From NCBI GenBank assembly GCA_963729605.1, contig CAVSNY010000004.1:287666-351665 (forward strand): a DNA stretch of 64,000 bases. The letters run 5' to 3'. A program made the position numbers and the translations under genes. The notes under the pieces were generated by a model that did no database searches, was not told the DNA's origin, and saw nothing but the letters and a program-made list of their open reading frames with translations. The stretch is from an uncultured Gammaproteobacteria bacterium. GTDB lineage: Bacteria; Pseudomonadota; Gammaproteobacteria; DRLM01. Of this stretch, positions 1-64,000 are shown one piece after another (position 1 is the stretch's first letter; every line of letters starts with the position of its first letter).

Positions 1-192
1 ATGCGTTATTACCTGGCCATCGAAAGTTTTTTCGATACGGCGGCGGTACCCGCGCCGGATAGGCTCGAAAAGCGGCTGAGCGATTGGTTCGCGGCGTCGG
101 CGGTCTATTCGAAGCAACTTCATGAAATGGAACGCGATGAATATCTCGAAATGAAACGCAGTGAATATCGGCGGCAGAGCGAGACGCAATAG
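1..192 (+). CDS. C-terminal part of a hypothetical protein (probably truncated by the window edge)
   Basis: Frame open from base 1 to TAG at 190-192; protein-like composition; no recognisable domain. Confidence 0.55.
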   Translation: MRYYLAIESFFDTAAVPAPDRLEKRLSDWFAASAVYSKQLHEMERDEYLEMKRSEYRRQSETQ

Positions 193-251
193 CCATCCGC
201 CGTACCGATGATGGCCAATCACGGTTGCGGCGGCGTGCGCGGAGGTGGGTC

Positions 252-398
252 ATGGGGATGGAAATAGTCATCGGTTTAAGCGTGCTGGCGTTCGCCGGGG
301 TGGGTTTCATTCTCTATTTGATCAAGCTCGATCGGCGGGCGAAGAAGCAGCAGAGCGAGGTCGATCCCGGCAAGCTGCGCAGGTGGGACGATAATTGA
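252..398 (+). CDS. small single-pass membrane protein, 48 aa (not in the ORF track)
   Basis: GGAGGT at 241-246, ATG at 252; MGMEIVIGLSVLAFAGVGFILYLIKLDRRAKKQQSEVDPGKLRRWDDN*; one hydrophobic helix then a basic tail. Confidence 0.6.
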   Translation: MGMEIVIGLSVLAFAGVGFILYLIKLDRRAKKQQSEVDPGKLRRWDDN

Positions 399-522
399 GC
401 AGTTCCATGAATTCGGGCGCGTGTTAAAAGAAGAGGCAAAGAAAAGGCGTTGCCGACTTGCCCCGTTTGAATAGGAGTCGATAGTATCCGCTTTTGGAAA
501 ACACCTATTCAGAGGACAGGTC

Positions 523-906
523 ATGAGGCGCAGTATTCTCGATGAAAACCACCTTCATCCCGCGATTCGCGAGGTGATCGCCGCTTACCAGCTCGACCTG
601 ATCCGCGAAGTTCAGGCCGCGATCGCCGCGCACGATATCGTCATAATCGGCATGAGGCAAAATCCCTTCCCGCGCAAGGCGAGAAAGACGCTGGACGCGC
701 GCGATATCGCTTACCGGTATCTGGAATACGGCAGTTATCTCAGCCAATGGCGCCGCCGTTTGGCGCTCAAATTGTGGACGGGCTGGCCCACCTTTCCGAT
801 GATCTTCGTAAAAGGCGTGCTGGTGGGCGGAGCCGACGAACTGGCGCGCTTGCTCGACACCGGTGAGTTGGCAAGGATGCTGGCGGCGGCCCGGCCGGAC
901 GGGTGA
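523..906 (+). CDS. glutaredoxin-like protein (cysteine-free)
   Basis: WPTFPMIFVKGVLVGG glutaredoxin cis-Pro/GG motif; GAGGA RBS upstream. Confidence 0.8.
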   Translation: MRRSILDENHLHPAIREVIAAYQLDLIREVQAAIAAHDIVIIGMRQNPFPRKARKTLDARDIAYRYLEYGSYLSQWRRRLALKLWTGWPTFPMIFVKGVLVGGADELARLLDTGELARMLAAARPDG

Positions 907-946
907 AGAAGCAGGCCGCATGCGCTGGGTACATTCATCCGCTGGT

Positions 947-1675
947 TTATAGATAGATCATCTTCCGCGTCATACCGCCGTCGACGATCAATTCCGTGCC
1001 CGTGATGAATCCGGCGTTTTCCGAGATCAACCAGGTTATGGCGGCGGCGACGTCGTCGGCCCGTCCGACGCGACCGACCGGATGCTGGGCGTGATCCGTT
1101 TCGGACAAGGTTTCGCCCGAAGTATCGATCCAGCCGGGCGAGATGCAATTGACGCGGACGTCGGGACCGAGGCTGATCGCCAAGGAATGAGTGAGGGCCA
1201 ACAGGCCGCCTTTGGAGGCGGAGTAGGCGTGGGTGTCCGGTTCGGACATGTGCGCGCGGGTGGAGGCGATCAACACCATCGCGCCTTGCGCCTCGCGCAG
1301 GGCGTCTTCCGCGTATTTGGCGAGCAGAAAGGCGGCGGTCAGATTGGTGGCGAGCACCATGTTCCAATCGCCGAGCGTGGTGTCCTTTAAACTGCCGAAA
1401 CGGCCGACGCCGGCATTGGAAACCACCGCGTCCAAGCGGCCGTGGCTGCGCAAGGTGGCTTCGATCAGCAACTCGATGTCCGCCGCGATGCTGACGTCCA
1501 CTTCCGCGGCGTGACCGCGGCTGCGTGCCGCGACCCGGTCCGCGGCGGCCTTGTCCTTGTCCGCCGCGATCGTCCGCCAGCCGTCAGCCGCCAAGCGTTG
1601 AACCGTGGCGGAACCGATACCGTGACCCGCGCCGGTGACAATGGCTACCGGTTGAGATTTTCTATTCTGGGGCAT
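947..1675 (-). CDS. SDR family oxidoreductase
   Basis: TGAGHGIG Rossmann motif, NAG, YSASK catalytic motif, VNCISPG. Confidence 0.93.
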   Translation of the reverse strand: MPQNRKSQPVAIVTGAGHGIGSATVQRLAADGWRTIAADKDKAAADRVAARSRGHAAEVDVSIAADIELLIEATLRSHGRLDAVVSNAGVGRFGSLKDTTLGDWNMVLATNLTAAFLLAKYAEDALREAQGAMVLIASTRAHMSEPDTHAYSASKGGLLALTHSLAISLGPDVRVNCISPGWIDTSGETLSETDHAQHPVGRVGRADDVAAAITWLISENAGFITGTELIVDGGMTRKMIYL

Positions 1676-1789
1676 ATGGACCTCCCGCTATCCTTGCGAT
1701 GCTGTATTTCTTCAGCGATGAATGGGGCGCCATCCTCGGCTCAAAGAGCGACTGCTGGTCAGCGTGCGGCGACTCACGGTGACGATGTC

Positions 1790-1910
1790 GCACTACTTCG
1801 GGCGGAATTGCCCGGCGATGCGGGCCGCTTCAAATCCGTCCCATGAGTGGTAACAATATACTCATGCCCGCGGGCCGTGTCCCGTTGTCGTCCACCACCA
1901 GAATAAACAG
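1790..1910 (-). pseudogene. decayed response-regulator receiver-domain fragment
   Basis: Minus strand reads ILVVDDN (1904-1884), then GHE, then DGFEAARIAGQFRP* (1840-1799) in shifted frames. Confidence 0.45.
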
Positions 1911-2232
1911 CGAACGGGTCGTGGTGGTGACGTTCGCGCTTTGGTGAGGAGAAGTTCTCGCGACGGAGTCATCGCCGCGGACGGACGCACGATGAATTCA
2001 CTGCCTTTGAAAGGCAAATTGGCATAAATAATAGGCCTGGTCAAGAAAGCGCTATGACGCATTGAGTGGTCTCTACAACGATGGGTCCGCCGGCCATGAG
2101 CGTCCATTCCAAGCGCGCTATAGGCTGTGCCGTGAGTAGGTTGACAAGCGCGCCATGGTAAATCATGCCGATTCGATTAAACGCGATGCGCGTTACGGCC
2201 GTCGAATACGGCAGGCCGGCCAGGTAGATGCT

Positions 2233-2880
2233 TTAAGCCAGTAATACGGCGACGATGCCGGTGATGAAAATCCCGTCGAAGGTGCCGGCGCCGCCGATGG
2301 AGGCGATGGGCGCGCCCATTTTGCGGATGTCGCGCAGCCGCAGTAAATCCGCGCCGATGAGCACACCCAGCGTGCCGCAGATGTAGGCCAGTGGCGCGCT
2401 TTGGTCGGGGTTGATGCCGAGCGCGGTGACCGCTGCGGCGAGCGGGCCGACGAAGATGGGCATGGCGATGCCCACGCCCGGCACCGGCCGGCTGGTGAGG
2501 CGGCTGATCAGCGCGACGATGAGCGTGGCGACGATCACGTCCGGTATCGGCAAGGGGTGATGATAAATCAGATAGTAGGAGAAAATGACCGGGATCAGGC
2601 AGCCGCCGGCGTTGATGGCGATATGGGTCGTGCCGTTAAAACGCTGTAGATTGCGTTCGACCAACTCGCGCAGATGCGCGGGGATGCTGTCGGCGGATGG
2701 CCGTTCGGCGCTGACCTTCATGAACGGTAAATTGATGGCGCTGCCGATCAGCGAGGAGAACAGCAACAAAAAGGCCGATTGCGCCGAGAGCCCGAGTTTT
2801 TCAAAGGCCACGGTGAGCGCGCCGACTTGAATGAAGGCCAGCAGCAAGCCCAGCGCGATGGCGAACAAGATCATTTGCAT
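2233..2880 (-). CDS. DUF1614 family membrane protein
   Basis: AINAGGCLIP, RPVPGVGIAMP, GADLL and C-terminal SIGGAGTFDGIF motifs. Confidence 0.85.
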   Translation of the reverse strand: MQMILFAIALGLLLAFIQVGALTVAFEKLGLSAQSAFLLLFSSLIGSAINLPFMKVSAERPSADSIPAHLRELVERNLQRFNGTTHIAINAGGCLIPVIFSYYLIYHHPLPIPDVIVATLIVALISRLTSRPVPGVGIAMPIFVGPLAAAVTALGINPDQSAPLAYICGTLGVLIGADLLRLRDIRKMGAPIASIGGAGTFDGIFITGIVAVLLA

Positions 2881-2904
2881 GGGATTGGCCGGCAGGCGGC
2901 GGGC

Positions 2905-3783
2905 TTAATCGGCGAGCGCCGCGGCGAGCAGGGGCGCGAGTGCGAACGCGTTGCTGGCGTGGGACACGCTGTCGCTGCTCCAAATCTGTTGTACGCCCGC
3001 CGCGCGCAATACCGCCACGGCGTCGCCGACGAACAAAGGGTGGGTGACGCAGCAGTGCACCGCCGTCGCGCCGGCCTGGTACAACAGCGCGGCGGTGGTG
3101 GCGAGGGTGCGGCCGGTGCTGGCCATGTCGTCCACGATCACCGCCGTGCGGCCGCGCAGCTCGCCCGGCGGCAGGGCGATGTCCACCTCGTGATCCGAGC
3201 GCCGCTGTTTTTCCGCGATGAGGAAATCGAGCCCGGCATGGGCGGCGATGCGCGTCACCCATTGCCGCGATTCGCTGTCGGGCCCCACCAGCAGCGGCGC
3301 GCCCAGCCGTGCCTTCAATAAGTCGCCGATCAGATCGCCCGCGCTGAGGGTGATCGCCCGCGCCGCGGGCATCACCTCGCGTAATTCGTCGATGCGGTGC
3401 AGATGCGGATCGACGGTGATCACCGTATCGAACAAACGGCCCAGCCACGGCGCGATGATGCGCTGGCTCACCGCCTCGCCGGGCTCGAAGGCGATGTCCT
3501 GGCGCATGTAACAAAGATACGGCGCCACCAGGGTGAGATGCCTGACGCCGGCGGCGCGCGCGGTCTCCGCCGTCAACAGCAGTTCGATGAGTTTGTCGTT
3601 GGGATGATCCAGGCTGCGGCAGACGATCACCCGTTCCGGCAACACCGCCGGCAGGCGCAATTTGCTTTCACCGTCGGGAAAGCGATGCAGGACGACGATT
3701 TCGCAAGGCAGGTTCAGATGTTCGGCCAGCCGTTGGGCGGCTTCGGCATAGTCGGGAAATCCCAGCAGCAAGGTTTTTGGCAT
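2905..3783 (-). CDS. prs: ribose-phosphate pyrophosphokinase (PRPP synthetase)
   Basis: FPDGE, PYLCYMRQD, VDPH, VIVDDMASTGRT PRT motif, THPLF. Confidence 0.9.
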   Translation of the reverse strand: MPKTLLLGFPDYAEAAQRLAEHLNLPCEIVVLHRFPDGESKLRLPAVLPERVIVCRSLDHPNDKLIELLLTAETARAAGVRHLTLVAPYLCYMRQDIAFEPGEAVSQRIIAPWLGRLFDTVITVDPHLHRIDELREVMPAARAITLSAGDLIGDLLKARLGAPLLVGPDSESRQWVTRIAAHAGLDFLIAEKQRRSDHEVDIALPPGELRGRTAVIVDDMASTGRTLATTAALLYQAGATAVHCCVTHPLFVGDAVAVLRAAGVQQIWSSDSVSHASNAFALAPLLAAALAD

Positions 3784-4110
3784 GGTGACTCGTCGCGCTC
3801 CGTATTTAATTTTAAGAAAGCTCTGAATAATTCCATCCTGGAATTCTCAGGGCGCGGAAAGCGAAAAATGTCATTTTCGCTTTCCATCATTTTGAATGGC
3901 TGACCGCCATTGAAAATGGCGGCACACCCGGGTGCCGCAGGGGCCTCTGAATGAATCAGAGGTTCCTCAATTTTTCCGACCGCACGGGGAATGAATCCCC
4001 TGACCATGGCCCAGTTAACGGCCCGCCGGGAAATAATCCATAGTCATGATGATCACCCGCGCTGAATATTCGCGAAGTCGATTTTGAGAGGGGCTCGTCG
4101 CCCGCTTCAT

Positions 4111-5670
4111 TTAAAACTCCACATACAATTTCGGCACCTGATCCGCCGTGCCGATGCGGTAGCCGCTGCCGTGTTCGGCGTTGAAGGCGCGGGCGAATTT
4201 GAAGTCGGCGTTGAATTCGGCATGGACCCGATAAAGCGGTTCGCCGCGTTCCACCGCGTCGCCCAATTTTTTCAGCAGGTCCACTCCCGCGCCCTTGTCC
4301 ATGGGCGCGCCGGCCATGCGCGCGACGCGCGCCAGCAGGAAGTTGTCGATGGCGGTGACCACGCCGGCGCGTTCGGCGCTGACTTCATAGGTGATGGCGC
4401 CCGCTTGCAATACCTGATCGCGCCGGCCCTGGGCGTCGATGAGGGCGTTCATCTTGGCCAGGGCGCGGCCCGAGTCGAGGATGTCGCGGGCGATGGCGAA
4501 ACCTTCGCCGCCGCGTACGTCGGGGTCGAATTCCAGCACCCTTCCGGCGAGACGCAGGGCTTTTTGCCGCAGATCCGCCGGCGCCTGCGGATGGTTTTCC
4601 AATACTTGCATGACATCGCGGGCCTCCAGCACCGGGCCGATGCCGCGGCCGATCGGTTGACGGCCGTCGGTGATGATCACTTGGAGATGCACCCCCAGCC
4701 GATCGCCGACGTATTCGAAGAGTTTGCGCAATTGCAAGCCGTCGCGCATGTGGCGCACCTTGGCGGTGGGGCCGACGGGGATGTCGATGAGCAAGTGGGT
4801 GGAACCGGCGGCGAGTTTTTTGGCGAGGATGGAGGCCACCAGTTGTCCCGGTGCATCGATGCCGAGCGGCCGTTCCACCGAGATCAGCACATCGTCCACC
4901 GGGGCGAGGCGGGCGGTGCCGCCCCAGGCGAGGCAGCCGCGGTGATGACGCACGATGTTGTGCAACGCCTCGGGGGTGAGATTCACCTCGGCCAGCACTT
5001 CCATGGTGTCGGCGGTGCCGGCGGGGGAGGTGATGGCGCGGCTCGATGTTTTGGGAATCAGCATGCCGTGGGCGGCGACGATGGGTACCACCAGCATGGA
5101 AGTGCGGTTGCCGGGGATGCCGCCGATGCAATGTTTGTCCGCCACCAGCGGCTCCTGCCAGTCCAGCCGGTCGCCGGATTCCACCATCGCCTGGGTGAGG
5201 TGCAACACCTCGTCGCGGTCGAGGCCGGCTTGCGCCGCGGCCACCAGAAAGGCCGCCATCTCCATTTTTGAATAACGGTGGTCGGTGATCTCGAAGGCGA
5301 TGGCGCGGAAGTCCTCCGGGGAGAGACGCTCGCCGAGTATCTTGCGCCGCACCGCGTCCATGGAACGGGGCGGTTCGGCATGATCAATCCTGATGGGCGC
5401 GCCTTGCGGCAGGCCAAGCTGGGCGAAGGCTTGTTCCGAGAGGCCCAGCTCGCGTTCGGTGACGATGGCGCTGTCGTCCACCACGTTCAGCACCGCGAGG
5501 ATGCGGGTGCCGTTGGCGCAGACTTCCACTTTGGAAAGCGCTTGAAAACCTTCGGCGCGATATACCGCGCAGTCGCGGTGCAAGTAGGCGACGTTCTCGC
5601 GATAGGTGTCGATCGCTATGCGGCGCAGCGTCAGCGGTTCACCGGGGGGGAGGGCGTTGGACTTGTCCAT
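4111..5670 (-). CDS. thymidine phosphorylase family protein, long archaeal AMP-phosphorylase-like form
   Basis: [36 protein letters not shown] motifs; N-terminal extension; 519 aa. Confidence 0.9.
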
Positions 5671-5872
5671 GAATCTACGTTAACACAGCCCGGGCCGCGT
5701 TGGCGTGCCGCGCGCATCCCACGCTTGAGCGCGTCGTCGATACGGTTGAACGGTTTTTTGGCGGGGATGCAGCGAACCGATCGCGTTTCGCACCGGCATC
5801 GGGCCGCGCAAAAAAGGGCGGCCTGCAGGCCGTCCTTCATAAACGCATTTTGTTACGGTTGAGTGTTTTTTC

Positions 5873-6088
5873 TCAGGCCGCGCGGAAGGCCGTCAGATAT
5901 AGCGGCCCGCCTTCCAGCGGTTCGGCCCCGTGTGCATCTTCCACGATGACGCCGGAGTTCTCTTCGTTCTGGGCGAGGAAGGCCGGCGCGCCGGGCAAGA
6001 AACGGTTGCGGTCGGACTCGACGATTTGCACCGCCGCCAGCGGATCGGCCGGATCGAGCCTCCAGGTCTTGGTGATCTGGGCGCTAAT
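5873..6088 (-). pseudogene. orphan C-terminal gene fragment, possibly DUF839/PhoX-like
   Basis: Minus frame ...DRNRFLPGAPAFLAQNEENSGVI...PLEGGPLYLTAFRAA* with coding-like codon use but no start; resembles the xEESSG...EGGQL C-terminus. Confidence 0.3.
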
Positions 6089-6199
6089 GGAGAAAGATGA
6101 AGAGGCGGCGGCGCCCCGACGGCAGTAATGCGATGTGATGCACGGTGTGGATGGAGTTCGCCGTCGCGGGTGCGTCGGTTGTCTACCGCGATGGTGTAC

Positions 6200-6760
6200 T
6201 CAAAGCGGCGGGACGTCCTCGTAAATGACGGCGAGCGGCACGGCGATGTCGAGACATTGCAGGGCGACGGTGCCTTCGCTGACGATCTGCCGGTGCCAGT
6301 TGTCTTCGCGTAAATGGATTTCCGCTTCCATCTTGTCCTGCGAGAGCAGCAGGTATTGACGCAGACTGGGAATGCTGGTGTAGGCCAGCAGTTTTTCGCG
6401 GCGGTCGATGCGGGCGGTGGCCTCGGACAAGACCTCCACGATCAGACAGGGATGGCTGCGGTAATAAGGCGCGCGATCCGCCGGGTCGCAGCAAAGCAGC
6501 AGGTCGGGATAATAAAAGGCATCCTGTCCGGCCACGTTCAAACGCACTTTCATATCGGCCATGAACAATTGACAGGCGGTGCCGCGCACGTGAGGGCGCA
6601 GGGCCGTCGCGAGATTGACGGAGATGAGATTGTGCCGGTCGCCGGTGCCCACCATGGCGTGGACCCTGCCGCCGAGATATTCGTGACGCACCTCGCTCAC
6701 GAGTTCGTCTTGCAGGTATTCGTCGATGAGGATTAGCTGTGCCGGCGCTCGGGTTTCCAT
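6200..6760 (-). CDS. Uma2 (DUF820) family endonuclease
   Basis: RHEYLGG, YYPD, IVEVLSEAT..DRREK, YLLLSQD. Confidence 0.9.
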   Translation of the reverse strand: METRAPAQLILIDEYLQDELVSEVRHEYLGGRVHAMVGTGDRHNLISVNLATALRPHVRGTACQLFMADMKVRLNVAGQDAFYYPDLLLCCDPADRAPYYRSHPCLIVEVLSEATARIDRREKLLAYTSIPSLRQYLLLSQDKMEAEIHLREDNWHRQIVSEGTVALQCLDIAVPLAVIYEDVPPL

Positions 6761-6825
6761 GGGACGGCCTCTGTTTTCAGCGCTAACTACACCTTAGCGC
6801 GGACCTTGCCCCGCGGGCAAGCGGC

Positions 6826-8634
6826 TCATTCCATAACGGCGGCCGGCGGTGCCGATTTGCGGCGCTCTTCCTGCTGCAAGGCCCACATGTGGGCGTAAGT
6901 GCCGCCGCCGGCGAGCAGGGCTTGATGGGTGCCGCGCTCGATGATGCGGCCCTGGTCCATCACCAGGATTTGATCGGCATCGACGATGGTGGAGAGGCGA
7001 TGGGCGATCACCAGCGTGGTGTGGTCGGTGGCGACGCTGCGCAGTTCGGCGAGGATGGCCTGTTCCGATTTGGAGTCCAGCGCCGAGGTGGCTTCGTCGA
7101 AGATGAGGATGCGCGGGTTTTTGAGGATCACCCGCGCGATGGCGATACGTTGTTTTTCGCCGCCGGAGAGTTTGAGGCCGCGCTCGCCCACCATCGCTTC
7201 GTAGCCTTCCGGCAAGGATTCGATGAAGTCGTGGATGTGGGCCATCTTGGCGGCGCGAATGACTTCCTCGCGCGGCGCGTCGGGGCGGGCGTATTGGATG
7301 TTGTAGTAGATGGTGTCGTTGAACAGCACGGTGTCCTGCGGCACGATGCCGATGGCGGCGCGCAGGCTTTTTTGAGTCACGGCGCGGATGTCCTGGCCGT
7401 TGATCAGGATGCGGCCGCCGCCCACGTCGTAGAAGCGGAACAGCAACCGCGCCAGGGTGGATTTGCCCGAGCCGCTGTGGCCGACCACCGCGACTTTGTG
7501 GCCGGCGGGCACGTCGAAATCCATGTCGAAGAGGATTTGGCGGTTGGGATTGTAGCTGAACGCGACGTGTTCGAAGCGCAAGGCGCCGTCGCCGACGACC
7601 AGGTCGCGGGCGTCGGCCTGGTCGCGCACTTCCAGATTTTGATCGAGCAGGCTGAACATCTTTTCCATGTCGGCCAGCGAGTGTTTGATCTCGCGGTAGA
7701 CGAAGCCGAGGAAGTTCATGGGAATGAACAGCTGCAATAAATAGGCGTTGATCAGCACCAGGTCGCCCATGGTGAGACTGCCGTCCACCACGCCGTCGGC
7801 GGCGAGGAACATCAGCCAGGTGATGCCGACGGCGATGATCGCGCCCTGGCCGAAGTTGAGGAAGGACAGCGAGGTTTGATTGCGCACCGCGGCCTGTTCC
7901 CACACCGCGAGGTTTTCGTCGTAACGCCGCGCCTCGAACTCTTCGTTGCCGAAATATTTCACCGTTTCGTAGTTGAGCAGGCTGTCGATGGCGCGGGTGT
8001 TGGCCTTGGAATCCATGTCGTTCATCTGGCGGCGGAACTTCATGCGCCATTCGGTGATGATGAGGGTGAAGGCGATGTAGAGCGCCACGGTGACGAAGGT
8101 AATGATGGCGAACGAGGCCTGATAATTGATGAACAGGATCAAGGCCACCAGCGCGATCTCGACCAGGGTGGGAATGACATTGAACAACATGAAAGTGAGT
8201 AGAAAGCTGATGCCGCGGGTGCCGCGCTCGATGTCGCGCGAGACGCCGCCAGTCTGGCGCTCCAGATGAAATTTGAGGGCGAGGTTGTGCAGATGGCGGA
8301 ACACCTGCAGGGCGACCCGGCGGATGGCGCGCTGAGTGACCTTGGCGAAGATGGCGTCGCGCAGTTCGCTGAAGGCGGCGTTGGCCAGCCGCATGGCGCC
8401 GTAGCCGATGAGAAAGGCGACGGGCAAGACCAGCAGCGGATTGCGGGCCGCGTCCAGATTGTCGACGATGCCCTTGAGCATGAGGGGGATGGAGACGGTG
8501 GCGACCTTGGCCAGCACCAGGCAACCCATGGCCCACATCACGCGGGTGCGGTATTCCCAGAGGTAGGGTAGGAGGGTGCGGATGGACCGCCAGTCGTGGC
8601 GACCGGTTGGGGTCGGGGTACTCGAGGGACGCAT
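6826..8634 (-). CDS. ATM1/HMT1-type ABCB exporter (fused permease/ATPase)
   Basis: FHLERQTG, DSLLNYETVKYF, GHSGSGKST, LSGGEKQR, DEATSALD. Confidence 0.93.
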   Translation of the reverse strand: MRPSSTPTPTGRHDWRSIRTLLPYLWEYRTRVMWAMGCLVLAKVATVSIPLMLKGIVDNLDAARNPLLVLPVAFLIGYGAMRLANAAFSELRDAIFAKVTQRAIRRVALQVFRHLHNLALKFHLERQTGGVSRDIERGTRGISFLLTFMLFNVIPTLVEIALVALILFINYQASFAIITFVTVALYIAFTLIITEWRMKFRRQMNDMDSKANTRAIDSLLNYETVKYFGNEEFEARRYDENLAVWEQAAVRNQTSLSFLNFGQGAIIAVGITWLMFLAADGVVDGSLTMGDLVLINAYLLQLFIPMNFLGFVYREIKHSLADMEKMFSLLDQNLEVRDQADARDLVVGDGALRFEHVAFSYNPNRQILFDMDFDVPAGHKVAVVGHSGSGKSTLARLLFRFYDVGGGRILINGQDIRAVTQKSLRAAIGIVPQDTVLFNDTIYYNIQYARPDAPREEVIRAAKMAHIHDFIESLPEGYEAMVGERGLKLSGGEKQRIAIARVILKNPRILIFDEATSALDSKSEQAILAELRSVATDHTTLVIAHRLSTIVDADQILVMDQGRIIERGTHQALLAGGGTYAHMWALQQEERRKSAPPAAVME

Positions 8635-8949
8635 GCCCGCAGTGTACTCGTAACAAGATGCTTGGTGGAAACCCTCGGCGGGCTATAATTGGCCGCCCTT
8701 GAAAAAGGGGATGGTTAACGCCATTCAGCCGGATTGAATGGCGGCCGCGATGGCCGGTGCCGGGACTTGAGTATGCAGGGGTGGTCGGGGTCGATCGGCC
8801 AGCCGCGGGTAAGGCCGGCATGAGTCGCCGGATGGATACCGCCTTGTAAAAAAGTGGAGTTGCCGTGGCAACCCCACTTTTGGATCGCGTGTTAGAGGGT
8901 CAGTCTCTGCTTTATGCCTGGTTCACATAAGAACCAAGCGAGCAGCTGG

Positions 8950-9054
8950 TTATAAAGTGATTGCGTTGAATACGAACCCTAGGAACACAAAGATGGCGAT
9001 GAGTCCTACGCAGATGGGCCAGTCGTCTTGGGAAACGAGTCTTTCAGTCGTCAT
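8950..9054 (-). CDS. putative 34-aa membrane peptide (not in the ORF track)
   Basis: AGGGGA just upstream of ATG; MTTERLVSQDDWPICVGLIAIFVFLGFVFNAITL*; AT-rich upstream region. Confidence 0.4.
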   Translation of the reverse strand: MTTERLVSQDDWPICVGLIAIFVFLGFVFNAITL

Positions 9055-9268
9055 GGTAATCCCCTATTTAATAGTGAAGAATCGATGGGATTGTTGAGTA
9101 AATTCCCAGGCATTAAGTATGTATAACAGGCGCTACGGCATTAACAGTAGTATCGCTAAGTTAATTATGCAAGTACGATTTTTCAAAAAATAGTTAATTA
9201 AATTAGTAGGATAATTTTAGTTCGGATGTCATGCGGAGTGCCAAAAATGGAAAAACCGGAGATTTATC

Positions 9269-9532
9269 ATGCCTATATATGAGTACGAGTGCGCGGCCTG
9301 CCATCATCGTTTGGAAACCATGCAAAAGATGAGTGAGGCGCCGCTGACAGAATGTCCTCAGTGTCATGAGCCCACGTTGCGCAAATTGGTTTCGGCCGCC
9401 GGTTTTCAGCTCAAGGGCAATGGTTGGTACGCTACCGACTTCAAGGGCGGCGGCAAAAAACCCGCCGCCGCGGAGACCGCGTCGGATGCGACGGCGAAGC
9501 CCACGCCCGTTCCTCCCTCTTCGGCCGAATGA
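9269..9532 (+). CDS. FmdB family zinc-ribbon protein
   Basis: MPIYEYEC..C, CPQC, FQLKGNGWYATD; usual position upstream of aspS. Confidence 0.9.
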   Translation: MPIYEYECAACHHRLETMQKMSEAPLTECPQCHEPTLRKLVSAAGFQLKGNGWYATDFKGGGKKPAAAETASDATAKPTPVPPSSAE

Positions 9533-9834
9533 GGTCTTGGGCGGCTTCCTGAACAGGTGCCGGGTTTTCACATTCCGGGTTTGGGGCGCTGCTGTTGGTC
9601 TTGGTGATTCCGTGATTCCGGCCAGGGGCGTAATCATGGCGCGCTTCTTCGATCAGCGAGCTTCACGGCCTGGGTTTTGAATCGTATTTCCTTGGGGTGA
9701 TCGTGCCCGAATGGCGACGGCGATCCCCTTCGCCGTCGCGGCCGCCGTTGCGGAAATTCCGCTCAAAAAGTAACATTGGCCCCCTTCGCGGCGGCAAAAT
9801 CGCGGCCTTCTAAAATAATCGGGAACACATATCG

Positions 9835-11637
9835 ATGCGTAGCCACTATTGCGGGCATGTCAATGAGTCTTTGGCGGAACAAGAGGTGGAAGTATGCGGC
9901 TGGGTGCGTCGCCGCCGCGACCACGGCGGGGTGATCTTCGTCGATTTGCGTGACCGCGAAGGTGTTTTGCAGGTGGTGTTCGACCCCGACTCGCCCGAGA
10001 CCTTCGCCACCGCCGAGCGCGTGCGCAGCGAATATGTGCTGCGGGTGAAGGGCACGGTACGGCCGCGTCCCGCGGGTACCGAGAACGCCAATCTGCCCAC
10101 CGGCCAAGTCGAGGTCATCGCCCGCCAGGTGGAGATACTGAATCGCTCCGAGCCGTTGCCGTTCCAGGTGGAAGACGACAGCGAACTCAACGAAGAGATC
10201 CGGCTGCGCTACCGTTATCTCGATCTGCGCCGCCCGCAGATGCAGCGCCGTTTGCAGATGCGCGCGCAGACCACGCGCACCTTGCGCCGCTTCCTCGACG
10301 ATCGCGGCTTCCTCGACATCGAGACGCCGATGCTCACCAAGTCCACACCCGAAGGCGCGCGCGATTATCTGGTGCCGAGCCGCACCTATCCCGGCGAATT
10401 CTTCGCGCTGCCGCAGTCGCCGCAGCTGTTCAAACAAATTCTCATGATGGCAGGCATGGACCGCTATTACCAAATCGTGCGCTGCTTCCGCGACGAGGAC
10501 CTGCGCGCCGACCGTCAGCCCGAATTCACGCAGATCGATATCGAGATGTCGTTCATCAACGAAGAGCAGATCATGAACCTCATGGAGGACATGATCCGCG
10601 AGCTGTTCGCGCAGGTGCTGGAAGTGCCGCTGCACAGCCCGTTTCCGCGCATGACGTATGCCGAGGCCGTGGCGCGTTTCGGCATCGACCGTCCCGATCT
10701 GCGTATTCCGCTCGAACTGGTGGAATTGAAGGACGTGATGGCCAAGGTCGATTTCAAGGTGTTTTCCGCGCCGGCGAACGATGTGAACGGCCGCGTCGTC
10801 GCGCTGCGCCTGCCGAAGGGCGGCGAGCTGTCGCGTAAAGAGATCGATGATTACACCGCCTTCGTCGCGCGCTACGGCGCGAAGGGCCTCGCTTATATCA
10901 AAGTGAACGAAGCGGCCAAGGGCCGCGACGGTTTGCAATCGCCCATCGTCAAATTCCTGCCCGACGACGTGATCGCCGCCATCATGCAGCGCACCGGCGC
11001 CGAGGACGGCGATTTGATTTTCTTCGGCGCCGACAAGGCCAAGGTCGTCAACGAATCCATGGCCGCGCTGCGCGTGAAGCTCGGCCACGATCGCGATCTG
11101 GTGGAGCGCGGCTGGCGCCCGCTGTGGGTGGTCGATTTCCCGATGTTCGAATACGACGACAAGGCCAATCGCTGGGTCGCCCTGCACCATCCCTTCACCG
11201 CGCCCAAGGTCAACGACATCGCCGACGTGACGCGCGACCCCGGCAACTGCATCTCGCGCGCCTACGACATGGTGCTCAACGGCACCGAACTCGGCGGCGG
11301 TTCGATCCGTATCCATCGTCCCGAAATGCAGCAGGCGGTGTTCGGTCTGCTCGGTATCGATGAACAAGAAGCGAAGGAAAAATTCGGTTTCCTGCTCGAC
11401 GCGCTGTCGTTCGGCTGCCCGCCGCACGGCGGCCTCGCCTTTGGCCTCGACCGTCTGGTGATGCTGATGAGCGGAGCCGGTTCGATCCGCGACGTCATGG
11501 CCTTTCCGAAAACCCAATCGGCCTCCTGCCTGCTCACCTCCGCGCCCTCGCCGGTGGCCGATACTCATCTGCGCGAACTCGGCATCCGCCTGCGCAAAGC
11601 GGAAGGGGAGAAGGCCGGCCAACCGGCCGGCACATAA
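9835..11637 (+). CDS. aspS: aspartate--tRNA ligase
   Basis: [51 protein letters not shown]. Confidence 0.98.
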
Positions 11638-11715
11638 TCCTTGCCTGCGTGGAACATTAGGCTTTAGAGTGAATCCATAGTGATGGACGGGGGTTCGCCG
11701 TACAGCGCTATCGAT

Positions 11716-11746
11716 GTAGGGCGGGTGAACGCAGCGTAACCCGCCA
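11716..11746. repeat. GTAG-type REP-like palindrome
   Basis: GTAGGGCGGGTGAACGCAGCGTAACCCGCC hairpin; related degenerate copies near 46619-46648 and 49585-49612. Confidence 0.55.
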
Positions 11747-11779
11747 ATACGCTTTACTTCTCGTGAACAGGTAATAAAC

Positions 11780-12883
11780 ATGGCCGCCAACGCACTCGCA
11801 CTTCAACAATTCGCCGACATCGACGAGGCCGAGATCGAGGCGCGCATCCGTGCGGCGAGGGAGAAACTCGGCGAGCGCGTGGTGATCTTGGGCCATCACT
11901 ATCAACGCGAAGAAGTATTCCGCCACGCCGATGTCTCCGGCGATTCGCTGAAACTCTCGCGTTATGCGGCGCAGTCGAAAGCGGAATACATCGTGTTCTG
12001 CGGCGTGCACTTCATGGCCGAGGTCGCCGACATCCTGTCGCGGCCCGAACAGATTTCAATATTGCCCGACCTCGCCGCCGGCTGTTCGATGGCCGACATG
12101 GCCAATCTCGCCAAGGTCGAACGCGCGTGGCGCGAATTGAACGAAGTGCTGGGCGACGCCGAGCAAACCATCACTCCCGTCACCTACATCAACTCCGCGG
12201 CGGATTTGAAGGCCTTTTGCGGCCGCCACGGCGGCATCGTCTGCACCTCGTCGAACGCCAAGCAAGTATTGAGCTGGTCCTTCGCCCAGCGCGAAAAAGT
12301 GCTGTTTTTCCCGGACCAACACCTCGGCCGCAACACCGGCTACGGCATGGGCATTCCGCTCGACGACATGGTGACCTGGGACTTCACGCGGCCCATGGGC
12401 GGCCTCACCGCCGAGCAAATCAAACAGGCGAAGATCATTCTGTGGAAGGGTTTTTGCTCCGTGCACCAGATGTTCCAGCCCCAGCACATCGACGCCTTCC
12501 GCGCGAAGTATCCCGAGGGCAAGGTCATCTCCCACCCCGAGTGCATGTTCGAGGTCTGCCAGAAATCCGATTACGTCGGCTCCACCGAATACATCATCAA
12601 GACCATCGCCGCCGCCGAAGCCGGCAGCCGTTGGCTGGTCGGCACCGAACTCAACCTCGTCAACCGCCTCGCCGAACGCTTCAAGGCCGAAGGCAAACAC
12701 GTGCACTTCATGTCGCCGACCATTTGCATGTGCTCCACCATGTTCCGTATCAATCCTCAACACCTGTTATGGGTTTTGGAAAATCTGGTGGAGGGTAAGG
12801 TGGTGAATCAAATCAAGGTGCCGCCGGAGGAAGCGCGTTACGCGCGGATTACCTTGGAACGCATGCTGGAAGTATCGCCTTAG
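11780..12883 (+). CDS. nadA: quinolinate synthase
   Basis: LGHHYQ, FCGVHFMAE, AGCSMADM, YINS, GFCSVH, HPEC, CMCSTM. Confidence 0.97.
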   Translation: MAANALALQQFADIDEAEIEARIRAAREKLGERVVILGHHYQREEVFRHADVSGDSLKLSRYAAQSKAEYIVFCGVHFMAEVADILSRPEQISILPDLAAGCSMADMANLAKVERAWRELNEVLGDAEQTITPVTYINSAADLKAFCGRHGGIVCTSSNAKQVLSWSFAQREKVLFFPDQHLGRNTGYGMGIPLDDMVTWDFTRPMGGLTAEQIKQAKIILWKGFCSVHQMFQPQHIDAFRAKYPEGKVISHPECMFEVCQKSDYVGSTEYIIKTIAAAEAGSRWLVGTELNLVNRLAERFKAEGKHVHFMSPTICMCSTMFRINPQHLLWVLENLVEGKVVNQIKVPPEEARYARITLERMLEVSP

Positions 12884-13481
12884 GCGTGTAAACAGCTCCG
12901 ACTTGATCCGACGGTCTGTGTCAGATGGAGCTAAGCCTGGAGCTTGCCTTGTCCGAGTTCGGCCAGGAGCAACAGTTTGTGACCGTGCAGCCCTGTGACC
13001 GCTCTTGGCCATAGCGGGTATTGAAGGCTTGCAGCTTGTGCGACCGCTCATCTTCATGTTCCAGCCGTTCGCACATTTCCAAGAAAAACTTAGTTGTCTT
13101 CAGCCGGAACGACCGCTTGTCGAAAATGCCTACCCACCCTTTCGACCTCGAACAGTCAGTTACGCTCAAGCTGTCTAAGGCCTGTTCTGCAGCGTAAAAG
13201 CAGTCACCCCATTCCAAGTTGTCTAGTCGGCACCCACTGGCCTTTTTGGTGTGCCCTTGCTCCGCCGCAGAAGAGCCACGACACATGCAGCGAAGCAAAA
13301 AAGCCGTGCTGATTTTTAGAGTCGGCACAATCAGCTCTACCCATGGGTTTTGGACGGTTCGCTCCCCTCTTGACCACTTTTAGCCCCACTAGAGAATTAT
13401 GTTGGGGTAATATTGGGCAAAGAAATTGGTACGAACTGGCGGCACTAGCCAGCCCGTCCTTTGTTCGAGGGAGAACATTAT

Positions 13482-13937
13482 TTGATTTTTCTAGATCAAA
13501 CCAGGCGTCACCGGAAATTCTACGTTATCACTCTATCCATCCTACTGGCGCTATTCTGCTTTCGCGTGCTAGCACAGTTGCTACAGCGTTACATCGAGAT
13601 TTCTTTCTTGCCACCATTTGATGCATGGCAAAGTGGTGCCGTGCCTTACAATGCCTTATTCGCATCACAGGTGGTGATTATTGTTGTCTACGGGTGGATT
13701 CTGCGGCGTATCATGATGGATAAAATTCAACCGAGCAGCAGGCAAGGATGGATATTTCTCATCATCGGCCTGATTTATTTTTTTGTCATGGTGGCGCGCC
13801 TGTTCATTGGTTTGACCGGTCTTTCCGAACACCACTGGTTCCATAGTTATTTGCCTACCCTGTTCCATTTTGTACTTTCGGGCTATTTAATTGCATTGGG
13901 TTATTTTCATCTCCAGGCTGCGGGGCAACGACTATGA
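13482..13937 (+). CDS. hypothetical integral membrane protein (about 4 TM)
   Basis: GGAG RBS then TTG at 13482; four hydrophobic segments; ATGA overlap with the next gene. Confidence 0.75.
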   Translation: MIFLDQTRRHRKFYVITLSILLALFCFRVLAQLLQRYIEISFLPPFDAWQSGAVPYNALFASQVVIIVVYGWILRRIMMDKIQPSSRQGWIFLIIGLIYFFVMVARLFIGLTGLSEHHWFHSYLPTLFHFVLSGYLIALGYFHLQAAGQRL

Positions 13938-16537
13938 GCTACGCGGCTTCCGCGACCCCATCAAATGCCCAGCGTCCTCTGTGGCAGGAATTTATTGCTC
14001 TGATCGCCTACCCGGCCTCGTTTTTTCTCGCTGTCGCGGCGTTTCTCTGGTTCAACGCAAACGGCTATCCGAAATGGATTAGCGCCTATCTTCCGGTGAT
14101 TGTCTGCGCGGTGGTGGTATTGCCCTTGCTGGAGCGTGTTATACCGCATCGCCGCGACTGGCGGCCGGGCAGACGGGAATGGTTTACCGATGCGCTCTAC
14201 ACCATCGTCATACAAATCGCTATGCCGCCCCTGCTCGCACTGCTCGTGGTGCTTGGTTTGAGCGATTTTACCCAACCGTATCTGCATTCCTCCCTGTGGC
14301 CGCATCAATGGCCGATACTGGCCCAGGGCATTTTGATGGTGCTGCTAGTTGATCTCATGCGCTATTGGTTGCATCGGTTCGCACACACCAATCCAACCCT
14401 GTGGCGATTGCACGCGGTGCACCATTCGCCCGATAAGCTTTATTGGCTCAATACGGCGCGCTTTCATCCGCTGGAGAAGACCTTGCATTTTGCATTGGAC
14501 TCGATGCCGTTCATTCTTTTGGGCGTCAATGAATACGTCCTGGCATTCTACTTCGTCTGCTACGCGGTGAACGGCTTTTACCAGCACAGCAACGTTTACC
14601 TCCGTCTAGGTCCACTCAGTTACATTTTCAGCACTGCCGAATTGCACCGCTGGCATCACTCGAAAATCGTGCGGGAAGCTAATCACAATTACAGCAACAC
14701 CACGATATTCTGGGACATCGTGTTCGGTACGTATTACCGCCCGCGTGACCACAATATGGCGCGTGCTGGCATACAAAATGATCGCTACCCGATGAGTTTC
14801 GGCCGTCAACTGCTCGGGCCCTTCATGAGAAATCTGGAAAGTCGAGACGTGTTTGTGCCCACGCTGCGCGAGGCCACGATGAATCTCCTGCTGCGGCTAG
14901 GCTTCGCGAAAATCAATCGTACGTATTGGCGCGACCTAGAAAAGGCCACGCACGACGTTGCGGAGACGCAAAATAGGGTGTTGCGAGGAATCATGCAACA
15001 GAACCGGGAGACTGTGTTCGGCCAGCGCCACCATTTCGCCGAGGTCCTTTCCATCCCCGATTATCAACGCCTGTGTCCGGTGCAGACCTACAACAGCCTG
15101 CGCCCGTACATCGATGAGCAGGAAAGTGACAGCAAACCTGCCATCACGGCGGAACAGGCGTTGTTTTACGCCAAGACCAGCGGCAGTACCGGCACAGCGA
15201 AACTTTTACCGGTTACGCCTACTATGGTCGCGCAAATCAAGCACCAGCAGGCCGTGGCCGGATTTCTACAATACCGCGCCTGTCCGCGCGCATTCCTGGG
15301 TGCGTTGCTCGGCATCACGGGTGCAGTCGAGGAGGAAAGAACCGCTACTGGAAAGGTGGTCGGTGCTATCTCGGGAGTCATGTTCGAAATGCTGCCCTGG
15401 CCGATGAAACGGAAATTCATCGTGCCGTCCGTGACGTTCTCCATCAAGGATCATCTGACGAAGTATATGTTGATTTTGCGTTTGGCGCTGGCTGAAAGAG
15501 GCATCACCTATATCGCCACCGCCAACCCGTCCACGTTCGTATTGCTGCTGGAGTTGGCGCACAAGTATCGCGACGAATTGTTGGTGGGAATTGAGACGGG
15601 ACTGTGGCCCGCCGAACGCCCGCTACCTCCCGAAGTTTTCGAGGCGGTGAAGCGCAAGCTCCGGCCGGATCAGGCTAGGGCCACCGAGTTGAGGGAATTG
15701 TTCGCTGCAAAGGAACAGCTAGTGATACGGGACATCTGGCCCCATGTTGCACTGCTGGCAACATGGACGGGGGGCAACTGCCGCATTCCACTACAGACCA
15801 TCAAGGCGCAATTGCCCGAACAGACCGTTACGATGGACCTGGGTCTTATGGCGAGCGAGTGTCGCACTACGCTGGCGGTTGAAGCAGGCACTTCCTCCGG
15901 CCTGCCGGTTTTCATGGATTATTTCTTCGAGTTCGTCGAGCGTGATCGCTGGGACAATAAGAAGCCGGAATTCCTGACGCTGGACCGGCTGGAACAGGGA
16001 AAGGAGTACTACATTTTCGTCACGACTACAGCTGGACTCTATCGTTATGACATGAACGACATTGTCATCGTGACCGGCCGCCGCCACGACGTCCCACTGA
16101 TCGAGTTCCTCCAGAAGGGCCGTGGCGTGACTAATATCACTGGCGAGAAAATATACGAAACCCAGGTGATACAGGCCACCGCGGATACAGCGGCACAATG
16201 TTCACTGACCTTTCCGTTTTTTATCGTGCTCGCTGATCGCTTCGCCGGATGCTATGAATTTTACTTCGAGTTGAACGGTTCATCTGCGTTGGACATCGAG
16301 GAACTAAGCCGCCTGCTCGATGAGAATCTCTGCCGTCAGAACGACGAGTACATGCAGAAACGCGCCAGTAGCCGACTTAAGCCGCTGATGGCGTGGCAGC
16401 TCAAGCCGGGGACGGCCACGAATTTCCGTACGCACCTAGTGAAGCGCGGCCAGAAGGAAGGCCAGTTTAAGGTCCAGTGCCTGGCTTACAAGGACGAGGT
16501 CGATTTTGATTTCCATCCACAACTCATGACGGAGTAG
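13934..16537 (+). CDS. fusion of a sterol desaturase/fatty acid hydroxylase domain and a GH3 acyl-acid amido synthetase-like domain
   Basis: N-terminal TMs with HRFAH, HAVHH, QHSN and HRWHH di-iron His boxes; C-terminal KTSGSTG..K, MASEC, TTTAGLYRYDMND and GEK GH3/ANL motifs. Confidence 0.85.
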   Translation: MSYAASATPSNAQRPLWQEFIALIAYPASFFLAVAAFLWFNANGYPKWISAYLPVIVCAVVVLPLLERVIPHRRDWRPGRREWFTDALYTIVIQIAMPPLLALLVVLGLSDFTQPYLHSSLWPHQWPILAQGILMVLLVDLMRYWLHRFAHTNPTLWRLHAVHHSPDKLYWLNTARFHPLEKTLHFALDSMPFILLGVNEYVLAFYFVCYAVNGFYQHSNVYLRLGPLSYIFSTAELHRWHHSKIVREANHNYSNTTIFWDIVFGTYYRPRDHNMARAGIQNDRYPMSFGRQLLGPFMRNLESRDVFVPTLREATMNLLLRLGFAKINRTYWRDLEKATHDVAETQNRVLRGIMQQNRETVFGQRHHFAEVLSIPDYQRLCPVQTYNSLRPYIDEQESDSKPAITAEQALFYAKTSGSTGTAKLLPVTPTMVAQIKHQQAVAGFLQYRACPRAFLGALLGITGAVEEERTATGKVVGAISGVMFEMLPWPMKRKFIVPSVTFSIKDHLTKYMLILRLALAERGITYIATANPSTFVLLLELAHKYRDELLVGIETGLWPAERPLPPEVFEAVKRKLRPDQARATELRELFAAKEQLVIRDIWPHVALLATWTGGNCRIPLQTIKAQLPEQTVTMDLGLMASECRTTLAVEAGTSSGLPVFMDYFFEFVERDRWDNKKPEFLTLDRLEQGKEYYIFVTTTAGLYRYDMNDIVIVTGRRHDVPLIEFLQKGRGVTNITGEKIYETQVIQATADTAAQCSLTFPFFIVLADRFAGCYEFYFELNGSSALDIEELSRLLDENLCRQNDEYMQKRASSRLKPLMAWQLKPGTATNFRTHLVKRGQKEGQFKVQCLAYKDEVDFDFHPQLMTE

Positions 16538-16544
16538 TGCGTAC

Positions 16545-17745
16545 GTGAAAATTGCGAGCCTTGACCTGGCACCGTTGCGGATTCCCTTCCGGGTATCCTT
16601 TAAGCACGCCTCAGCAGAACGTAACATCACACAGAGCTTTATGGTTATCGCCCGTTCAGAAGCAGGCTTCTTTGGTTACGGCGAAGGCTGTCCGCGCGAC
16701 TATGTCACGGGCGAGACCGATGCCAGCGTTGCCGCGTTCTTCGGCAGATATCGCGATGACATCGCGGCCAAGATCGTCGGTTCGTCGAGCCTGCAGGAAT
16801 GGATACGGGCCCATCAACGGGATATCGATCAAAACCCGGCGGCATGGTGCGCGATAGAGCTGGCACTGCTCGATCTATTTGCTCGGCAAGACAATGTTCC
16901 CATGGAAATGCTGCTGGGCTTGCCGCCGCTCGCAGGACCGTTTGTTTACAGCGCCGTGCTCGGCGCCACTGACACGAAACGGTTTACCGAGATATTGGAA
17001 CGCTACCGGAAGTTCGGTATGCGCGATTACAAGATCAAGCTTTCAGGCGATGTCGACCGCGATCGCGGAAATCTTGCCGCTCTGTACTCCGCGGGCATCG
17101 TACCGGCGCAGGTGCGGGCAGATGCGAATAACCTCTGGTCCGATCTCAATGTCGCGCAAGACTATCTCAAATCCCTAGACTATCCCTTCGCCGCCATCGA
17201 AGAACCGCTCCGGCCCGGTCAGTTCGCCGATCTGGCGACGCTTGCCGACTCCCTCGCGGCCCGCATCGTGCTGGACGAAAGCATCACGCGGGAGAATCAG
17301 CTCGCGCAGTTGCCGGCACCGCCCGGTCGGTGGATCGTCAATCTCCGGGTTTCAAAAATGGGCGGCTTGTTGCGCTCGCTCGCTGTGGCGAACCGTTGCC
17401 GCGAAATGGGGCTCGCGCTGGTTGTCGGCGCTCAGGTGGGCGAAACTAGCCTGCTCACGCGCGCAGCGCTGATTGCCGCCCTGAAAAGTTTCGGCGTTGA
17501 CCTGGGCGAGCCTGCTCACGCGCGCAGCGCTGATTGTGGCGCAGGCAGCGCGCGACAGCGTGATTGCGCAGGAAGGGGCGTTCGGTACCATGTTGTTGGA
17601 ATCCGATGCCGTGCAACCAATGCTCATGTTCGGCGCAAAGGGTGAGCTCGATATCCTTTCAGCGCGACTTGACCGGTCACCGGGCTTTGGTTTGACGCCG
17701 ATACCGGATCTTGCTGATCGTTATCTCAAGCACGGAGTAGGCTAA
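16545..17745 (+). pseudogene. mandelate racemase/muconate lactonizing (enolase superfamily, epimerase-like) gene frameshifted by a 61-bp insertion
   Basis: GYGEGCPR, KIK, DAN, EEP, DES, SKMGG motifs; removing 61 bp gives a 1140-nt (379 aa) frame ...GETSLLTRAALIVAQ...QEGAFG. Confidence 0.85.
17448..17536. repeat. perfect 28-bp direct repeat flanking a 33-bp unique insert (repeat-spacer-repeat)
   Basis: AGCCTGCTCACGCGCGCAGCGCTGATTG at 17448-17475 and 17509-17536; insert CCGCCCTGAAAAGTTTCGGCGTTGACCTGGGCG at 17476-17508. Confidence 0.95.
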
Positions 17746-17868
17746 AGTTGGTCGCAGCGATAGGCTTTCTCGGCATGCTCCTCTCCGGCTGCCAGAGTAT
17801 CGTCGGCGCTCTCGTGTTGCCCAAAGATGGTATCCGCTCAAGTGAATACCGCGTGCACATAAATCGCG

Positions 17869-17934
17869 ACGCGGCCATATCTTGGCATTGAGGTAGACGA
17901 CGCGCTGGATATTTCCGAGCAAACTGACATCTAG
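17869..17934 (+). pseudogene. tyrosine recombinase/integrase C-terminal remnant
   Basis: Reads YLGIEVDDALDISEQTDI*, matching the RYLGIEVDDAL..EQTEI end of a common proteobacterial integrase family (includes the catalytic Tyr). Confidence 0.7.
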
Positions 17935-17943
17935 CCAACAATT

Positions 17944-17979
17944 TGCGGCCGCACGTAACTTGGCGTGCGGCCGCTTTAT
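17944..17979 (+). terminator. hairpin after the integrase remnant
   Basis: GCGGCCGCACG-taacttgg-CGTGCGGCCGC then TTTA. Confidence 0.55.
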
Positions 17980-18283
17980 GGCATCATGCTGTGTGCGTAC
18001 TCCTGGTCAAAAGCGAGCTTTGAGTTCTTTTCAATGCAGGGTGGGCTCGCATCGCGGAGCCCATCAAGCGTTGCCCGGAACACAATGCCGTAGCCTTGTT
18101 TATTTGGTGCAATGCACTGCGTCTATTGCACCCCACGGTCCTCGCCATCCCGAATGCCAAGCAAGCCGCTTCATGATCAAGTCGGCGTTGGCGGCGGCTG
18201 ATCACCCTTAATCCGGCAAGCACTGCTTTTTGAGTTACGCTGAAATAGCGCCGCGCTACTTTCAAGTGAACCTTGAGTTGTGT

Positions 18284-18808
18284 TCAATCCACGAAGGTGA
18301 CGATCTCTCCCAGGCGCCGCCGCGGTGTGTTTTCCGGCAACTCCGCCGGATAACCCACGCTGAGCAGGGCCACCGGCACCATGCCGGTCGGCAGGGCAAG
18401 CAGCTTCGCGACTTTCTGATCGTCGAATTGACCGACCCAGGTCGAGCCCATGCCCGCCGCGACGATGGCGAGTTGGGCGTAGGCGGCGGCGATGGTGGCG
18501 TCTTGCACGGCGTAGAGTTGCGCGCCGCGCGGACCGAATTCTTGCGCGGAGCGCGCCGGGTCGGCGGCGAATACCAAGCAGAGCGGCGCCTGGCCGATGA
18601 AGGGTTGGTCACCGGCCGCTTGTTGCAAGGCGAGCCGCAGGCTGCGATCGCTCACCACGCTGATGCGGTAGGCTTGCAAGTCGCCGGCCGACGGCGCAGC
18701 CACCGCCATTTCCAAAACGGCGTGGAGTTTTTCCTGTTCCACCGGGAGGTCGGCCTGATATTTCCGGACGGAGTGGCGGTGGCGTACGGTCTCGAAAAAA
18801 TCCCACAT
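18284..18808 (-). CDS. nitroreductase family protein
   Basis: RHSVRKY, APSAGDLQ, GMGSTWVG, VGYP, RR motif. Confidence 0.9.
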   Translation of the reverse strand: MWDFFETVRHRHSVRKYQADLPVEQEKLHAVLEMAVAAPSAGDLQAYRISVVSDRSLRLALQQAAGDQPFIGQAPLCLVFAADPARSAQEFGPRGAQLYAVQDATIAAAYAQLAIVAAGMGSTWVGQFDDQKVAKLLALPTGMVPVALLSVGYPAELPENTPRRRLGEIVTFVD

Positions 18809-18855
18809 GCGGGTCTCCTTCTTTTATTTGACGCCGGTCGGGGCTCGGCGTCCCG

Positions 18856-19635
18856 TTACGGCGCGCCGCTTTCCGTCGTCCGGTTTTCTTTCGCGGCGCG
18901 CTCGGGGAAATTGAGCGCCAGTACCCGCCGCGCGTCGGCGGCCAGGTCGTTCACGCCCAATTTGTCGTAGGCCTCGGCCATCAACACCAAGGCATCGGGC
19001 ACCGAGGGGGTTTGGTCGTAGTGTTCGATGATGTATTTGGCGCGGCCGGCGGCGGCGACGTAGGCGGCCTTTTTCATGTAGAACTCGGCGGTGTACAGCT
19101 CGCCGCGCGCCAGGGTGTTGCGCAGGTAGATCATCCGTTGCGCGGCGTCCGCGCTGTAGGGGCTGGCGGGGAAACGTTGAACGAGTTCGGAGAAGTATTG
19201 AAACGATTCCTGCACCGCGCGCGGGTCGCGCTGCGCCGGGTCGAGGCTGAATTTTTTCTCGAAATAATCTTCTTTCGGAAAACGCGCCAGGCCTTTTATG
19301 TAATAGGCGTAGTCCACCCGCTCATGGCGCGGATAGAGTTTGATGAACTGGTCGGCGGCGGCGATGGAGGATTCCGGCTCCTCGAATTTGTAGTAGGCGT
19401 AGGCGATGTCCAACTGGGCCTGTTGCGCGTAAACGCCGAAGGGATGGCGGGCCACCAGGTTTTCGAAATATTCGACGGCCCTTTTGTAATCGCCGATCGA
19501 CATGGCCTGCTGGCCTTCTTCGTAGAAACGGCTGGCGGGCCAGGCATCCTGGTTGTCTTCGGATTTGCTGAACATCGCGCAGCCCGAGAGCAGGGCGGTG
19601 GCAAGCATCACTACGAAAAAACGTTGCATCATCAT
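18856..19635 (-). CDS. bamD: outer membrane protein assembly factor BamD
   Basis: LSGC lipobox; QQAQLDIAYAYYK, FIKLYPRHERVDYAYY, RDP, YMKKAAYVAA; start at the MMM near 19629-19635. Confidence 0.93.
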   Translation of the reverse strand: MMMQRFFVVMLATALLSGCAMFSKSEDNQDAWPASRFYEEGQQAMSIGDYKRAVEYFENLVARHPFGVYAQQAQLDIAYAYYKFEEPESSIAAADQFIKLYPRHERVDYAYYIKGLARFPKEDYFEKKFSLDPAQRDPRAVQESFQYFSELVQRFPASPYSADAAQRMIYLRNTLARGELYTAEFYMKKAAYVAAAGRAKYIIEHYDQTPSVPDALVLMAEAYDKLGVNDLAADARRVLALNFPERAAKENRTTESGAP

Positions 19636-19793
19636 TCTGGCGTCCACTGGATTGTCGAGGGTAAATAATACGCGTTGACGGCGCCGGGCGTTAGGGGCGC
19701 TCGAAAAATTTCTCCGGCCGCCGGTAGATTCGCGATTTGACATGGCGCGCGAGGCGGGTTTTTCGCGGCTTGAGAAATGTTTTACCGGAGGAC

Positions 19794-19883
19794 TAGAACC
19801 TATCTCAACTCCCTTCTCCCGCCAAGGGGGGATGACGGCGGACACCTGTTTAAAGCGCGATGATTCCTTTGAGATAGGGCCAA
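19794..19883. mobile_element. internally deleted MITE copy
   Basis: TAGAACCTATCTCA...TGAGATAGGGCCAA ends; interior matches the reverse complement of the 38015-38197 element. Confidence 0.65.
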
Positions 19884-19893
19884 TAAAATCGTG

Positions 19894-20979
19894 TCAGCGC
19901 GTGGCGGCGTTGAGGGCGCCGTCCCCGTTCAAGGCGGACTGCACCTCGCCCAGCCGGCGGATTTTGGGTGTCGGCAATCCCCAGCGTTTGCCGAGTTGCC
20001 GCGCCGCCAGGCGGGCGCTCTCGGCGTCGGGATAAAGGCCGTGGATCAAAGTCTGGCGTCCGCCCTTCGTTGCGGGATAACGGGCGCCGCCTTGGATCCG
20101 GTGGCGGGTGACGAAGATGTTCACGGTGTCCGGCTCGGCGCTCAGCAATTCCACGGTGTAGCGCTCCGGCCGCTGCTGCAATATCCAGCGCGGGTCGTGT
20201 ATGGCGATGGGCGGTTCGAGGGGCGGCAGGTTGCCCGCGCTGGCCTCGGCGTTGGCGAGTTGAGTCGCGGCCGGCGACGCAACGGCCTCCGCCGGTTTCG
20301 GCGACTGGAGTAGTGCGAGGGCCTCCTCCGCGGCGGGGGTACCGCGAAACTCTTCACTGATCGTATGGAGATGCGACACGGCGGCGGCGTCATCAGGTTG
20401 ACTCAGTCCGGCCTTGGCGTGTTTGAGGTGGGTGAGCGCCAATTGCTGACGGAGGAAGGCCAGGTTGTGCAGGGCGTTTTCATTGAAATCGCTGGACGGG
20501 AAACGCTCGGAGATGTCCTGAAACAGCGCATAGGCCTCGCGCAGGGCGAGATCGTGTTGCTCGAGCGCGGCCCCGTCCTGTTGCACGGCCTGCCGCAAGG
20601 CCGCCGAGGCGCGCAGGTAATAGATGTAATCGGCGCGCGGATGCGCGGCGTAGCGTTGGATGAACTGGTCGCCGCTCTCCCGAGCCGCGGAATAGTCGCC
20701 TTGTTTGTAATAGGCATAGGTCAGTTCCAGGGCGGCCTGCGAACCATAGGGTTCCGGCGCGCCGTCGGCGAGGCGTTTGAGCTGAGCGGCGGCGGCGGTG
20801 AAATCCCCCGCCTCCAGGGCGCGGTGACCGTCGAGATAGCCTTGGCGGAGGGCGGCGGGGTCCGCGCCGGCCGGTTTCCCGCTATGATGCGCGCAGCCGC
20901 CGCTCAAGGCGGCGAGCAGGCAGGCCGCGATGAGGCCGCGCGCGACAGGGGACATAGCGGTGGTCGTCAGCGTGTGCAT
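19894..20979 (-). CDS. BamD-like lipoprotein with a C-terminal SPOR-like domain
   Basis: LSGGC lipobox; QAALELTYAYYK, FIQRYAAHPRADYIYY BamD-type TPRs; Pro/Ala linker; WILQQRPERYTVELL...HGLYPDAESARLA DamX-type SPOR pattern. Confidence 0.75.
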   Translation of the reverse strand: MHTLTTTAMSPVARGLIAACLLAALSGGCAHHSGKPAGADPAALRQGYLDGHRALEAGDFTAAAAQLKRLADGAPEPYGSQAALELTYAYYKQGDYSAARESGDQFIQRYAAHPRADYIYYLRASAALRQAVQQDGAALEQHDLALREAYALFQDISERFPSSDFNENALHNLAFLRQQLALTHLKHAKAGLSQPDDAAAVSHLHTISEEFRGTPAAEEALALLQSPKPAEAVASPAATQLANAEASAGNLPPLEPPIAIHDPRWILQQRPERYTVELLSAEPDTVNIFVTRHRIQGGARYPATKGGRQTLIHGLYPDAESARLAARQLGKRWGLPTPKIRRLGEVQSALNGDGALNAATR

Positions 20980-21073
20980 TAGCGGTGGTGGCCGTGGGTG
21001 AGGAGGCAGGTTCCTGAGTCATTCATGCCCGCCCCGAATTATACTGGCTTTTTCCCAGGCGGATACGCATAAG

Positions 21074-22048
21074 GTGACTGACGTAAATAAAGCGCGGACG
21101 GCCAGGCTGTTGGCGGCCAAAGTGCCGCCGGAGGCGGCGGGGCGGCGGCTGGATCAGGTGTTGGTGGAGTTATTTCCCGATTATTCCCGCAGCCGTTTGC
21201 AGGCCTGGATCAAGGACGGCCAGGTGACGGTGGACGGCCGTCTCCCCCGGCCGCGCGACAAACTGTGGGGCGGCGAGGCATTGGCGCTCAACGCGGTCGA
21301 GAGCGTGGAGACCCCGTGGGCGGGCGAGGCCATCCCCCTGCACGTGATCTATGAAGACCAGACGTTGCTCGTCATCGACAAGCCGGCGGGCCTGGTGGTG
21401 CACCCCGCCGCCGGCAACTGGGAGGGCACCCTGGTAAACGCCCTGCTGCATTACGCCCCCGAACTCGCCAATCTGCCCCGGGCCGGGGTGGTGCATCGCC
21501 TCGATAAAGACACTAGCGGCCTGCTGGTGGTGGCGCGCACGCTGGCGGCTCACAAAAGCCTGGTCGCGCAATTGCAGGCCCGCACCGTCAAGCGCGAATA
21601 CGAGGCGGTGGCGGCGGGGGTGATGACCGCGGGCGGCACGGTGGAGGCGCCCATCGCCCGTCATCCGGTGGACCGCAAACGCATGGCGGTGGTGGGCGGC
21701 GGCCGCGAGGCGGTGAGTCATTATCGGGTGGTGCGGCGGTTTCGCGCCCACACTCACATCAAGGTGCGGCTCGAGACCGGCCGCACCCATCAGATCCGCG
21801 TCCACATGGCCCATATCCATTATCCGCTGCTGGGCGATCCCGTTTACGGCGGACGGTTGCGCATGCCGGCCGGATGCAGTGAGGCTTTACGCGAGGCGCT
21901 GCACGCTTTCAAACGCCAGGCCTTGCACGCGGGCGCGCTGGGTTTGGTGCATCCTGAGAGCGGCGAGGCGATGGACTGGCGGGTGCCGCTGCCGGCGGAC
22001 ATGCAAAATCTGTTGGAGGTGCTGGGTGACGACGCCGAGTCGGTCTGA
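21074..22048 (+). CDS. rluD: 23S rRNA pseudouridine 1911/1915/1917 synthase
   Basis: S4 domain, KPAGLVVHP, HRLDKDTSG, LETGRTHQIRVH, RQALHA. Confidence 0.96.
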   Translation: MTDVNKARTARLLAAKVPPEAAGRRLDQVLVELFPDYSRSRLQAWIKDGQVTVDGRLPRPRDKLWGGEALALNAVESVETPWAGEAIPLHVIYEDQTLLVIDKPAGLVVHPAAGNWEGTLVNALLHYAPELANLPRAGVVHRLDKDTSGLLVVARTLAAHKSLVAQLQARTVKREYEAVAAGVMTAGGTVEAPIARHPVDRKRMAVVGGGREAVSHYRVVRRFRAHTHIKVRLETGRTHQIRVHMAHIHYPLLGDPVYGGRLRMPAGCSEALREALHAFKRQALHAGALGLVHPESGEAMDWRVPLPADMQNLLEVLGDDAESV

Positions 22049-22058
22049 TGCGGTACAG

Positions 22059-22799
22059 ATGAGCTGGCTGCTGCCGGAGTGGCCCGCGCCGCCGCGGGTG
22101 CGCGCCTGCTCCACCACCCGCTTGGGCGGGGTGAGCGAGGGGCCGTACGCCTCGCTCAATCTCGCCGGCCACGTCGGTGATGGCGCCGCGCGCGTACTGG
22201 AAAACCGCCGCCGTTTACACGCGGCTTTGCAGCTGCCTTCCGAACCCTTGTGGCTGCAACAGGTGCACGGCGTCGCCGCCGTGGACGCCCGTTGCGGCAA
22301 AGCCGAATGCGAGGCCGACGCGAGTTATACCGGGCAGTCCGGCGTGGTGTGCGCGGTGCTTACCGCCGATTGTCTGCCGCTGTTGTTGTGCGACGTGGAC
22401 GGCGGCGTGGTGGCCGCGGCCCACGCCGGTTGGCGCGGCCTGCTCGACGGCGTGATCGAAAACACCGTGCGCGCCATGCACCGGCCGGGTTCACGCATCT
22501 TGGCGTGGCTGGGACCGGCGATCGGCCCCGCGGCCTTCGAAGTGGGCGATGAAGTCCGCGCGGCCTTCGTCGCCCGCGACCCGCTCGCCGCCGCCGCGTT
22601 TCGCCCTACCCCGGCGGGCCGCTGGCTGGCGGACATCTATCAACTGGCGCGCCAGCGTTTGAGCGAGGTGGGGGTCGAGGCCGTGTACGGCGGACATTGG
22701 TGCACCGTGAGCGACCCGGCGCGTTTTTATTCCTACCGCCGCGATCGCGTGACCGGCCGCATGGCGAGTCTGATCTGGCTGGACAGCCGGGGCGAATAA
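22059..22799 (+). CDS. pgeF: peptidoglycan editing factor PgeF/YfiH
   Basis: QVHG, TADCLP, AAHAGWRGL, YSYRRD..TGRM; directly after rluD (alternative GTG start at 22026). Confidence 0.93.
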   Translation: MSWLLPEWPAPPRVRACSTTRLGGVSEGPYASLNLAGHVGDGAARVLENRRRLHAALQLPSEPLWLQQVHGVAAVDARCGKAECEADASYTGQSGVVCAVLTADCLPLLLCDVDGGVVAAAHAGWRGLLDGVIENTVRAMHRPGSRILAWLGPAIGPAAFEVGDEVRAAFVARDPLAAAAFRPTPAGRWLADIYQLARQRLSEVGVEAVYGGHWCTVSDPARFYSYRRDRVTGRMASLIWLDSRGE

Positions 22800-22849
22800 G
22801 GTAAACTGCCCCGCTTTCCTTGCCACGGCTATCGGCTGCGATCATCTCC

Positions 22850-23629
22850 ATGAGCTTAATCACCTGGATCATCCTGTTCTGTCTGATAGGCGGTGTCGTC
22901 AGCGTGCTGGCGGCCGCGGCGTTTTTGTTGTTCCCGGAAAAGGTGCGCGCGCGCTTATTGCCTCACTTCATCAGCTACGCCATCGGCGCGCTGCTCGGCG
23001 CGGCCTTTCTCGCCCTGCTGCCCCATGCCTTGGAGGGCCCGGGGGTGGCCGACGTCCATCACATCAGCCTCACCGTGCTGCTGGGCGTGCTGGGATTTTT
23101 CCTGCTGGAGAAAATGGTGCTGTGGCGGCATTGCCATCACGACCACTGCGAGGCCCATGACCCGGTGATGCCGGTCACCAATAAGTCGGCGGGCACCATC
23201 GTGATGATCGGCGACACCGTGCACAATTTCGTGGACGGCATCCTGATCGCGGCGGCCTTTCTCACCGACATCCACCTCGGCGTGGTCACCGCCATCGCCG
23301 TCGCCGCCCACGAAATTCCGCAGGAACTGGGCGACTTCGCGGTCTTGCTGCACAGCGGTTTCAGCCGCGGCCAAGCCTTGTTGTTCAACGGGCTGTCCGG
23401 TTTGGCGACCGTGGCGGGCGGCCTGATCGCCTATTACGGCTTGCAGAACTACGACCAGGTATTGCCTTACGCCTTGGCCATCGCCGCCTCGAGTTTCATT
23501 TATGTCGCCGTCGCCGATCTGATACCCGGCTTGCATAAACGCATGGAAATGACCGCGACCGTCCAGCAAGTGAGTTTGATCTCGGCGGGTGTGCTGACGA
23601 TTTATCTGGTCCACGGCACGCTGCATTGA
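22850..23629 (+). CDS. ZIP family metal transporter
   Basis: His-rich loop, HNFVDG, HEIPQELGDF. Confidence 0.92.
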   Translation: MSLITWIILFCLIGGVVSVLAAAAFLLFPEKVRARLLPHFISYAIGALLGAAFLALLPHALEGPGVADVHHISLTVLLGVLGFFLLEKMVLWRHCHHDHCEAHDPVMPVTNKSAGTIVMIGDTVHNFVDGILIAAAFLTDIHLGVVTAIAVAAHEIPQELGDFAVLLHSGFSRGQALLFNGLSGLATVAGGLIAYYGLQNYDQVLPYALAIAASSFIYVAVADLIPGLHKRMEMTATVQQVSLISAGVLTIYLVHGTLH

Positions 23630-23724
23630 TCGCGCGGCGGCGCTGGATTCGGTTATTCAAAGGGCCGGCCGGAACCTGTCCCGAAATTGAAATCGATAGA
23701 TGCAAACCGGACTGACGCGTCATG

Positions 23725-23995
23725 CCAACCTCTCTTCCGCGGGCGGGGGAGGGAAAGGGCGATGAATTCTGATATCTGATTTTCACCAACCCCTCGCGCG
23801 CGGGCGGGAGAGGGTGCCTGATATTGATATGCGGGATGCAGCTAACCAACCCCTCGCGCGCGGGCGGGAGAGGGGCCTCAATCCGATGGATCGCCTGCGG
23901 TTCCTGGCAATCCCTCGTGCACGGGCGAGAGAAGGAGATATCGCGTTAATGATTTGCGCGATCGTGCAACCCCCTCTCCCGCAGGCGGGAGAGGG
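23725..23995. repeat. CRISPR-like array of five REP-derived 29-bp palindromic repeats with unique 31-32-bp spacers
   Basis: Repeats start at 23725, 23786, 23846, 23907 and 23967 (periods 61, 60, 61, 60); units 2 and 3 are identical, CCAACCCCTCGCGCGCGGGCGGGAGAGGG; no cas genes in the window. Confidence 0.8.
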
Positions 23996-24057
23996 AGGGG
24001 GTGAGGGCGCCGGGATGACCGCCATCATTACGCAAAAACGCTTTATCTCCTCTCTAT

Positions 24058-24095
24058 TCTTACGCGCCAACCTCGCTCTTACGCGCCGACCTCGC
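24058..24095. repeat. 19-bp tandem duplication
   Basis: TCTTACGCGCCAACCTCGC / TCTTACGCGCCGACCTCGC. Confidence 0.8.
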
Positions 24096-24108
24096 CACCC
24101 TGGCCATT

Positions 24109-24199
24109 GCGAGTCCTCCCCGCGCGCAAGGGAACGGAGCAACCTTCGACAAGATCGAATGGGGCATCCGCGAATTCTCCCCGCGCGCAAGGGAATGGA
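24109..24199. repeat. two 30-bp repeats at a 61-bp period
   Basis: GCGAGTCCTCCCCGCGCGCAAGGGAACGGA (24109) and GCGAATTCTCCCCGCGCGCAAGGGAATGGA (24170), 31-bp spacer. Confidence 0.75.
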
Positions 24200-24487
24200 A
24201 AAATGATTTTCCTGCGCCCGCCGCCGATTGTCCCCGCCCGCCCGCGAGAGAAGGTATTCTGAGATTTTTCCGCGTTGAACGGACGAGGTTAGGTTGACCC
24301 GGTTACTCAAGTATTCAAACTTCGCGAAATCCCAACGGGCCGCGGCGCCGTCACCTGGCGTTCGGCGCCATACGCCGTCCTCCAGCGTATTCTCTGCAAA
24401 TTGCGAAAAAGTACATTGCCCGCCGCGGGCGGTTTGCAGTAGCGTAACGAGCACACATCGACAAGCCGTCATGAGGAGAAAAGCGCC

Positions 24488-25009
24488 ATGAAACGCTGGT
24501 ACATGTTAACCGTGGTCGGCAAAGACCGGCCGGGCATCGTCGCCCATGTCACCGCCGCGCTCTACGAAGGTGGCTGCAATCTCGGCGAGGCCTCCATGAT
24601 GCGTCTCGGCGGCAGCTTCACCATCATGCTCATGGTGCAACACCCAGGCACGGCCAAAAGCCTGGAGCAGCTACTGGAGACGGTGATCGATTCCATGGAC
24701 CTGCACATGCACATCGACGCCATCGAAGGCCGTCTGCACCAACACCTGCTGCCCGATGTGCGCATTACGGTATTCGGCGCCGACAAGCCCGGCATCGTCG
24801 CCAAGATCACCGGCGCCTTGTCCAACGCCGGCCTGCACATCCTCAATCTGGAATCCGACGTCGGCGGCAGCGATGTCCATCCTATTTACATCATGCACAT
24901 CGAAGGGCAGGCCGGCGCGGGTCTCGACGCCTTGCGCTCCGCCTTGCAAGTGGCGGCGGGCGAGGGCGTCGAGACCAGCCTCACCGCCATCGACACCTTG
25001 GTGGGCTAG
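24488..25009 (+). CDS. GcvR-like tandem ACT domain protein
   Basis: VVGKDRPGIVA and VFGADKPGIVA ACT starts. Confidence 0.88.
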   Translation: MKRWYMLTVVGKDRPGIVAHVTAALYEGGCNLGEASMMRLGGSFTIMLMVQHPGTAKSLEQLLETVIDSMDLHMHIDAIEGRLHQHLLPDVRITVFGADKPGIVAKITGALSNAGLHILNLESDVGGSDVHPIYIMHIEGQAGAGLDALRSALQVAAGEGVETSLTAIDTLVG

Positions 25010-25011
25010 GC

Positions 25012-25515
25012 ATGGCGGTATTGGAAATCCTCACCTACCCGGACCCGCGGCTCGCTCAGGAGTCGCAAGCGGTCGCCGAATTCGACGACGCGTTGCGCGC
25101 CTTCGTCGCCGATCTGGAAGAAACCATGCGCGCCGGTCCCGGCGCGGTCGGCATCGCCGCGCCGCAGGTGGGACGCATCCAGCGCATCGTCATCGTCGAT
25201 TGCTCGGGCAAGAAAAATCTCGCCACCGACCACGGCCGCATGATCCTGATCAATCCCGAGATCACCGAATGGGACGGCTTCGCCGTCGGCCGCGAAGGCT
25301 GCCTGTCCGTACCCGACTTCACCGGCAACGTCATCCGCGCCGAACGCATCGCGCTCGAAGCGCGCGACGAACACGGCGAAAGCCTGCAATTCAAGTTCGA
25401 AGGGTATGAAGCGCGCGCGGTGCAGCATGAGATCGATCATCTCGACGGCCTGCTGTTTCTCGACCGGTTGGTGAGCCGGCGCAATGACTTGTTCAAGCGG
25501 AAGACGTATAAATAA
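25012..25515 (+). CDS. def: peptide deformylase
   Basis: GIAAPQVG, EGCLSV, QHEIDHLDG. Confidence 0.96.
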   Translation: MAVLEILTYPDPRLAQESQAVAEFDDALRAFVADLEETMRAGPGAVGIAAPQVGRIQRIVIVDCSGKKNLATDHGRMILINPEITEWDGFAVGREGCLSVPDFTGNVIRAERIALEARDEHGESLQFKFEGYEARAVQHEIDHLDGLLFLDRLVSRRNDLFKRKTYK

Positions 25516-25548
25516 AGCAAGCATCCTCGACCGTGATCCGCGGCCGCA

Positions 25549-26076
25549 TCAATGGGCGTCTTTCTTGCCTTCCGACATGCGGTCCATCACCGCGAACAAC
25601 ACCCCGGATACCACCAGCACCATGTGAATGGCGACCTTCCAGATCAGTTGCTGCTGGCCGTTGTCTTTCGCCAGGATGTCGTCCATGTTGACGAAGGCCT
25701 TCAACAATTCGATGGCGGAGATGGCCACGATGGAGCCGATGAGCTTGAGCTTGAGGGCGGAGAAATCGACCTTGCCCATCCAATCGGGGCGGTCCACGTG
25801 GCCGGCGGAGTCGATCTTCGATACGAAGTTTTCATAACCGCTGAAGATGATGATGATCAGCAGATTGGCCACCAGCGCCATGTCCACCAGGGTGAGGATG
25901 GAGAGAATGGTGGCGCTCTCGCTGGATTCGATGATGCCGGGCGCGAAGTGCAGAAATTCCTGAACGAACTTCACCAGCAGCACGACGATGGACAAGACCA
26001 GCCCGACATAAAACGGGGCCAGCAGCCAGCGGCTGTTGAAGATGAGTACCTCTAAAATTTTTTCTATCTTTTGCAT
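25549..26076 (-). CDS. yqhA: UPF0114/YqhA (TIGR00645) membrane protein
   Basis: SRWLLAPFY.GL, SGYENFVSKID, LKLKLIGSIVAISAI. Confidence 0.88.
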   Translation of the reverse strand: MQKIEKILEVLIFNSRWLLAPFYVGLVLSIVVLLVKFVQEFLHFAPGIIESSESATILSILTLVDMALVANLLIIIIFSGYENFVSKIDSAGHVDRPDWMGKVDFSALKLKLIGSIVAISAIELLKAFVNMDDILAKDNGQQQLIWKVAIHMVLVVSGVLFAVMDRMSEGKKDAH

Positions 26077-26321
26077 GATGAGTAACCGCGCAGTGATGGA
26101 CAGTAGAGCGCCGCCATGGCGCCGTGGGTCGGGGCATTGCAGCGATTCCCCACGAAGTATAGAGAATACACCGGCCCTTGCAATGTCCGCGGTTTATTCC
26201 TTAGCCCTTTATCCCAGATTCCCGGCCAGACGTCATGCAGGGCATCCGGAAGTCGCCGCTTCAGTAGTCGCCGGCCGCGGTCGATGCAGTCATCAACACC
26301 ATTCGTTGTTACAGGGCTACC

Positions 26322-27695
26322 ATGCAGGCCGCACATCCAATACCGGCACCACACACGCCCCGGCTTTTACTCTCGGAGCTGATCGGCGCGTTGACCTATG
26401 CGTTGGACCTCACCGAGGGTCAGCCGCCGGGGCATTCCCTGCGCTGTTGCTGGATCGGATTCCACGTCGGCCGCAAACTCGGCATGGTGCCGTCGGCGCT
26501 TTGGGAACTCTATTACACGTTATTGTTGAAGGATGCGGGTTGCAGCAGCAACGCGGCGCGGCTCTGCGAACTGTATGGCAGCGACGACCGGCTTGCCAAA
26601 CACGATTTCAAGACCGTCGATACCGACGATATTTCGCAACTGGTGCAATTCGTCCTGGCCCACACCGGCGTCAAAGGACCATTGGCGGAGCGTTTCAAAA
26701 AACTGCTGCATCTGGCCCGGCACGGCGAACGCCTCGCCACCGAACTCATTCAAACCCGTTGCGACCGCGGCGCGCAAATCGCCCGCCAACTGGGTTTCGG
26801 CGAAGCCGTCGCCTCGGGTATTTTTTCCTTGGATGAACATTGGAACGGCCGCGGCAAGCCGCAGCGGCTCGCGGGCAAGGACATTCCGATCAACGCCCGA
26901 ATCGCCTTGCTCGCCCAAGTCATCGATGTATTTCATCACATGGGCGGCGCGCGGACCGCGTTGGATGAGGTGCGCAAGCGGCGCGGCAGCTGGTTCGATC
27001 CGGAGCTGGTGGATATCGTCTTGAGTTTTGAGCATCAGCAGGACTTCTGGGCGGCGTTGCACGACGAGGATATTCGCCCGAGAGTCGTGGCGCTCGAACC
27101 CGAGTCGCGGGTGATGGCGGTGGACGACGATAGCATGGATAGAATCGCCGAGGCCTTCAGCCAGGTGATCGATGCCAAGAGTCCCTACACCTCGGGCCAC
27201 AGCGCGCGCGTCGCGCTGTATACCGATATGCTGGCCGCCAAGTTCGGGTTTGACGAATCCCGCCGCCGCTGGCTGAAGCGGGGTGCGCTGCTGCATGATC
27301 TCGGCAAACTCGGCGTCAGCAATTCGGTGCTGGATAAGGCCGGCGCCTTGAGCGACGAGGAATGGAAAGAGGTGCGCATGCACCCGGTTTATACTCAGCA
27401 GATCTTGGCGCTGATCGCGCCGTTCCAGGATTTGGCCGTGGTGGCGGGCGCGCATCATGAACGCTTGGACGGCAAGGGTTATCCCAATAATCTGGTCGCC
27501 GCCGACTTGAATCTCGAAACCCGCATGATCACCCTATGCGACATCTTCGACGCCATCACCGCCGACCGCCCTTATCGCGGCCCTATCCCGGTGCCGCAAG
27601 CCTTGGAGATGATGGGACGAATGGTCGGCACCGCGCTTGATCCCGATTGCTACGCGTTGTTCGCCGAGTGTACGCGCGAGATACAAATGCCCTGA
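26322..27695 (+). CDS. HD-GYP domain protein (putative cyclic dinucleotide phosphodiesterase) with a degenerate N-terminal HD domain
   Basis: GHSARV, LLHDLGK, HHERLDGKGYP, DIFDAIT.DRPYR. Confidence 0.9.
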   Translation: MQAAHPIPAPHTPRLLLSELIGALTYALDLTEGQPPGHSLRCCWIGFHVGRKLGMVPSALWELYYTLLLKDAGCSSNAARLCELYGSDDRLAKHDFKTVDTDDISQLVQFVLAHTGVKGPLAERFKKLLHLARHGERLATELIQTRCDRGAQIARQLGFGEAVASGIFSLDEHWNGRGKPQRLAGKDIPINARIALLAQVIDVFHHMGGARTALDEVRKRRGSWFDPELVDIVLSFEHQQDFWAALHDEDIRPRVVALEPESRVMAVDDDSMDRIAEAFSQVIDAKSPYTSGHSARVALYTDMLAAKFGFDESRRRWLKRGALLHDLGKLGVSNSVLDKAGALSDEEWKEVRMHPVYTQQILALIAPFQDLAVVAGAHHERLDGKGYPNNLVAADLNLETRMITLCDIFDAITADRPYRGPIPVPQALEMMGRMVGTALDPDCYALFAECTREIQMP

Positions 27696-27997
27696 TTTTT
27701 CGCCAAGCTTTAATTATTGAACCGTGTTATGTTTTACCGCGTCGCATAAAAGCGATGATCTTCTTTGTAAATTTTACAAAGCCCGGCGCGACGAAATGCG
27801 CGCCCGTTGTTTTTCTCCGCAAACAAATCCCATCCTGAATTTCACGTTGGCACGCCATGGCCGGACTGCTACGATGATCAACGTAAACGGGAACCTGTCG
27901 CGCATCCTCCGCTGGATAACGAGGACAGCGGCTAAGCGGGTAGGGGGAAGAATAATGACGAACAAATTGCTGCGTGCCCTCCAGACGGGCAACGCCA

Positions 27998-29890
27998 TGC
28001 CGCATCGTCGGGCTTGTATTTTATTGTTGATGGCTATGCAAACTTACACCGGCGTCACCGCGAAAATGACTTTCGCCGCCGACGAACTCGCCGATTTAAG
28101 TCTAGAGCAGTTGGGCAACATCGTAGTCACCTCGGTGTCGCGGCGCGAGCAGTCGCTCGGTTCCGCCGCCGCTTCGGTTTACGTCATCAACGCCGAGGAC
28201 ATCCGCCGCGCGGGCGTGACCAGTCTTCCCGAAGCCTTGCGGCTCGCTCCCAATCTCCAGGTCGCCCGCACCGACGCCAATCAATACGCGATCAGCAGCC
28301 GCGGTTTCAATAACCCGACCGCCAACCGTCTGCTGGTCATGATCGACGGCCGCACCGTTTACAGCCCGCTTTTTTCCGGGGTGTTCTGGGACGTGCAGGA
28401 TGTCATGCTCAAAGATATCGACCGCATCGAAGTCATCAGCGGTCCGGGCGCCACTTTATGGGGTGCCAATGCGGTGAACGGCGTCATCAATGTCATTACC
28501 CGTCACGCCGGCGATACCCAAGGCGGACTGGTCGCCCTGGGCGCGGGTTCCCGGCTCGACGGCGGCGCGGCGCGTTATGGCGGAAAATTCGGCGACGACG
28601 GCCATTTCCGCGTTTACGGTAAATACTTCGAGCGCGATCATGCGGAGCGGGCCGACGGCAGCGCGGTACGAGACGCGTCCGAACGGGGTCAAGCGGGATT
28701 CCGCGCCGACTGGGGCAGTCCGCACCGCGCCTTCACGATACAAGGCGATGCTTATCGGGCCGATATCGAACAGCAAGTCGGCGGTTCCCGTGATCTCGCC
28801 GGCGCCAATCTGCTGGCGCGTTGGACCGAACAGCGCGCCGACGGCTCTACGTTGCGCGTCCAGACTTATTACGATCGGTCCGAACGCGATCAGCCGGGCG
28901 TTTTCCACAAAACCTTGGAGATCGCCGACCTGGAATTCCAGCACGGCCTGCTGCCGGCCAAGGACCATTGGCTGTTGTGGGGCGGCGGTTACCGCTACGG
29001 TTACGATGATCTCGAAGACCAGAATCCCGCCGCCTTGGCCTTCATGCCGGAGGACCAACGATTGCACTGGTATCACCTGTTCATCCAGGATCAATGGGAC
29101 CTGCGTTCCGACCTGGCGCTGACCGCCGGCATCAAAGGCGAGCACAATGATTACACCGGCTGGGAATGGTTGCCCAATCTCCGCCTGGCCTGGGCATTTC
29201 GCAAAAATCAATTGGCGTGGGGCGCCATCTCGCGGGTGGTACGTGCGCCGTCGCGTCTGGATCGGGAGTTGTTCGTGCCCGGCACTCCGCCTTATACCCT
29301 GGCCGGCGGTCCTGGTTTCCGTTCGGAAATCGCGCGGGTCGTCGAGCTCGGCTACCGGTTGCAACCGGCCGATGCCTATTCGCTTTCGATTACCGCATTC
29401 CATCACCAGCACGACCGGGTGCGCAGCTACAATCCGGACACCCGCGTTTTGGAAAATCAGATAAAAGGCGATAGTTACGGCGTCGAGGCTTGGGGTACCT
29501 ACCAGGTGACGTCCACCTGGAATCTCCATGCCGGTTGGACCGAGCTGCGCCGGGATTTGCGCAGTACCGAGCGCGAGCAGTACTATCGGCCCCAGTAGCG
29601 CCTTGCTTGGCAACGACCCGCGACGCTGGATCACATTGCGTTCCACCATGGAAATCACGCCGAGACATGAGTTCGATATTACGGCGCGCTACGTCGGGGC
29701 GCTTCCATCGCCCGGCCTCGCCGCGTATACCGCCGTCGACGCCAGATTGGGCTGGCAGGCCCGCGAAAATTTGCAGCTTTCCTTGTTGATACAAAATTTA
29801 TTCGACCCCGCGCATCCCGAATGGGGAACCGCCGCCAGTCCCGTGGAATATCCCCGCAGTGTGTTTTTCGAGGCCGTTTGGCGTCCATGA
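27998..29890 (+). CDS. TonB-dependent receptor; single frameshift near 29570 (likely sequencing error); start approximate
   Basis: Plug motifs LVMIDGR and IDRIEVISGPGATLWGANAVNGVINVIT; the C-terminus ...NLFD...AVWRP continues in ORF 29528-29890. Confidence 0.85.
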
Positions 29891-30489
29891 GAGTTAGCCG
29901 TTTTTCCGTGTTGGCGCGCGCCGCTCGCCCCCCGGCAGGCCGGCTGTGGGCCATGGTGGTGATGCTCGCCGTGTTTGGCCTCTTGCTGCACAGCGGCGGG
30001 GTGCAGGCCGAATCGGAACAGGTATTGGAGCGGCAAGTTAAAGCGGCTTTTCTCTACCGTTTCACGGAATTCATTACCTGGCCCGAAGAGGTGTCGCCGA
30101 CGCCCAACCGGCCGTTCGTCATCGCGGTGATCGGCCCCGATTCGTTGGCCGATGGGTTGCGCCAGGTGGTTTTCGGACGGGCCGTCCAGAACCGCCCCGT
30201 GGAGGTCCGCCGTCTGAGCGGTGACAGCGGCTTTACCGATGAGAGCATCATCTTTGTCAGTGACGAGCAGCGGCAGCGCTTACCGCATGTCGTCCGCGCC
30301 GCGCCGCGCGGCGCGCTCATCGTCACCGAGTCCAACGGCGCCTTGTCCTTGGGCAGCATCATCAACTTCGTCTTGGTGGACGGCCGTGTCCGTTTTGAAA
30401 TCGCCTTGGATGCCGCCGAACGCCGTGGTTTGCGTCTCAGTTCGCGCCTGCTTGCCGTGGCGCGGACGGTGCGTACCGGGACTCCCTGA
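29887..30489 (+). CDS. YfiR (DUF4154) family periplasmic protein
   Basis: VKAAFLYRFTEFITWP, INF....RVRFEI, GLRLSSRLL; ATGA overlap. Confidence 0.9.
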   Translation: MRVSRFSVLARAARPPAGRLWAMVVMLAVFGLLLHSGGVQAESEQVLERQVKAAFLYRFTEFITWPEEVSPTPNRPFVIAVIGPDSLADGLRQVVFGRAVQNRPVEVRRLSGDSGFTDESIIFVSDEQRQRLPHVVRAAPRGALIVTESNGALSLGSIINFVLVDGRVRFEIALDAAERRGLRLSSRLLAVARTVRTGTP

Positions 30490-32348
30490 TGTTTAAGCCG
30501 ATCCAGAAGTCGGTCCGCGCCAAGCTGCTGGTGCTGATGCTGTCGACGACGCTGGTCGCCCTGATCGTGGCCTTGTTCGTGCTCGCCGTCTACGACGTGC
30601 GCAACTACAGCGAGAAATGGGTGAGTGATCTCAGTACCCAGGCCGAGATCCTCGGCCGTTCGAGCGCGGCGGCCGTCGCCTTCGACGATCCCAAGACCGC
30701 GCACGAAAATCTGAATTTATTGCGGGTGCGGCCGATGATCCTCGCCGCCGCGCTCTACGACCCGAGCGGCGGCTTATTCGCGACCTATACCCGCGCCGGC
30801 GATGCCGCGAAAGCCTTCCCCGAGTCTCCCTCCGCAGAGAGCATCACCATCACGGGCAATCAAATCCACTTGTTCAAGAAGATCGTGGAAGGCGATAAGC
30901 TCCAGGGTACGGTTTACATCCGGGCCAAATATGAATTGCTCGACCGGTTGCTGGATTACCTCGGTATCCTGGCGGTGGTGATGGTGCTGAGCATGCTCGC
31001 CGCCCTCTTGATCTGGTCATGGTTGCAGAAAGTCATCACCACACCCCTCAAGAACATCACCGACGTCGCCCGCCAGGTGATGGAAAGCCGGGATTTTTCG
31101 CTGCGCGTGCACAAGACCACCGACGACGAAATCGGTTATCTGATGGATGCCTTCAACAACATGCTCGCTGAAATCGGCCGCGGCGCCAATGCGCTGCTGG
31201 CCGCCGACCGGATGAAGGATCAATTTCTCGCCACCCTGGCCCACGAATTGCGCAACCCGCTCGCGCCCATCAGCAATGCCTTGTACCTGCTGGAACAGGG
31301 CGGCGACCGGCCCGAAGTGGCGGCCAACGCGCGGCGGATCATGGCCCGCCAGCTGAAACAACTGGTGCGGCTGGTCGATGATCTGCTCGACGTCTCGCGC
31401 ATCACCACCGGCAAGCTGGTATTGAAGAAGGAACAGATCGAACTGCGCAGGGTTATCGACAACGCCGTTGAAATCGCCCGGCCCTTGATCGAAGCGCGCG
31501 GTCATCGTCTCACCGTCAAGATTCCCGAGCAGACTATCCATCTCAACGGCGATGAAACCCGTCTCGCTCAAGTGTTTTCCAATCTGCTCAACAACGCCGC
31601 CAAATACACCGACCTCAATGGCGCCATCGCGGTCGAAGTCGAGGTCGCGGCGGAGGAGGTCTGGGTCTCGGTGACGGACAACGGCATAGGCATGTCCCAG
31701 GAAATTCTGCCGGAGATTTTCGAGATGTTCACCCAGGCCCATGTTTCGCCCGACCGTACCCAGGCGGGCCTGGGTTTGGGACTGGCCCTCGCCTTGCGGC
31801 TGGTGGAGATGCACGGCGGCACCATCCAGGCCTATAGCGCCGGGGTCGGGAAGGGCAGCCGTTTCACGGTGCGCTTGCCGCTGCTGCTCGTCCCCGCCTT
31901 GACCCCGCCGGAGGCAGTGGCCGGTGATGGCGAGCCTATGCGGAACACGCAACGGATTTTGGTGGTGGACGATAACCGGGATTTCGCCACGAGTCTGGCG
32001 ACCATACTCCGCGCCATGGGTCACCATGTCCATGTCGAACACAACGGTCTGGACGGGCTGCGCGTCGCGGAGACATTCCAGCCGGCGCTCGCCTTCCTCG
32101 ACCTCGGTCTGCCCGGCATCACCGGTTACGAACTTGCGCAAGGTCTGCGCACCCAGCCGGGCAATCAGGGACTATTCCTGGTCGCCGTCACCGGTTGGGG
32201 GCAAGAGTCCAATAAGCAGCGCGCGACGCAGGCGGGGTTCGATCACTACATCGTCAAGCCGCTCGACCCGAGGCAGATCGACAGCTTGCTCCAGGCCGCG
32301 GCCCGCAAGCGCGCGCCGGTCGCACCCAGCCGGGGTAGTGCTTCGTAA
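30489..32348 (+). CDS. hybrid sensor histidine kinase/response regulator (periplasmic sensor-HAMP-HisKA-HATPase-REC)
   Basis: DEIGYLMDAFN, LAHELRNPL, NAAKYT, DNGIG, GLGLGL, ILVVDDN...DLGLP...KP. Confidence 0.93.
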   Translation: MFKPIQKSVRAKLLVLMLSTTLVALIVALFVLAVYDVRNYSEKWVSDLSTQAEILGRSSAAAVAFDDPKTAHENLNLLRVRPMILAAALYDPSGGLFATYTRAGDAAKAFPESPSAESITITGNQIHLFKKIVEGDKLQGTVYIRAKYELLDRLLDYLGILAVVMVLSMLAALLIWSWLQKVITTPLKNITDVARQVMESRDFSLRVHKTTDDEIGYLMDAFNNMLAEIGRGANALLAADRMKDQFLATLAHELRNPLAPISNALYLLEQGGDRPEVAANARRIMARQLKQLVRLVDDLLDVSRITTGKLVLKKEQIELRRVIDNAVEIARPLIEARGHRLTVKIPEQTIHLNGDETRLAQVFSNLLNNAAKYTDLNGAIAVEVEVAAEEVWVSVTDNGIGMSQEILPEIFEMFTQAHVSPDRTQAGLGLGLALALRLVEMHGGTIQAYSAGVGKGSRFTVRLPLLLVPALTPPEAVAGDGEPMRNTQRILVVDDNRDFATSLATILRAMGHHVHVEHNGLDGLRVAETFQPALAFLDLGLPGITGYELAQGLRTQPGNQGLFLVAVTGWGQESNKQRATQAGFDHYIVKPLDPRQIDSLLQAAARKRAPVAPSRGSAS

Positions 32349-32363
32349 ATCCAGGGAACAGAC

Positions 32364-32557
32364 ATCTCCCCTTGTACGAAGAGGCTGCCTCACGAAGGCG
32401 GGGTGGTTGATGCACGGTGCCTCGAGTTGTCGGTGGCGGTGGTTCAGCGCCACCCCGCCCCGGCGGAGGCACCACTCACTGCGTCCAGCGGATCGAGCAT
32501 CACGTCGCACCACCCCGCCCCCGGTGGGGGCACCCCTCCTCGGAGAGGAGGGGAGAA
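32364..32557. repeat. REP-like palindrome cluster (CCACCCCG...GCACCCCTCCTnnnnAGGAGGGGA type)
   Basis: Inverted and partial copies; a related copy lies at 33776-33823. Confidence 0.6.
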
Positions 32558-32980
32558 TCAGCGGCGTAGCGGCCGCAATGAGGCGGACCGTGTTTTAAAG
32601 CGCGTTTGAGGCGCGCGCACCACTCCGCCCCCGGCCGTGCCGGCGATGGTCGCGGCCCTCAGGAAATACTTCCCACCTCCGCATGCGAATTCACCTCGTC
32701 TCGTGAGCTTGATTCTTTTTGTCCTGGACTCAGGACGTCCGCGACACAGCGTGTTCCCTTGTTTCATCGCTGGTGAAACACCACGCTAGCCGCCGATGCG
32801 CGGCGCCGTCGTGTGGAACGCCGGCCCTGCCGTTGCTCCCCGTCCCTTTACCATCGAATCCGGCGTGTTCTTTCCCGCGGGAAGACGGCGCGCGCGGGTT
32901 TGGTGATATTCTATGCGCCTCATGGCGCCGGGCGACTTACGGCCGGTCGCCGGGACTCCGTGAATTGATGAGGTGCCGCC

Positions 32981-33661
32981 TTGGATAACCAGCTTTCGTT
33001 TTACGAGGCGCGGGTGATCGGCTGTTTGATCGAAAAGGAGATCACTACGCCGGAGCACTATCCGCTCTCGCTCAATGCCTTGACCAACGCCTGCAACCAA
33101 AAGAGCAGCCGCGAGCCGGTGTTGGAACTGAGCGAGGCCGCCGTGCAGGAAACCGTGGATATGCTGGTCAAGAAACGGCTGGTCAGCGAGAAGAGCGGTT
33201 TCGGCAGCCGGGTCGTGAAATACCAGCACCGTTTCTGCAACACCGATTTCAGCGATCTGAAGTTATCGCAGCAGGAATTGGGCATTGTTTGCGTGTTGTT
33301 GCTGCGCGGCCCGCAGACCCCGGGCGAGCTGCGCACCCGCACCGACCGGCTATGTAAATTCAGCGATGTGCATGAGGTGGAAGCGGTGCTCCAGCGGCTC
33401 ATGGAGCGCAACGGCGGGCCGCTGGTGGCGAGGCTGCCGCGCGAGCCCGGCAAGCGCGAGTCGCGTTACATGCAATTGTTCAGTGAAGCGGCGCCGGAAC
33501 CGGCGGCGTCGGAACGCATGAACGATGCCGCTGATTTGCCGGCATCCGCTCAGGAACGGCTGGTGCAATTGGAACAGTGGGTCGGCGAGTTGCGCGAGGA
33601 GGTGGCGCGGCTGAAAAACCGGCTGGAGGTGTTGGAGTCCGGCGCGGAGCCCGGCATATAA
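32981..33661 (+). CDS. yceH: YceH (DUF480) family protein
   Basis: [44 protein letters not shown]. Confidence 0.93.
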
Positions 33662-33909
33662 AACCCCGTCCGCCGGCGCACCGTGGATGATTCATTGGAT
33701 GATTTCATTCGACAGGCCAAGGAGCGCGCGGCGAGGGTGGGAGCGCGCGGCGAGGGTGGGAGTATGCGTAATGTTATCCCCTCCTTTCATAAGGAGGGGT
33801 GGCCCGCAGGGCCGGGGTGGTTTTGCTTTTTTGCCAAGAGAGTATCGCGCCCGGAAGGCGCTTGCGATTTTTATACCTTGACGACGGTCAGTCAAACATT
33901 GGAGCAGAT

Positions 33910-34824
33910 ATGAGTACGGCAGATTTTTCCGCGTTGAACGCGCGTTTCGGCATTCCCGGCCAACTGAGTTTCAAAGAAGGGCCGGGCGGCCTGGCTGTGG
34001 CGGAGGTCGCCAATTCGCAGGCCACCGCGATGATCGCCCTACAGGGCGCGCATGTCATGAGCTGGGCGCCGCGCGGCGCCCGGCCGGTGATCTGGCTGTC
34101 GCCGGCCGCCAAGTTCGCGCCGGGCAAATCCATCCGCGGCGGCGTGCCGGTGTGCTGGCCGTGGTTCGGGCCCCACCCCGCCGACGCGGCCTTGCCGGCC
34201 CACGGCTACGCGCGCACCACGCCTTGGGAAGTGACGCAGAGCGAAGCCCTGGCCGGCGGCGCCACCCGCGTGGTCTTTCGCTTACTGGAGAATGAAACCA
34301 CCCGCGCCCAATGGCCGCACGCGACACCGGTCGAATGCCGCATCACCGTGGGCGCGAGCCTGGAGATCGAACTGGTGACCCGCAATGCCGGCGCCGCGTC
34401 CGTCACCATCGGTCAGGCCTTGCACACCTATTTTGAAGTGAGCGATATCCGGCGCGTGACCGTCGCCGGTCTGGACGGCTGTCCCTATCTCGACAAAGTC
34501 GACGGCGGTCAACGTAAACGGCAGACCGGGCCGGTGAGTTTCAGCGGCGAGGTCGATCGCATTTATCTCGATTCGCTTGCTGATTGCGTGATCGAAGATC
34601 CAGGCGCGCGGCGCCGCATCGTCATCAGCAAACGCGGCAGCCGCTCGACGGTGGTGTGGAATCCCTGGATCGAAAAGGCGGCGAAGATGGGCGACCTCGG
34701 CGACGACGGTTATCTGCGCATGTTGTGCGTGGAGAGCGCCAACGCGGCGGACGACACGGTGATCCTCGCGCCCGGCGCCGAACATCGCTTGTGGGTGAAT
34801 TACGCGGTGGAGGCGGCGGGCTGA
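33910..34824 (+). CDS. yeaD: D-hexose-6-phosphate mutarotase
   Basis: QGAHV, IRGGVPVCWPWFG, HGYAR, ALHTYF, VVWNPW, LCVE; GGAG RBS. Confidence 0.9.
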   Translation: MSTADFSALNARFGIPGQLSFKEGPGGLAVAEVANSQATAMIALQGAHVMSWAPRGARPVIWLSPAAKFAPGKSIRGGVPVCWPWFGPHPADAALPAHGYARTTPWEVTQSEALAGGATRVVFRLLENETTRAQWPHATPVECRITVGASLEIELVTRNAGAASVTIGQALHTYFEVSDIRRVTVAGLDGCPYLDKVDGGQRKRQTGPVSFSGEVDRIYLDSLADCVIEDPGARRRIVISKRGSRSTVVWNPWIEKAAKMGDLGDDGYLRMLCVESANAADDTVILAPGAEHRLWVNYAVEAAG

Positions 34825-34923
34825 ACGCGTTTTCCGCATAGATGAAAAAACCGCCGCTTGCGCGGGCGGCATTTATGTTTCACCGGTTTTGCGAGTCAAT
34901 GTAGTTGAAAATGGATAATCAAG

Positions 34924-36837
34924 ATGCCCCTGTTGCGATTGGATAAAGTATCGCTGGCCTATGGCCCGCGTCCTTTGCTGGACAAGGTGTCGCTCGACAT
35001 CCGGCGCGGCGAGCGGGTCTGTCTGGTCGGGCGCAACGGCGAGGGCAAATCGTCGTTGATGCGTTTGCTCACCGGCGAGATCGCGCCCGACGGCGGCGAA
35101 GTGTGGCTGCGGCCCAACGCGCGTATCGCCCACCTCGCGCAGGAGGTGAGCGCCGACAGTGACGAGACGGTGTTCGACGTGGTCGCCGGCGGCCTGCCCG
35201 AATGCGGGCGCTTGTTGTCGCAATACCATCACGCCGTCGCCGAGCTGAGCCACGACCACGCGCCGGCGGCCATGGACCGTCTCGCCGAGTTGCAGCAACA
35301 GCTGGAAGCGGTCAACGGCTGGGAACTCGAGCAGCGGGTGGAAAACGTCTTGTCGCGACTCGAGCTCGACGGCGACGCCAGCCTGCACAGCCTCTCCGGC
35401 GGCTGGCGGCGGCGGGTGATGCTGGCGCGGGCGCTGGTGTGCGCGCCGGACCTGCTCCTGCTCGATGAGCCGACCAATCATCTCGACATCGAGGCGATAC
35501 GCTGGCTGGAAGATTTTCTCGCGACGTATTCCGGCGCCTTGTTGTTCATCACCCACGACCGCGCCTTTCTGCGGCGCTTGGCGACGCGCATCGTCGAACT
35601 GGATCGCGGCCAACTCAACTCCTGGCCGGGCGATTACGACGGTTATCTGCGCAAAAAGGCCGAGCAACTGGCGGCCGAGGCGCAGCAGAACGCCCTGTTC
35701 GACAAACGCCTCTCGCAAGAAGAAGTGTGGATACGCCAAGGCATCAAGGCGCGCCGCACCCGCAACGAGGGCCGGGTGCGCGCCTTGGAGGCCCTGCGCA
35801 TCGAACGCGGTCAGCGCCGCGAACGGGTGGGCAAGGCCGACTTGCAGCTGGAAGGCGCCGAGGCCTCGGGGCGGATCGTCTTCGATTGCGAGGACGTCGA
35901 TTTCGGTTTCGGCGAGCGGCCGGTGATCCGCAATTTTTCGGCGCGCATCATGCGCGGCGACCGCATCGGCATCATCGGTCCCAACGGCGCGGGCAAGTCC
36001 ACTTTGATTAAACTGCTGCTGGGCGAACTGGCGCCGCAACGGGGCCGGGTCGAGCGGGGCACCAAACTGCAAGTCGCCTATTTCGATCAACAGCGCGAGC
36101 AGCTCGATCCCGCGCAAACGGTGATGAACAGCGTCGGCGAGGGCCGCGAGACCGTGACGGTCAACGGCCAGACCCGCCACGTCGCCGGTTATCTGCGCGA
36201 TTTTCTGTTTCCCGCCGAACGGCTGCGTTCGCCGGTGAGCACGCTTTCCGGCGGCGAGCGCAATCGCCTGTTGCTGGCGCGGCTGTTCGCGCGGCCGGCC
36301 AATCTCCTGGTGATGGACGAGCCGACCAATGACCTCGACGTGGAAACGCTCGAGCTGCTCGAGGAAGTGTTGACCGAATATCAGGGCACTCTGCTGCTGG
36401 TGAGCCACGACCGCGCCTTTCTCGATAATGTGGTGACCGGCTGCCTGGTGTTCGAGGGCGAGGGGCGGATCGGCGAATATGTCGGCGGCTACAGCGATTG
36501 GCTGCGCCATCGGCAGGGCGCGGCGGCGCGTAAGAATGAAGAAGCCGCGCGGGTGAAAACGCCGGTGGCGAGCGCGCCGCCGCCAAAACCCGCCGCCAAG
36601 GCCCGTAAGCTTTCCTTCAATGACCAGCGCGAACTCGATGCGCTGCCGGCCAGGATAGCCGCGCTGGAAACCGAGCAGGCCGCGTGGCAGGCGCGGATGA
36701 ACGACGCGGAGTTTTATAAACAGGGCCGCGATGATGTGGCCGCGACCCTGGCGCGCGTCGCGGCGCTCGACGACGAGTTGAAGCTTTGTTATGCCCGCTG
36801 GGAGGCCTTGGAAACCCAGCTTGACAAGGGCGCTTGA
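34924..36837 (+). CDS. uup: ABC-F ATPase Uup
   Basis: Two ABC domains, WIRQGIKARRTRNEGRVRAL linker, KLSF...C-terminal domain ending RWEALE. Confidence 0.93.
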   Translation: MPLLRLDKVSLAYGPRPLLDKVSLDIRRGERVCLVGRNGEGKSSLMRLLTGEIAPDGGEVWLRPNARIAHLAQEVSADSDETVFDVVAGGLPECGRLLSQYHHAVAELSHDHAPAAMDRLAELQQQLEAVNGWELEQRVENVLSRLELDGDASLHSLSGGWRRRVMLARALVCAPDLLLLDEPTNHLDIEAIRWLEDFLATYSGALLFITHDRAFLRRLATRIVELDRGQLNSWPGDYDGYLRKKAEQLAAEAQQNALFDKRLSQEEVWIRQGIKARRTRNEGRVRALEALRIERGQRRERVGKADLQLEGAEASGRIVFDCEDVDFGFGERPVIRNFSARIMRGDRIGIIGPNGAGKSTLIKLLLGELAPQRGRVERGTKLQVAYFDQQREQLDPAQTVMNSVGEGRETVTVNGQTRHVAGYLRDFLFPAERLRSPVSTLSGGERNRLLLARLFARPANLLVMDEPTNDLDVETLELLEEVLTEYQGTLLLVSHDRAFLDNVVTGCLVFEGEGRIGEYVGGYSDWLRHRQGAAARKNEEAARVKTPVASAPPPKPAAKARKLSFNDQRELDALPARIAALETEQAAWQARMNDAEFYKQGRDDVAATLARVAALDDELKLCYARWEALETQLDKGA

Positions 36838-36950
36838 GCGGAGCGGAATGGAATTTCAGCGGCGGAGTCCGCACCCTGGCTGGATGATAAAATCGTAACG
36901 AGCGAAGGATGATTTGCGGTCCCTAATTTTCTCAAGAAAGGATGGAGACG

Positions 36951-37904
36951 ATGAAATACTACAACGACAACGCGCTTTCGATAGGCAACACCCCGCTGGT
37001 CAAACTCAACAAAATCGTCGATGCGAACAAGGCCCTGGTGCTGGCGAAAATCGAGGGGCGCAATCCCGCCTATTCGGTGAAGTGCCGCATCGGCGCCTCG
37101 ATGATCCTGGACGCGGAGCGGCGCGGCGCGCTCAAGCCCGGCATGGAAGTGGTGGAACCCACCAGCGGCAATACCGGTATCGCGCTGGCCTATGTCTGCG
37201 CCGCGCGCGGTTATAAGATTACGCTGACCATGCCCGAGACCATGAGCCTGGAACGGCGCAAGGTGTTGAAGGCCTTCGGCGCCAATCTGGTCTTGACGGA
37301 AGGAACCAAAGGCATGCCCGGCGCCATCGCCAAGGCCGAGGAGATCGCCGCCGGTGATCCCGCCCGTTATTTCATGCCGCAGCAATTCCGCAATCCGGCC
37401 AATCCGGCCATTCACGAGTCCACCACCGGCCCCGAGATTTGGGACGCCACCGAGGGTAGTATTGACGTGTTGATTTCCGGGGTCGGTACCGGCGGCACCA
37501 TCACCGGCGTGACGCGTTACATCAAAAACACCCGCGGCAAGCGGATCACCGCGGTGGCCGTGGAGCCGGCGGCGAGCCCGGTGATTACGCAAAAACTGGC
37601 GGGCCAGCCGCTACAGCCCGGTCCGCACAAGATTCAAGGCATCGGCGCCGGCTTCATCCCGGACACCTTGGATTTGTCGGTGGTCGATCGGGTCGAGCAA
37701 GTCAGCAACGAAGAGGCTATCGACTATGCGCGGCGGCTCTCCACCGAGGAGGGCATCTTGTCAGGCATTTCCTGCGGCGCGGCGGCGGCGGTCGCGGCGC
37801 GCCTGGTTCGACTGCCGGAGTTCGCCGGCAAGACGATCGTGGTGATCTTGCCGGATTCCGGTGAGCGTTATCTCTCCAGCATCTTGTTCGAGAATATTGT
37901 CTGA
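36951..37904 (+). CDS. cysK: cysteine synthase A
   Basis: [47 protein letters not shown]. Confidence 0.96.
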
Positions 37905-37925
37905 AGAAATACTGAAAAATCGTTC

Positions 37926-38006
37926 AACCGCCAAGACGGCGCGGATGCCCGGAAAATTTTTAATGATCGGAAAATATTCTTGGCGCGCCCGACGCCTTGG
38001 CGCTTC
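37926..38006. repeat. CGCCAAG-type imperfect palindromic repeat
   Basis: ACCGCCAAGA...TCTTGGCG...CCTTGGCG; the same motif recurs at 59885-59910 and 63943-63967. Confidence 0.45.
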
Positions 38007-38014
38007 AAGATGTA

Positions 38015-38197
38015 TAGAACCTATCTCACGATGAATCGTCGCTTGAATAAGGTCTTCGCCGTCATTTCCCTCTCCCCAATCCCTCTCCCGCGAGGGGAGA
38101 GGGGATAAAGATGACTGCATGGTCGCGTTATCAACGTCCCCTCTCCCCTTGGCGGGAGAGGGACAGGGAGAGGGGCGTGGTTTTGAGATGGGTTCTA
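38015..38197. mobile_element. 183-bp MITE containing an inverted REP pair
   Basis: 14-bp TIRs TAGAACCTATCTCA / TGAGATGGGTTCTA (1 mismatch); internal CCCTCTCCC...GGGAGAGGG hairpins in opposite orientation. Confidence 0.75.
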
Positions 38198-38238
38198 GTC
38201 AATCCTGGCGCGCAGATAAACAAGCCCGGCGAGGTCGT

Positions 38239-39051
38239 GTGAATACGCAAGCTGTAGATCAGTGGCGCCTGCTGCCCGATGTGGCGCGCCGTTACCGCGA
38301 CGGTGAGATAGACGGCGCGGTTTATGCGAGCCTGTATTTTATTTATGGCCAGACGGCCGCCCACGGCCGGCGTTACGCAGCGCGTCGGTTCAAGAGTGAT
38401 CCCCGCCCGGATCATGAAATCTGGCTCGCCGATCTCGAGCGGATGGCGGGTGAGCCATTGCGGGCGCGGCTGCTGCATTATCTGGAGCGTTATCATTTTC
38501 TGGGTGTGATTCCCAACGTGCCGGCCGCCTTGGGCGCGTGGTTGCGCGGCGAATGGCCGCTGTTGTTGTGCGAGTATATTCCGGATGCCGAGGACGTGTT
38601 GCGTCTGCAAGTGCAAGGACGGCGGCCGGTGACGGTGTTGTCCGATTATCCGCGTTTGTTGCAGCCGGTGTTGAAAAAACCCAACGCCTGGGCGTTCATG
38701 ATTCACGACCTCGAACACGCGTACAAATATTTCCACGATCCGCTGTTGCACGCAGGCCAGCGGGATTTCTTCATGCGCCTGGAGCGGGCGCTGGCGCGCG
38801 GCGATTTCACTCTCTATCGGCGCGATCCGGTCTTCGCCGAAAAATTCGTTTATCTGATCAGCGATATGAACACCCACGTGATGCACGGCCTGCAATACCT
38901 GCGCGCCATCCTCATCGAATATTATTTACGCGCCGAGGACAAGCCGCCGCGCGAGCGGTTGTCGGCGCCGGCCTCGGCCGCGATAGCCGATCTGCTGAGT
39001 TCGCTGGGCGAGTCGGCGGAGTTCGCCGCGGTGGCGGGGCTGCGGGCGTAA
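38239..39051 (+). CDS. hypothetical protein
   Basis: GAGG RBS plus GTG; host-like codon use; HDLEH and SDMN motifs; the longer track ORF runs through the MITE. Confidence 0.7.
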   Translation: MNTQAVDQWRLLPDVARRYRDGEIDGAVYASLYFIYGQTAAHGRRYAARRFKSDPRPDHEIWLADLERMAGEPLRARLLHYLERYHFLGVIPNVPAALGAWLRGEWPLLLCEYIPDAEDVLRLQVQGRRPVTVLSDYPRLLQPVLKKPNAWAFMIHDLEHAYKYFHDPLLHAGQRDFFMRLERALARGDFTLYRRDPVFAEKFVYLISDMNTHVMHGLQYLRAILIEYYLRAEDKPPRERLSAPASAAIADLLSSLGESAEFAAVAGLRA

Positions 39052-39099
39052 TACCACGGTGTCTCACCATTAAAAATTCGCGAAGCGGAAGGGCTCATT

Positions 39100-39336
39100 A
39101 TGCGTTGCACGATCTACAAATCAGCCAAAAAAGACGACACCTATCTCTACATCGAGAAAGAAGGCGATTTTTCCGGGGTGCCGGACTCGCTGCTGCAATT
39201 ATTGGGCGGCTTGGAACGCGTCATGGAACTGGACCTCGCACCGCCGCGCAAGCTGGCGCGCGCCGACGCCGAGCAGGTGCGCGCGCAGTTGCGCGAGCAA
39301 GGCTATTATTTGCAGATGCCGCCCAAGACCTATTGA
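39100..39336 (+). CDS. ycgL: YcgL domain protein
   Basis: IYKS.KK..TYLY, RKLARAD, QGYYLQMPP. Confidence 0.92.
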   Translation: MRCTIYKSAKKDDTYLYIEKEGDFSGVPDSLLQLLGGLERVMELDLAPPRKLARADAEQVRAQLREQGYYLQMPPKTY

Positions 39337-39487
39337 AAGCGGATTCGATCAGCCGGGGCAGGGTGCGACGGTCATGTCAGTGCGCGCCTTCTTCCTTGCA
39401 GGGGAAGGTGAACTCCAAGCGGCTGCGCGGTTATCGGGCGCCTTTGAGGCGCTCACACTATAAATTTCCCGTTTTGCCGGTGATCGT

Positions 39488-40237
39488 TTAACTTCGTAAT
39501 AAATCGCCGCTGATTTTTTCACGCCATCCCAAGCGCTCGATGACCGCGGCGAACTCCCTGTCCAAGGGCGCGTTGATGGTCATTGGTCGTCCGCGGTCGG
39601 GATGGGGGAGGGTGAGCCGGGTCGCGGCGAGCAGCAGCCGCCGGCAGTGCAGATGGTCGCGGAAGAATTGGTTGTGTCTGCCGTCGCCGTGGCTGGTGTC
39701 GCCGATCACCGGGTGGAACACATGTTTCATGTGGCGGCGGATCTGGTGTTTGCGGCCGGTGCGCGGTGTGGCCTCGATCAGCGAATAACGCGCGCTGGGG
39801 TAACGGCCCACCGGAATCGGCAGTTCCGCGGTGGCCAGCCGGCGGTAATCGGTGATCGCGTCTTGCGCCGGTTTGTCGCTTAGCGCCCGTTCGTCGCTGG
39901 CGGCGTCCAGTTCTTCTTTCAAGGGATAATCGATGCGCGCCTGTTCGGGCGTGTGGCCGCGCACCACCGCGAGATAACGTTTGTCCACCTCGCGGCCGGT
40001 GAAGGTCGCGGTGAGCCGGGCCGCGGCGGCGGGATGCAAGGCGAATAACAAGACCCCCGACGTCGGCTTGTCGAGGCGGTGGACCGGGTAGACCCGCTGT
40101 CCGATCTGGTCGCGCAGCAGTTGCAGGGCGTAACGGGTTTCGTGCCTGTCCACCGCGCTGCGGTGCACCAGCAATCCGGCGGGTTTGTTGATGGCGATGA
40201 GGTGCTCATCGTGATAAAGAATGTCCAACTTGCCCAT
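39488..40237 (-). CDS. truC: tRNA pseudouridine(65) synthase
   Basis: NKPAGLLVHRS, LRDQIG, HRLDKPTSG, TGRKHQIRRH. Confidence 0.92.
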   Translation of the reverse strand: MGKLDILYHDEHLIAINKPAGLLVHRSAVDRHETRYALQLLRDQIGQRVYPVHRLDKPTSGVLLFALHPAAAARLTATFTGREVDKRYLAVVRGHTPEQARIDYPLKEELDAASDERALSDKPAQDAITDYRRLATAELPIPVGRYPSARYSLIEATPRTGRKHQIRRHMKHVFHPVIGDTSHGDGRHNQFFRDHLHCRRLLLAATRLTLPHPDRGRPMTINAPLDREFAAVIERLGWREKISGDLLRS

Positions 40238-40554
40238 GGCCGTCTCGTCATATTGCGGTTTGGAGGCATGCTGACGAAGCCGGCGGCCCCGGTCAATGAC
40301 GAAAACCGCTGGCTTTTCCCGGGCAAGCCGGGTATAGTCGCGCCTCCTCTGCGAAGAGGATTGAGACGTTTCTGACCTTTCTCCATGTTGTTTCATCACT
40401 GGCTTCCTGGTTAGCGACGTATTGCGGCTGTCCGGCATAGAGCTGGATGCGCTTTGGGAACCCGGCGATGAACTGCACTCCGTGTAATTCCGCTGACGTT
40501 CATTCTGTTTATTTGTATTAGGTCTGTCGTTCAGCGGCGGCCGGAGGCGTTATT

Positions 40555-41874
40555 GTGTCTTTTACTGAATTAAATCTGGATTCCAATCTTCTCAAGGCGA
40601 TCGAATTAAGCGGTTTCACCACTCCCACCGAGATTCAGCGCGCGGCGATCCCCGTGGTGCTGGCCGGCCGCGATTTGATGGCCTCGGCGCAGACCGGCAC
40701 GGGTAAAACCGCCGCCTTCGTTTTGCCCGCCATGCAACGTTTGTTGACCCCCGCCAAGGCGCCCGGCGTCGGCCCGCGCGTGCTGGTGCTGACCCCGACC
40801 CGCGAGTTGGCCAATCAGGTCAACGAGAATATCCGTCAATTGGGCCGTTTCTGCCGCTTCACCGCCGGCAGCGTGGTGGGCGGTATGCCTTACCCGCCGC
40901 AGACCCGGCTGTTGCGCCAGCCCGTCGATTTTCTGGTGGCCACCCCCGGCCGCTTGATGGACCACATGGAACAGGGTCGCGTCGATTTCTCGCGGCTGGA
41001 AGTGTTGGTGCTGGACGAAGCCGACCGCATGTTGGACATGGGCTTCGTCGACGCGGTGAACATGATCGCCGCCTCGACCCCCAGCAGCCGGCAGACCCTG
41101 TTGTTCTCCGCCACCTTGGAAGGCAAGGTCATGAGCATCGCCAAGGCCTTGTTGAAAGACCCGGCGCGGGTGCAATTGTCGGCCAATCACGAACGCCACG
41201 CCTCGATAGAGCAACGTGCGTATCAGGCCGACGACGTGTCCCACAAACACCGTTTGCTGTCGCATTACCTGGCCAGCGGCGACCTGACCCAGGCGGTGAT
41301 CTTCACCGCCACCAAACGCAGCGCCGACCGCTTGGCGCAAGTGTTGTCCGAGCAGGGCCACGCCAGCGCCCCGCTGCACGGCGACATGGGTCAGCATGCC
41401 CGCCACCGCACGGTGGAGCAGATGCGCAACGGCAAGTACCGTCTGCTGGTGGCCACCGATGTGGCAGCTCGCGGTCTGGATATCAAAGGCATCAGCCACG
41501 TCATCAACTTCGATTTGCCGATGGTCGCGGAAGATTACATCCACCGCATCGGCCGCACCGGCCGCGGCGGCGCCACCGGCACCGCGGTTTCGCTGATCGG
41601 GCCGGACGACTGGTCCAAACTGGCCGGGATCGAACGCCTCACCGGCAGCAAGTTGAACCGGGAAGTCATCCCCGGTTTGGAACCGCGCGGTCCCGAGCCC
41701 CGTTCCGGCCAGCGCCGCCCCTCCGGCGGCTTCAAACCGCGCGGCGGTTACGGCGCGCGGCCGGGTTCCAATAATAATGGTCCGCGTTCCGACAATGGTC
41801 GCCGCGGCAACGAGGCGCCCCGTTCCGGCCGCGGCTACGCGCCCAAGCCGGCCAAGCGGACTTACGCCGATTAA
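40555..41874 (+). CDS. DEAD-box RNA helicase (RhlE-like)
   Basis: AQTGTGKT, PTRELA, DEAD, SAT, ARGLD, HRIGRTGR, basic tail. Confidence 0.95.
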   Translation: MSFTELNLDSNLLKAIELSGFTTPTEIQRAAIPVVLAGRDLMASAQTGTGKTAAFVLPAMQRLLTPAKAPGVGPRVLVLTPTRELANQVNENIRQLGRFCRFTAGSVVGGMPYPPQTRLLRQPVDFLVATPGRLMDHMEQGRVDFSRLEVLVLDEADRMLDMGFVDAVNMIAASTPSSRQTLLFSATLEGKVMSIAKALLKDPARVQLSANHERHASIEQRAYQADDVSHKHRLLSHYLASGDLTQAVIFTATKRSADRLAQVLSEQGHASAPLHGDMGQHARHRTVEQMRNGKYRLLVATDVAARGLDIKGISHVINFDLPMVAEDYIHRIGRTGRGGATGTAVSLIGPDDWSKLAGIERLTGSKLNREVIPGLEPRGPEPRSGQRRPSGGFKPRGGYGARPGSNNNGPRSDNGRRGNEAPRSGRGYAPKPAKRTYAD

Positions 41875-41913
41875 GCTCGTGTAGCTCGCGCGTCTCTCAG
41901 CCGGTAATGCCAT

Positions 41914-41953
41914 GGCCCGCCTCTCGTATCGAGAGGGCGGGCCTTTGGTTTTT
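41914..41953 (+). terminator. intrinsic terminator
   Basis: GGCCCGCC(T)CTC...GAGGGCGGGCC followed by a T-rich tail. Confidence 0.75.
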
Positions 41954-42220
41954 AAGGCCGGTCAAAACATTCGGATTCATCGTGGCGGTGCGATGGCGTT
42001 AAGGGGAATTCGCAGTTGTGTGGATCTCCACTGCTTGTACTAAAGAGGACGTTCCGCAGGGGCGGGTGATGGAGGCGAGGTGTACCCGGACACAATTACT
42101 GCAATTTTGAACCGCCACTCCGGCGCGTTGACGCGCCATCCCTCTCGGTTGAGGAGTGAAGTGATGAAACGCTCTGAACGTTCATCGCGGAAGAAAATGT
42201 TCTATGACAAATGCGACGCG

Positions 42221-42715
42221 TTATGTTGAAGGGCCGATGGCGGGGAATTGGCCGGTGCGGGCCACGCGTCTATCGAGTTCATCCAGCATTTGCTGGCAGG
42301 TTTCCTCGGCGCCCGCGGGTTCAATGGTGAGTTTGCCGTCTGCAGTCCAGCGGCAAACCGTCTCCGCCGTTTCGCCGCCCAGGTCGCTGCGAATCAGCAG
42401 CGCATGCTGTAAGGATTGATATTCGGCGTACAACACGCCGCCGACGTAATACATGTAGCTGCCGGATTCCTTGTTCCATTGGGTGACGTGACCGCGGCGC
42501 ATCGCCTCGCCGACGCCGCGCGCCCGATTGTAACGCTGAGCGAACCAGGCCGGCGCCGGTCCTTGATTGGAGGCCGGCATGCCGTGTGTAAAACCGGGTT
42601 GTATGGCCTCGGCCATCGGCCGGTCGGGCTGTGGGGCGAGGCGGGAGCAGCCCGCTACGCCGGCGGCTAAGGCGGCTGCGAGCAGGCTGGCGATGAAAAT
42701 CGGCGATCGGTTCAT
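42221..42715 (-). CDS. hypothetical lipoprotein
   Basis: Signal peptide with VAGC lipobox. Confidence 0.7.
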   Translation of the reverse strand: MNRSPIFIASLLAAALAAGVAGCSRLAPQPDRPMAEAIQPGFTHGMPASNQGPAPAWFAQRYNRARGVGEAMRRGHVTQWNKESGSYMYYVGGVLYAEYQSLQHALLIRSDLGGETAETVCRWTADGKLTIEPAGAEETCQQMLDELDRRVARTGQFPAIGPST

Positions 42716-42885
42716 GCGTGATTCCGGATAGGTGCCGGGCGATGCATCGCGTCATACTACAAGAGGCGGCCGTGGCCGCGCAACGCGTTTGGTCGCGGGC
42801 CGGGGAATTTTGTTTAAAAAATCATTGACGCCGTTTGCGCCGCGGAGTAATACCGGCTTGGGCGCCTGGCTTGAAAGGACGACTC

Positions 42886-43266
42886 ATGCTGGAAGGACTG
42901 GTGTGTTGGAAGTGCGGCGCGGCGGTGATGGATCAGCCGTTGCCGCTGAGCCGTTACGCCGAGTGCGCGCTCTGTCATGCCGACCTGCATGCCTGCCGGC
43001 TCTGCGAATTTTACGACCCGCGCGTGAGCCGGCAATGCCGCGAGCCGATCGCCGACGAGGTGCAGGACAAGAGCCGCGCCAATTTTTGCGGCTATTTTCA
43101 GGCGCGGCCCGCCGCCTATCACGGCGGGGATGACGCCGGCTCGCGCGCCCGCGCCGAGCTGGAGCGCCTGTTCGGCGGCGATCCCGCGGGCGGCGCGGCG
43201 GCCGATCCGACCCGCGCCGGTTTGGACGCCCTGTTTGGCGGAGACGGAAAAGATAAGGCATCATAG
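42886..43266 (+). CDS. Cys-rich (putative Zn-binding) hypothetical protein
   Basis: CWKC, CALC, CRLCEFYD, ANFCGYF; AGGA RBS. Confidence 0.75.
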   Translation: MLEGLVCWKCGAAVMDQPLPLSRYAECALCHADLHACRLCEFYDPRVSRQCREPIADEVQDKSRANFCGYFQARPAAYHGGDDAGSRARAELERLFGGDPAGGAAADPTRAGLDALFGGDGKDKAS

Positions 43267-43294
43267 TCCGGTCGGCGGCGGGAGAGTCCAGGCG

Positions 43295-43840
43295 GTGACT
43301 ATCGAAGAACATGAACTGAAGTTGCTGCTGAAGGCGCTGGCCTTCGCCGCGCGCAAACATAAAGACCAGCGGCGCAAGGATGTGCAGGCCTCGCCCTACA
43401 TCAATCACCCCATCTCCTTGGCGAACATTTTGTGCAATGAAGGCCACATCACCGATGTCGAAGTGATTTGCAGTGCATTGTTGCACGATACGGTGGAAGA
43501 CACCGACACCCTGCCCGAGGAATTGGAGCGCGAGTTCGGCAAGGCCATCCGCGACATCGTGATGGACGTGACCGATGACAAATCGCTGTCGCCGCAGGAA
43601 TGCAAGCAACGGCAGATTTCCCACGCGGCCACGGCCTCGCGCAAGGCCAAGCTGGTGAAGCTGGCGGACAAGATCAGCAACGTACGCGACATGATCGACG
43701 CGCCGCCGGTGACCTGGGACGTGGCGCGCCGGCAGGCCTACTTCGATTGGTCCAAGGCGGTGGTGGATCAACTGCGCGGCGTGCATCCACAATTGGAAGC
43801 GGCCTTCGATGCGGCCTACGCCAAGCGGATATCGAATTGA
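43295..43840 (+). CDS. HD-domain small alarmone hydrolase (Mesh1/SAH-like (p)ppGpp hydrolase)
   Basis: KHKDQRRK, PYINHP, LLHDTVEDT, KLADKISN. Confidence 0.9.
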   Translation: MTIEEHELKLLLKALAFAARKHKDQRRKDVQASPYINHPISLANILCNEGHITDVEVICSALLHDTVEDTDTLPEELEREFGKAIRDIVMDVTDDKSLSPQECKQRQISHAATASRKAKLVKLADKISNVRDMIDAPPVTWDVARRQAYFDWSKAVVDQLRGVHPQLEAAFDAAYAKRISN

Positions 43841-43869
43841 ACGCTACGCCTTAAACCAAGTGAGCGCGC

Positions 43870-44400
43870 ATGAGCATCGAGAGATATAAAAATAGCCTGC
43901 CCGATATTCACGCCTCGGCGTATGTGCACCCGCGGGCCAGCGTCATCGGCGACGTGACCATCGGCGCCGACAGTTCGATATGGCCGATGGCGGTGCTGCG
44001 CGGCGACGTCAATCAAATTCGCATCGGCGCGCGGGTCAGCGTACAGGACGGCACGGTGATCCACGTCACCCATCGCCATCCGGCGCGGCCCGCAGGACAC
44101 GGCGTGGTGATCGGCGACGACGTCACCATCGGCCACCGCGCGGTGCTGCACGGTTGCCGCATCGGCAGCCGCTGTCTGATCGGCATCGGCGCGATCCTCC
44201 TCGACGGCGCGGTGCTGCACGACCAGGTCTTGCTCGGCGCCGGCAGCCTGGTCACCGAAGGCAAAGAATTGGAGGGCGGTTATTTGTATCTCGGCAGCCC
44301 GGCGCGGCGGATACGCTCTTTGACCGAAGAGGAAATAAATTACTTCGCATATGCCGCCGCGCATTACGTGAAGCTCAAGAACGACTATAAATCTAAATAG
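43870..44400 (+). CDS. gamma carbonic anhydrase family protein (YrdA-like)
   Basis: LRGDVN, VQDG..IH, IGH.AVLHGC hexapeptide repeats. Confidence 0.92.
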   Translation: MSIERYKNSLPDIHASAYVHPRASVIGDVTIGADSSIWPMAVLRGDVNQIRIGARVSVQDGTVIHVTHRHPARPAGHGVVIGDDVTIGHRAVLHGCRIGSRCLIGIGAILLDGAVLHDQVLLGAGSLVTEGKELEGGYLYLGSPARRIRSLTEEEINYFAYAAAHYVKLKNDYKSK

Positions 44401-44526
44401 CGCGGTAGGCAAACGATAAACCAAGCGCAGAAAAGTAAGCGAAGGGTGATACATCGCGCGGCAAGCGCCGGCTTGCTGGACGGCTGGACGGATTCGGCGA
44501 TGGCGTAAACGGCTTGTATTCTCGCC

Positions 44527-44555
44527 CCGTCATCGTTTGGTAATGGGATCGCAAT
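44527..44555 (+). promoter_or_regulatory. candidate Pho box upstream of phoX
   Basis: Half-sites at an 11-bp period, CCGTCAT-N4-TGGTAAT-N4-TCGCAAT, versus the CTGTCAT consensus. Confidence 0.4.
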
Positions 44556-44620
44556 AATCTCCTGCTACTTTCCTCGACATGCCGTCCATCACCCTCACGC
44601 ATAGTCAAGGAGTCGTACCC

Positions 44621-46468
44621 ATGAATCACGACAACGGTCGCAGCAATGTATCGAACAATCGCCCCTTCGCCGATGTATTTGAAACCCTGATTTCACGACG
44701 CCAAGTTCTCGCCGGCGGTCTTGCCGCGGCAGCCACCGGTTTTTTCGCCGGCTCGTCTTCCACGCTCGCCGCGCCGCTGCCTTGGTTAGAAGGCAAACCC
44801 GGCGGAAAAAAGAGATCCCTGATCAATTTCACGCCGGTATCCATCGCGAACGGCGGCGGTCCATGGCCCAGCATCGCGCCGGAATATGAATTCGACGTGC
44901 TGATTCCGTGGGGCGAGCCTCTCGAACCCGGCGGCCCGATATTCAATTATCCGCCGACAGCGGAGGACCAGGCCCGGCAAATCGGCATCGGCCATGACGG
45001 CATGACCTTCTTCCCCATGCGTCACGGCAAGTTCGGCCGTGGCGGCGATGACTACGGCGTGCTGGCCATCAACCATGAATTCGGCACCAACAATCACGTG
45101 CTCGGTAAATCGGCGCCCGCCAGCCTGAACGATGTGCGTGTATCGCAACACGCCCATGGCGTCTCCGTGGTCGAGATTCAAAAAATCGGTGGCAAGTGGC
45201 GTCCGGTAGCCAGTTGTCGCGCCCGCCGCATCCACGTTAATACCCCGATGGCCTTCAGCGGTCCCGCCGCCGGCCATGCCCTGTTGCAGACGCCCAACGG
45301 CAACGTCCCCTTGGGCACGGTCAATAATTGCGCCAATGGTGAGACGCCTTGGGGTACTTATCTGACCTGCGAAGAAAATTTCAACGGCTATTTCGGCGCC
45401 ACCAACAATCAGAACACCTGGGTGCCCAGCGAAGCGCAGCAACGTTACGGATTCAGCGCCGACGGCTTCGGTTATGGTTGGTACCAATTCGACCGCCGTT
45501 TCGATTTGTCCGACGTCGATTACCTCAACGAGGAAAATCGTTTCGGCTGGATAGTGGAAATCGATCCGATGGACGCCAAGCAGACGCCGGTCAAGCGCAC
45601 CGCCCTCGGCCGTTTGAAACATGAAGGCATCGCGTTGACCGTTGGCCGCGGCGGGCGTGTTGTAGGATACATGGGCGATGACGAGAGCTTCGATTACATC
45701 TACAAATTCGTTTCCGATGATAACTGGCGCGCCATGCTCGCCCGCGATAAAAGCCCGCTGGATCACGGCAAACTCTATGTCGCCAAATTCAACGACGACG
45801 GCACCGGCGAATGGTTGGAACTGACTATCGACAATCCGGCGTTGGCGGCTAAATTCGCCGATCAGGCCGAAGTCTTGATCTTCGCGCGGGTGGCCGCCGA
45901 CATCGTCGGCGCAACGCCGATGGATCGCCCGGAATGGACCACGGTCGCCCCGAACGGCGACGTGTATTGCACCTTGACCAACAACAGCAGCCGTACGGCC
46001 CCGAACGCGGCCAATCCACTGGCGCCTAACGCCGACGGCCACATCATTAAATGGCGCGACAGCGATCAGCACGTCGGCACCACCTTCGAATGGGATATTT
46101 TCCTGATCGCCAAAGACACCCACGGCACGGAGGATACCTTCAGCGATCCCGACGGTTTGTGGGCCGATCCTGACGGCCGTTTGTTTATCCAGACCGACGG
46201 CGGTCAGAAAGACGGGCTGAATAATCAGATGCTGGTGGCCGATATCGCGACCGGCGACCTGCGCCGCTTGTTCACCGGCGTCCGCGGCGATGAGGTGACC
46301 GGTATCGCCGTTACGCCCGATCGCCGCACCCTGTTCGTCAACCTCCAGCATCCCGGCAACGGCAATCCGGCGTTGACGAATTTCCCCGCGCCTTTCGACG
46401 GCGTTACCATTCCGCGCGATGCGACCATCGTCATCACCCGCAAGGACGGCGGCATCATCGGTTCTTGA
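44621..46468 (+). CDS. phoX: PhoX family alkaline phosphatase (Tat-exported)
   Basis: SRRQVL Tat motif, HDGM, NHE, NCANG.TPWGTYLTCEEN, HE, MDRPE, QHP. Confidence 0.93.
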   Translation: MNHDNGRSNVSNNRPFADVFETLISRRQVLAGGLAAAATGFFAGSSSTLAAPLPWLEGKPGGKKRSLINFTPVSIANGGGPWPSIAPEYEFDVLIPWGEPLEPGGPIFNYPPTAEDQARQIGIGHDGMTFFPMRHGKFGRGGDDYGVLAINHEFGTNNHVLGKSAPASLNDVRVSQHAHGVSVVEIQKIGGKWRPVASCRARRIHVNTPMAFSGPAAGHALLQTPNGNVPLGTVNNCANGETPWGTYLTCEENFNGYFGATNNQNTWVPSEAQQRYGFSADGFGYGWYQFDRRFDLSDVDYLNEENRFGWIVEIDPMDAKQTPVKRTALGRLKHEGIALTVGRGGRVVGYMGDDESFDYIYKFVSDDNWRAMLARDKSPLDHGKLYVAKFNDDGTGEWLELTIDNPALAAKFADQAEVLIFARVAADIVGATPMDRPEWTTVAPNGDVYCTLTNNSSRTAPNAANPLAPNADGHIIKWRDSDQHVGTTFEWDIFLIAKDTHGTEDTFSDPDGLWADPDGRLFIQTDGGQKDGLNNQMLVADIATGDLRRLFTGVRGDEVTGIAVTPDRRTLFVNLQHPGNGNPALTNFPAPFDGVTIPRDATIVITRKDGGIIGS

Positions 46469-46483
46469 GCAAGGTCTTCGCTG

Positions 46484-46523
46484 AAAATAAAAATGCCCCG
46501 GCGCCAAGCGGGGCATTTTTATT
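46484..46523. terminator. bidirectional intrinsic terminator
   Basis: AATAAAAATGCCCCG-loop-CGGGGCATTTTTATT. Confidence 0.85.
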
Positions 46524-46785
46524 CCTGGAACAAGGCGAGTTCAACCAAAGATCGCGGTGCGTCCGACGGCTACCGACATGTTCATGCCGCATCGACAGCC
46601 GCGGCTGACCAGGAAATCGTAACCCGGATGCAGCGTAGCGAATCCGAGTAGCCGTCCATCTCAACTCAATATCATTTATTTTTTTATATCAACCGCCGTT
46701 GCCGTCATCACCGCCATGTCCCGGATTCCATTTTCATGCGTCTGCCGTGTTGGCCGAGATAGGGTGTTCCGGCTGAGCGAGCCGC

Positions 46786-47628
46786 TTATTGATTAATCTC
46801 ATTGTCCTGGTCCGCCGCCGCGTTTCCGCCGGTTTTTTCCAGGCTTTTTTGCAGTGTCTTGTTGATGACCCGCGACACCGCCACCAGGCCGAAGGCGGCG
46901 GTGACGAAACTCGCCGAGCCGTAACCGAAGCGGCAGTCCAGCGAGATGCCGTGGATGCCGGGTTTTTGCGGGCTGACCGTGCCGTCTGCCTTGGGATAGA
47001 CCGGGTGCTGGGCGGAGAAGACGCACTCCACGCCGAAGTAGCGTTTCGGATTGGCGGTGTAGCCGTATTTCTTGCGCAGCTGCCCGCGTACTTTGGATGC
47101 CAGCGGGTCGTTATAGGTGCGGCTGAGATCGGCCACTTTGATCTGGGTGGGATCGGTGAGGCCGCCGGCGCCGCCGGTGGTGATGATGGGAATTTTGTTG
47201 CGCTTGCAGTAATAAATCATCGCCGCCTTGAAGCGGATGCGGTCGATGGCGTCGATCACGTAATCGTAGCCGCGCGCTTTCGATAAATAATCGTCGAGGT
47301 TGCGCAGGGTCACGAAATCGTCGATGGTCGTGCAGACGCAATCGGGATTGATCTCCGCCACCCGTTCCGCCAGCACCGCGAATTTTTTGCGGTGGAGGGT
47401 GCTGCCGAGGGCGTTGAGCTGGCGATTGATGTTGCCTTCGCGCACCACGTCGTAATCGATAAGGGTGAGGCGGCCGACGCCGCTGCGCGCCAGCGACTCC
47501 ACCGCCCACGATCCCACGCCGCCCAGCCCCACCACGCAGACGTGCAGATTTTTGATGAGGGCGGCGGGCGCCGTGCCGTACAGGCGTTGGAAGCTGGAGA
47601 AGCGTTCGTTGTAGTCACAACTCGACAT
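46786..47628 (-). CDS. tcdA: tRNA threonylcarbamoyladenosine dehydratase
   Basis: GLGGVGSW, NINRQ, DAID, GGAGG..DPT, DPLA, CVFS, VTAAFG. Confidence 0.9.
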   Translation of the reverse strand: MSSCDYNERFSSFQRLYGTAPAALIKNLHVCVVGLGGVGSWAVESLARSGVGRLTLIDYDVVREGNINRQLNALGSTLHRKKFAVLAERVAEINPDCVCTTIDDFVTLRNLDDYLSKARGYDYVIDAIDRIRFKAAMIYYCKRNKIPIITTGGAGGLTDPTQIKVADLSRTYNDPLASKVRGQLRKKYGYTANPKRYFGVECVFSAQHPVYPKADGTVSPQKPGIHGISLDCRFGYGSASFVTAAFGLVAVSRVINKTLQKSLEKTGGNAAADQDNEINQ

Positions 47629-47723
47629 GAAATTTACCGCGCGATCTGGGCCCGAAAAACGCGCCTATGGTGAAGAGCGGCCGCCCGCAAGTCAAATCGC
47701 GGCGGCGTACCGAGGGCCGCCTG

Positions 47724-48497
47724 TTACGCCGCCGCCGGCAAATCGAGAACGGCGAGGGCGTTGCGGGTGGTCGCCGCGGCGAGATAGGCGGGATCCTCGC
47801 CGCGCAGCTCGGCCAAGGCGGCGAGGCATTCGGGCAGATAGGCGGGGCTGTTGCGTTCGCCGCGATGGCTGGCCACCACCAAATCGGGCGCGTCGGTTTC
47901 GAGGACGATGGCCTCCAGCGGCAGCTCGGCGGCGAGGCGGCGCAGCTTCAATGAGCGTTCATAGGTCAACATGCCGCCGAAGCCCAGTTTGAAACCGAGC
48001 TTGATGTAGTGCTGCGCCTGTTGCAGGCTGCCGTTGAAGGCGTGGCAGATGCCGCCTTTGACAGGAATGCGGCGCAGGGTGGCGAGCACCTCGTCGTGGG
48101 CCTTGCGCACGTGCAGCAGCACCGGCAGCCGCGCGTCGGCGGCGACGCGCAGTTGCGCCTCGAACAGGCTTTGCTGGCGCGCGCGGTCCAAGTCGGTGAC
48201 GAAATAATCGAGACCGATTTCGCCCACCGCCACCGGCCGCTGCCGCGCCACCCGTTCCGCCAGCGCCGTCACATGCGGCGGAAGGTGCCGTTCCAAATAC
48301 ACCGGATGCAGGCCCAAGGCGGGATGCAAACCGGCTTCGCCCGCGCACAACGCGATCAGCTTGTCCCAGCCCGCCGCGTCCACCGCCGGTACGACGATGC
48401 GGTTCACCCCGCGCGCGCGGCATAGTGCCAGCACCTCGGCGCGGTCCGCGTCGAAGTCGGCGACGTCGAGATGGCAGTGGGTGTCGATCAATTCCAT
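47724..48497 (-). CDS. TatD family hydrolase (YjjV-like)
   Basis: DTHCH, GLHP, GEIGLD, LETDAP. Confidence 0.92.
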   Translation of the reverse strand: MELIDTHCHLDVADFDADRAEVLALCRARGVNRIVVPAVDAAGWDKLIALCAGEAGLHPALGLHPVYLERHLPPHVTALAERVARQRPVAVGEIGLDYFVTDLDRARQQSLFEAQLRVAADARLPVLLHVRKAHDEVLATLRRIPVKGGICHAFNGSLQQAQHYIKLGFKLGFGGMLTYERSLKLRRLAAELPLEAIVLETDAPDLVVASHRGERNSPAYLPECLAALAELRGEDPAYLAAATTRNALAVLDLPAAA

Positions 48498-48552
48498 GTC
48501 ACGGGATGTTACTGATTAATGGGACGGGCGGCCATGGTGTGAGGGCGCCTCA

Positions 48553-49053
48553 TCATCCGGCCGGGTAGCTGATGTCCACCACATAATAAATCAGCGGGCC
48601 TTCGGGGGCGGGCACGCTCACTTCGTCGTCCACCGCCTTTTTCAGCAGGGCGCGCGCCAGCGGCGAGTCCACGCTGATGTCGCCGTTTTTGATGTCGAAC
48701 TCGTCGGGGCCGACGATGCGGTACACCCGCTGCCGGCCCTGCGGATCTTCGAGAGACACCCGGGCGCCGAAGAATATCCGCCCGCGATCCGGCGGGGCGT
48801 CCATCACCACCCGGAGGTCGGGCAGGCGTTTTTGCAGGTAGCGGATGCGGCGGTCCAGTTCGCGCAGCTCTTTTTTACGATAGATGTATTCGGCGTTCTC
48901 CGAGCGGTCGCCTTCCGCCGCCGCCGCGGACAAGGCCTGGGTGACCACGGTCCGCCGTTTCCAAAGGTCATCGAGTTCCTGTTGCAGGCGCCGGTAACCC
49001 TCCGCGGTGATGTAGGGCGAAGCTGGGGGCCGGGGCGGGCGGTAACGCGACAT
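48553..49053 (-). CDS. greB: transcription elongation factor GreB
   Basis: [34 protein letters not shown]. Confidence 0.94.
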
Positions 49054-49346
49054 GGACGAAAAACCTGTGCTGGGTTCGCGGCGGAATTGCAGTCTACCTT
49101 ATTACAGATCACGACTGGATGCCCGGGCGACAGGCGGTATTTTTGGGATGCAGTCAAAGGTATACATCGCCGTGAGCCTGATTCGGACCTAATTCCGACC
49201 TAGAGGCTAGGTTTTCGCCATGGATGAAAAAACGCAATTTTTCGCGGTCGGCGCGGTTTTCATGGGTGCCATCCCGCCGGGTGAAAGAGTACTATCCCTT
49301 CATCGGGGCCGCAGCGGACGGACAGTCTACGGGAAGAGGTTAAGTC

Positions 49347-49532
49347 ATGGGCGAAGTGCTTCAATTCAAAAAATCCACCCCCTCCGAGAAGTTCAAGAAC
49401 CGCGGTTTGTGCCGCAGCAATTTTCATAAATGGGAAGTGCTCAGCGAACGCCGCTTCGATGTGAAACAGGGCAAGCTGGTGACCGCTTACCGCTGCGCGC
49501 GTTGCGGCGTGGTCAAGACCGAGGCGAAATAA
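49347..49532 (+). CDS. small putative Zn-binding protein
   Basis: GAGG RBS; C-x4-H...CARC; FDVKQGKLVT. Confidence 0.7.
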   Translation: MGEVLQFKKSTPSEKFKNRGLCRSNFHKWEVLSERRFDVKQGKLVTAYRCARCGVVKTEAK

Positions 49533-49707
49533 TATCGAGCCTAGCGGAGTGCGACGTTTGTTCCACACGCCAACCAACCCTGCGTAGAGCGCTTAGCGTA
49601 GCGTCACCCACCAACTCGCGCCGTCAGGCGCACATTGAAAATTTTTGCGGGAGAGTCGCTGCGCGACGGTTTGACGGGGTACGCCCCGCGGACCAACCAT
49701 CCTTATT

Positions 49708-50895
49708 TCACCCCGCCCGCACCGCGAACGACAAGGCCTCGCCCAGGAAATCATCCAGACAAAACACCGTGTGCCAAGCGCAGTGTTCGGCGTCGTGTTG
49801 CGGCAGCAGGATGAGATCGCCCGGCCGCAATAAATAACAATGCCCATGTTCGACCAACTGGCGAATGAAGGCGGGGCAGCGGTTGAGCAGGGCTTCCAGC
49901 GCGTCGTGGTCGCCGGCGTCGAGGACCCGCGCCAGCGACTCGCGCTCGCCGATGATGTTCGATAATTCTTTTCTGAGTTTGGTTTGCGGGAGCAACTCGG
50001 CCAGGGCGGCCGCGCCCGCCGGGCCGGCGGCGAATTGCTGAATCTCATCCATTAATATCTGTTTGGGCAGGGTCAGCCAGCCGGTGCCGCCGTGGGCCTG
50101 GGCGAATACCACGCCGAGATGGCCGCGCTCCACGTCTTGATGGAATTGCGCGCCGCCGTTGGGCGCGTTGAAATAAATGATGCGTTCCACGTAATGCAAA
50201 GCCGCCACGCCCAAGGCCGCTTGCAACAAGACGGCGAGACGGGCATTGGCGCTGATCACCGCGGATTCGGGAAACAAGGCCTCGGTGAGGGCGGCGGCGT
50301 GGTGTTGCCGGAGCGGGTCGGCCGCCACGTCTTCGTAACCGACCAGGCCGAAGGAAAAACGAAAGCGCAGCGAGGCGTCGTCGTCTTCGAAGGACAGCCA
50401 CGAGGCCTTCACCCACAGGTTCTCCGCGATGACCTCGCCGTCTTGCACCGCGTCGAATTCCAGCGTCTCGATTTCTTGCGGGTCGCCCTCATCCTCGAAG
50501 GCGGCCAGCATCTCGAAACCGGGCGCCAGCCGTTCGGCGTAAGGGGACTGTTCGAAACATTCCGCTACCTCGGCCCCTTCCAATATCGCCTGCACCAAGG
50601 CGAGCGACTGTTGGATGTGCGCGCTCTGCGCTTGCACTTCCGCCGGCGCGAAGCCGGGCAGCGGCATCGGTTGCGCCGCTTGCCAGGCCTGGCGCAGTTC
50701 ACCCGCGTCGGGCATCGTCGGACGCCGCCGTTCCGCGACCCAGGCCAGCGCCGTACCGCGCCGCCGCAACAGCACCGCCTCGCCCCAGCCTTGTCGCGCC
50801 GCCAGGGCCTGCGCCTCGGCGGGCGGGGTGTCCGGCGCGGCGACATAGGCCACGGTGGAACGCGGGATGGAAGGCTGGCTGCTGCTAATACTCAT
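49708..50895 (-). CDS. hypothetical protein, possible cupin/2OG-Fe(II)-type fold
   Basis: FHQD...LRPGDLILLP...WHTV pattern (HxD...H). Confidence 0.7.
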   Translation of the reverse strand: MSISSSQPSIPRSTVAYVAAPDTPPAEAQALAARQGWGEAVLLRRRGTALAWVAERRRPTMPDAGELRQAWQAAQPMPLPGFAPAEVQAQSAHIQQSLALVQAILEGAEVAECFEQSPYAERLAPGFEMLAAFEDEGDPQEIETLEFDAVQDGEVIAENLWVKASWLSFEDDDASLRFRFSFGLVGYEDVAADPLRQHHAAALTEALFPESAVISANARLAVLLQAALGVAALHYVERIIYFNAPNGGAQFHQDVERGHLGVVFAQAHGGTGWLTLPKQILMDEIQQFAAGPAGAAALAELLPQTKLRKELSNIIGERESLARVLDAGDHDALEALLNRCPAFIRQLVEHGHCYLLRPGDLILLPQHDAEHCAWHTVFCLDDFLGEALSFAVRAG

Positions 50896-51085
50896 GGCGT
50901 GTTCTCGGCTGTCCGGATAAGGCTGAGCCGCGGCGGGGGCCGGCGGCGCGCTATGATACCCTGCGCGGACCCCGCGAGGTATGGCGCGGCGGGTTCGGAC
51001 GGGCGGCGCGGTCGGTCCGGCATTGCCCCTCCCCGGCGCGGCCGCGATAATACGCCGATATCAAATAATTCAAAGCGAGAGACTT

Positions 51086-52339
51086 ATGACCCAGACCTTC
51101 GACAACGCCGACTTTTCCCTCGCCTATTATTCGGGCAACCGCAAGACCGGTTCCATCAAGGTGGTGCGCTGCGTGGGGGGACGGGTGAACGTGTTGCCCT
51201 TGGCCGTGGAACCGGAAAGTGCCTTGGAGCCGGTTTTGAAACCGATGCTGGTGGGTGTGAGCGAAGAATTTCAGGTCATCTTGCTCGACCCCAAGAGCAA
51301 ACAATTGCGGGTACAGACCGCCTTTCCCGCCGACGCCTTTCCCGCTCATATTTACAGCGACCCCCATTCCGACCGCGATTGGTTCATGAACGACGGCGAC
51401 AAGGCGACCGGCAACGATACGCTCAACTGCGGCGATCAAGGCTCCTCGGTCACCGTCATCGAAAACGCCGGTAGCGCGCAGGCCCGGTTCCTCAAGACCA
51501 TTTGCGTGGGCCGTGGCCACCATCAAGCCGCCTTCAGTTACCCGTCGCCGGAGAGGCCCCACGTGCCGCGCCGCGCCTACATCAGCAGCCTCAACGACGG
51601 CACGATCTCGGTGATCGGCAACGATCCGCTGGACGCCGCCAGTTATTTACAGATCATCACTACCATCGATCTGTGTGAACCGGGCAAAGAAGAGGGCGCG
51701 GCGGCCAGCGTGCCCAATAAATCCTTTCCCCATGGGTTGGCCTATTCGCCGCTCACCGGCAAGCTCTACAATCTCAACAACGGCTACGGCACGATCGCGG
51801 TGATCGATCCCGTATCCAATCTCATCGAAGAGCGGATCGCCTGCAAAGGTTATAGCAATCTGATCGCCTCGCCGGACCCGCGTTATCTGATCGCGCGCGG
51901 CGCCGACCGCAAGTCCGACCCCGAACACGTCATCGGTAAGTTCGCGGTGCTCGACCTGGTGAGCAAAACCCTGGTCGACAAACTCGATCTGCGCGACGTC
52001 TATCTCAGCAAATACTTCTTCAATCCGGAAGGCAGCAAACTCTATTTCACGACCGCCAGCTCCGGCAGCCCCGAGCAGTTGCGACACCTCAAGACCGACG
52101 TGCTGCTGGTGCTGGACATGGCCGCGCTGCCCAAGCTCGAACTGATTAAAGAGGTCAAGGTCGGCTCCTCCAGTTCGGTGGCGTTTCACAGCGTAGGCCG
52201 CCGCACCCGTTTGGTGTTTTCCTCCGATCCGGAGAGCGGCGCGCTGGTGGTGCTGGACGGCGGCGAGGACACGGTGCTGGATACGATCGCGGTCACCGAG
52301 GGCGTGCCGCACTCGCGGATCTGGATGGTCGCGCAATAA
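51086..52339 (+). CDS. YncE/YVTN-like beta-propeller protein
   Basis: ICVGRGHH, DGTISVI, PHGLAYSP, GTIAVIDP repeats. Confidence 0.78.
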   Translation: MTQTFDNADFSLAYYSGNRKTGSIKVVRCVGGRVNVLPLAVEPESALEPVLKPMLVGVSEEFQVILLDPKSKQLRVQTAFPADAFPAHIYSDPHSDRDWFMNDGDKATGNDTLNCGDQGSSVTVIENAGSAQARFLKTICVGRGHHQAAFSYPSPERPHVPRRAYISSLNDGTISVIGNDPLDAASYLQIITTIDLCEPGKEEGAAASVPNKSFPHGLAYSPLTGKLYNLNNGYGTIAVIDPVSNLIEERIACKGYSNLIASPDPRYLIARGADRKSDPEHVIGKFAVLDLVSKTLVDKLDLRDVYLSKYFFNPEGSKLYFTTASSGSPEQLRHLKTDVLLVLDMAALPKLELIKEVKVGSSSSVAFHSVGRRTRLVFSSDPESGALVVLDGGEDTVLDTIAVTEGVPHSRIWMVAQ

Positions 52340-52351
52340 AACGCGGTGAAT

Positions 52352-52391
52352 AAAAAAGCGGGCGGCCGAGGTGATCGGCCGCCCGCTGTTT
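52352..52391. terminator. bidirectional terminator between convergent genes
   Basis: AAAAAAGCGGGCGGCCGA-loop-TCGGCCGCCCGCTGTTT. Confidence 0.8.
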
Positions 52392-52410
52392 GCGGCGTGT
52401 TAGGCGTGGT

Positions 52411-52782
52411 CTATTTGGCCTTGGCGATCTTGGCCTTTTCGATCAGCAGCGGATAGGTGTAGCCCGCGCCGAAATCCTTGTCCACCGCGATGGTGCCGGT
52501 GACGATCACGTTGTCGCCGACGTTGGCGGTCTCGTCGCTGGTCACCGTGAGGTCGTTGCTGCCCTGTTTACCGGTGCCGTCCTGAATGTGCAGAAAGTTG
52601 CGATTCATGACGCCGTTGTTGACCTTCACCACTTTGCCCTTCACCTGCACTTCATGGCCGCTGAGTTTGGCCTTTTCGGCGAATAAAGCCTCGACGGTTT
52701 TTTGCTCGGCCGCCGTGGCGAAGGTGGAGACGCCGCCGAGGCAGACCAGGCCCGCGATCAATCCCAGATATTTTCGTTGCAT
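52411..52782 (-). CDS. exported OB-fold protein
   Basis: Signal peptide; VKGKVVK, RNFLHIQDGT, DKDFGAGY.Y..LIE. Confidence 0.78.
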   Translation of the reverse strand: MQRKYLGLIAGLVCLGGVSTFATAAEQKTVEALFAEKAKLSGHEVQVKGKVVKVNNGVMNRNFLHIQDGTGKQGSNDLTVTSDETANVGDNVIVTGTIAVDKDFGAGYTYPLLIEKAKIAKAK

Positions 52783-53012
52783 GAAAGGCTCCCGCTTTAG
52801 AAAAAGGTTTTTTAGCATGTTTGGCGGCGCGAGCATAGCGCGCGGCGGCGTGAGCAGGCTACGCATTGTTTACCGTGGCCGTCAAGGGGTGTCGCGGTAC
52901 GCCGGGCTTGATTACAATGGCAGCCCCCGGCCGGCCGCACCAGGCTCGGTCATCGCGGTTCATTTATTCTCGCCCGCTGCGGCGAACAACGCAGCGCAGG
53001 AAGTCTTCCACC

Positions 53013-55342
53013 ATGATCAGCATTAACGCCCGTTTAGCCCAGGAACTCGTCGCCAAGGAAAGCCAGGTCGCCGCCGCGGTGGCGCTGCTCGACGAGGGGG
53101 CGACCGTGCCTTTCATCGCCCGTTACCGCAAAGAGGCCACCGGCGGTCTGGATGACACCCAGTTGCGCCTGTTGGAAGAACGGCTGGGTTATCTGCGCGA
53201 ATTGGAAGAGCGCCGCGCCGCGGTACTCAGCAGCATCGACGAGCAGGGCAAGCTCACCCCCGAATTGGCGGCGGCTATCAACGAAGCCGACACCAAGACC
53301 CGCCTCGAAGATTTATACCGGCCGTATATGAAAAAGCGCCGCACCAAGGCGCAGATCGCCCGCGAGGCGGGCCTCGAACCCTTGGCGCTGGCGCTGTTGC
53401 AAGACCCCCGCTGGTGCCGGAAACCGCCGCGCAAATTTATGTGGACGCGGATAAAGGCGTGGCCGATGCCGCCGCCGCGCTGGACGGCGCGCGGCAAATC
53501 CTCATGGAAAATTTCGCCGAGGACGCCGAGCTGGTCGGCAAGCTGCGCGAGTTCGCCTGGGACGAGGGCAAGCTGGTTTCCAAGGTGGTGACGGGCAAGG
53601 AACAGGACGGCGCGAAATTCGCCGATTATTTCGACGCCGCCGAGCCGATCAAAAACATCCCGTCGCATCGCGCGCTGGCCTTGTTCCGCGGCCGCAGCGA
53701 AGGCGTGTTGCAGCTGAGCCTGCTGCTCGACGCGCTCGACGAAAACGGCAAGCCGCTGGCGGAGCGCAGCCGCGGCGAGGTGATGATCGCCGGTCATTTC
53801 CATATCGAGGATCGCGGCCGGCCCGCCGACCGCTGGCTGCTCGACACCGCGCGCTGGGCCTGGCGGGTGAAACTCTCGCTGCACCTCGAAACCGAATTGA
53901 ATCTGCGCCTGCGCGAACAGGCCGAGGAGGAAGCCATCAAGGTCTTCGCCCGCAATCTGCACGATTTATTATTGGCCGCGCCCGCCGGGCCGCGCGTCAC
54001 CTTGGGGCTCGATCCCGGTCTGCGCACCGGCGTGAAGGTGGCGGTGGTGGACGCCACCGGCAAGCTGGTGGACACCGCGACGATTTATCCGCACGTGCCC
54101 AAGAATCAATGGGACGAATCCCTGCGCCTGCTGGCCCAGCTCGCCGCGAAGCACAAGGTGGAAATCATCAGCATCGGCAACGGCACGGCCTCGCGCGAGA
54201 CCGACAAACTGGCGAAGGAGTTGATCAAGCGCCATCCCGAACTCAAGCTCAGCGCGGTGATGGTGTCGGAGGCGGGCGCCTCGGTGTATTCGGCGTCCGA
54301 ATTGGCGGCGCGGGAATTTCCCGAACTCGACGTCTCGCTGCGCGGCGCGGTGTCCATCGCGCGGCGCTTGCAGGATCCGCTCGCGGAACTGGTGAAGATC
54401 GATCCCAAATCCATCGGCGTCGGCCAGTATCAACACGACGTAAGCCAGACCCGTCTCGCGCGCAGCCTGGAAGCGGTGGTGGAGGACGCGGTGAACGCGG
54501 TGGGCGTGGACGTCAACACCGCCTCGGCGCCGTTGCTGGCGCGGGTGGCGGGACTCAACGCCACTCTCGCCGGCAATATCGTCGCCTTTCGCGACCAGCA
54601 CGGCGCCTTTCGCAATCGTGAGCAAATCAAAAACGTCGCGCGCTTCGGCCCCAAGGCCTACGAACAGGCGGCGGGTTTTCTGCGGGTGATGAACGGCGAC
54701 AATCCGCTCGATGCGTCGGCGGTCCATCCCGAGGCCTATCCGGTGGTGGAGCGCATCGTCGCGGCCAGCGGCCGCGCGGTGAAGTCGCTGATCGGCGATC
54801 GCGCTTTTCTGCGCCAGCTCGCGCCCAAGGATTTCATCGACTCGCGTTTCGGCGAACCGACGGTAAAGGACATTCTCGCCGAATTGGACAAGCCCGGCCG
54901 CGACCCGCGCCCCGAATTCAAGACCGCGGTGTTCAAGGATGGCGTGGAGACTTTGAAGGATTTGCAGCCCGGCATGCGCTTGGAAGGCGTGGTCACCAAC
55001 GTCACCAACTTCGGCGCCTTCGTCGATGTCGGCGTGCATCAGGACGGTCTGGTGCACATCTCGCAGCTCGCGGATAAATTCGTCTCCGATCCGCACAGCG
55101 TGGTGAAGGCCGGCGATGTGGTGCAGGTGCGGGTGGTCGAAGTCGATTTGCCGCGTAAACGCATCGCGCTCAGCATGCGCAGCGACAGCGGCGCCGACGC
55201 GGCGGCGGCGCCCAAGATACAGACGCCGGCCGGCGCGCGGCCGGCGGGCAAGGGCGGCAAAGAATCGCGCCCCGTACAACAGCCGGCGCCGGCCACTGCG
55301 ATGGCGGCGGCCTTCGCTAAACTCAAAGGCAATGATCGGTGA
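53013..55342 (+). CDS. tex: Tex/YhgF transcription accessory protein; single frameshift near 53410 (likely sequencing error)
   Basis: [48 protein letters not shown]-terminal S1 domain; split over two frames. Confidence 0.92.
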
Positions 55343-55401
55343 AATCATGCCGCCGATGACGCCGGCCGGTGTGGTGGTGAAAGCGCGCGGAGGGATGGCG
55401 T

Positions 55402-55746
55402 ATGGATAGGCTCACTCGCCAGATCAGCGAATCGTTAGCGGAGATCGAGGCCGAGCTGCGCCGCTTGGAGTTATGGGAAGGCGTGTCGCCCGCGGTGCAA
55501 GATTTAATGAGCGCCCAGCCGTTTTGTTATGACACCTTGGAATTTCCGCAGTGGTTGCAATGGCTGTTCCTGGCGCGCATGAAGGCGCTCGTCGATGCCG
55601 GCGGACCTTATCCCGCACGGAGCGGCATCCACGCCTACGCGGAAGAGTGGGCGGCGCATGCCGCGGTCGAGGGCGCGCACTTGTTGGTGCTCATCAAACA
55701 TGTCGATGCGTTGATCGAAGCGCCGCGTCCGTCCGCCCAAGCTTGA
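55402..55746 (+). CDS. yqcC: YqcC family protein
   Basis: QPFCYDTLEFPQWLQWLF..RM. Confidence 0.9.
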   Translation: MDRLTRQISESLAEIEAELRRLELWEGVSPAVQDLMSAQPFCYDTLEFPQWLQWLFLARMKALVDAGGPYPARSGIHAYAEEWAAHAAVEGAHLLVLIKHVDALIEAPRPSAQA

Positions 55747-56032
55747 GCCACCTTGCCGGCATAGTGTGCCGGCCGCTTCGTTGCTGCCGTAATGGACCTG
55801 TGGAATACGCTTAATTTTAAGCGGCTTCGTCATCGCGGGTGGCTTAGGCTCGTTTTTTCGCCGTAACCTACCGAGCATGCCGTTAGGCGCCCATTGAAAT
55901 ACTGGAGTGTGCTGCGCACCGGTGGTGGTTACGCAAAAAACGCTCACCCTCCCCACGTTTCGAAACTGTGCATTATTCACCTTGCATCCCGCCGGAATGT
56001 TCTCTAGTCTGAAATCAACCCCGATTTAAAGG

Positions 56033-56974
56033 ATGCCGACAGTGGACGGTGCCGACACGGCCTGGAGCTACCTGACCAAGCTGCCGCAGCTGTTGAACGA
56101 ATACAGCGGTTTTTCCTATCCGCTGCTGGGCGTCTTGCTGGTGGCGGGGGCGCTGTTGCTGGGAATACACCTCTATCGCAAACGCGCCCAGCACGCCGGG
56201 TTGTCGGCCGCGGCGGTGATGCTCGGCGCGCTTTTACTGTTTTTATCCTCCGGCGGTTTTTTTCTCAAATATGTCGGTTCCGTGCAGGCGGAGCGGGCGC
56301 GGACGGCCTTCATTACCGATCATCGTGTGCCGGCGGGGGAGCACTGGCTGCTGGTGTTTGATTTCGCCTTGCCCGCCAACCTCGATGCGACGGCGCGTCA
56401 GCAATATCTCGGTCGCATGGAAAATCTGGTGGCGGCCATGTCGGAGGTGTTATTGGAAGATTTGCCGCAGGATTTCCGTCAACCGCGGGTGGTGCGTATC
56501 CCCACTTCCGGCAGTCCTTGGCACAAGGGCATCGGTCAGGGAAATTTCGAGGAAGTCATCACCGAACTCAACGCCTTCGAGATCATGTGGGGCAATGTCC
56601 ACGAACAGGGCGACCAGGCCAAGGCCTTTCTGGGTATCCCCCGTCAGCTCGCCAAGGACCTCGACACCATCATACCGCTGCGCGATTTCGCCTTCGGCCA
56701 GGACGTCCGTCGCGAACACCAGTTCGGCGACGGGTATTACCGCCTGTTGGGATTGGTCACCCTCGGCATGGCCTTGGACACCCACCGCCAGGCCGGGCAG
56801 GCCGCCGGCGACGAACGTCGCCGCTTGTTTTTACAGGCGGTGCAGCAACTCAACAAGGCGCGCGAGCTGGTCAACAATCGCCGCGACGATCCTATTCTGC
56901 AACGCACGCTCTACAGCGCCAAGGTGGACGAGTTGATCAACGTGTCCCTCAACGAAGCGGGTTTGACGCCATGA
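56033..56974 (+). CDS. hypothetical membrane protein (2 TM plus soluble domain)
   Basis: Two hydrophobic helices; host-like codon use; ATGA overlap with the next gene. Confidence 0.75.
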   Translation: MPTVDGADTAWSYLTKLPQLLNEYSGFSYPLLGVLLVAGALLLGIHLYRKRAQHAGLSAAAVMLGALLLFLSSGGFFLKYVGSVQAERARTAFITDHRVPAGEHWLLVFDFALPANLDATARQQYLGRMENLVAAMSEVLLEDLPQDFRQPRVVRIPTSGSPWHKGIGQGNFEEVITELNAFEIMWGNVHEQGDQAKAFLGIPRQLAKDLDTIIPLRDFAFGQDVRREHQFGDGYYRLLGLVTLGMALDTHRQAGQAAGDERRRLFLQAVQQLNKARELVNNRRDDPILQRTLYSAKVDELINVSLNEAGLTP

Positions 56975-58116
56975 AAACCCGCGCTTATGGCTGGGCGGTC
57001 TTGTGGATCGCGTTAGGCTGGCTGAATACGGCGCAGGCCGGCATGGTCGTCGAGGTGCGGGATCCCCGCTTCTTCGAGCAGCAGCAGGCGGTGATCTTTC
57101 CCAAGGCCGAGGTCAAGCTGGTGACCTTCGAGTTCGAGGCGGTGGGCGACGATCAACGCGGTAAACAACGCGCCAAGGAATTGCACAATCAATTTCTCGC
57201 CAAGATCCATGATCTGCACGGCGGCGCCATCATCACCTTCGTCACGCCGCCGGGGCAGAAGATCGAGAATTACCGGGTGCAGGCCGAGCGGGTGGCGAAG
57301 GAGCAGCGGGCGCAAATGGTGTTGTGGGGGCGGATCATGGTGGACCGCGCCGGCACGCCGCTGATCAACGCGCGTTTGATGCTGGTCGAACCGCCGCCCG
57401 GCATCAGCGCCGATTACAACAAGCTCGCCGAGCTGGACCCGCACAGTTTCCCGGTAGGGGTGCGCGGCGTGATCGACGCACCGGTCACCCAATGGCGCGT
57501 GGATTTCAATACCGTCGAAAATGATGTCACGCCCTTGGCCTTGTATCTTTCCGGACTGGCGCGTTATTACAAAGGCGCGGTGCGCGGCGGCGGCGAGGCG
57601 GCGCGCTGGTTGAACGGCAGCATCGCCGATTTCAAGGCCTATGTCGCGGCGCTGCCGGAGGGCGCGGATCGCGGCGCCTTGTCGCAGGCCCATTTGTACC
57701 TCGCCCGCGCCTACGTGCGTTTGGCCGACGCGGAACCGGCGCGGGCGGCGGGTCATTTGAACGCCGCGCGGCAACAGGCCGGGTTGGCCGCCAGACTCAA
57801 CCCTTACGACGCCGCCGTGCCCACGGCGCAGGCGGTGATCGCCGCGCGGCAAGGCGCGCCGTTGACGGAATTGCGGAGCAAGCTCGCGCAGGCGGTGAGC
57901 ATGGCACCCGCCGACGGCAATGCGCGGGTCAATCTCGCGGTGCTGGACGGCGCGCAAGGCAAGGTCGGCGAGGCCTTGCGTCAGCTCGACAACGCCAGCT
58001 TCGTGCAACAGGCCCAGCAAAAGGCGGTCCCGCCCGCGGTGGACAATCTGCGCCAGCAATTGGCGCCCTATGCCGACCGTGCCGCACCTTCATCGCTCGC
58101 CGCGCCCGCCCGTTAG
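56971..58116 (+). CDS. hypothetical exported protein with a TPR-like C-terminus
   Basis: Signal peptide ending AQA; A..LNPYDA and APADGNARVNLA TPR-like turns. Confidence 0.75.
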   Translation: MKTRAYGWAVLWIALGWLNTAQAGMVVEVRDPRFFEQQQAVIFPKAEVKLVTFEFEAVGDDQRGKQRAKELHNQFLAKIHDLHGGAIITFVTPPGQKIENYRVQAERVAKEQRAQMVLWGRIMVDRAGTPLINARLMLVEPPPGISADYNKLAELDPHSFPVGVRGVIDAPVTQWRVDFNTVENDVTPLALYLSGLARYYKGAVRGGGEAARWLNGSIADFKAYVAALPEGADRGALSQAHLYLARAYVRLADAEPARAAGHLNAARQQAGLAARLNPYDAAVPTAQAVIAARQGAPLTELRSKLAQAVSMAPADGNARVNLAVLDGAQGKVGEALRQLDNASFVQQAQQKAVPPAVDNLRQQLAPYADRAAPSSLAAPAR

Positions 58117-58284
58117 TTATCCGGCTTAAACGGGGCGGCATCCATCGGCGGGTCTCCTGCTAGAATGGCGTGGCGTCGCGCGCCGTAAGACTGAGTGTGA
58201 TGCCGGTTTATCGCGCACGGTCATCGTGTGTTAGGGAGCCGAGAGCGCGCGGCGCCGGATTAATAATAAATAATGGTGTATTGA

Positions 58285-59870
58285 ATGGAAGCCGTCTGGA
58301 TTTCGTTTGCGTTCGGCCTGGGATTTTTGGTGAAGCATCTCGGTTTGCCGCCTCTGATCGGTTATCTGGCGGCCGGCTTTATTTTAAGCAGCTTCGCATT
58401 GGAGGGCGGTGAAACCTTATCCCACGTCGCCCATATCGGCGTGTTGTTGTTGCTGTTCAGCGTCGGACTCAAACTGCGTTTGAAGAGCCTGGTGCGCCCC
58501 GAGGTCTTGGCCGGTTCATTGTTGCACGTGGTCATCACCGGCGTGGTGATGGGCGCCGTCTTGCGCTGGGCCTTGGACTTGGAATGGGGGATGGCCTTCT
58601 TTTTGGCCGTCGCCCTGGCTTTTTCCAGTACCGTGGTGGCGGCCAAGGTGTTGGAGGGCAAAAAGGAATTACGCGCCTTTCACGGCCGCGCGGCCATCGG
58701 CATTCTGGTGGTGCAGGATTTGCTGGCCGTCGCCATTCTGGGCATGTCAGGGGCCGGCGGTCCCACGCCGTGGGCATTGGCGGTTTTCATCATACCGTTG
58801 TTGCGTCCGGCGGTGCACCGGCTGCTGGAATGGAGCGGCCACGATGAATTACTGATCCTATTCGGTCTGCTGCTGGCCCTGGTGGTAGGCGGCGCCGGTT
58901 TTGAAGAGCTGGGTTTGAGTTCGGAATTGGGCGCCTTGCTGATGGGCGCCTTGCTGGCGGGCCACCGCCGCGCCTCGGAGTTGGCCAATTCCCTGTGGGG
59001 ACTGAAGGAGATTTTCTCGTCGGTTTCTTTTTGCAGATCGGCATGGCCGGTCTGCCGTCGTGGGACGGCTGGTGGGTGGCGGTCGCGCTCGCCTTGCTCC
59101 TGCCGTTCAAGGCCCTGCTGTTTTTTTTCATACTGGTGTTGTTCCGCTTGCGGGCGCGCAGCTCCTTTCTCGCTTCCCTGAGTCTCGCCACCTACAGCGA
59201 ATTCGGTTTGATCGTGATGAGCATGGCGGTGGCGCGCGGCTGGTTCGGCGTGGAGTGGCTGGTGATCCTGGCGGTGGCGGTTGCTCTATCCTTTGTTATC
59301 GCCGCGCCGCTCAATCGTTACGCCCATGACCTGTATCGCCTGCTCGAACGGTATTTGATGCGCGCCGAATCCAGCCGGCGCCATCCCGACGATACGCCCT
59401 TGCACGTGGGTTCTTCCAATATCCTCATCATGGGCATGGGCCGGGTCGGCACCGGCGCCTACGACTTCCTCACCAAACGCAAGCAACGGGTGATCGGCCT
59501 CGATTCCGATCCGGGCAAGGTGGAAGGCCACGCCGGGCAGGGCCGGCGGGTGTTGTACGCCGACGCGGAGGACCCGGGTTTGTAGCAGGACATCGACCTC
59601 GGCGGGGTGCGCGCGGTGTTATTGGCCATGCCCGACCGGGAGGCCAACGTCATCGCCGCTCAACAATTGCGCCGCGCCGGTTACGCGGGTTTCGTGAGCG
59701 CCACCGCGATCCATCCCGAAGAGGTGAAAGTGATCACCGCCGCCGGCGCCGACGAGGTGTATTACTACTACGACGAAGTGGGCGTCGGTTTCGCGGAGCA
59801 TGTCTGGGAACGGGTTTTCTCCTTGCCGCAGGAGATCAAGCCGGCGGTGAATGACCTGCCGGCGATCTGA
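58285..59870 (+). pseudogene. Kef-type (CPA2) cation:proton antiporter with TrkA-N domain; frameshift near 59015 and in-frame TAG at 59583-59585
   Basis: LLFSVGL, FSST, GILVVQD, YSEFG, GMGRVG; three consecutive ORF pieces; may be intact if both lesions are errors. Confidence 0.75.
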
Positions 59871-59984
59871 AAAAATCCGGTTCGCCGCCAAGGGCGCCAA
59901 GGATGCCAAGAAAATTCCTCTTGAATATGTCATGCCGTCGCCTCCGCAGCGGAAATGAGTCGAAGTATGGGTGGGCCAGGGTAG

Positions 59985-60893
59985 CTATCGCGGTGCGCCG
60001 TGGCCGAGGTTCGTGGCGCGTGGCTCGCGCACGATCATCGTGTCGCAGGGCAACCAGTCGAGCAAGCGAGCCGCGGTGCTGCCGATCAGGATGCTCATCA
60101 CGCCGCTGCGGCCGTGTGTGCCCATCACCACCACCTCGATGTCGTGTTCCCGCACATAGCGGCTGAGCGTGGTTTCGAGCGCACCCTGCTCGATGACCAC
60201 CTGCAGGCGGCCGCGCACCTCGGCCGGCAGCTCGCTCGCGGCGATAAAGGCGACGCATTCGCCCGCTTCGATGGCCGGGGCGCGGGCCTTGGGCGCCGTG
60301 TCCGCGGCGCCGGACAACGGGATCGTGTAGGCGTGGTAGAGGATCAGCTCCCGGTCGGGGAAAAGTCGCGCGGCGGCGTGCAGGGCATGGTGCGAGGAGT
60401 CCGAAAAGTCGGTGGCGACGAGGATACGCCGGTAGGCGCCGCGCGCGCGGTTGCGCACTACTAGCAGCGGCTGCGGAACGGTGCGCGCAAGGCGCTCGAC
60501 GGTGGCGCCCAGCAGGAATCGGCCGAATATTTCGTTGCGCGCCATGCCGGTGACGATCAGGCCGCAGCCGGTATCCGCGGCGGTCTCGCGGATGGCGCTC
60601 GCCGCGTCGCCGCGGGCGATGTGCACACTCGTGCGGATGTCGAGACCGGCGAGGTCGCGATGGATCTGCCGACGGGCGATGAGGGCATGTTGCTCGTCAC
60701 CCTTGGCGACCGCCCACGCCAGCATCCGGTCGGGGGCCTCCGGCACCTCCAGCACGTTCAGCACGACGAGTTCGGCCCGCCATGCGTCGGCCAACTGCGC
60801 GGCGCGGTCGAGGGCGCGGTCGCAGCGGGCGCTGAGGTCGGTGGCCAACAGCAGGCGGGCCGGCGGGCCGCTCATCCAGGCTTGTTGATTCAT
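59985..60893 (-). CDS. universal stress protein (tandem USP domains)
   Basis: LLATDLS and ILVATDFS starts; VMGTHGRSG...IGSTA. Confidence 0.92.
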   Translation of the reverse strand: MNQQAWMSGPPARLLLATDLSARCDRALDRAAQLADAWRAELVVLNVLEVPEAPDRMLAWAVAKGDEQHALIARRQIHRDLAGLDIRTSVHIARGDAASAIRETAADTGCGLIVTGMARNEIFGRFLLGATVERLARTVPQPLLVVRNRARGAYRRILVATDFSDSSHHALHAAARLFPDRELILYHAYTIPLSGAADTAPKARAPAIEAGECVAFIAASELPAEVRGRLQVVIEQGALETTLSRYVREHDIEVVVMGTHGRSGVMSILIGSTAARLLDWLPCDTMIVREPRATNLGHGAPR

Positions 60894-60923
60894 GGGTCGA
60901 CTCCTTTCATCGCGATGACCGTT

Positions 60924-63686
60924 TCAAGTATGACCGAGGCGGCGGCTCAGCCGCGTGCGCCGGATGATCAATTTTTCGAGCTCCGCCACGCCGAACACCA
61001 GCAGACCGGCGCCAAGCACCTTGACCCACTCCACGGCCGACAAGGCCGCGGAACCGAAGATGCCCTGCATGACCGGCGCGTGGGTGTAGGCCAGTTGCAG
61101 CAGAATGCAGGCGGCGATGGCCAGCAGCACGTAGCGGTTGCCGGTCAACCCTTCGCGGTTGGCGACCGCGGCGAAGATGTAGCGGCTGTTCAGCAGATAG
61201 AACATCTCGGCGACCACGATGGCGTTGACCGCCATGGTGCGCGCGGTCTCGAGCTCGGTGCCACTTTGCAGCTCCCACAGGAACAGTCCGAGCGCGCCGG
61301 TCATCATCAGCACCGACACCATCGCCACCCGCCAGACGAAGAAGCCCGACAGCAGCGCGCTCGCCGGGCGGCCGGGGCGGCGCGATGCATGATGTCCGGC
61401 TCGGCCGGTTCAAAGGCCAGCGCCAGGCCCAGCGTGCTGGAGGTGACCATGTTGATCCACAGCACCTGTGCCGGGGTCAGCGGCAGCGTCAGCTCGAACA
61501 GGATCGCGGCGATCACCACCAGCGCCTCGCCGCCGTTGGTCGGCAGCATGAACAGGATGAATTTCTTGATGTTGTCGTAGACCGCGCGCCCCTCGCGCAC
61601 CGCGCTGGCGATGGTGGCGAAGTTGTCGTCGGCGAGCACCATGTCGGCGGCTTCCTTGGCGGCCTCGGTGCCTTTCATGCCCATCGCCACGCCGACGTCG
61701 GCGCGCTTGAGCGCGGGGGCGTCGTTGACGCCGTCGCCGGTCATCGCCACCACCTGGCCGTCGTCCTGCAGCGCCTGCACCAGACGCAGCTTGTGCTCCG
61801 GGCTCGGCGCGCGCGAAGACGTCGACGCCCATCGCCACGCGGCGCAGCGCGGCGTCGTCCATCAGCGCGAGCTCGGCGCCGGTGAGCGCCGGCTTGCCGA
61901 CGCCGATGCCGAGCTGCGCACCGATGGCGCGCGCGGTCTCGGCGTGGTCGCCGGTGATCATCTTGACCCGGATGCCGGCGCGATGGCAGTCGCGCACGGC
62001 GGCGATCGGCCTCCTCGCGCGGCGGATCGACGATGCCGACCAGCGCGAGCAAGGTATAAGCCGTCCTCGACGTCGCCGAAGTCCAGACGGTCGCCGGCCG
62101 GGGCGGCTCGCTTGCAGGCTAGCGCGCAGCAGCGCGCAGGCCCTGGGCGGCGGTGTCGGTGGCCATGCGGCGCCAGTAGTCGACGTCGAGCGGATGTTCG
62201 CCGTGGCTGATTCATCTGCCGCCGCAGATGTCGAGCAGGCGTTCGGGCGCGCCCTTAACGAAGATCCAGCGCTTCACCGTCGGCGTCGCGATGGTAGGTC
62301 GCCATGAAACGGTGTTCGGACTCGAACGGGATGACATCAATCCGCGGCCACGCTGTGTCGGCGGTAGGCTGGGTGAAGCCGGCCTTGGCGCCGAGCACGA
62401 GCAGCGCGCCTTCGGTGGGGTCGCCTTCCACCCGCCATAGCTCCTCGTCCTCGCGCAGCGCGCGTCGTTGCACAGCACGCCGGCGCGGATCGCCAAAGCA
62501 AGCGCCGGATAACGCTCGATATCGATGATGCGCCCGTCGAGGCTGAAGTCGCCGATCGGGCGCATAGCCCACGCCGCCGACATCGATCGACATGGCCGGC
62601 GCAGACCACGCGCTGCACGGTCATTTCGTTGCGGGTCAGGGTGCCGGTCTTGTCGGTGCAGATCACCGTCACCGAACCCAGCGTCTCCACCGCCGGCAGG
62701 CGCCGGACGATCGCGTTGCGCCGCGCCATGCGCTGGACGCCGAGCGCGAGCGTGACCGTCATGATCGCCGGCAGCCCTTCGGGGATCGCCGAGGCCGCCA
62801 GCGCGACGACCATCATGAACATCTCGGCGGGCGCATGGCCGCGCCACAGGGTGCCCAGCATGAAGGTCGCGGCGGACAGGGCGATGATCACCAGCGCCAG
62901 CACGCGGCCGAAGCGGTCGATCTGGCGCAGCAGCGGGGTGGTCAAGTTCTGGATGCCGGCGCAGCATCTTGTTGATCTTGCCGAGCTCGGTGGCGGCGCC
63001 GGTGGCGGTCACGATACCGCTGGCCTGGCCATGAACGACCAGGGTGCCCGAATAGGCCATGCCGTAGCGGTCGCCCAGCGGCGCGTCGACCGCCGCCGCG
63101 TCGGTGATTTTTTCCACCGGCAAGGATTCGCCGGTCAGCGCGGCCTCTTCAACGCGCAGTTGTCTTCACCGCGATCAGGCGCAGATCGGCCGGCACGCGG
63201 TCGCCGGAGGCGAGCAACACTAGATCGCCCGGCACGAGCTCGGCGGCGTCGATCTCGCGCCGGCTGCCGTCGCGCAGCACCGTCGCATGCGGCGACAGCA
63301 TGGCGCGGATGGCGTCCAGCGCGGCTTCGGCCTTGCCTTCCTGAATGAAGCCGATGAGGACATTGATCACCACCGCCGCAAGCAGCACTCCGGTATCGAC
63401 CCAGTGGCCGAGAAAGGCCGTGATCATGCGCCGCGCCCAGCATCACGTAGAGCAGAATATTGTGGAACTGCATCAGCAGACGCAGCAGCGGGCCGCGGCG
63501 CTTGGGCGGCGCCAGCCGGTTAGGGCCGTATTGGACAAGGCGATGGCGGGCCTCGGTTTCCGCGAGGCCGCGCGGTCCCGTTTGCAGGCGTTGCTGGATA
63601 TCTTCCCGGGAGAGGGTATGCCAGTGTTCGGTCGGGACGGGTTCCGTGGAGTGGACGCTAGAGTGATCGATCATCGGGGGCCGCAA
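60924..63686 (-). pseudogene. cation-transporting P-type ATPase (type IIA-like), heavily frameshifted
   Basis: TGES, IPEGLP, DKTGTLT, GDPTE, KGAPE, MITGD and [10 protein letters not shown] scattered over many frames. Confidence 0.85.
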
Positions 63687-63752
63687 TCTCCGGGTTCGGT
63701 AGGTATGAAGATACTTGAAAACGGAATCGAGTCCCAGCCGTTCACGGACGTG

Positions 63753-63970
63753 GGTTATTACGGGTTCATCAGCGCCACCGCCGTCTATCCCGAAGGTGAT
63801 CGCCGGCGACGAGGTATATTACAACTACGACGAAGTGGGTGTCGGTTTCGCGGAGCATGTTTGGGAACGGGTCTTTTCCGTGCCGGAGGAGATCAAACCG
63901 GCGGTGAATGACCTGCCGGCGATCTGAAAAAGTCCGGTTGGTCGCCAAGACGCCAAGGGCGCCAAGGAAA
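63753..63970 (+). repeat. diverged direct copy of the Kef antiporter 3' end and downstream sequence (59679-59915)
   Basis: DEVYYNYDEVGVGFAEHVWERVFSVPEEIKPAVNDLPAI* versus DEVYYYYDEVGVGFAEHVWERVFSLPQEIKPAVNDLPAI*. Confidence 0.9.
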
Positions 63971-64000
63971 AACGGCCTTCACGAAAATTCCTGTCTTGGC

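What the first reader, a model, noticed from the sequence alone, without database searches (positions are those of the whole stretch)
17448..17536. Gene broken by an exact 28-bp duplication plus 33-bp insert: candidate natural off-target Cas1-Cas2 spacer integration
Seen: AGCCTGCTCACGCGCGCAGCGCTGATTG occurs twice (17448-17475 and 17509-17536), and the flanking bases differ on both sides, so the duplication is exactly 28 bp. Between the copies is a 33-bp unrelated, coding-like insert, CCGCCCTGAAAAGTTTCGGCGTTGACCTGGGCG. Deleting these 61 bp restores a clean 379-aa enolase-family ORF. The site has a weak internal palindrome (CTGC...GCAG) and a CGCGC.CAGCG..GAT core reminiscent of I-E repeats. Known: the type I-E Cas1-Cas2 integrase inserts a 33-bp prespacer and duplicates 28 bp (61 bp total), and off-target integrations at repeat-like sites have been shown experimentally in E. 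coli. Inference: this is a fossil off-target event that inactivated a gene in nature. Caveats: neither strand of the insert begins with the G expected from an AAG PAM, and no cas genes are in the window.
Basis: partly seen in the sequence, partly recalled or inferred. Interest (0 to 1): 0.85.

Follow-up and report, generated by a model that had tools for sequence, protein, structure and literature searches.

The report
Stray CRISPR spacer insertion breaks gene
A metabolic gene in this bacterium is broken by a 61-base insertion that looks like a CRISPR memory unit written into the wrong place, a rarely documented natural side effect of CRISPR immunity.

Summary
An exact 28-bp direct repeat (17448-17475 and 17509-17536) flanks a unique 33-bp insert inside an enolase-superfamily (MR/MLE) gene. 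Removing the 61 bp restores a 379-aa ORF. Contigs from two metagenomes, about 99% identical to the window, bridge the site and skip exactly these 61 bp. Six orthologues also lack them. So this is a recent, strain-specific insertion with a 28-bp target-site duplication.

No type I-E genes were found in this genome, nor in 11 same-family relatives. The genome does carry a complete type I-F system 133 kb away on the same contig. Its 297-repeat array has a repeat of exactly 28 bp and spacers of 32 nt (33 nt in 9 of 295).

A second clean event elsewhere in the genome (37-bp duplication plus 34-bp insert, empty in two congeners) matches the 37-bp repeats of the resident I-C and III-A arrays.

Weak points: no protospacer was found, the site has no 5'-G and no leader, 33 nt is a minority spacer length, and no reads covering the insert were seen.

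This is a new natural member of a known kind.

The parts
16545..17475 (+). 5' part (310 codons) of an enolase-superfamily (MR/MLE) gene, in its original frame up to the end of duplication copy 1
   Evidence: PF13378 at 1.5e-18 and PF02746 at 1.7e-07. It is 77-81% identical in protein to orthologues L006, L007, L008 and L021.
17448..17475 (.). Target-site duplication, copy 1 (28 bp)
   Evidence: It encodes the conserved motif SLLTRAALI.
17476..17508 (.). 33-bp insert, unique in the genome: the candidate spacer
   Evidence: Single occurrence in the genome. Absent from 6 of 6 orthologues and from the bridging contigs of runs X1 and X2. No source was found.
17509..17536 (.). Target-site duplication, copy 2 (28 bp)
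17509..17745 (+). 3' part of the gene (78 codons plus stop), now shifted by +1 relative to the 5' part
   Evidence: Its translation SLLTRAALIVAQAARD... matches the C-termini of the orthologues.
17539..17549 (+). GCGCAGGCAGC, identical to positions 11-21 of the resident I-F repeat, 3 nt downstream of the duplication
   Evidence: About 95 such loci with matches of 11 nt or more exist genome-wide, so proximity has a post-hoc p of about 0.003. It is not in register with the duplication.
24109..24199 (.). Side observation: a 61-bp insertion at a REP-like hairpin. Copies of 30 nt lie at 24109-24138 and 24170-24199 (3 substitutions between them), around a 31-nt unique insert.
   Evidence: The same-genus genome G003 has a single copy.
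23785..23874 (.). Side observation: an exact 30-nt REP-like hairpin duplicated around a 30-nt unique insert (period 60), inside a cluster of 4 REP-like copies
   Evidence: G003 has one REP at this locus.

Best explanation
The 61 extra bases are a full-site, off-target spacer integration by a CRISPR adaptation integrase. The most likely enzyme is the resident type I-F Cas1-Cas2/3.

Inferred mechanism: a prespacer of about 33 nt was joined by two transesterifications to opposite strands of the chromosome, 28 bp apart, inside the MR/MLE gene. Gap filling then copied the 28 bp between the two attack sites. The result is repeat-spacer-repeat: 28 + 33 + 28.

What is shown: the insertion shifts the reading frame after codon 310 and replaces the last 69 residues. 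Inferred from this: the enzyme is probably inactivated. Also inferred: the new 'mini-array' should be inert as a CRISPR, because the duplicated 28-mer lacks the I-F repeat hairpin that Cas6f would need.

Shown: the anatomy, the empty site, the foreign nature of the insert, the presence and repeat length of the I-F system, and a second event matched to another resident repeat length.

Inferred: that Cas1 did it, and which Cas1.
For: (1) The duplication is exactly 28 bp and the insert 33 bp.

(2) The empty site is documented. A 12,696-nt contig at depth 116 in run X1 and a 1,532-nt contig in run X2 match the window with 11 differences in 938 nt and 8 in 528 nt. Both skip exactly 61 bp at the site. 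Six of 6 orthologues read straight through ...GETSLLTRAALIVAQAARD....

(3) The same contig carries Cas1f (509 bits), Cas2-3f (1295 bits) and Csy1-4, all above their cut-offs. They are followed by an array of 297 repeats of 28 bp. Of its 295 measured intervals, 283 are 32 nt, 9 are 33 nt, one is 31 nt and one is 26 nt; one 92-nt interval holds a variant repeat.

(4) The insert is not local. It has no other copy in the genome. Its similarity to the flanking 300 nt is ordinary: 95.5% and 40.6% of random genomic 33-mers score as well under two scoring schemes.

(5) There is an independent second event at C7:642330: an exact 37-bp duplication around a 34-bp unique insert at the 3' end of an mgtE-like gene. 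Congeners G001 and G003 hold a single copy. The resident I-C and III-A arrays have 37-bp repeats and modal 34-nt spacers.

(6) Among 51 exact repeats of 22 nt or more at 30-150 bp outside the arrays, I read these two as the only clean A-B-A structures lying in coding or gene-end sequence.

(7) The 28-mer is mildly repeat-like. Its gapped alignment score to the I-F repeat is in the top 3% of 3,000 random genomic 28-mers.

(8) Cas1f was found over its cut-off in 0 of 8 same-family relatives, so the system is specific to this lineage, as are the insertions.

(9) There is precedent. Off-target integrations were detected elsewhere in the E. coli genome under Cas1-Cas2 overproduction, with only circumstantial natural cases in two other species (passages read in PMC7054753 and bioRxiv 10.1101/148544).
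Against: (a) 33 nt is a minority spacer length in the native I-F array: 9 of 295, about 3%.

[quoted passage not shown] Here the duplicated block starts with AG on one strand and CA on the other, and the flanks are GC-rich coding sequence with no leader-like AT-rich region.

(c) Ungapped, in-register identity to the I-F repeat is only 4-5 of 28, and 96% of random 28-mers do as well.

(d) No protospacer was found, so neither the PAM nor the orientation could be checked. About 133 native spacers also hit nothing in the phage collection, and one native spacer has no exact match in IMG/VR, so this negative says little.

(e) None of the four laid runs covers the 33-bp insert (table 2). The insertion allele therefore rests on the assembly alone.

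(f) Similar short events at REP-like hairpins sum to 61 bp in 3 of 4 cases, with apparent duplications of 29-30 nt. The native array period is 60. A strict I-F ruler does not predict this.
Confidence: 0.65

Rival explanations
1. Off-target integration by a type I-E Cas1-Cas2. The system would have been present transiently, for example on a lost plasmid or on an unassembled part of the genome.
For: The genome is 94.5% complete, so a small replicon could be missing.
Against: No Cas1e passes its cut-off (best 56.7 bits vs 215.6). Cse1 gives no match, although that model's control rang only in Thermus. No array with a 61-bp period was found in the genome. Cas1e passes its cut-off in 1 of 40 relatives and in 0 of 11 same-family genomes. 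Neither strand of the insert begins with G. The duplicates are exact, so the event is recent and the enzyme should still be nearby.
Confidence: 0.08
2. An unknown, non-CRISPR insertion or duplication process. It would be the same one that builds the 60/61-bp pairs and clusters of REP-like hairpins in this genome, and it happened once to hit a palindrome-rich coding site.
For: Non-tandem pairs with at least 25 of 28 matches, scanned at spacings of 45-110 bp, give 29 hits. Seven are at spacing 61, 2 at 60, 2 at 71, 4 at 72, and 0-2 at every other spacing. Most of these lie in intergenic REP-like or other repeat clusters with periods of 54-72. REP events show apparent duplications of 29-30 nt, not 28. 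The 7-mer CGCGCGC lies inside 3 of 5 duplicated blocks (the gene event and two REP events), against 2.1% of random 30-mers. That points to one shared target preference.
Against: No known transposon or REP-mobilising enzyme makes 28-30-bp duplications around unique inserts of 30-33 bp (general knowledge, not a tool result). The inserts are all different and occur once each in the genome. The peaks of the spacing excess at 61 and 72, with 60 and 71 beside them, fall on the periods of the resident arrays. The same data fit off-target integration at hairpins equally well.
Confidence: 0.15
3. Assembly or consensus artefact: the 61 bp are not in the organism's DNA.
For: No contig of the four laid runs covers the insert. 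The 33-mer has no exact match in JGI metagenome contigs. A 296-nt contig of run X11, 100% identical from 17509 on, has 5 unaligned letters just before 17509, which is not what the insertion allele predicts.
Against: Assemblers do not invent 33 novel bases framed by an exact 28-bp duplication. The repeat is shorter than usual assembly k-mers or read lengths. A second, independent structure of the same kind, with a different length pair, sits on another contig. The X11 contig also carries 12 unmatched letters at its other end, so its ends are unreliable.
Confidence: 0.05
4. Local replication error: slippage, tandem duplication or template switching that copied nearby sequence.
For: The last 19 nt of the insert match 15 of 19 positions of the sequence just upstream of copy 1 (read).
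Against: That level of similarity is ordinary. 40.6% of 500 random genomic 33-mers (mismatch -1) and 95.5% of 400 (mismatch -2) score as well against their own flanks. The structure is A-B-A, not A-B-A-B. The insert is 33% and 30% identical to the segments after and before it. No other copy exists in the genome.
Confidence: 0.02

Closest known systems
Non-canonical (off-target) spacer integration, or 'neo-CRISPR' loci (Nivala, Shipman and Church 2018, Nat Microbiol). I did not see the paper itself; I read citing passages in PMC7054753, PMC11788318, PMC9456107 and bioRxiv 10.1101/148544.
   Same: A spacer-sized unique insert is flanked by a duplication of repeat length, outside any array, in a genome that encodes the integrase.
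   Different: The cited work used overproduced E. coli I-E Cas1-Cas2, and natural cases were called circumstantial. Here the candidate enzyme is a native I-F Cas1-Cas2/3. The event disrupts a coding gene, and the empty allele is seen in strains about 99% identical. A second event fits another resident system. The site shows little leader or repeat resemblance.
Canonical type I-F spacer acquisition (leader- and IHF-guided; bioRxiv 10.1101/2023.05.26.542337, passages read)
   Same: A 28-bp duplicated unit, an insert of 32-33 nt, and two staggered strand transfers followed by gap repair.
   Different: There is no leader, no 5'-GT at either end of the duplicated block, the 33-nt length is the minority class, and the location is 133 kb from the array.
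Transposon, insertion-sequence or casposon target-site duplications
   Same: A direct duplication of the target flanks inserted DNA.
   Different: From general knowledge, the duplications of known elements are much shorter (2-15 bp) and the inserts carry element ends and genes. Here the insert is 33 bp of unique sequence.

Membership tests
Off-target CRISPR spacer integration (resident type I-F) | Repeat-spacer-repeat anatomy outside an array: a direct duplication of the target around a unique insert | tested here: met
Off-target CRISPR spacer integration (resident type I-F) | Duplication length equals the repeat length of a system in the same genome | tested here: met
   The duplication is 28 bp and the I-F repeat is 28 bp.
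Off-target CRISPR spacer integration (resident type I-F) | Insert length lies within that system's spacer lengths | tested here: met
   33 nt occurs in 9 of 295 measured native intervals. The mode is 32 nt, in 283 of 295. The feature is met, but in the minority class.
Off-target CRISPR spacer integration (resident type I-F) | Intact adaptation genes (Cas1, Cas2-3) in the genome | tested here: met
   TIGR03637 at 509 bits and TIGR02562 at 1295 bits, both full-length matches.
Off-target CRISPR spacer integration (resident type I-F) | An empty site exists in close relatives, so the insertion is derived | tested here: met
   Contigs of runs X1 and X2 skip exactly 61 bp. Six of 6 orthologues lack the insertion.
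Off-target CRISPR spacer integration (resident type I-F) | The insert derives from a protospacer with the system's PAM | tested here: inconclusive
   No source was found in IMG/VR (exact search), JGI metagenomes (exact search), phages or plasmids. Native spacers also find nothing.
Off-target CRISPR spacer integration (resident type I-F) | The target resembles the leader-repeat junction (5'-GT, leader or IHF motifs, repeat-like sequence) | tested here: not met
   The ends of the duplicated block are AG and CA, and no AT-rich leader is nearby. Ungapped identity to the repeat is 4-5 of 28. Only the gapped score is in the top 3%.
Off-target CRISPR spacer integration (resident type I-F) | The enzyme actually integrates at this site | not testable with these tools
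   This needs an integration assay.
Tandem duplication or slippage | The inserted material is a copy of adjacent sequence | tested here: not met

The most novel reading that the evidence does not exclude
This genome may record a whole series of off-target integrations by two of its three CRISPR systems, not just one. Besides the gene hit (28+33) and the mgtE-end hit (37+34), there are at least four insertions of 60-61 bp at REP-like hairpins, with duplications of 29-30 nt and unique inserts of 30-32 nt. One of these is shown to be an insertion relative to a congener. One locus has grown from a single REP in the congener to four REP copies with three unique spacers. If so, palindromic REP hairpins would be preferred landing sites for Cas1, and REP clusters would be nascent CRISPR-like arrays caught in the act. 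Three of the five short events share a central CGCGCGC core at the same distance from the edge of the duplication.
Probability: 0.25. Interest if true: 0.85.

Novelty: new member of a known kind. Interest (0 to 1): 0.62.

Why it matters
Off-target spacer integration has been demonstrated with overproduced E. coli Cas1-Cas2. According to the passages I read, natural evidence was only circumstantial.

Here a native system appears to have mutated a host gene, and the before-and-after alleles coexist in environmental populations. That is direct evidence that CRISPR adaptation carries a mutational cost in nature. It also gives a concrete site and enzyme pair for testing what makes a chromosomal sequence vulnerable.

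The second event and the REP-hairpin events suggest the rate may be measurable within a single genome. They also touch on how new CRISPR arrays arise.

Tried and rejected
**Protospacer searches.** The 33-mer gave 0 exact matches in IMG/VR and 0 in JGI metagenome contigs. Against phages and plasmids, blastn gave only partial hits at E of 0.3 or worse. The 34-mer of the second event gave 0 in IMG/VR and 0 in metagenome contigs. As controls, native spacer 2 gave 0 in IMG/VR, and the first 8 kb of the native array (about 133 spacers) had no phage hit at E of 0.01 or better. These collections simply do not cover this organism's mobile elements.

**Gene in relatives.** A DNA search for the gene found it in 0 of 40 relatives, so the empty site had to come from protein-level orthologues and from the metagenome runs.

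**Template switching.** Rejected.

**Self-derived spacers.** None of 12 candidate inserts matches elsewhere in the genome or matches native I-F spacers.

**Shared start of two inserts.** The 33-mer and the insert at C3:215046 both start with the same 9-mer. That 9-mer occurs 59 times in the genome and is not linked to REP elements. This is left as a curiosity.

**Intrinsic REP spacing.** Successive perfect-stem hairpins show no sharp 60/61 peak. Diverged clusters have periods of 54-72.

**Outgroups for REP events.** The outgroups for the REP events at C3:215016 and C6:224654 were uninformative.

**Repeat likeness of the 37-mer.** The 37-bp duplicated block is not significantly like the I-C or III-A repeats.

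**Coverage of the insert.** No contig of runs X1, X2, X4 or X11 covers it.

**Not done or not available.** Supplements of papers were not consulted. The Nivala 2018 paper and its supplementary site lists, which I could not see, may bear on target-site motifs and on variation in duplication length.
Full report
**Observation.**
The window holds AGCCTGCTCACGCGCGCAGCGCTGATTG twice, at 17448-17475 and 17509-17536, at 100% identity and 61 bp apart, with a 33-bp segment between the copies. The bases flanking the two copies differ on both sides, so the duplication is at most 28 bp. In the whole 3.48-Mb, 7-contig genome (window = C4:287666-351665) the 28-mer occurs only at these two places and the 33-mer occurs once.

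The structure lies inside a gene of the enolase superfamily (MR_MLE_C 1.5e-18, MR_MLE_N 1.7e-07). As it stands, the frame runs 366 aa with an out-of-frame tail after residue 310. With the 61 bp left out it runs 379 aa, 297 residues identical to a 380-aa orthologue.

**The insertion is derived and recent.**
Twenty-three related loci were found in other genomes. The six closest that I aligned read straight through the conserved ...VGAQVGETSLLTRAALIVAQAARD... and lack the 61 bp at the DNA level.

More telling, Logan contigs from two public metagenome runs bridge the site and skip exactly 61 bp, with 28 and 25 letters fitting either side. One is a 12,696-nt contig at depth 116 in a groundwater run (X1), with 11 differences over 938 nt. 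The other is a 1,532-nt contig in a wetland run (X2), with 8 differences over 528 nt.

No difference is listed at 17447, so the T before copy 1 is ancestral and the G before copy 2 belongs to the insert. The two copies are identical. Hence this is a strain-level insertion with a 28-bp target-site duplication.

The limit of this evidence is that none of the four laid runs covers the 33-bp insert, so the filled allele is known only from the assembly.

**Where the 33 bases come from.**
They are not from nearby sequence. Against the 300 nt on either side, the insert scores no better than 95.5% of 400 random genomic 33-mers (mismatch -2) or 40.6% of 500 (mismatch -1) do against their own flanks.

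They are not from elsewhere in the genome. They were not found in IMG/VR or JGI metagenome contigs by exact search, nor in the phage and plasmid collections at any meaningful E-value. This negative carries little weight. About 133 native spacers also find nothing in the phage collection, and one native spacer has no exact match in IMG/VR.

**CRISPR systems in the genome.**
There is no type I-E system. The Cas1e model reaches 56.7 bits against a cut-off of 215.6. Cse1 gives no match, though that model's control rang only in Thermus. Cas1e passes its cut-off in 1 of 40 relatives and in 0 of 11 of the same family.

The genome instead holds three systems:
- **Type I-F**, complete, at C4:145124-153672: Cas1f 509 bits, Cas2-3f 1295 bits, and Csy1-4. 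It is followed by an array at C4:153801-171590 of 297 repeats of exactly 28 bp. Of 295 measured intervals, 283 are 32 nt, 9 are 33 nt, one is 31 nt and one is 26 nt; one 92-nt interval hides a variant repeat. This array lies 133 kb from the insertion, on the same contig.
- **Type I-C** on C6, with 156 + 31 repeats of 37 bp and spacers of 33-39 nt, mode 34.
- **Type III-A** on C7, with 27 repeats of 37 bp and spacers of 31-37 nt, mode 34.

Spacer ends are variable in the I-C and III-A arrays, so the repeat length of 37 is correct. Cas1f was found in 0 of 8 same-family relatives.

**A second event.**
A genome-wide scan for short-range direct repeats found, at C7:642330, an exact 37-bp duplication around a unique 34-bp insert. 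It spans the stop codon of an mgtE-like gene, and copy 1 keeps the ORF intact.

Congeners G001 and G003 (91% identical) have one copy, followed by sequence homologous to what follows copy 2 here. The pair 37 + 34 is exactly the modal repeat and spacer lengths of the resident I-C and III-A arrays.

Among 51 exact repeats of 22 nt or more at 30-150 bp outside the arrays, I read this event and the enolase-gene event as the only clean A-B-A structures lying in coding or gene-end sequence. Two insertions whose duplication lengths equal two different resident repeat lengths are hard to explain other than by the resident integrases.

**Mechanism.**
The best reading is a full-site integration by Cas1-Cas2/3. 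Two strand transfers 28 bp apart are followed by gap repair, which duplicates the 28 bp.

Passages of bioRxiv 10.1101/2023.05.26.542337 say that the I-F integrase reads the leader, IHF and a 5'-GT. They also say it has no strict requirement for the body of the repeat, and that the spacer-side site depends on a repeat length of 28-29 bp.

The site here has no leader and no 5'-G (its ends are AG and CA), so the event is truly non-canonical.

Likeness to the repeat is modest:
- Ungapped identity is 4-5 of 28, which is nothing.
- The gapped score is in the top 3% of random 28-mers.
- An 11-mer identical to the repeat core lies 3 nt downstream (post-hoc p of about 0.003, out of register).

The 33-nt length is the 3% class of the native array. 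The insert begins with CC on the + strand, which could be a retained PAM base, but this cannot be tested without the protospacer.

**The complication: REP-like hairpins.**
The genome has about 180 REP-like hairpins. Several of them form pairs at 60-61 bp:
- C3:215016, 30 + 31.
- Window 23785-23874, 30 + 30.
- Window 24109-24199, 30 + 31, with 3 substitutions between the copies.
- C6:224654, 29 + 32, with 1 mismatch.

I also scanned for non-tandem pairs with at least 25 of 28 matches at spacings of 45-110 bp. Of 29 hits, 7 are at spacing 61, 2 at 60, 2 at 71 and 4 at 72, with 0-2 at every other spacing.

Against congener G003, the pair at 24109-24199 is a clean 61-bp insertion at a site that is single-copy in G003. 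At 23725-23935, G003 has one REP where this genome has four copies with three unique spacers.

All the inserts occur once each in the genome. Three of the five short events, the gene event among them, contain CGCGCGC in the duplicated block, against 2.1% of random 30-mers. It starts at position 11, 11 and 13 of the block.

These data suggest one process with one target preference. However, the apparent duplications of 29-30 nt and the sum of 61 rather than 60 do not fit a strict I-F ruler. Other intergenic repeat clusters with periods of 54-72 also exist. I therefore treat the REP events as an open side finding, and as the main reason for keeping an 'unknown process' rival at 0.15.

**Comparison with what is known.**
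Off-target integration by overproduced E. coli I-E Cas1-Cas2 was reported by Nivala et al. 2018. I could not read that paper. I rely on citing passages: PMC7054753, PMC9456107, PMC11788318 and bioRxiv 10.1101/148544. The last of these says natural evidence was circumstantial, in two other species.

A full-text search for 'off-target integration', Cas1, 'type I-F' and 'target site duplication' listed 12 of 70 papers, by title and start of abstract. In those listings I saw none describing natural I-F off-target events in chromosomal genes. This is a limited search and does not prove absence.

I file the finding as a new natural member of a known kind. It differs from the published cases in four ways: the subtype, the native expression context, the disruption of a coding gene with both alleles observed, and a second event from another system in the same genome.

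**Verdict.**
- Observation: confirmed.
- Best explanation: off-target integration by the resident I-F integrase, confidence 0.65.
- Rivals: I-E or another non-resident integrase 0.08, an unknown process shared with the REP pairs 0.15, artefact 0.05, local replication error 0.02.
- Interest: 0.62.

Noticed in passing
G000:C7:642330-642437 (outside the window): An exact 37-bp duplication around a unique 34-bp insert at the stop codon of an mgtE-like gene. It is single-copy in congeners G001 and G003. The lengths match the 37-bp repeats and modal 34-nt spacers of the resident I-C and III-A arrays.
   Followed up: yes
window 23725-23935 and 24109-24199: An intergenic cluster of REP-like hairpins with periods of 59-62 bp. 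It contains an exact 30+30+30 structure and a 30+31+30 structure. Congener G003 has a single REP and a single copy at these places.
   Followed up: partly
G000:C3:215016-215106 and C6:224654-224743 (also C5:194508, C4:40743): Further REP-like hairpin pairs at 61 bp with unique inserts: 30+31 at C3:215016 and 29+32 at C6:224654. The outgroups were uninformative.
   Followed up: partly
G000:C4:153801-171590: A very large type I-F array of 297 repeats. I-F spacer 40 shares 27 nt with a spacer of the I-C array (C6:202405-202431), so the two systems have sampled the same element.
   Followed up: partly
window 17476-17484 and G000:C3:215046-215054: The 33-mer and the insert of the C3:215016 REP pair begin with the same 9 bases (CCGCCCTGA). 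That 9-mer occurs 59 times in the genome and is not linked to REP elements. Unexplained.
   Followed up: partly
window 17476-17508: The insert carries an offset 5-nt terminal inverted repeat: CGCCC at positions 2-6 and GGGCG at positions 29-33. This is probably chance in GC-rich DNA.
   Followed up: no
window, behind 17751: The near-identical metagenome contigs (X1, X2) carry 18 extra bases just downstream of the gene's stop codon that this genome lacks.
   Followed up: no
window 13934-16537 (+): The upstream gene encodes an 867-aa fusion of a fatty-acid-hydroxylase domain with a GH3-family (acyl-amido synthetase-like) enzyme. The gene pair was not found by DNA search in 40 relatives, which suggests an acquired islet.
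   Followed up: no
G000:C7:614808-615623 (L033:6809-7624, minus strand): A second ORF of 271 aa, matching only the N-terminal part of Cas1, sits next to the full Cas1 of the III-A locus.
   Followed up: no
G000:C5:236400-236700 and C7:950800-951100: Other intergenic repeat families occur here in small arrays with periods of about 54-71 bp. One unit contains TTCACTGCC, the start of the I-F repeat.
   Followed up: no
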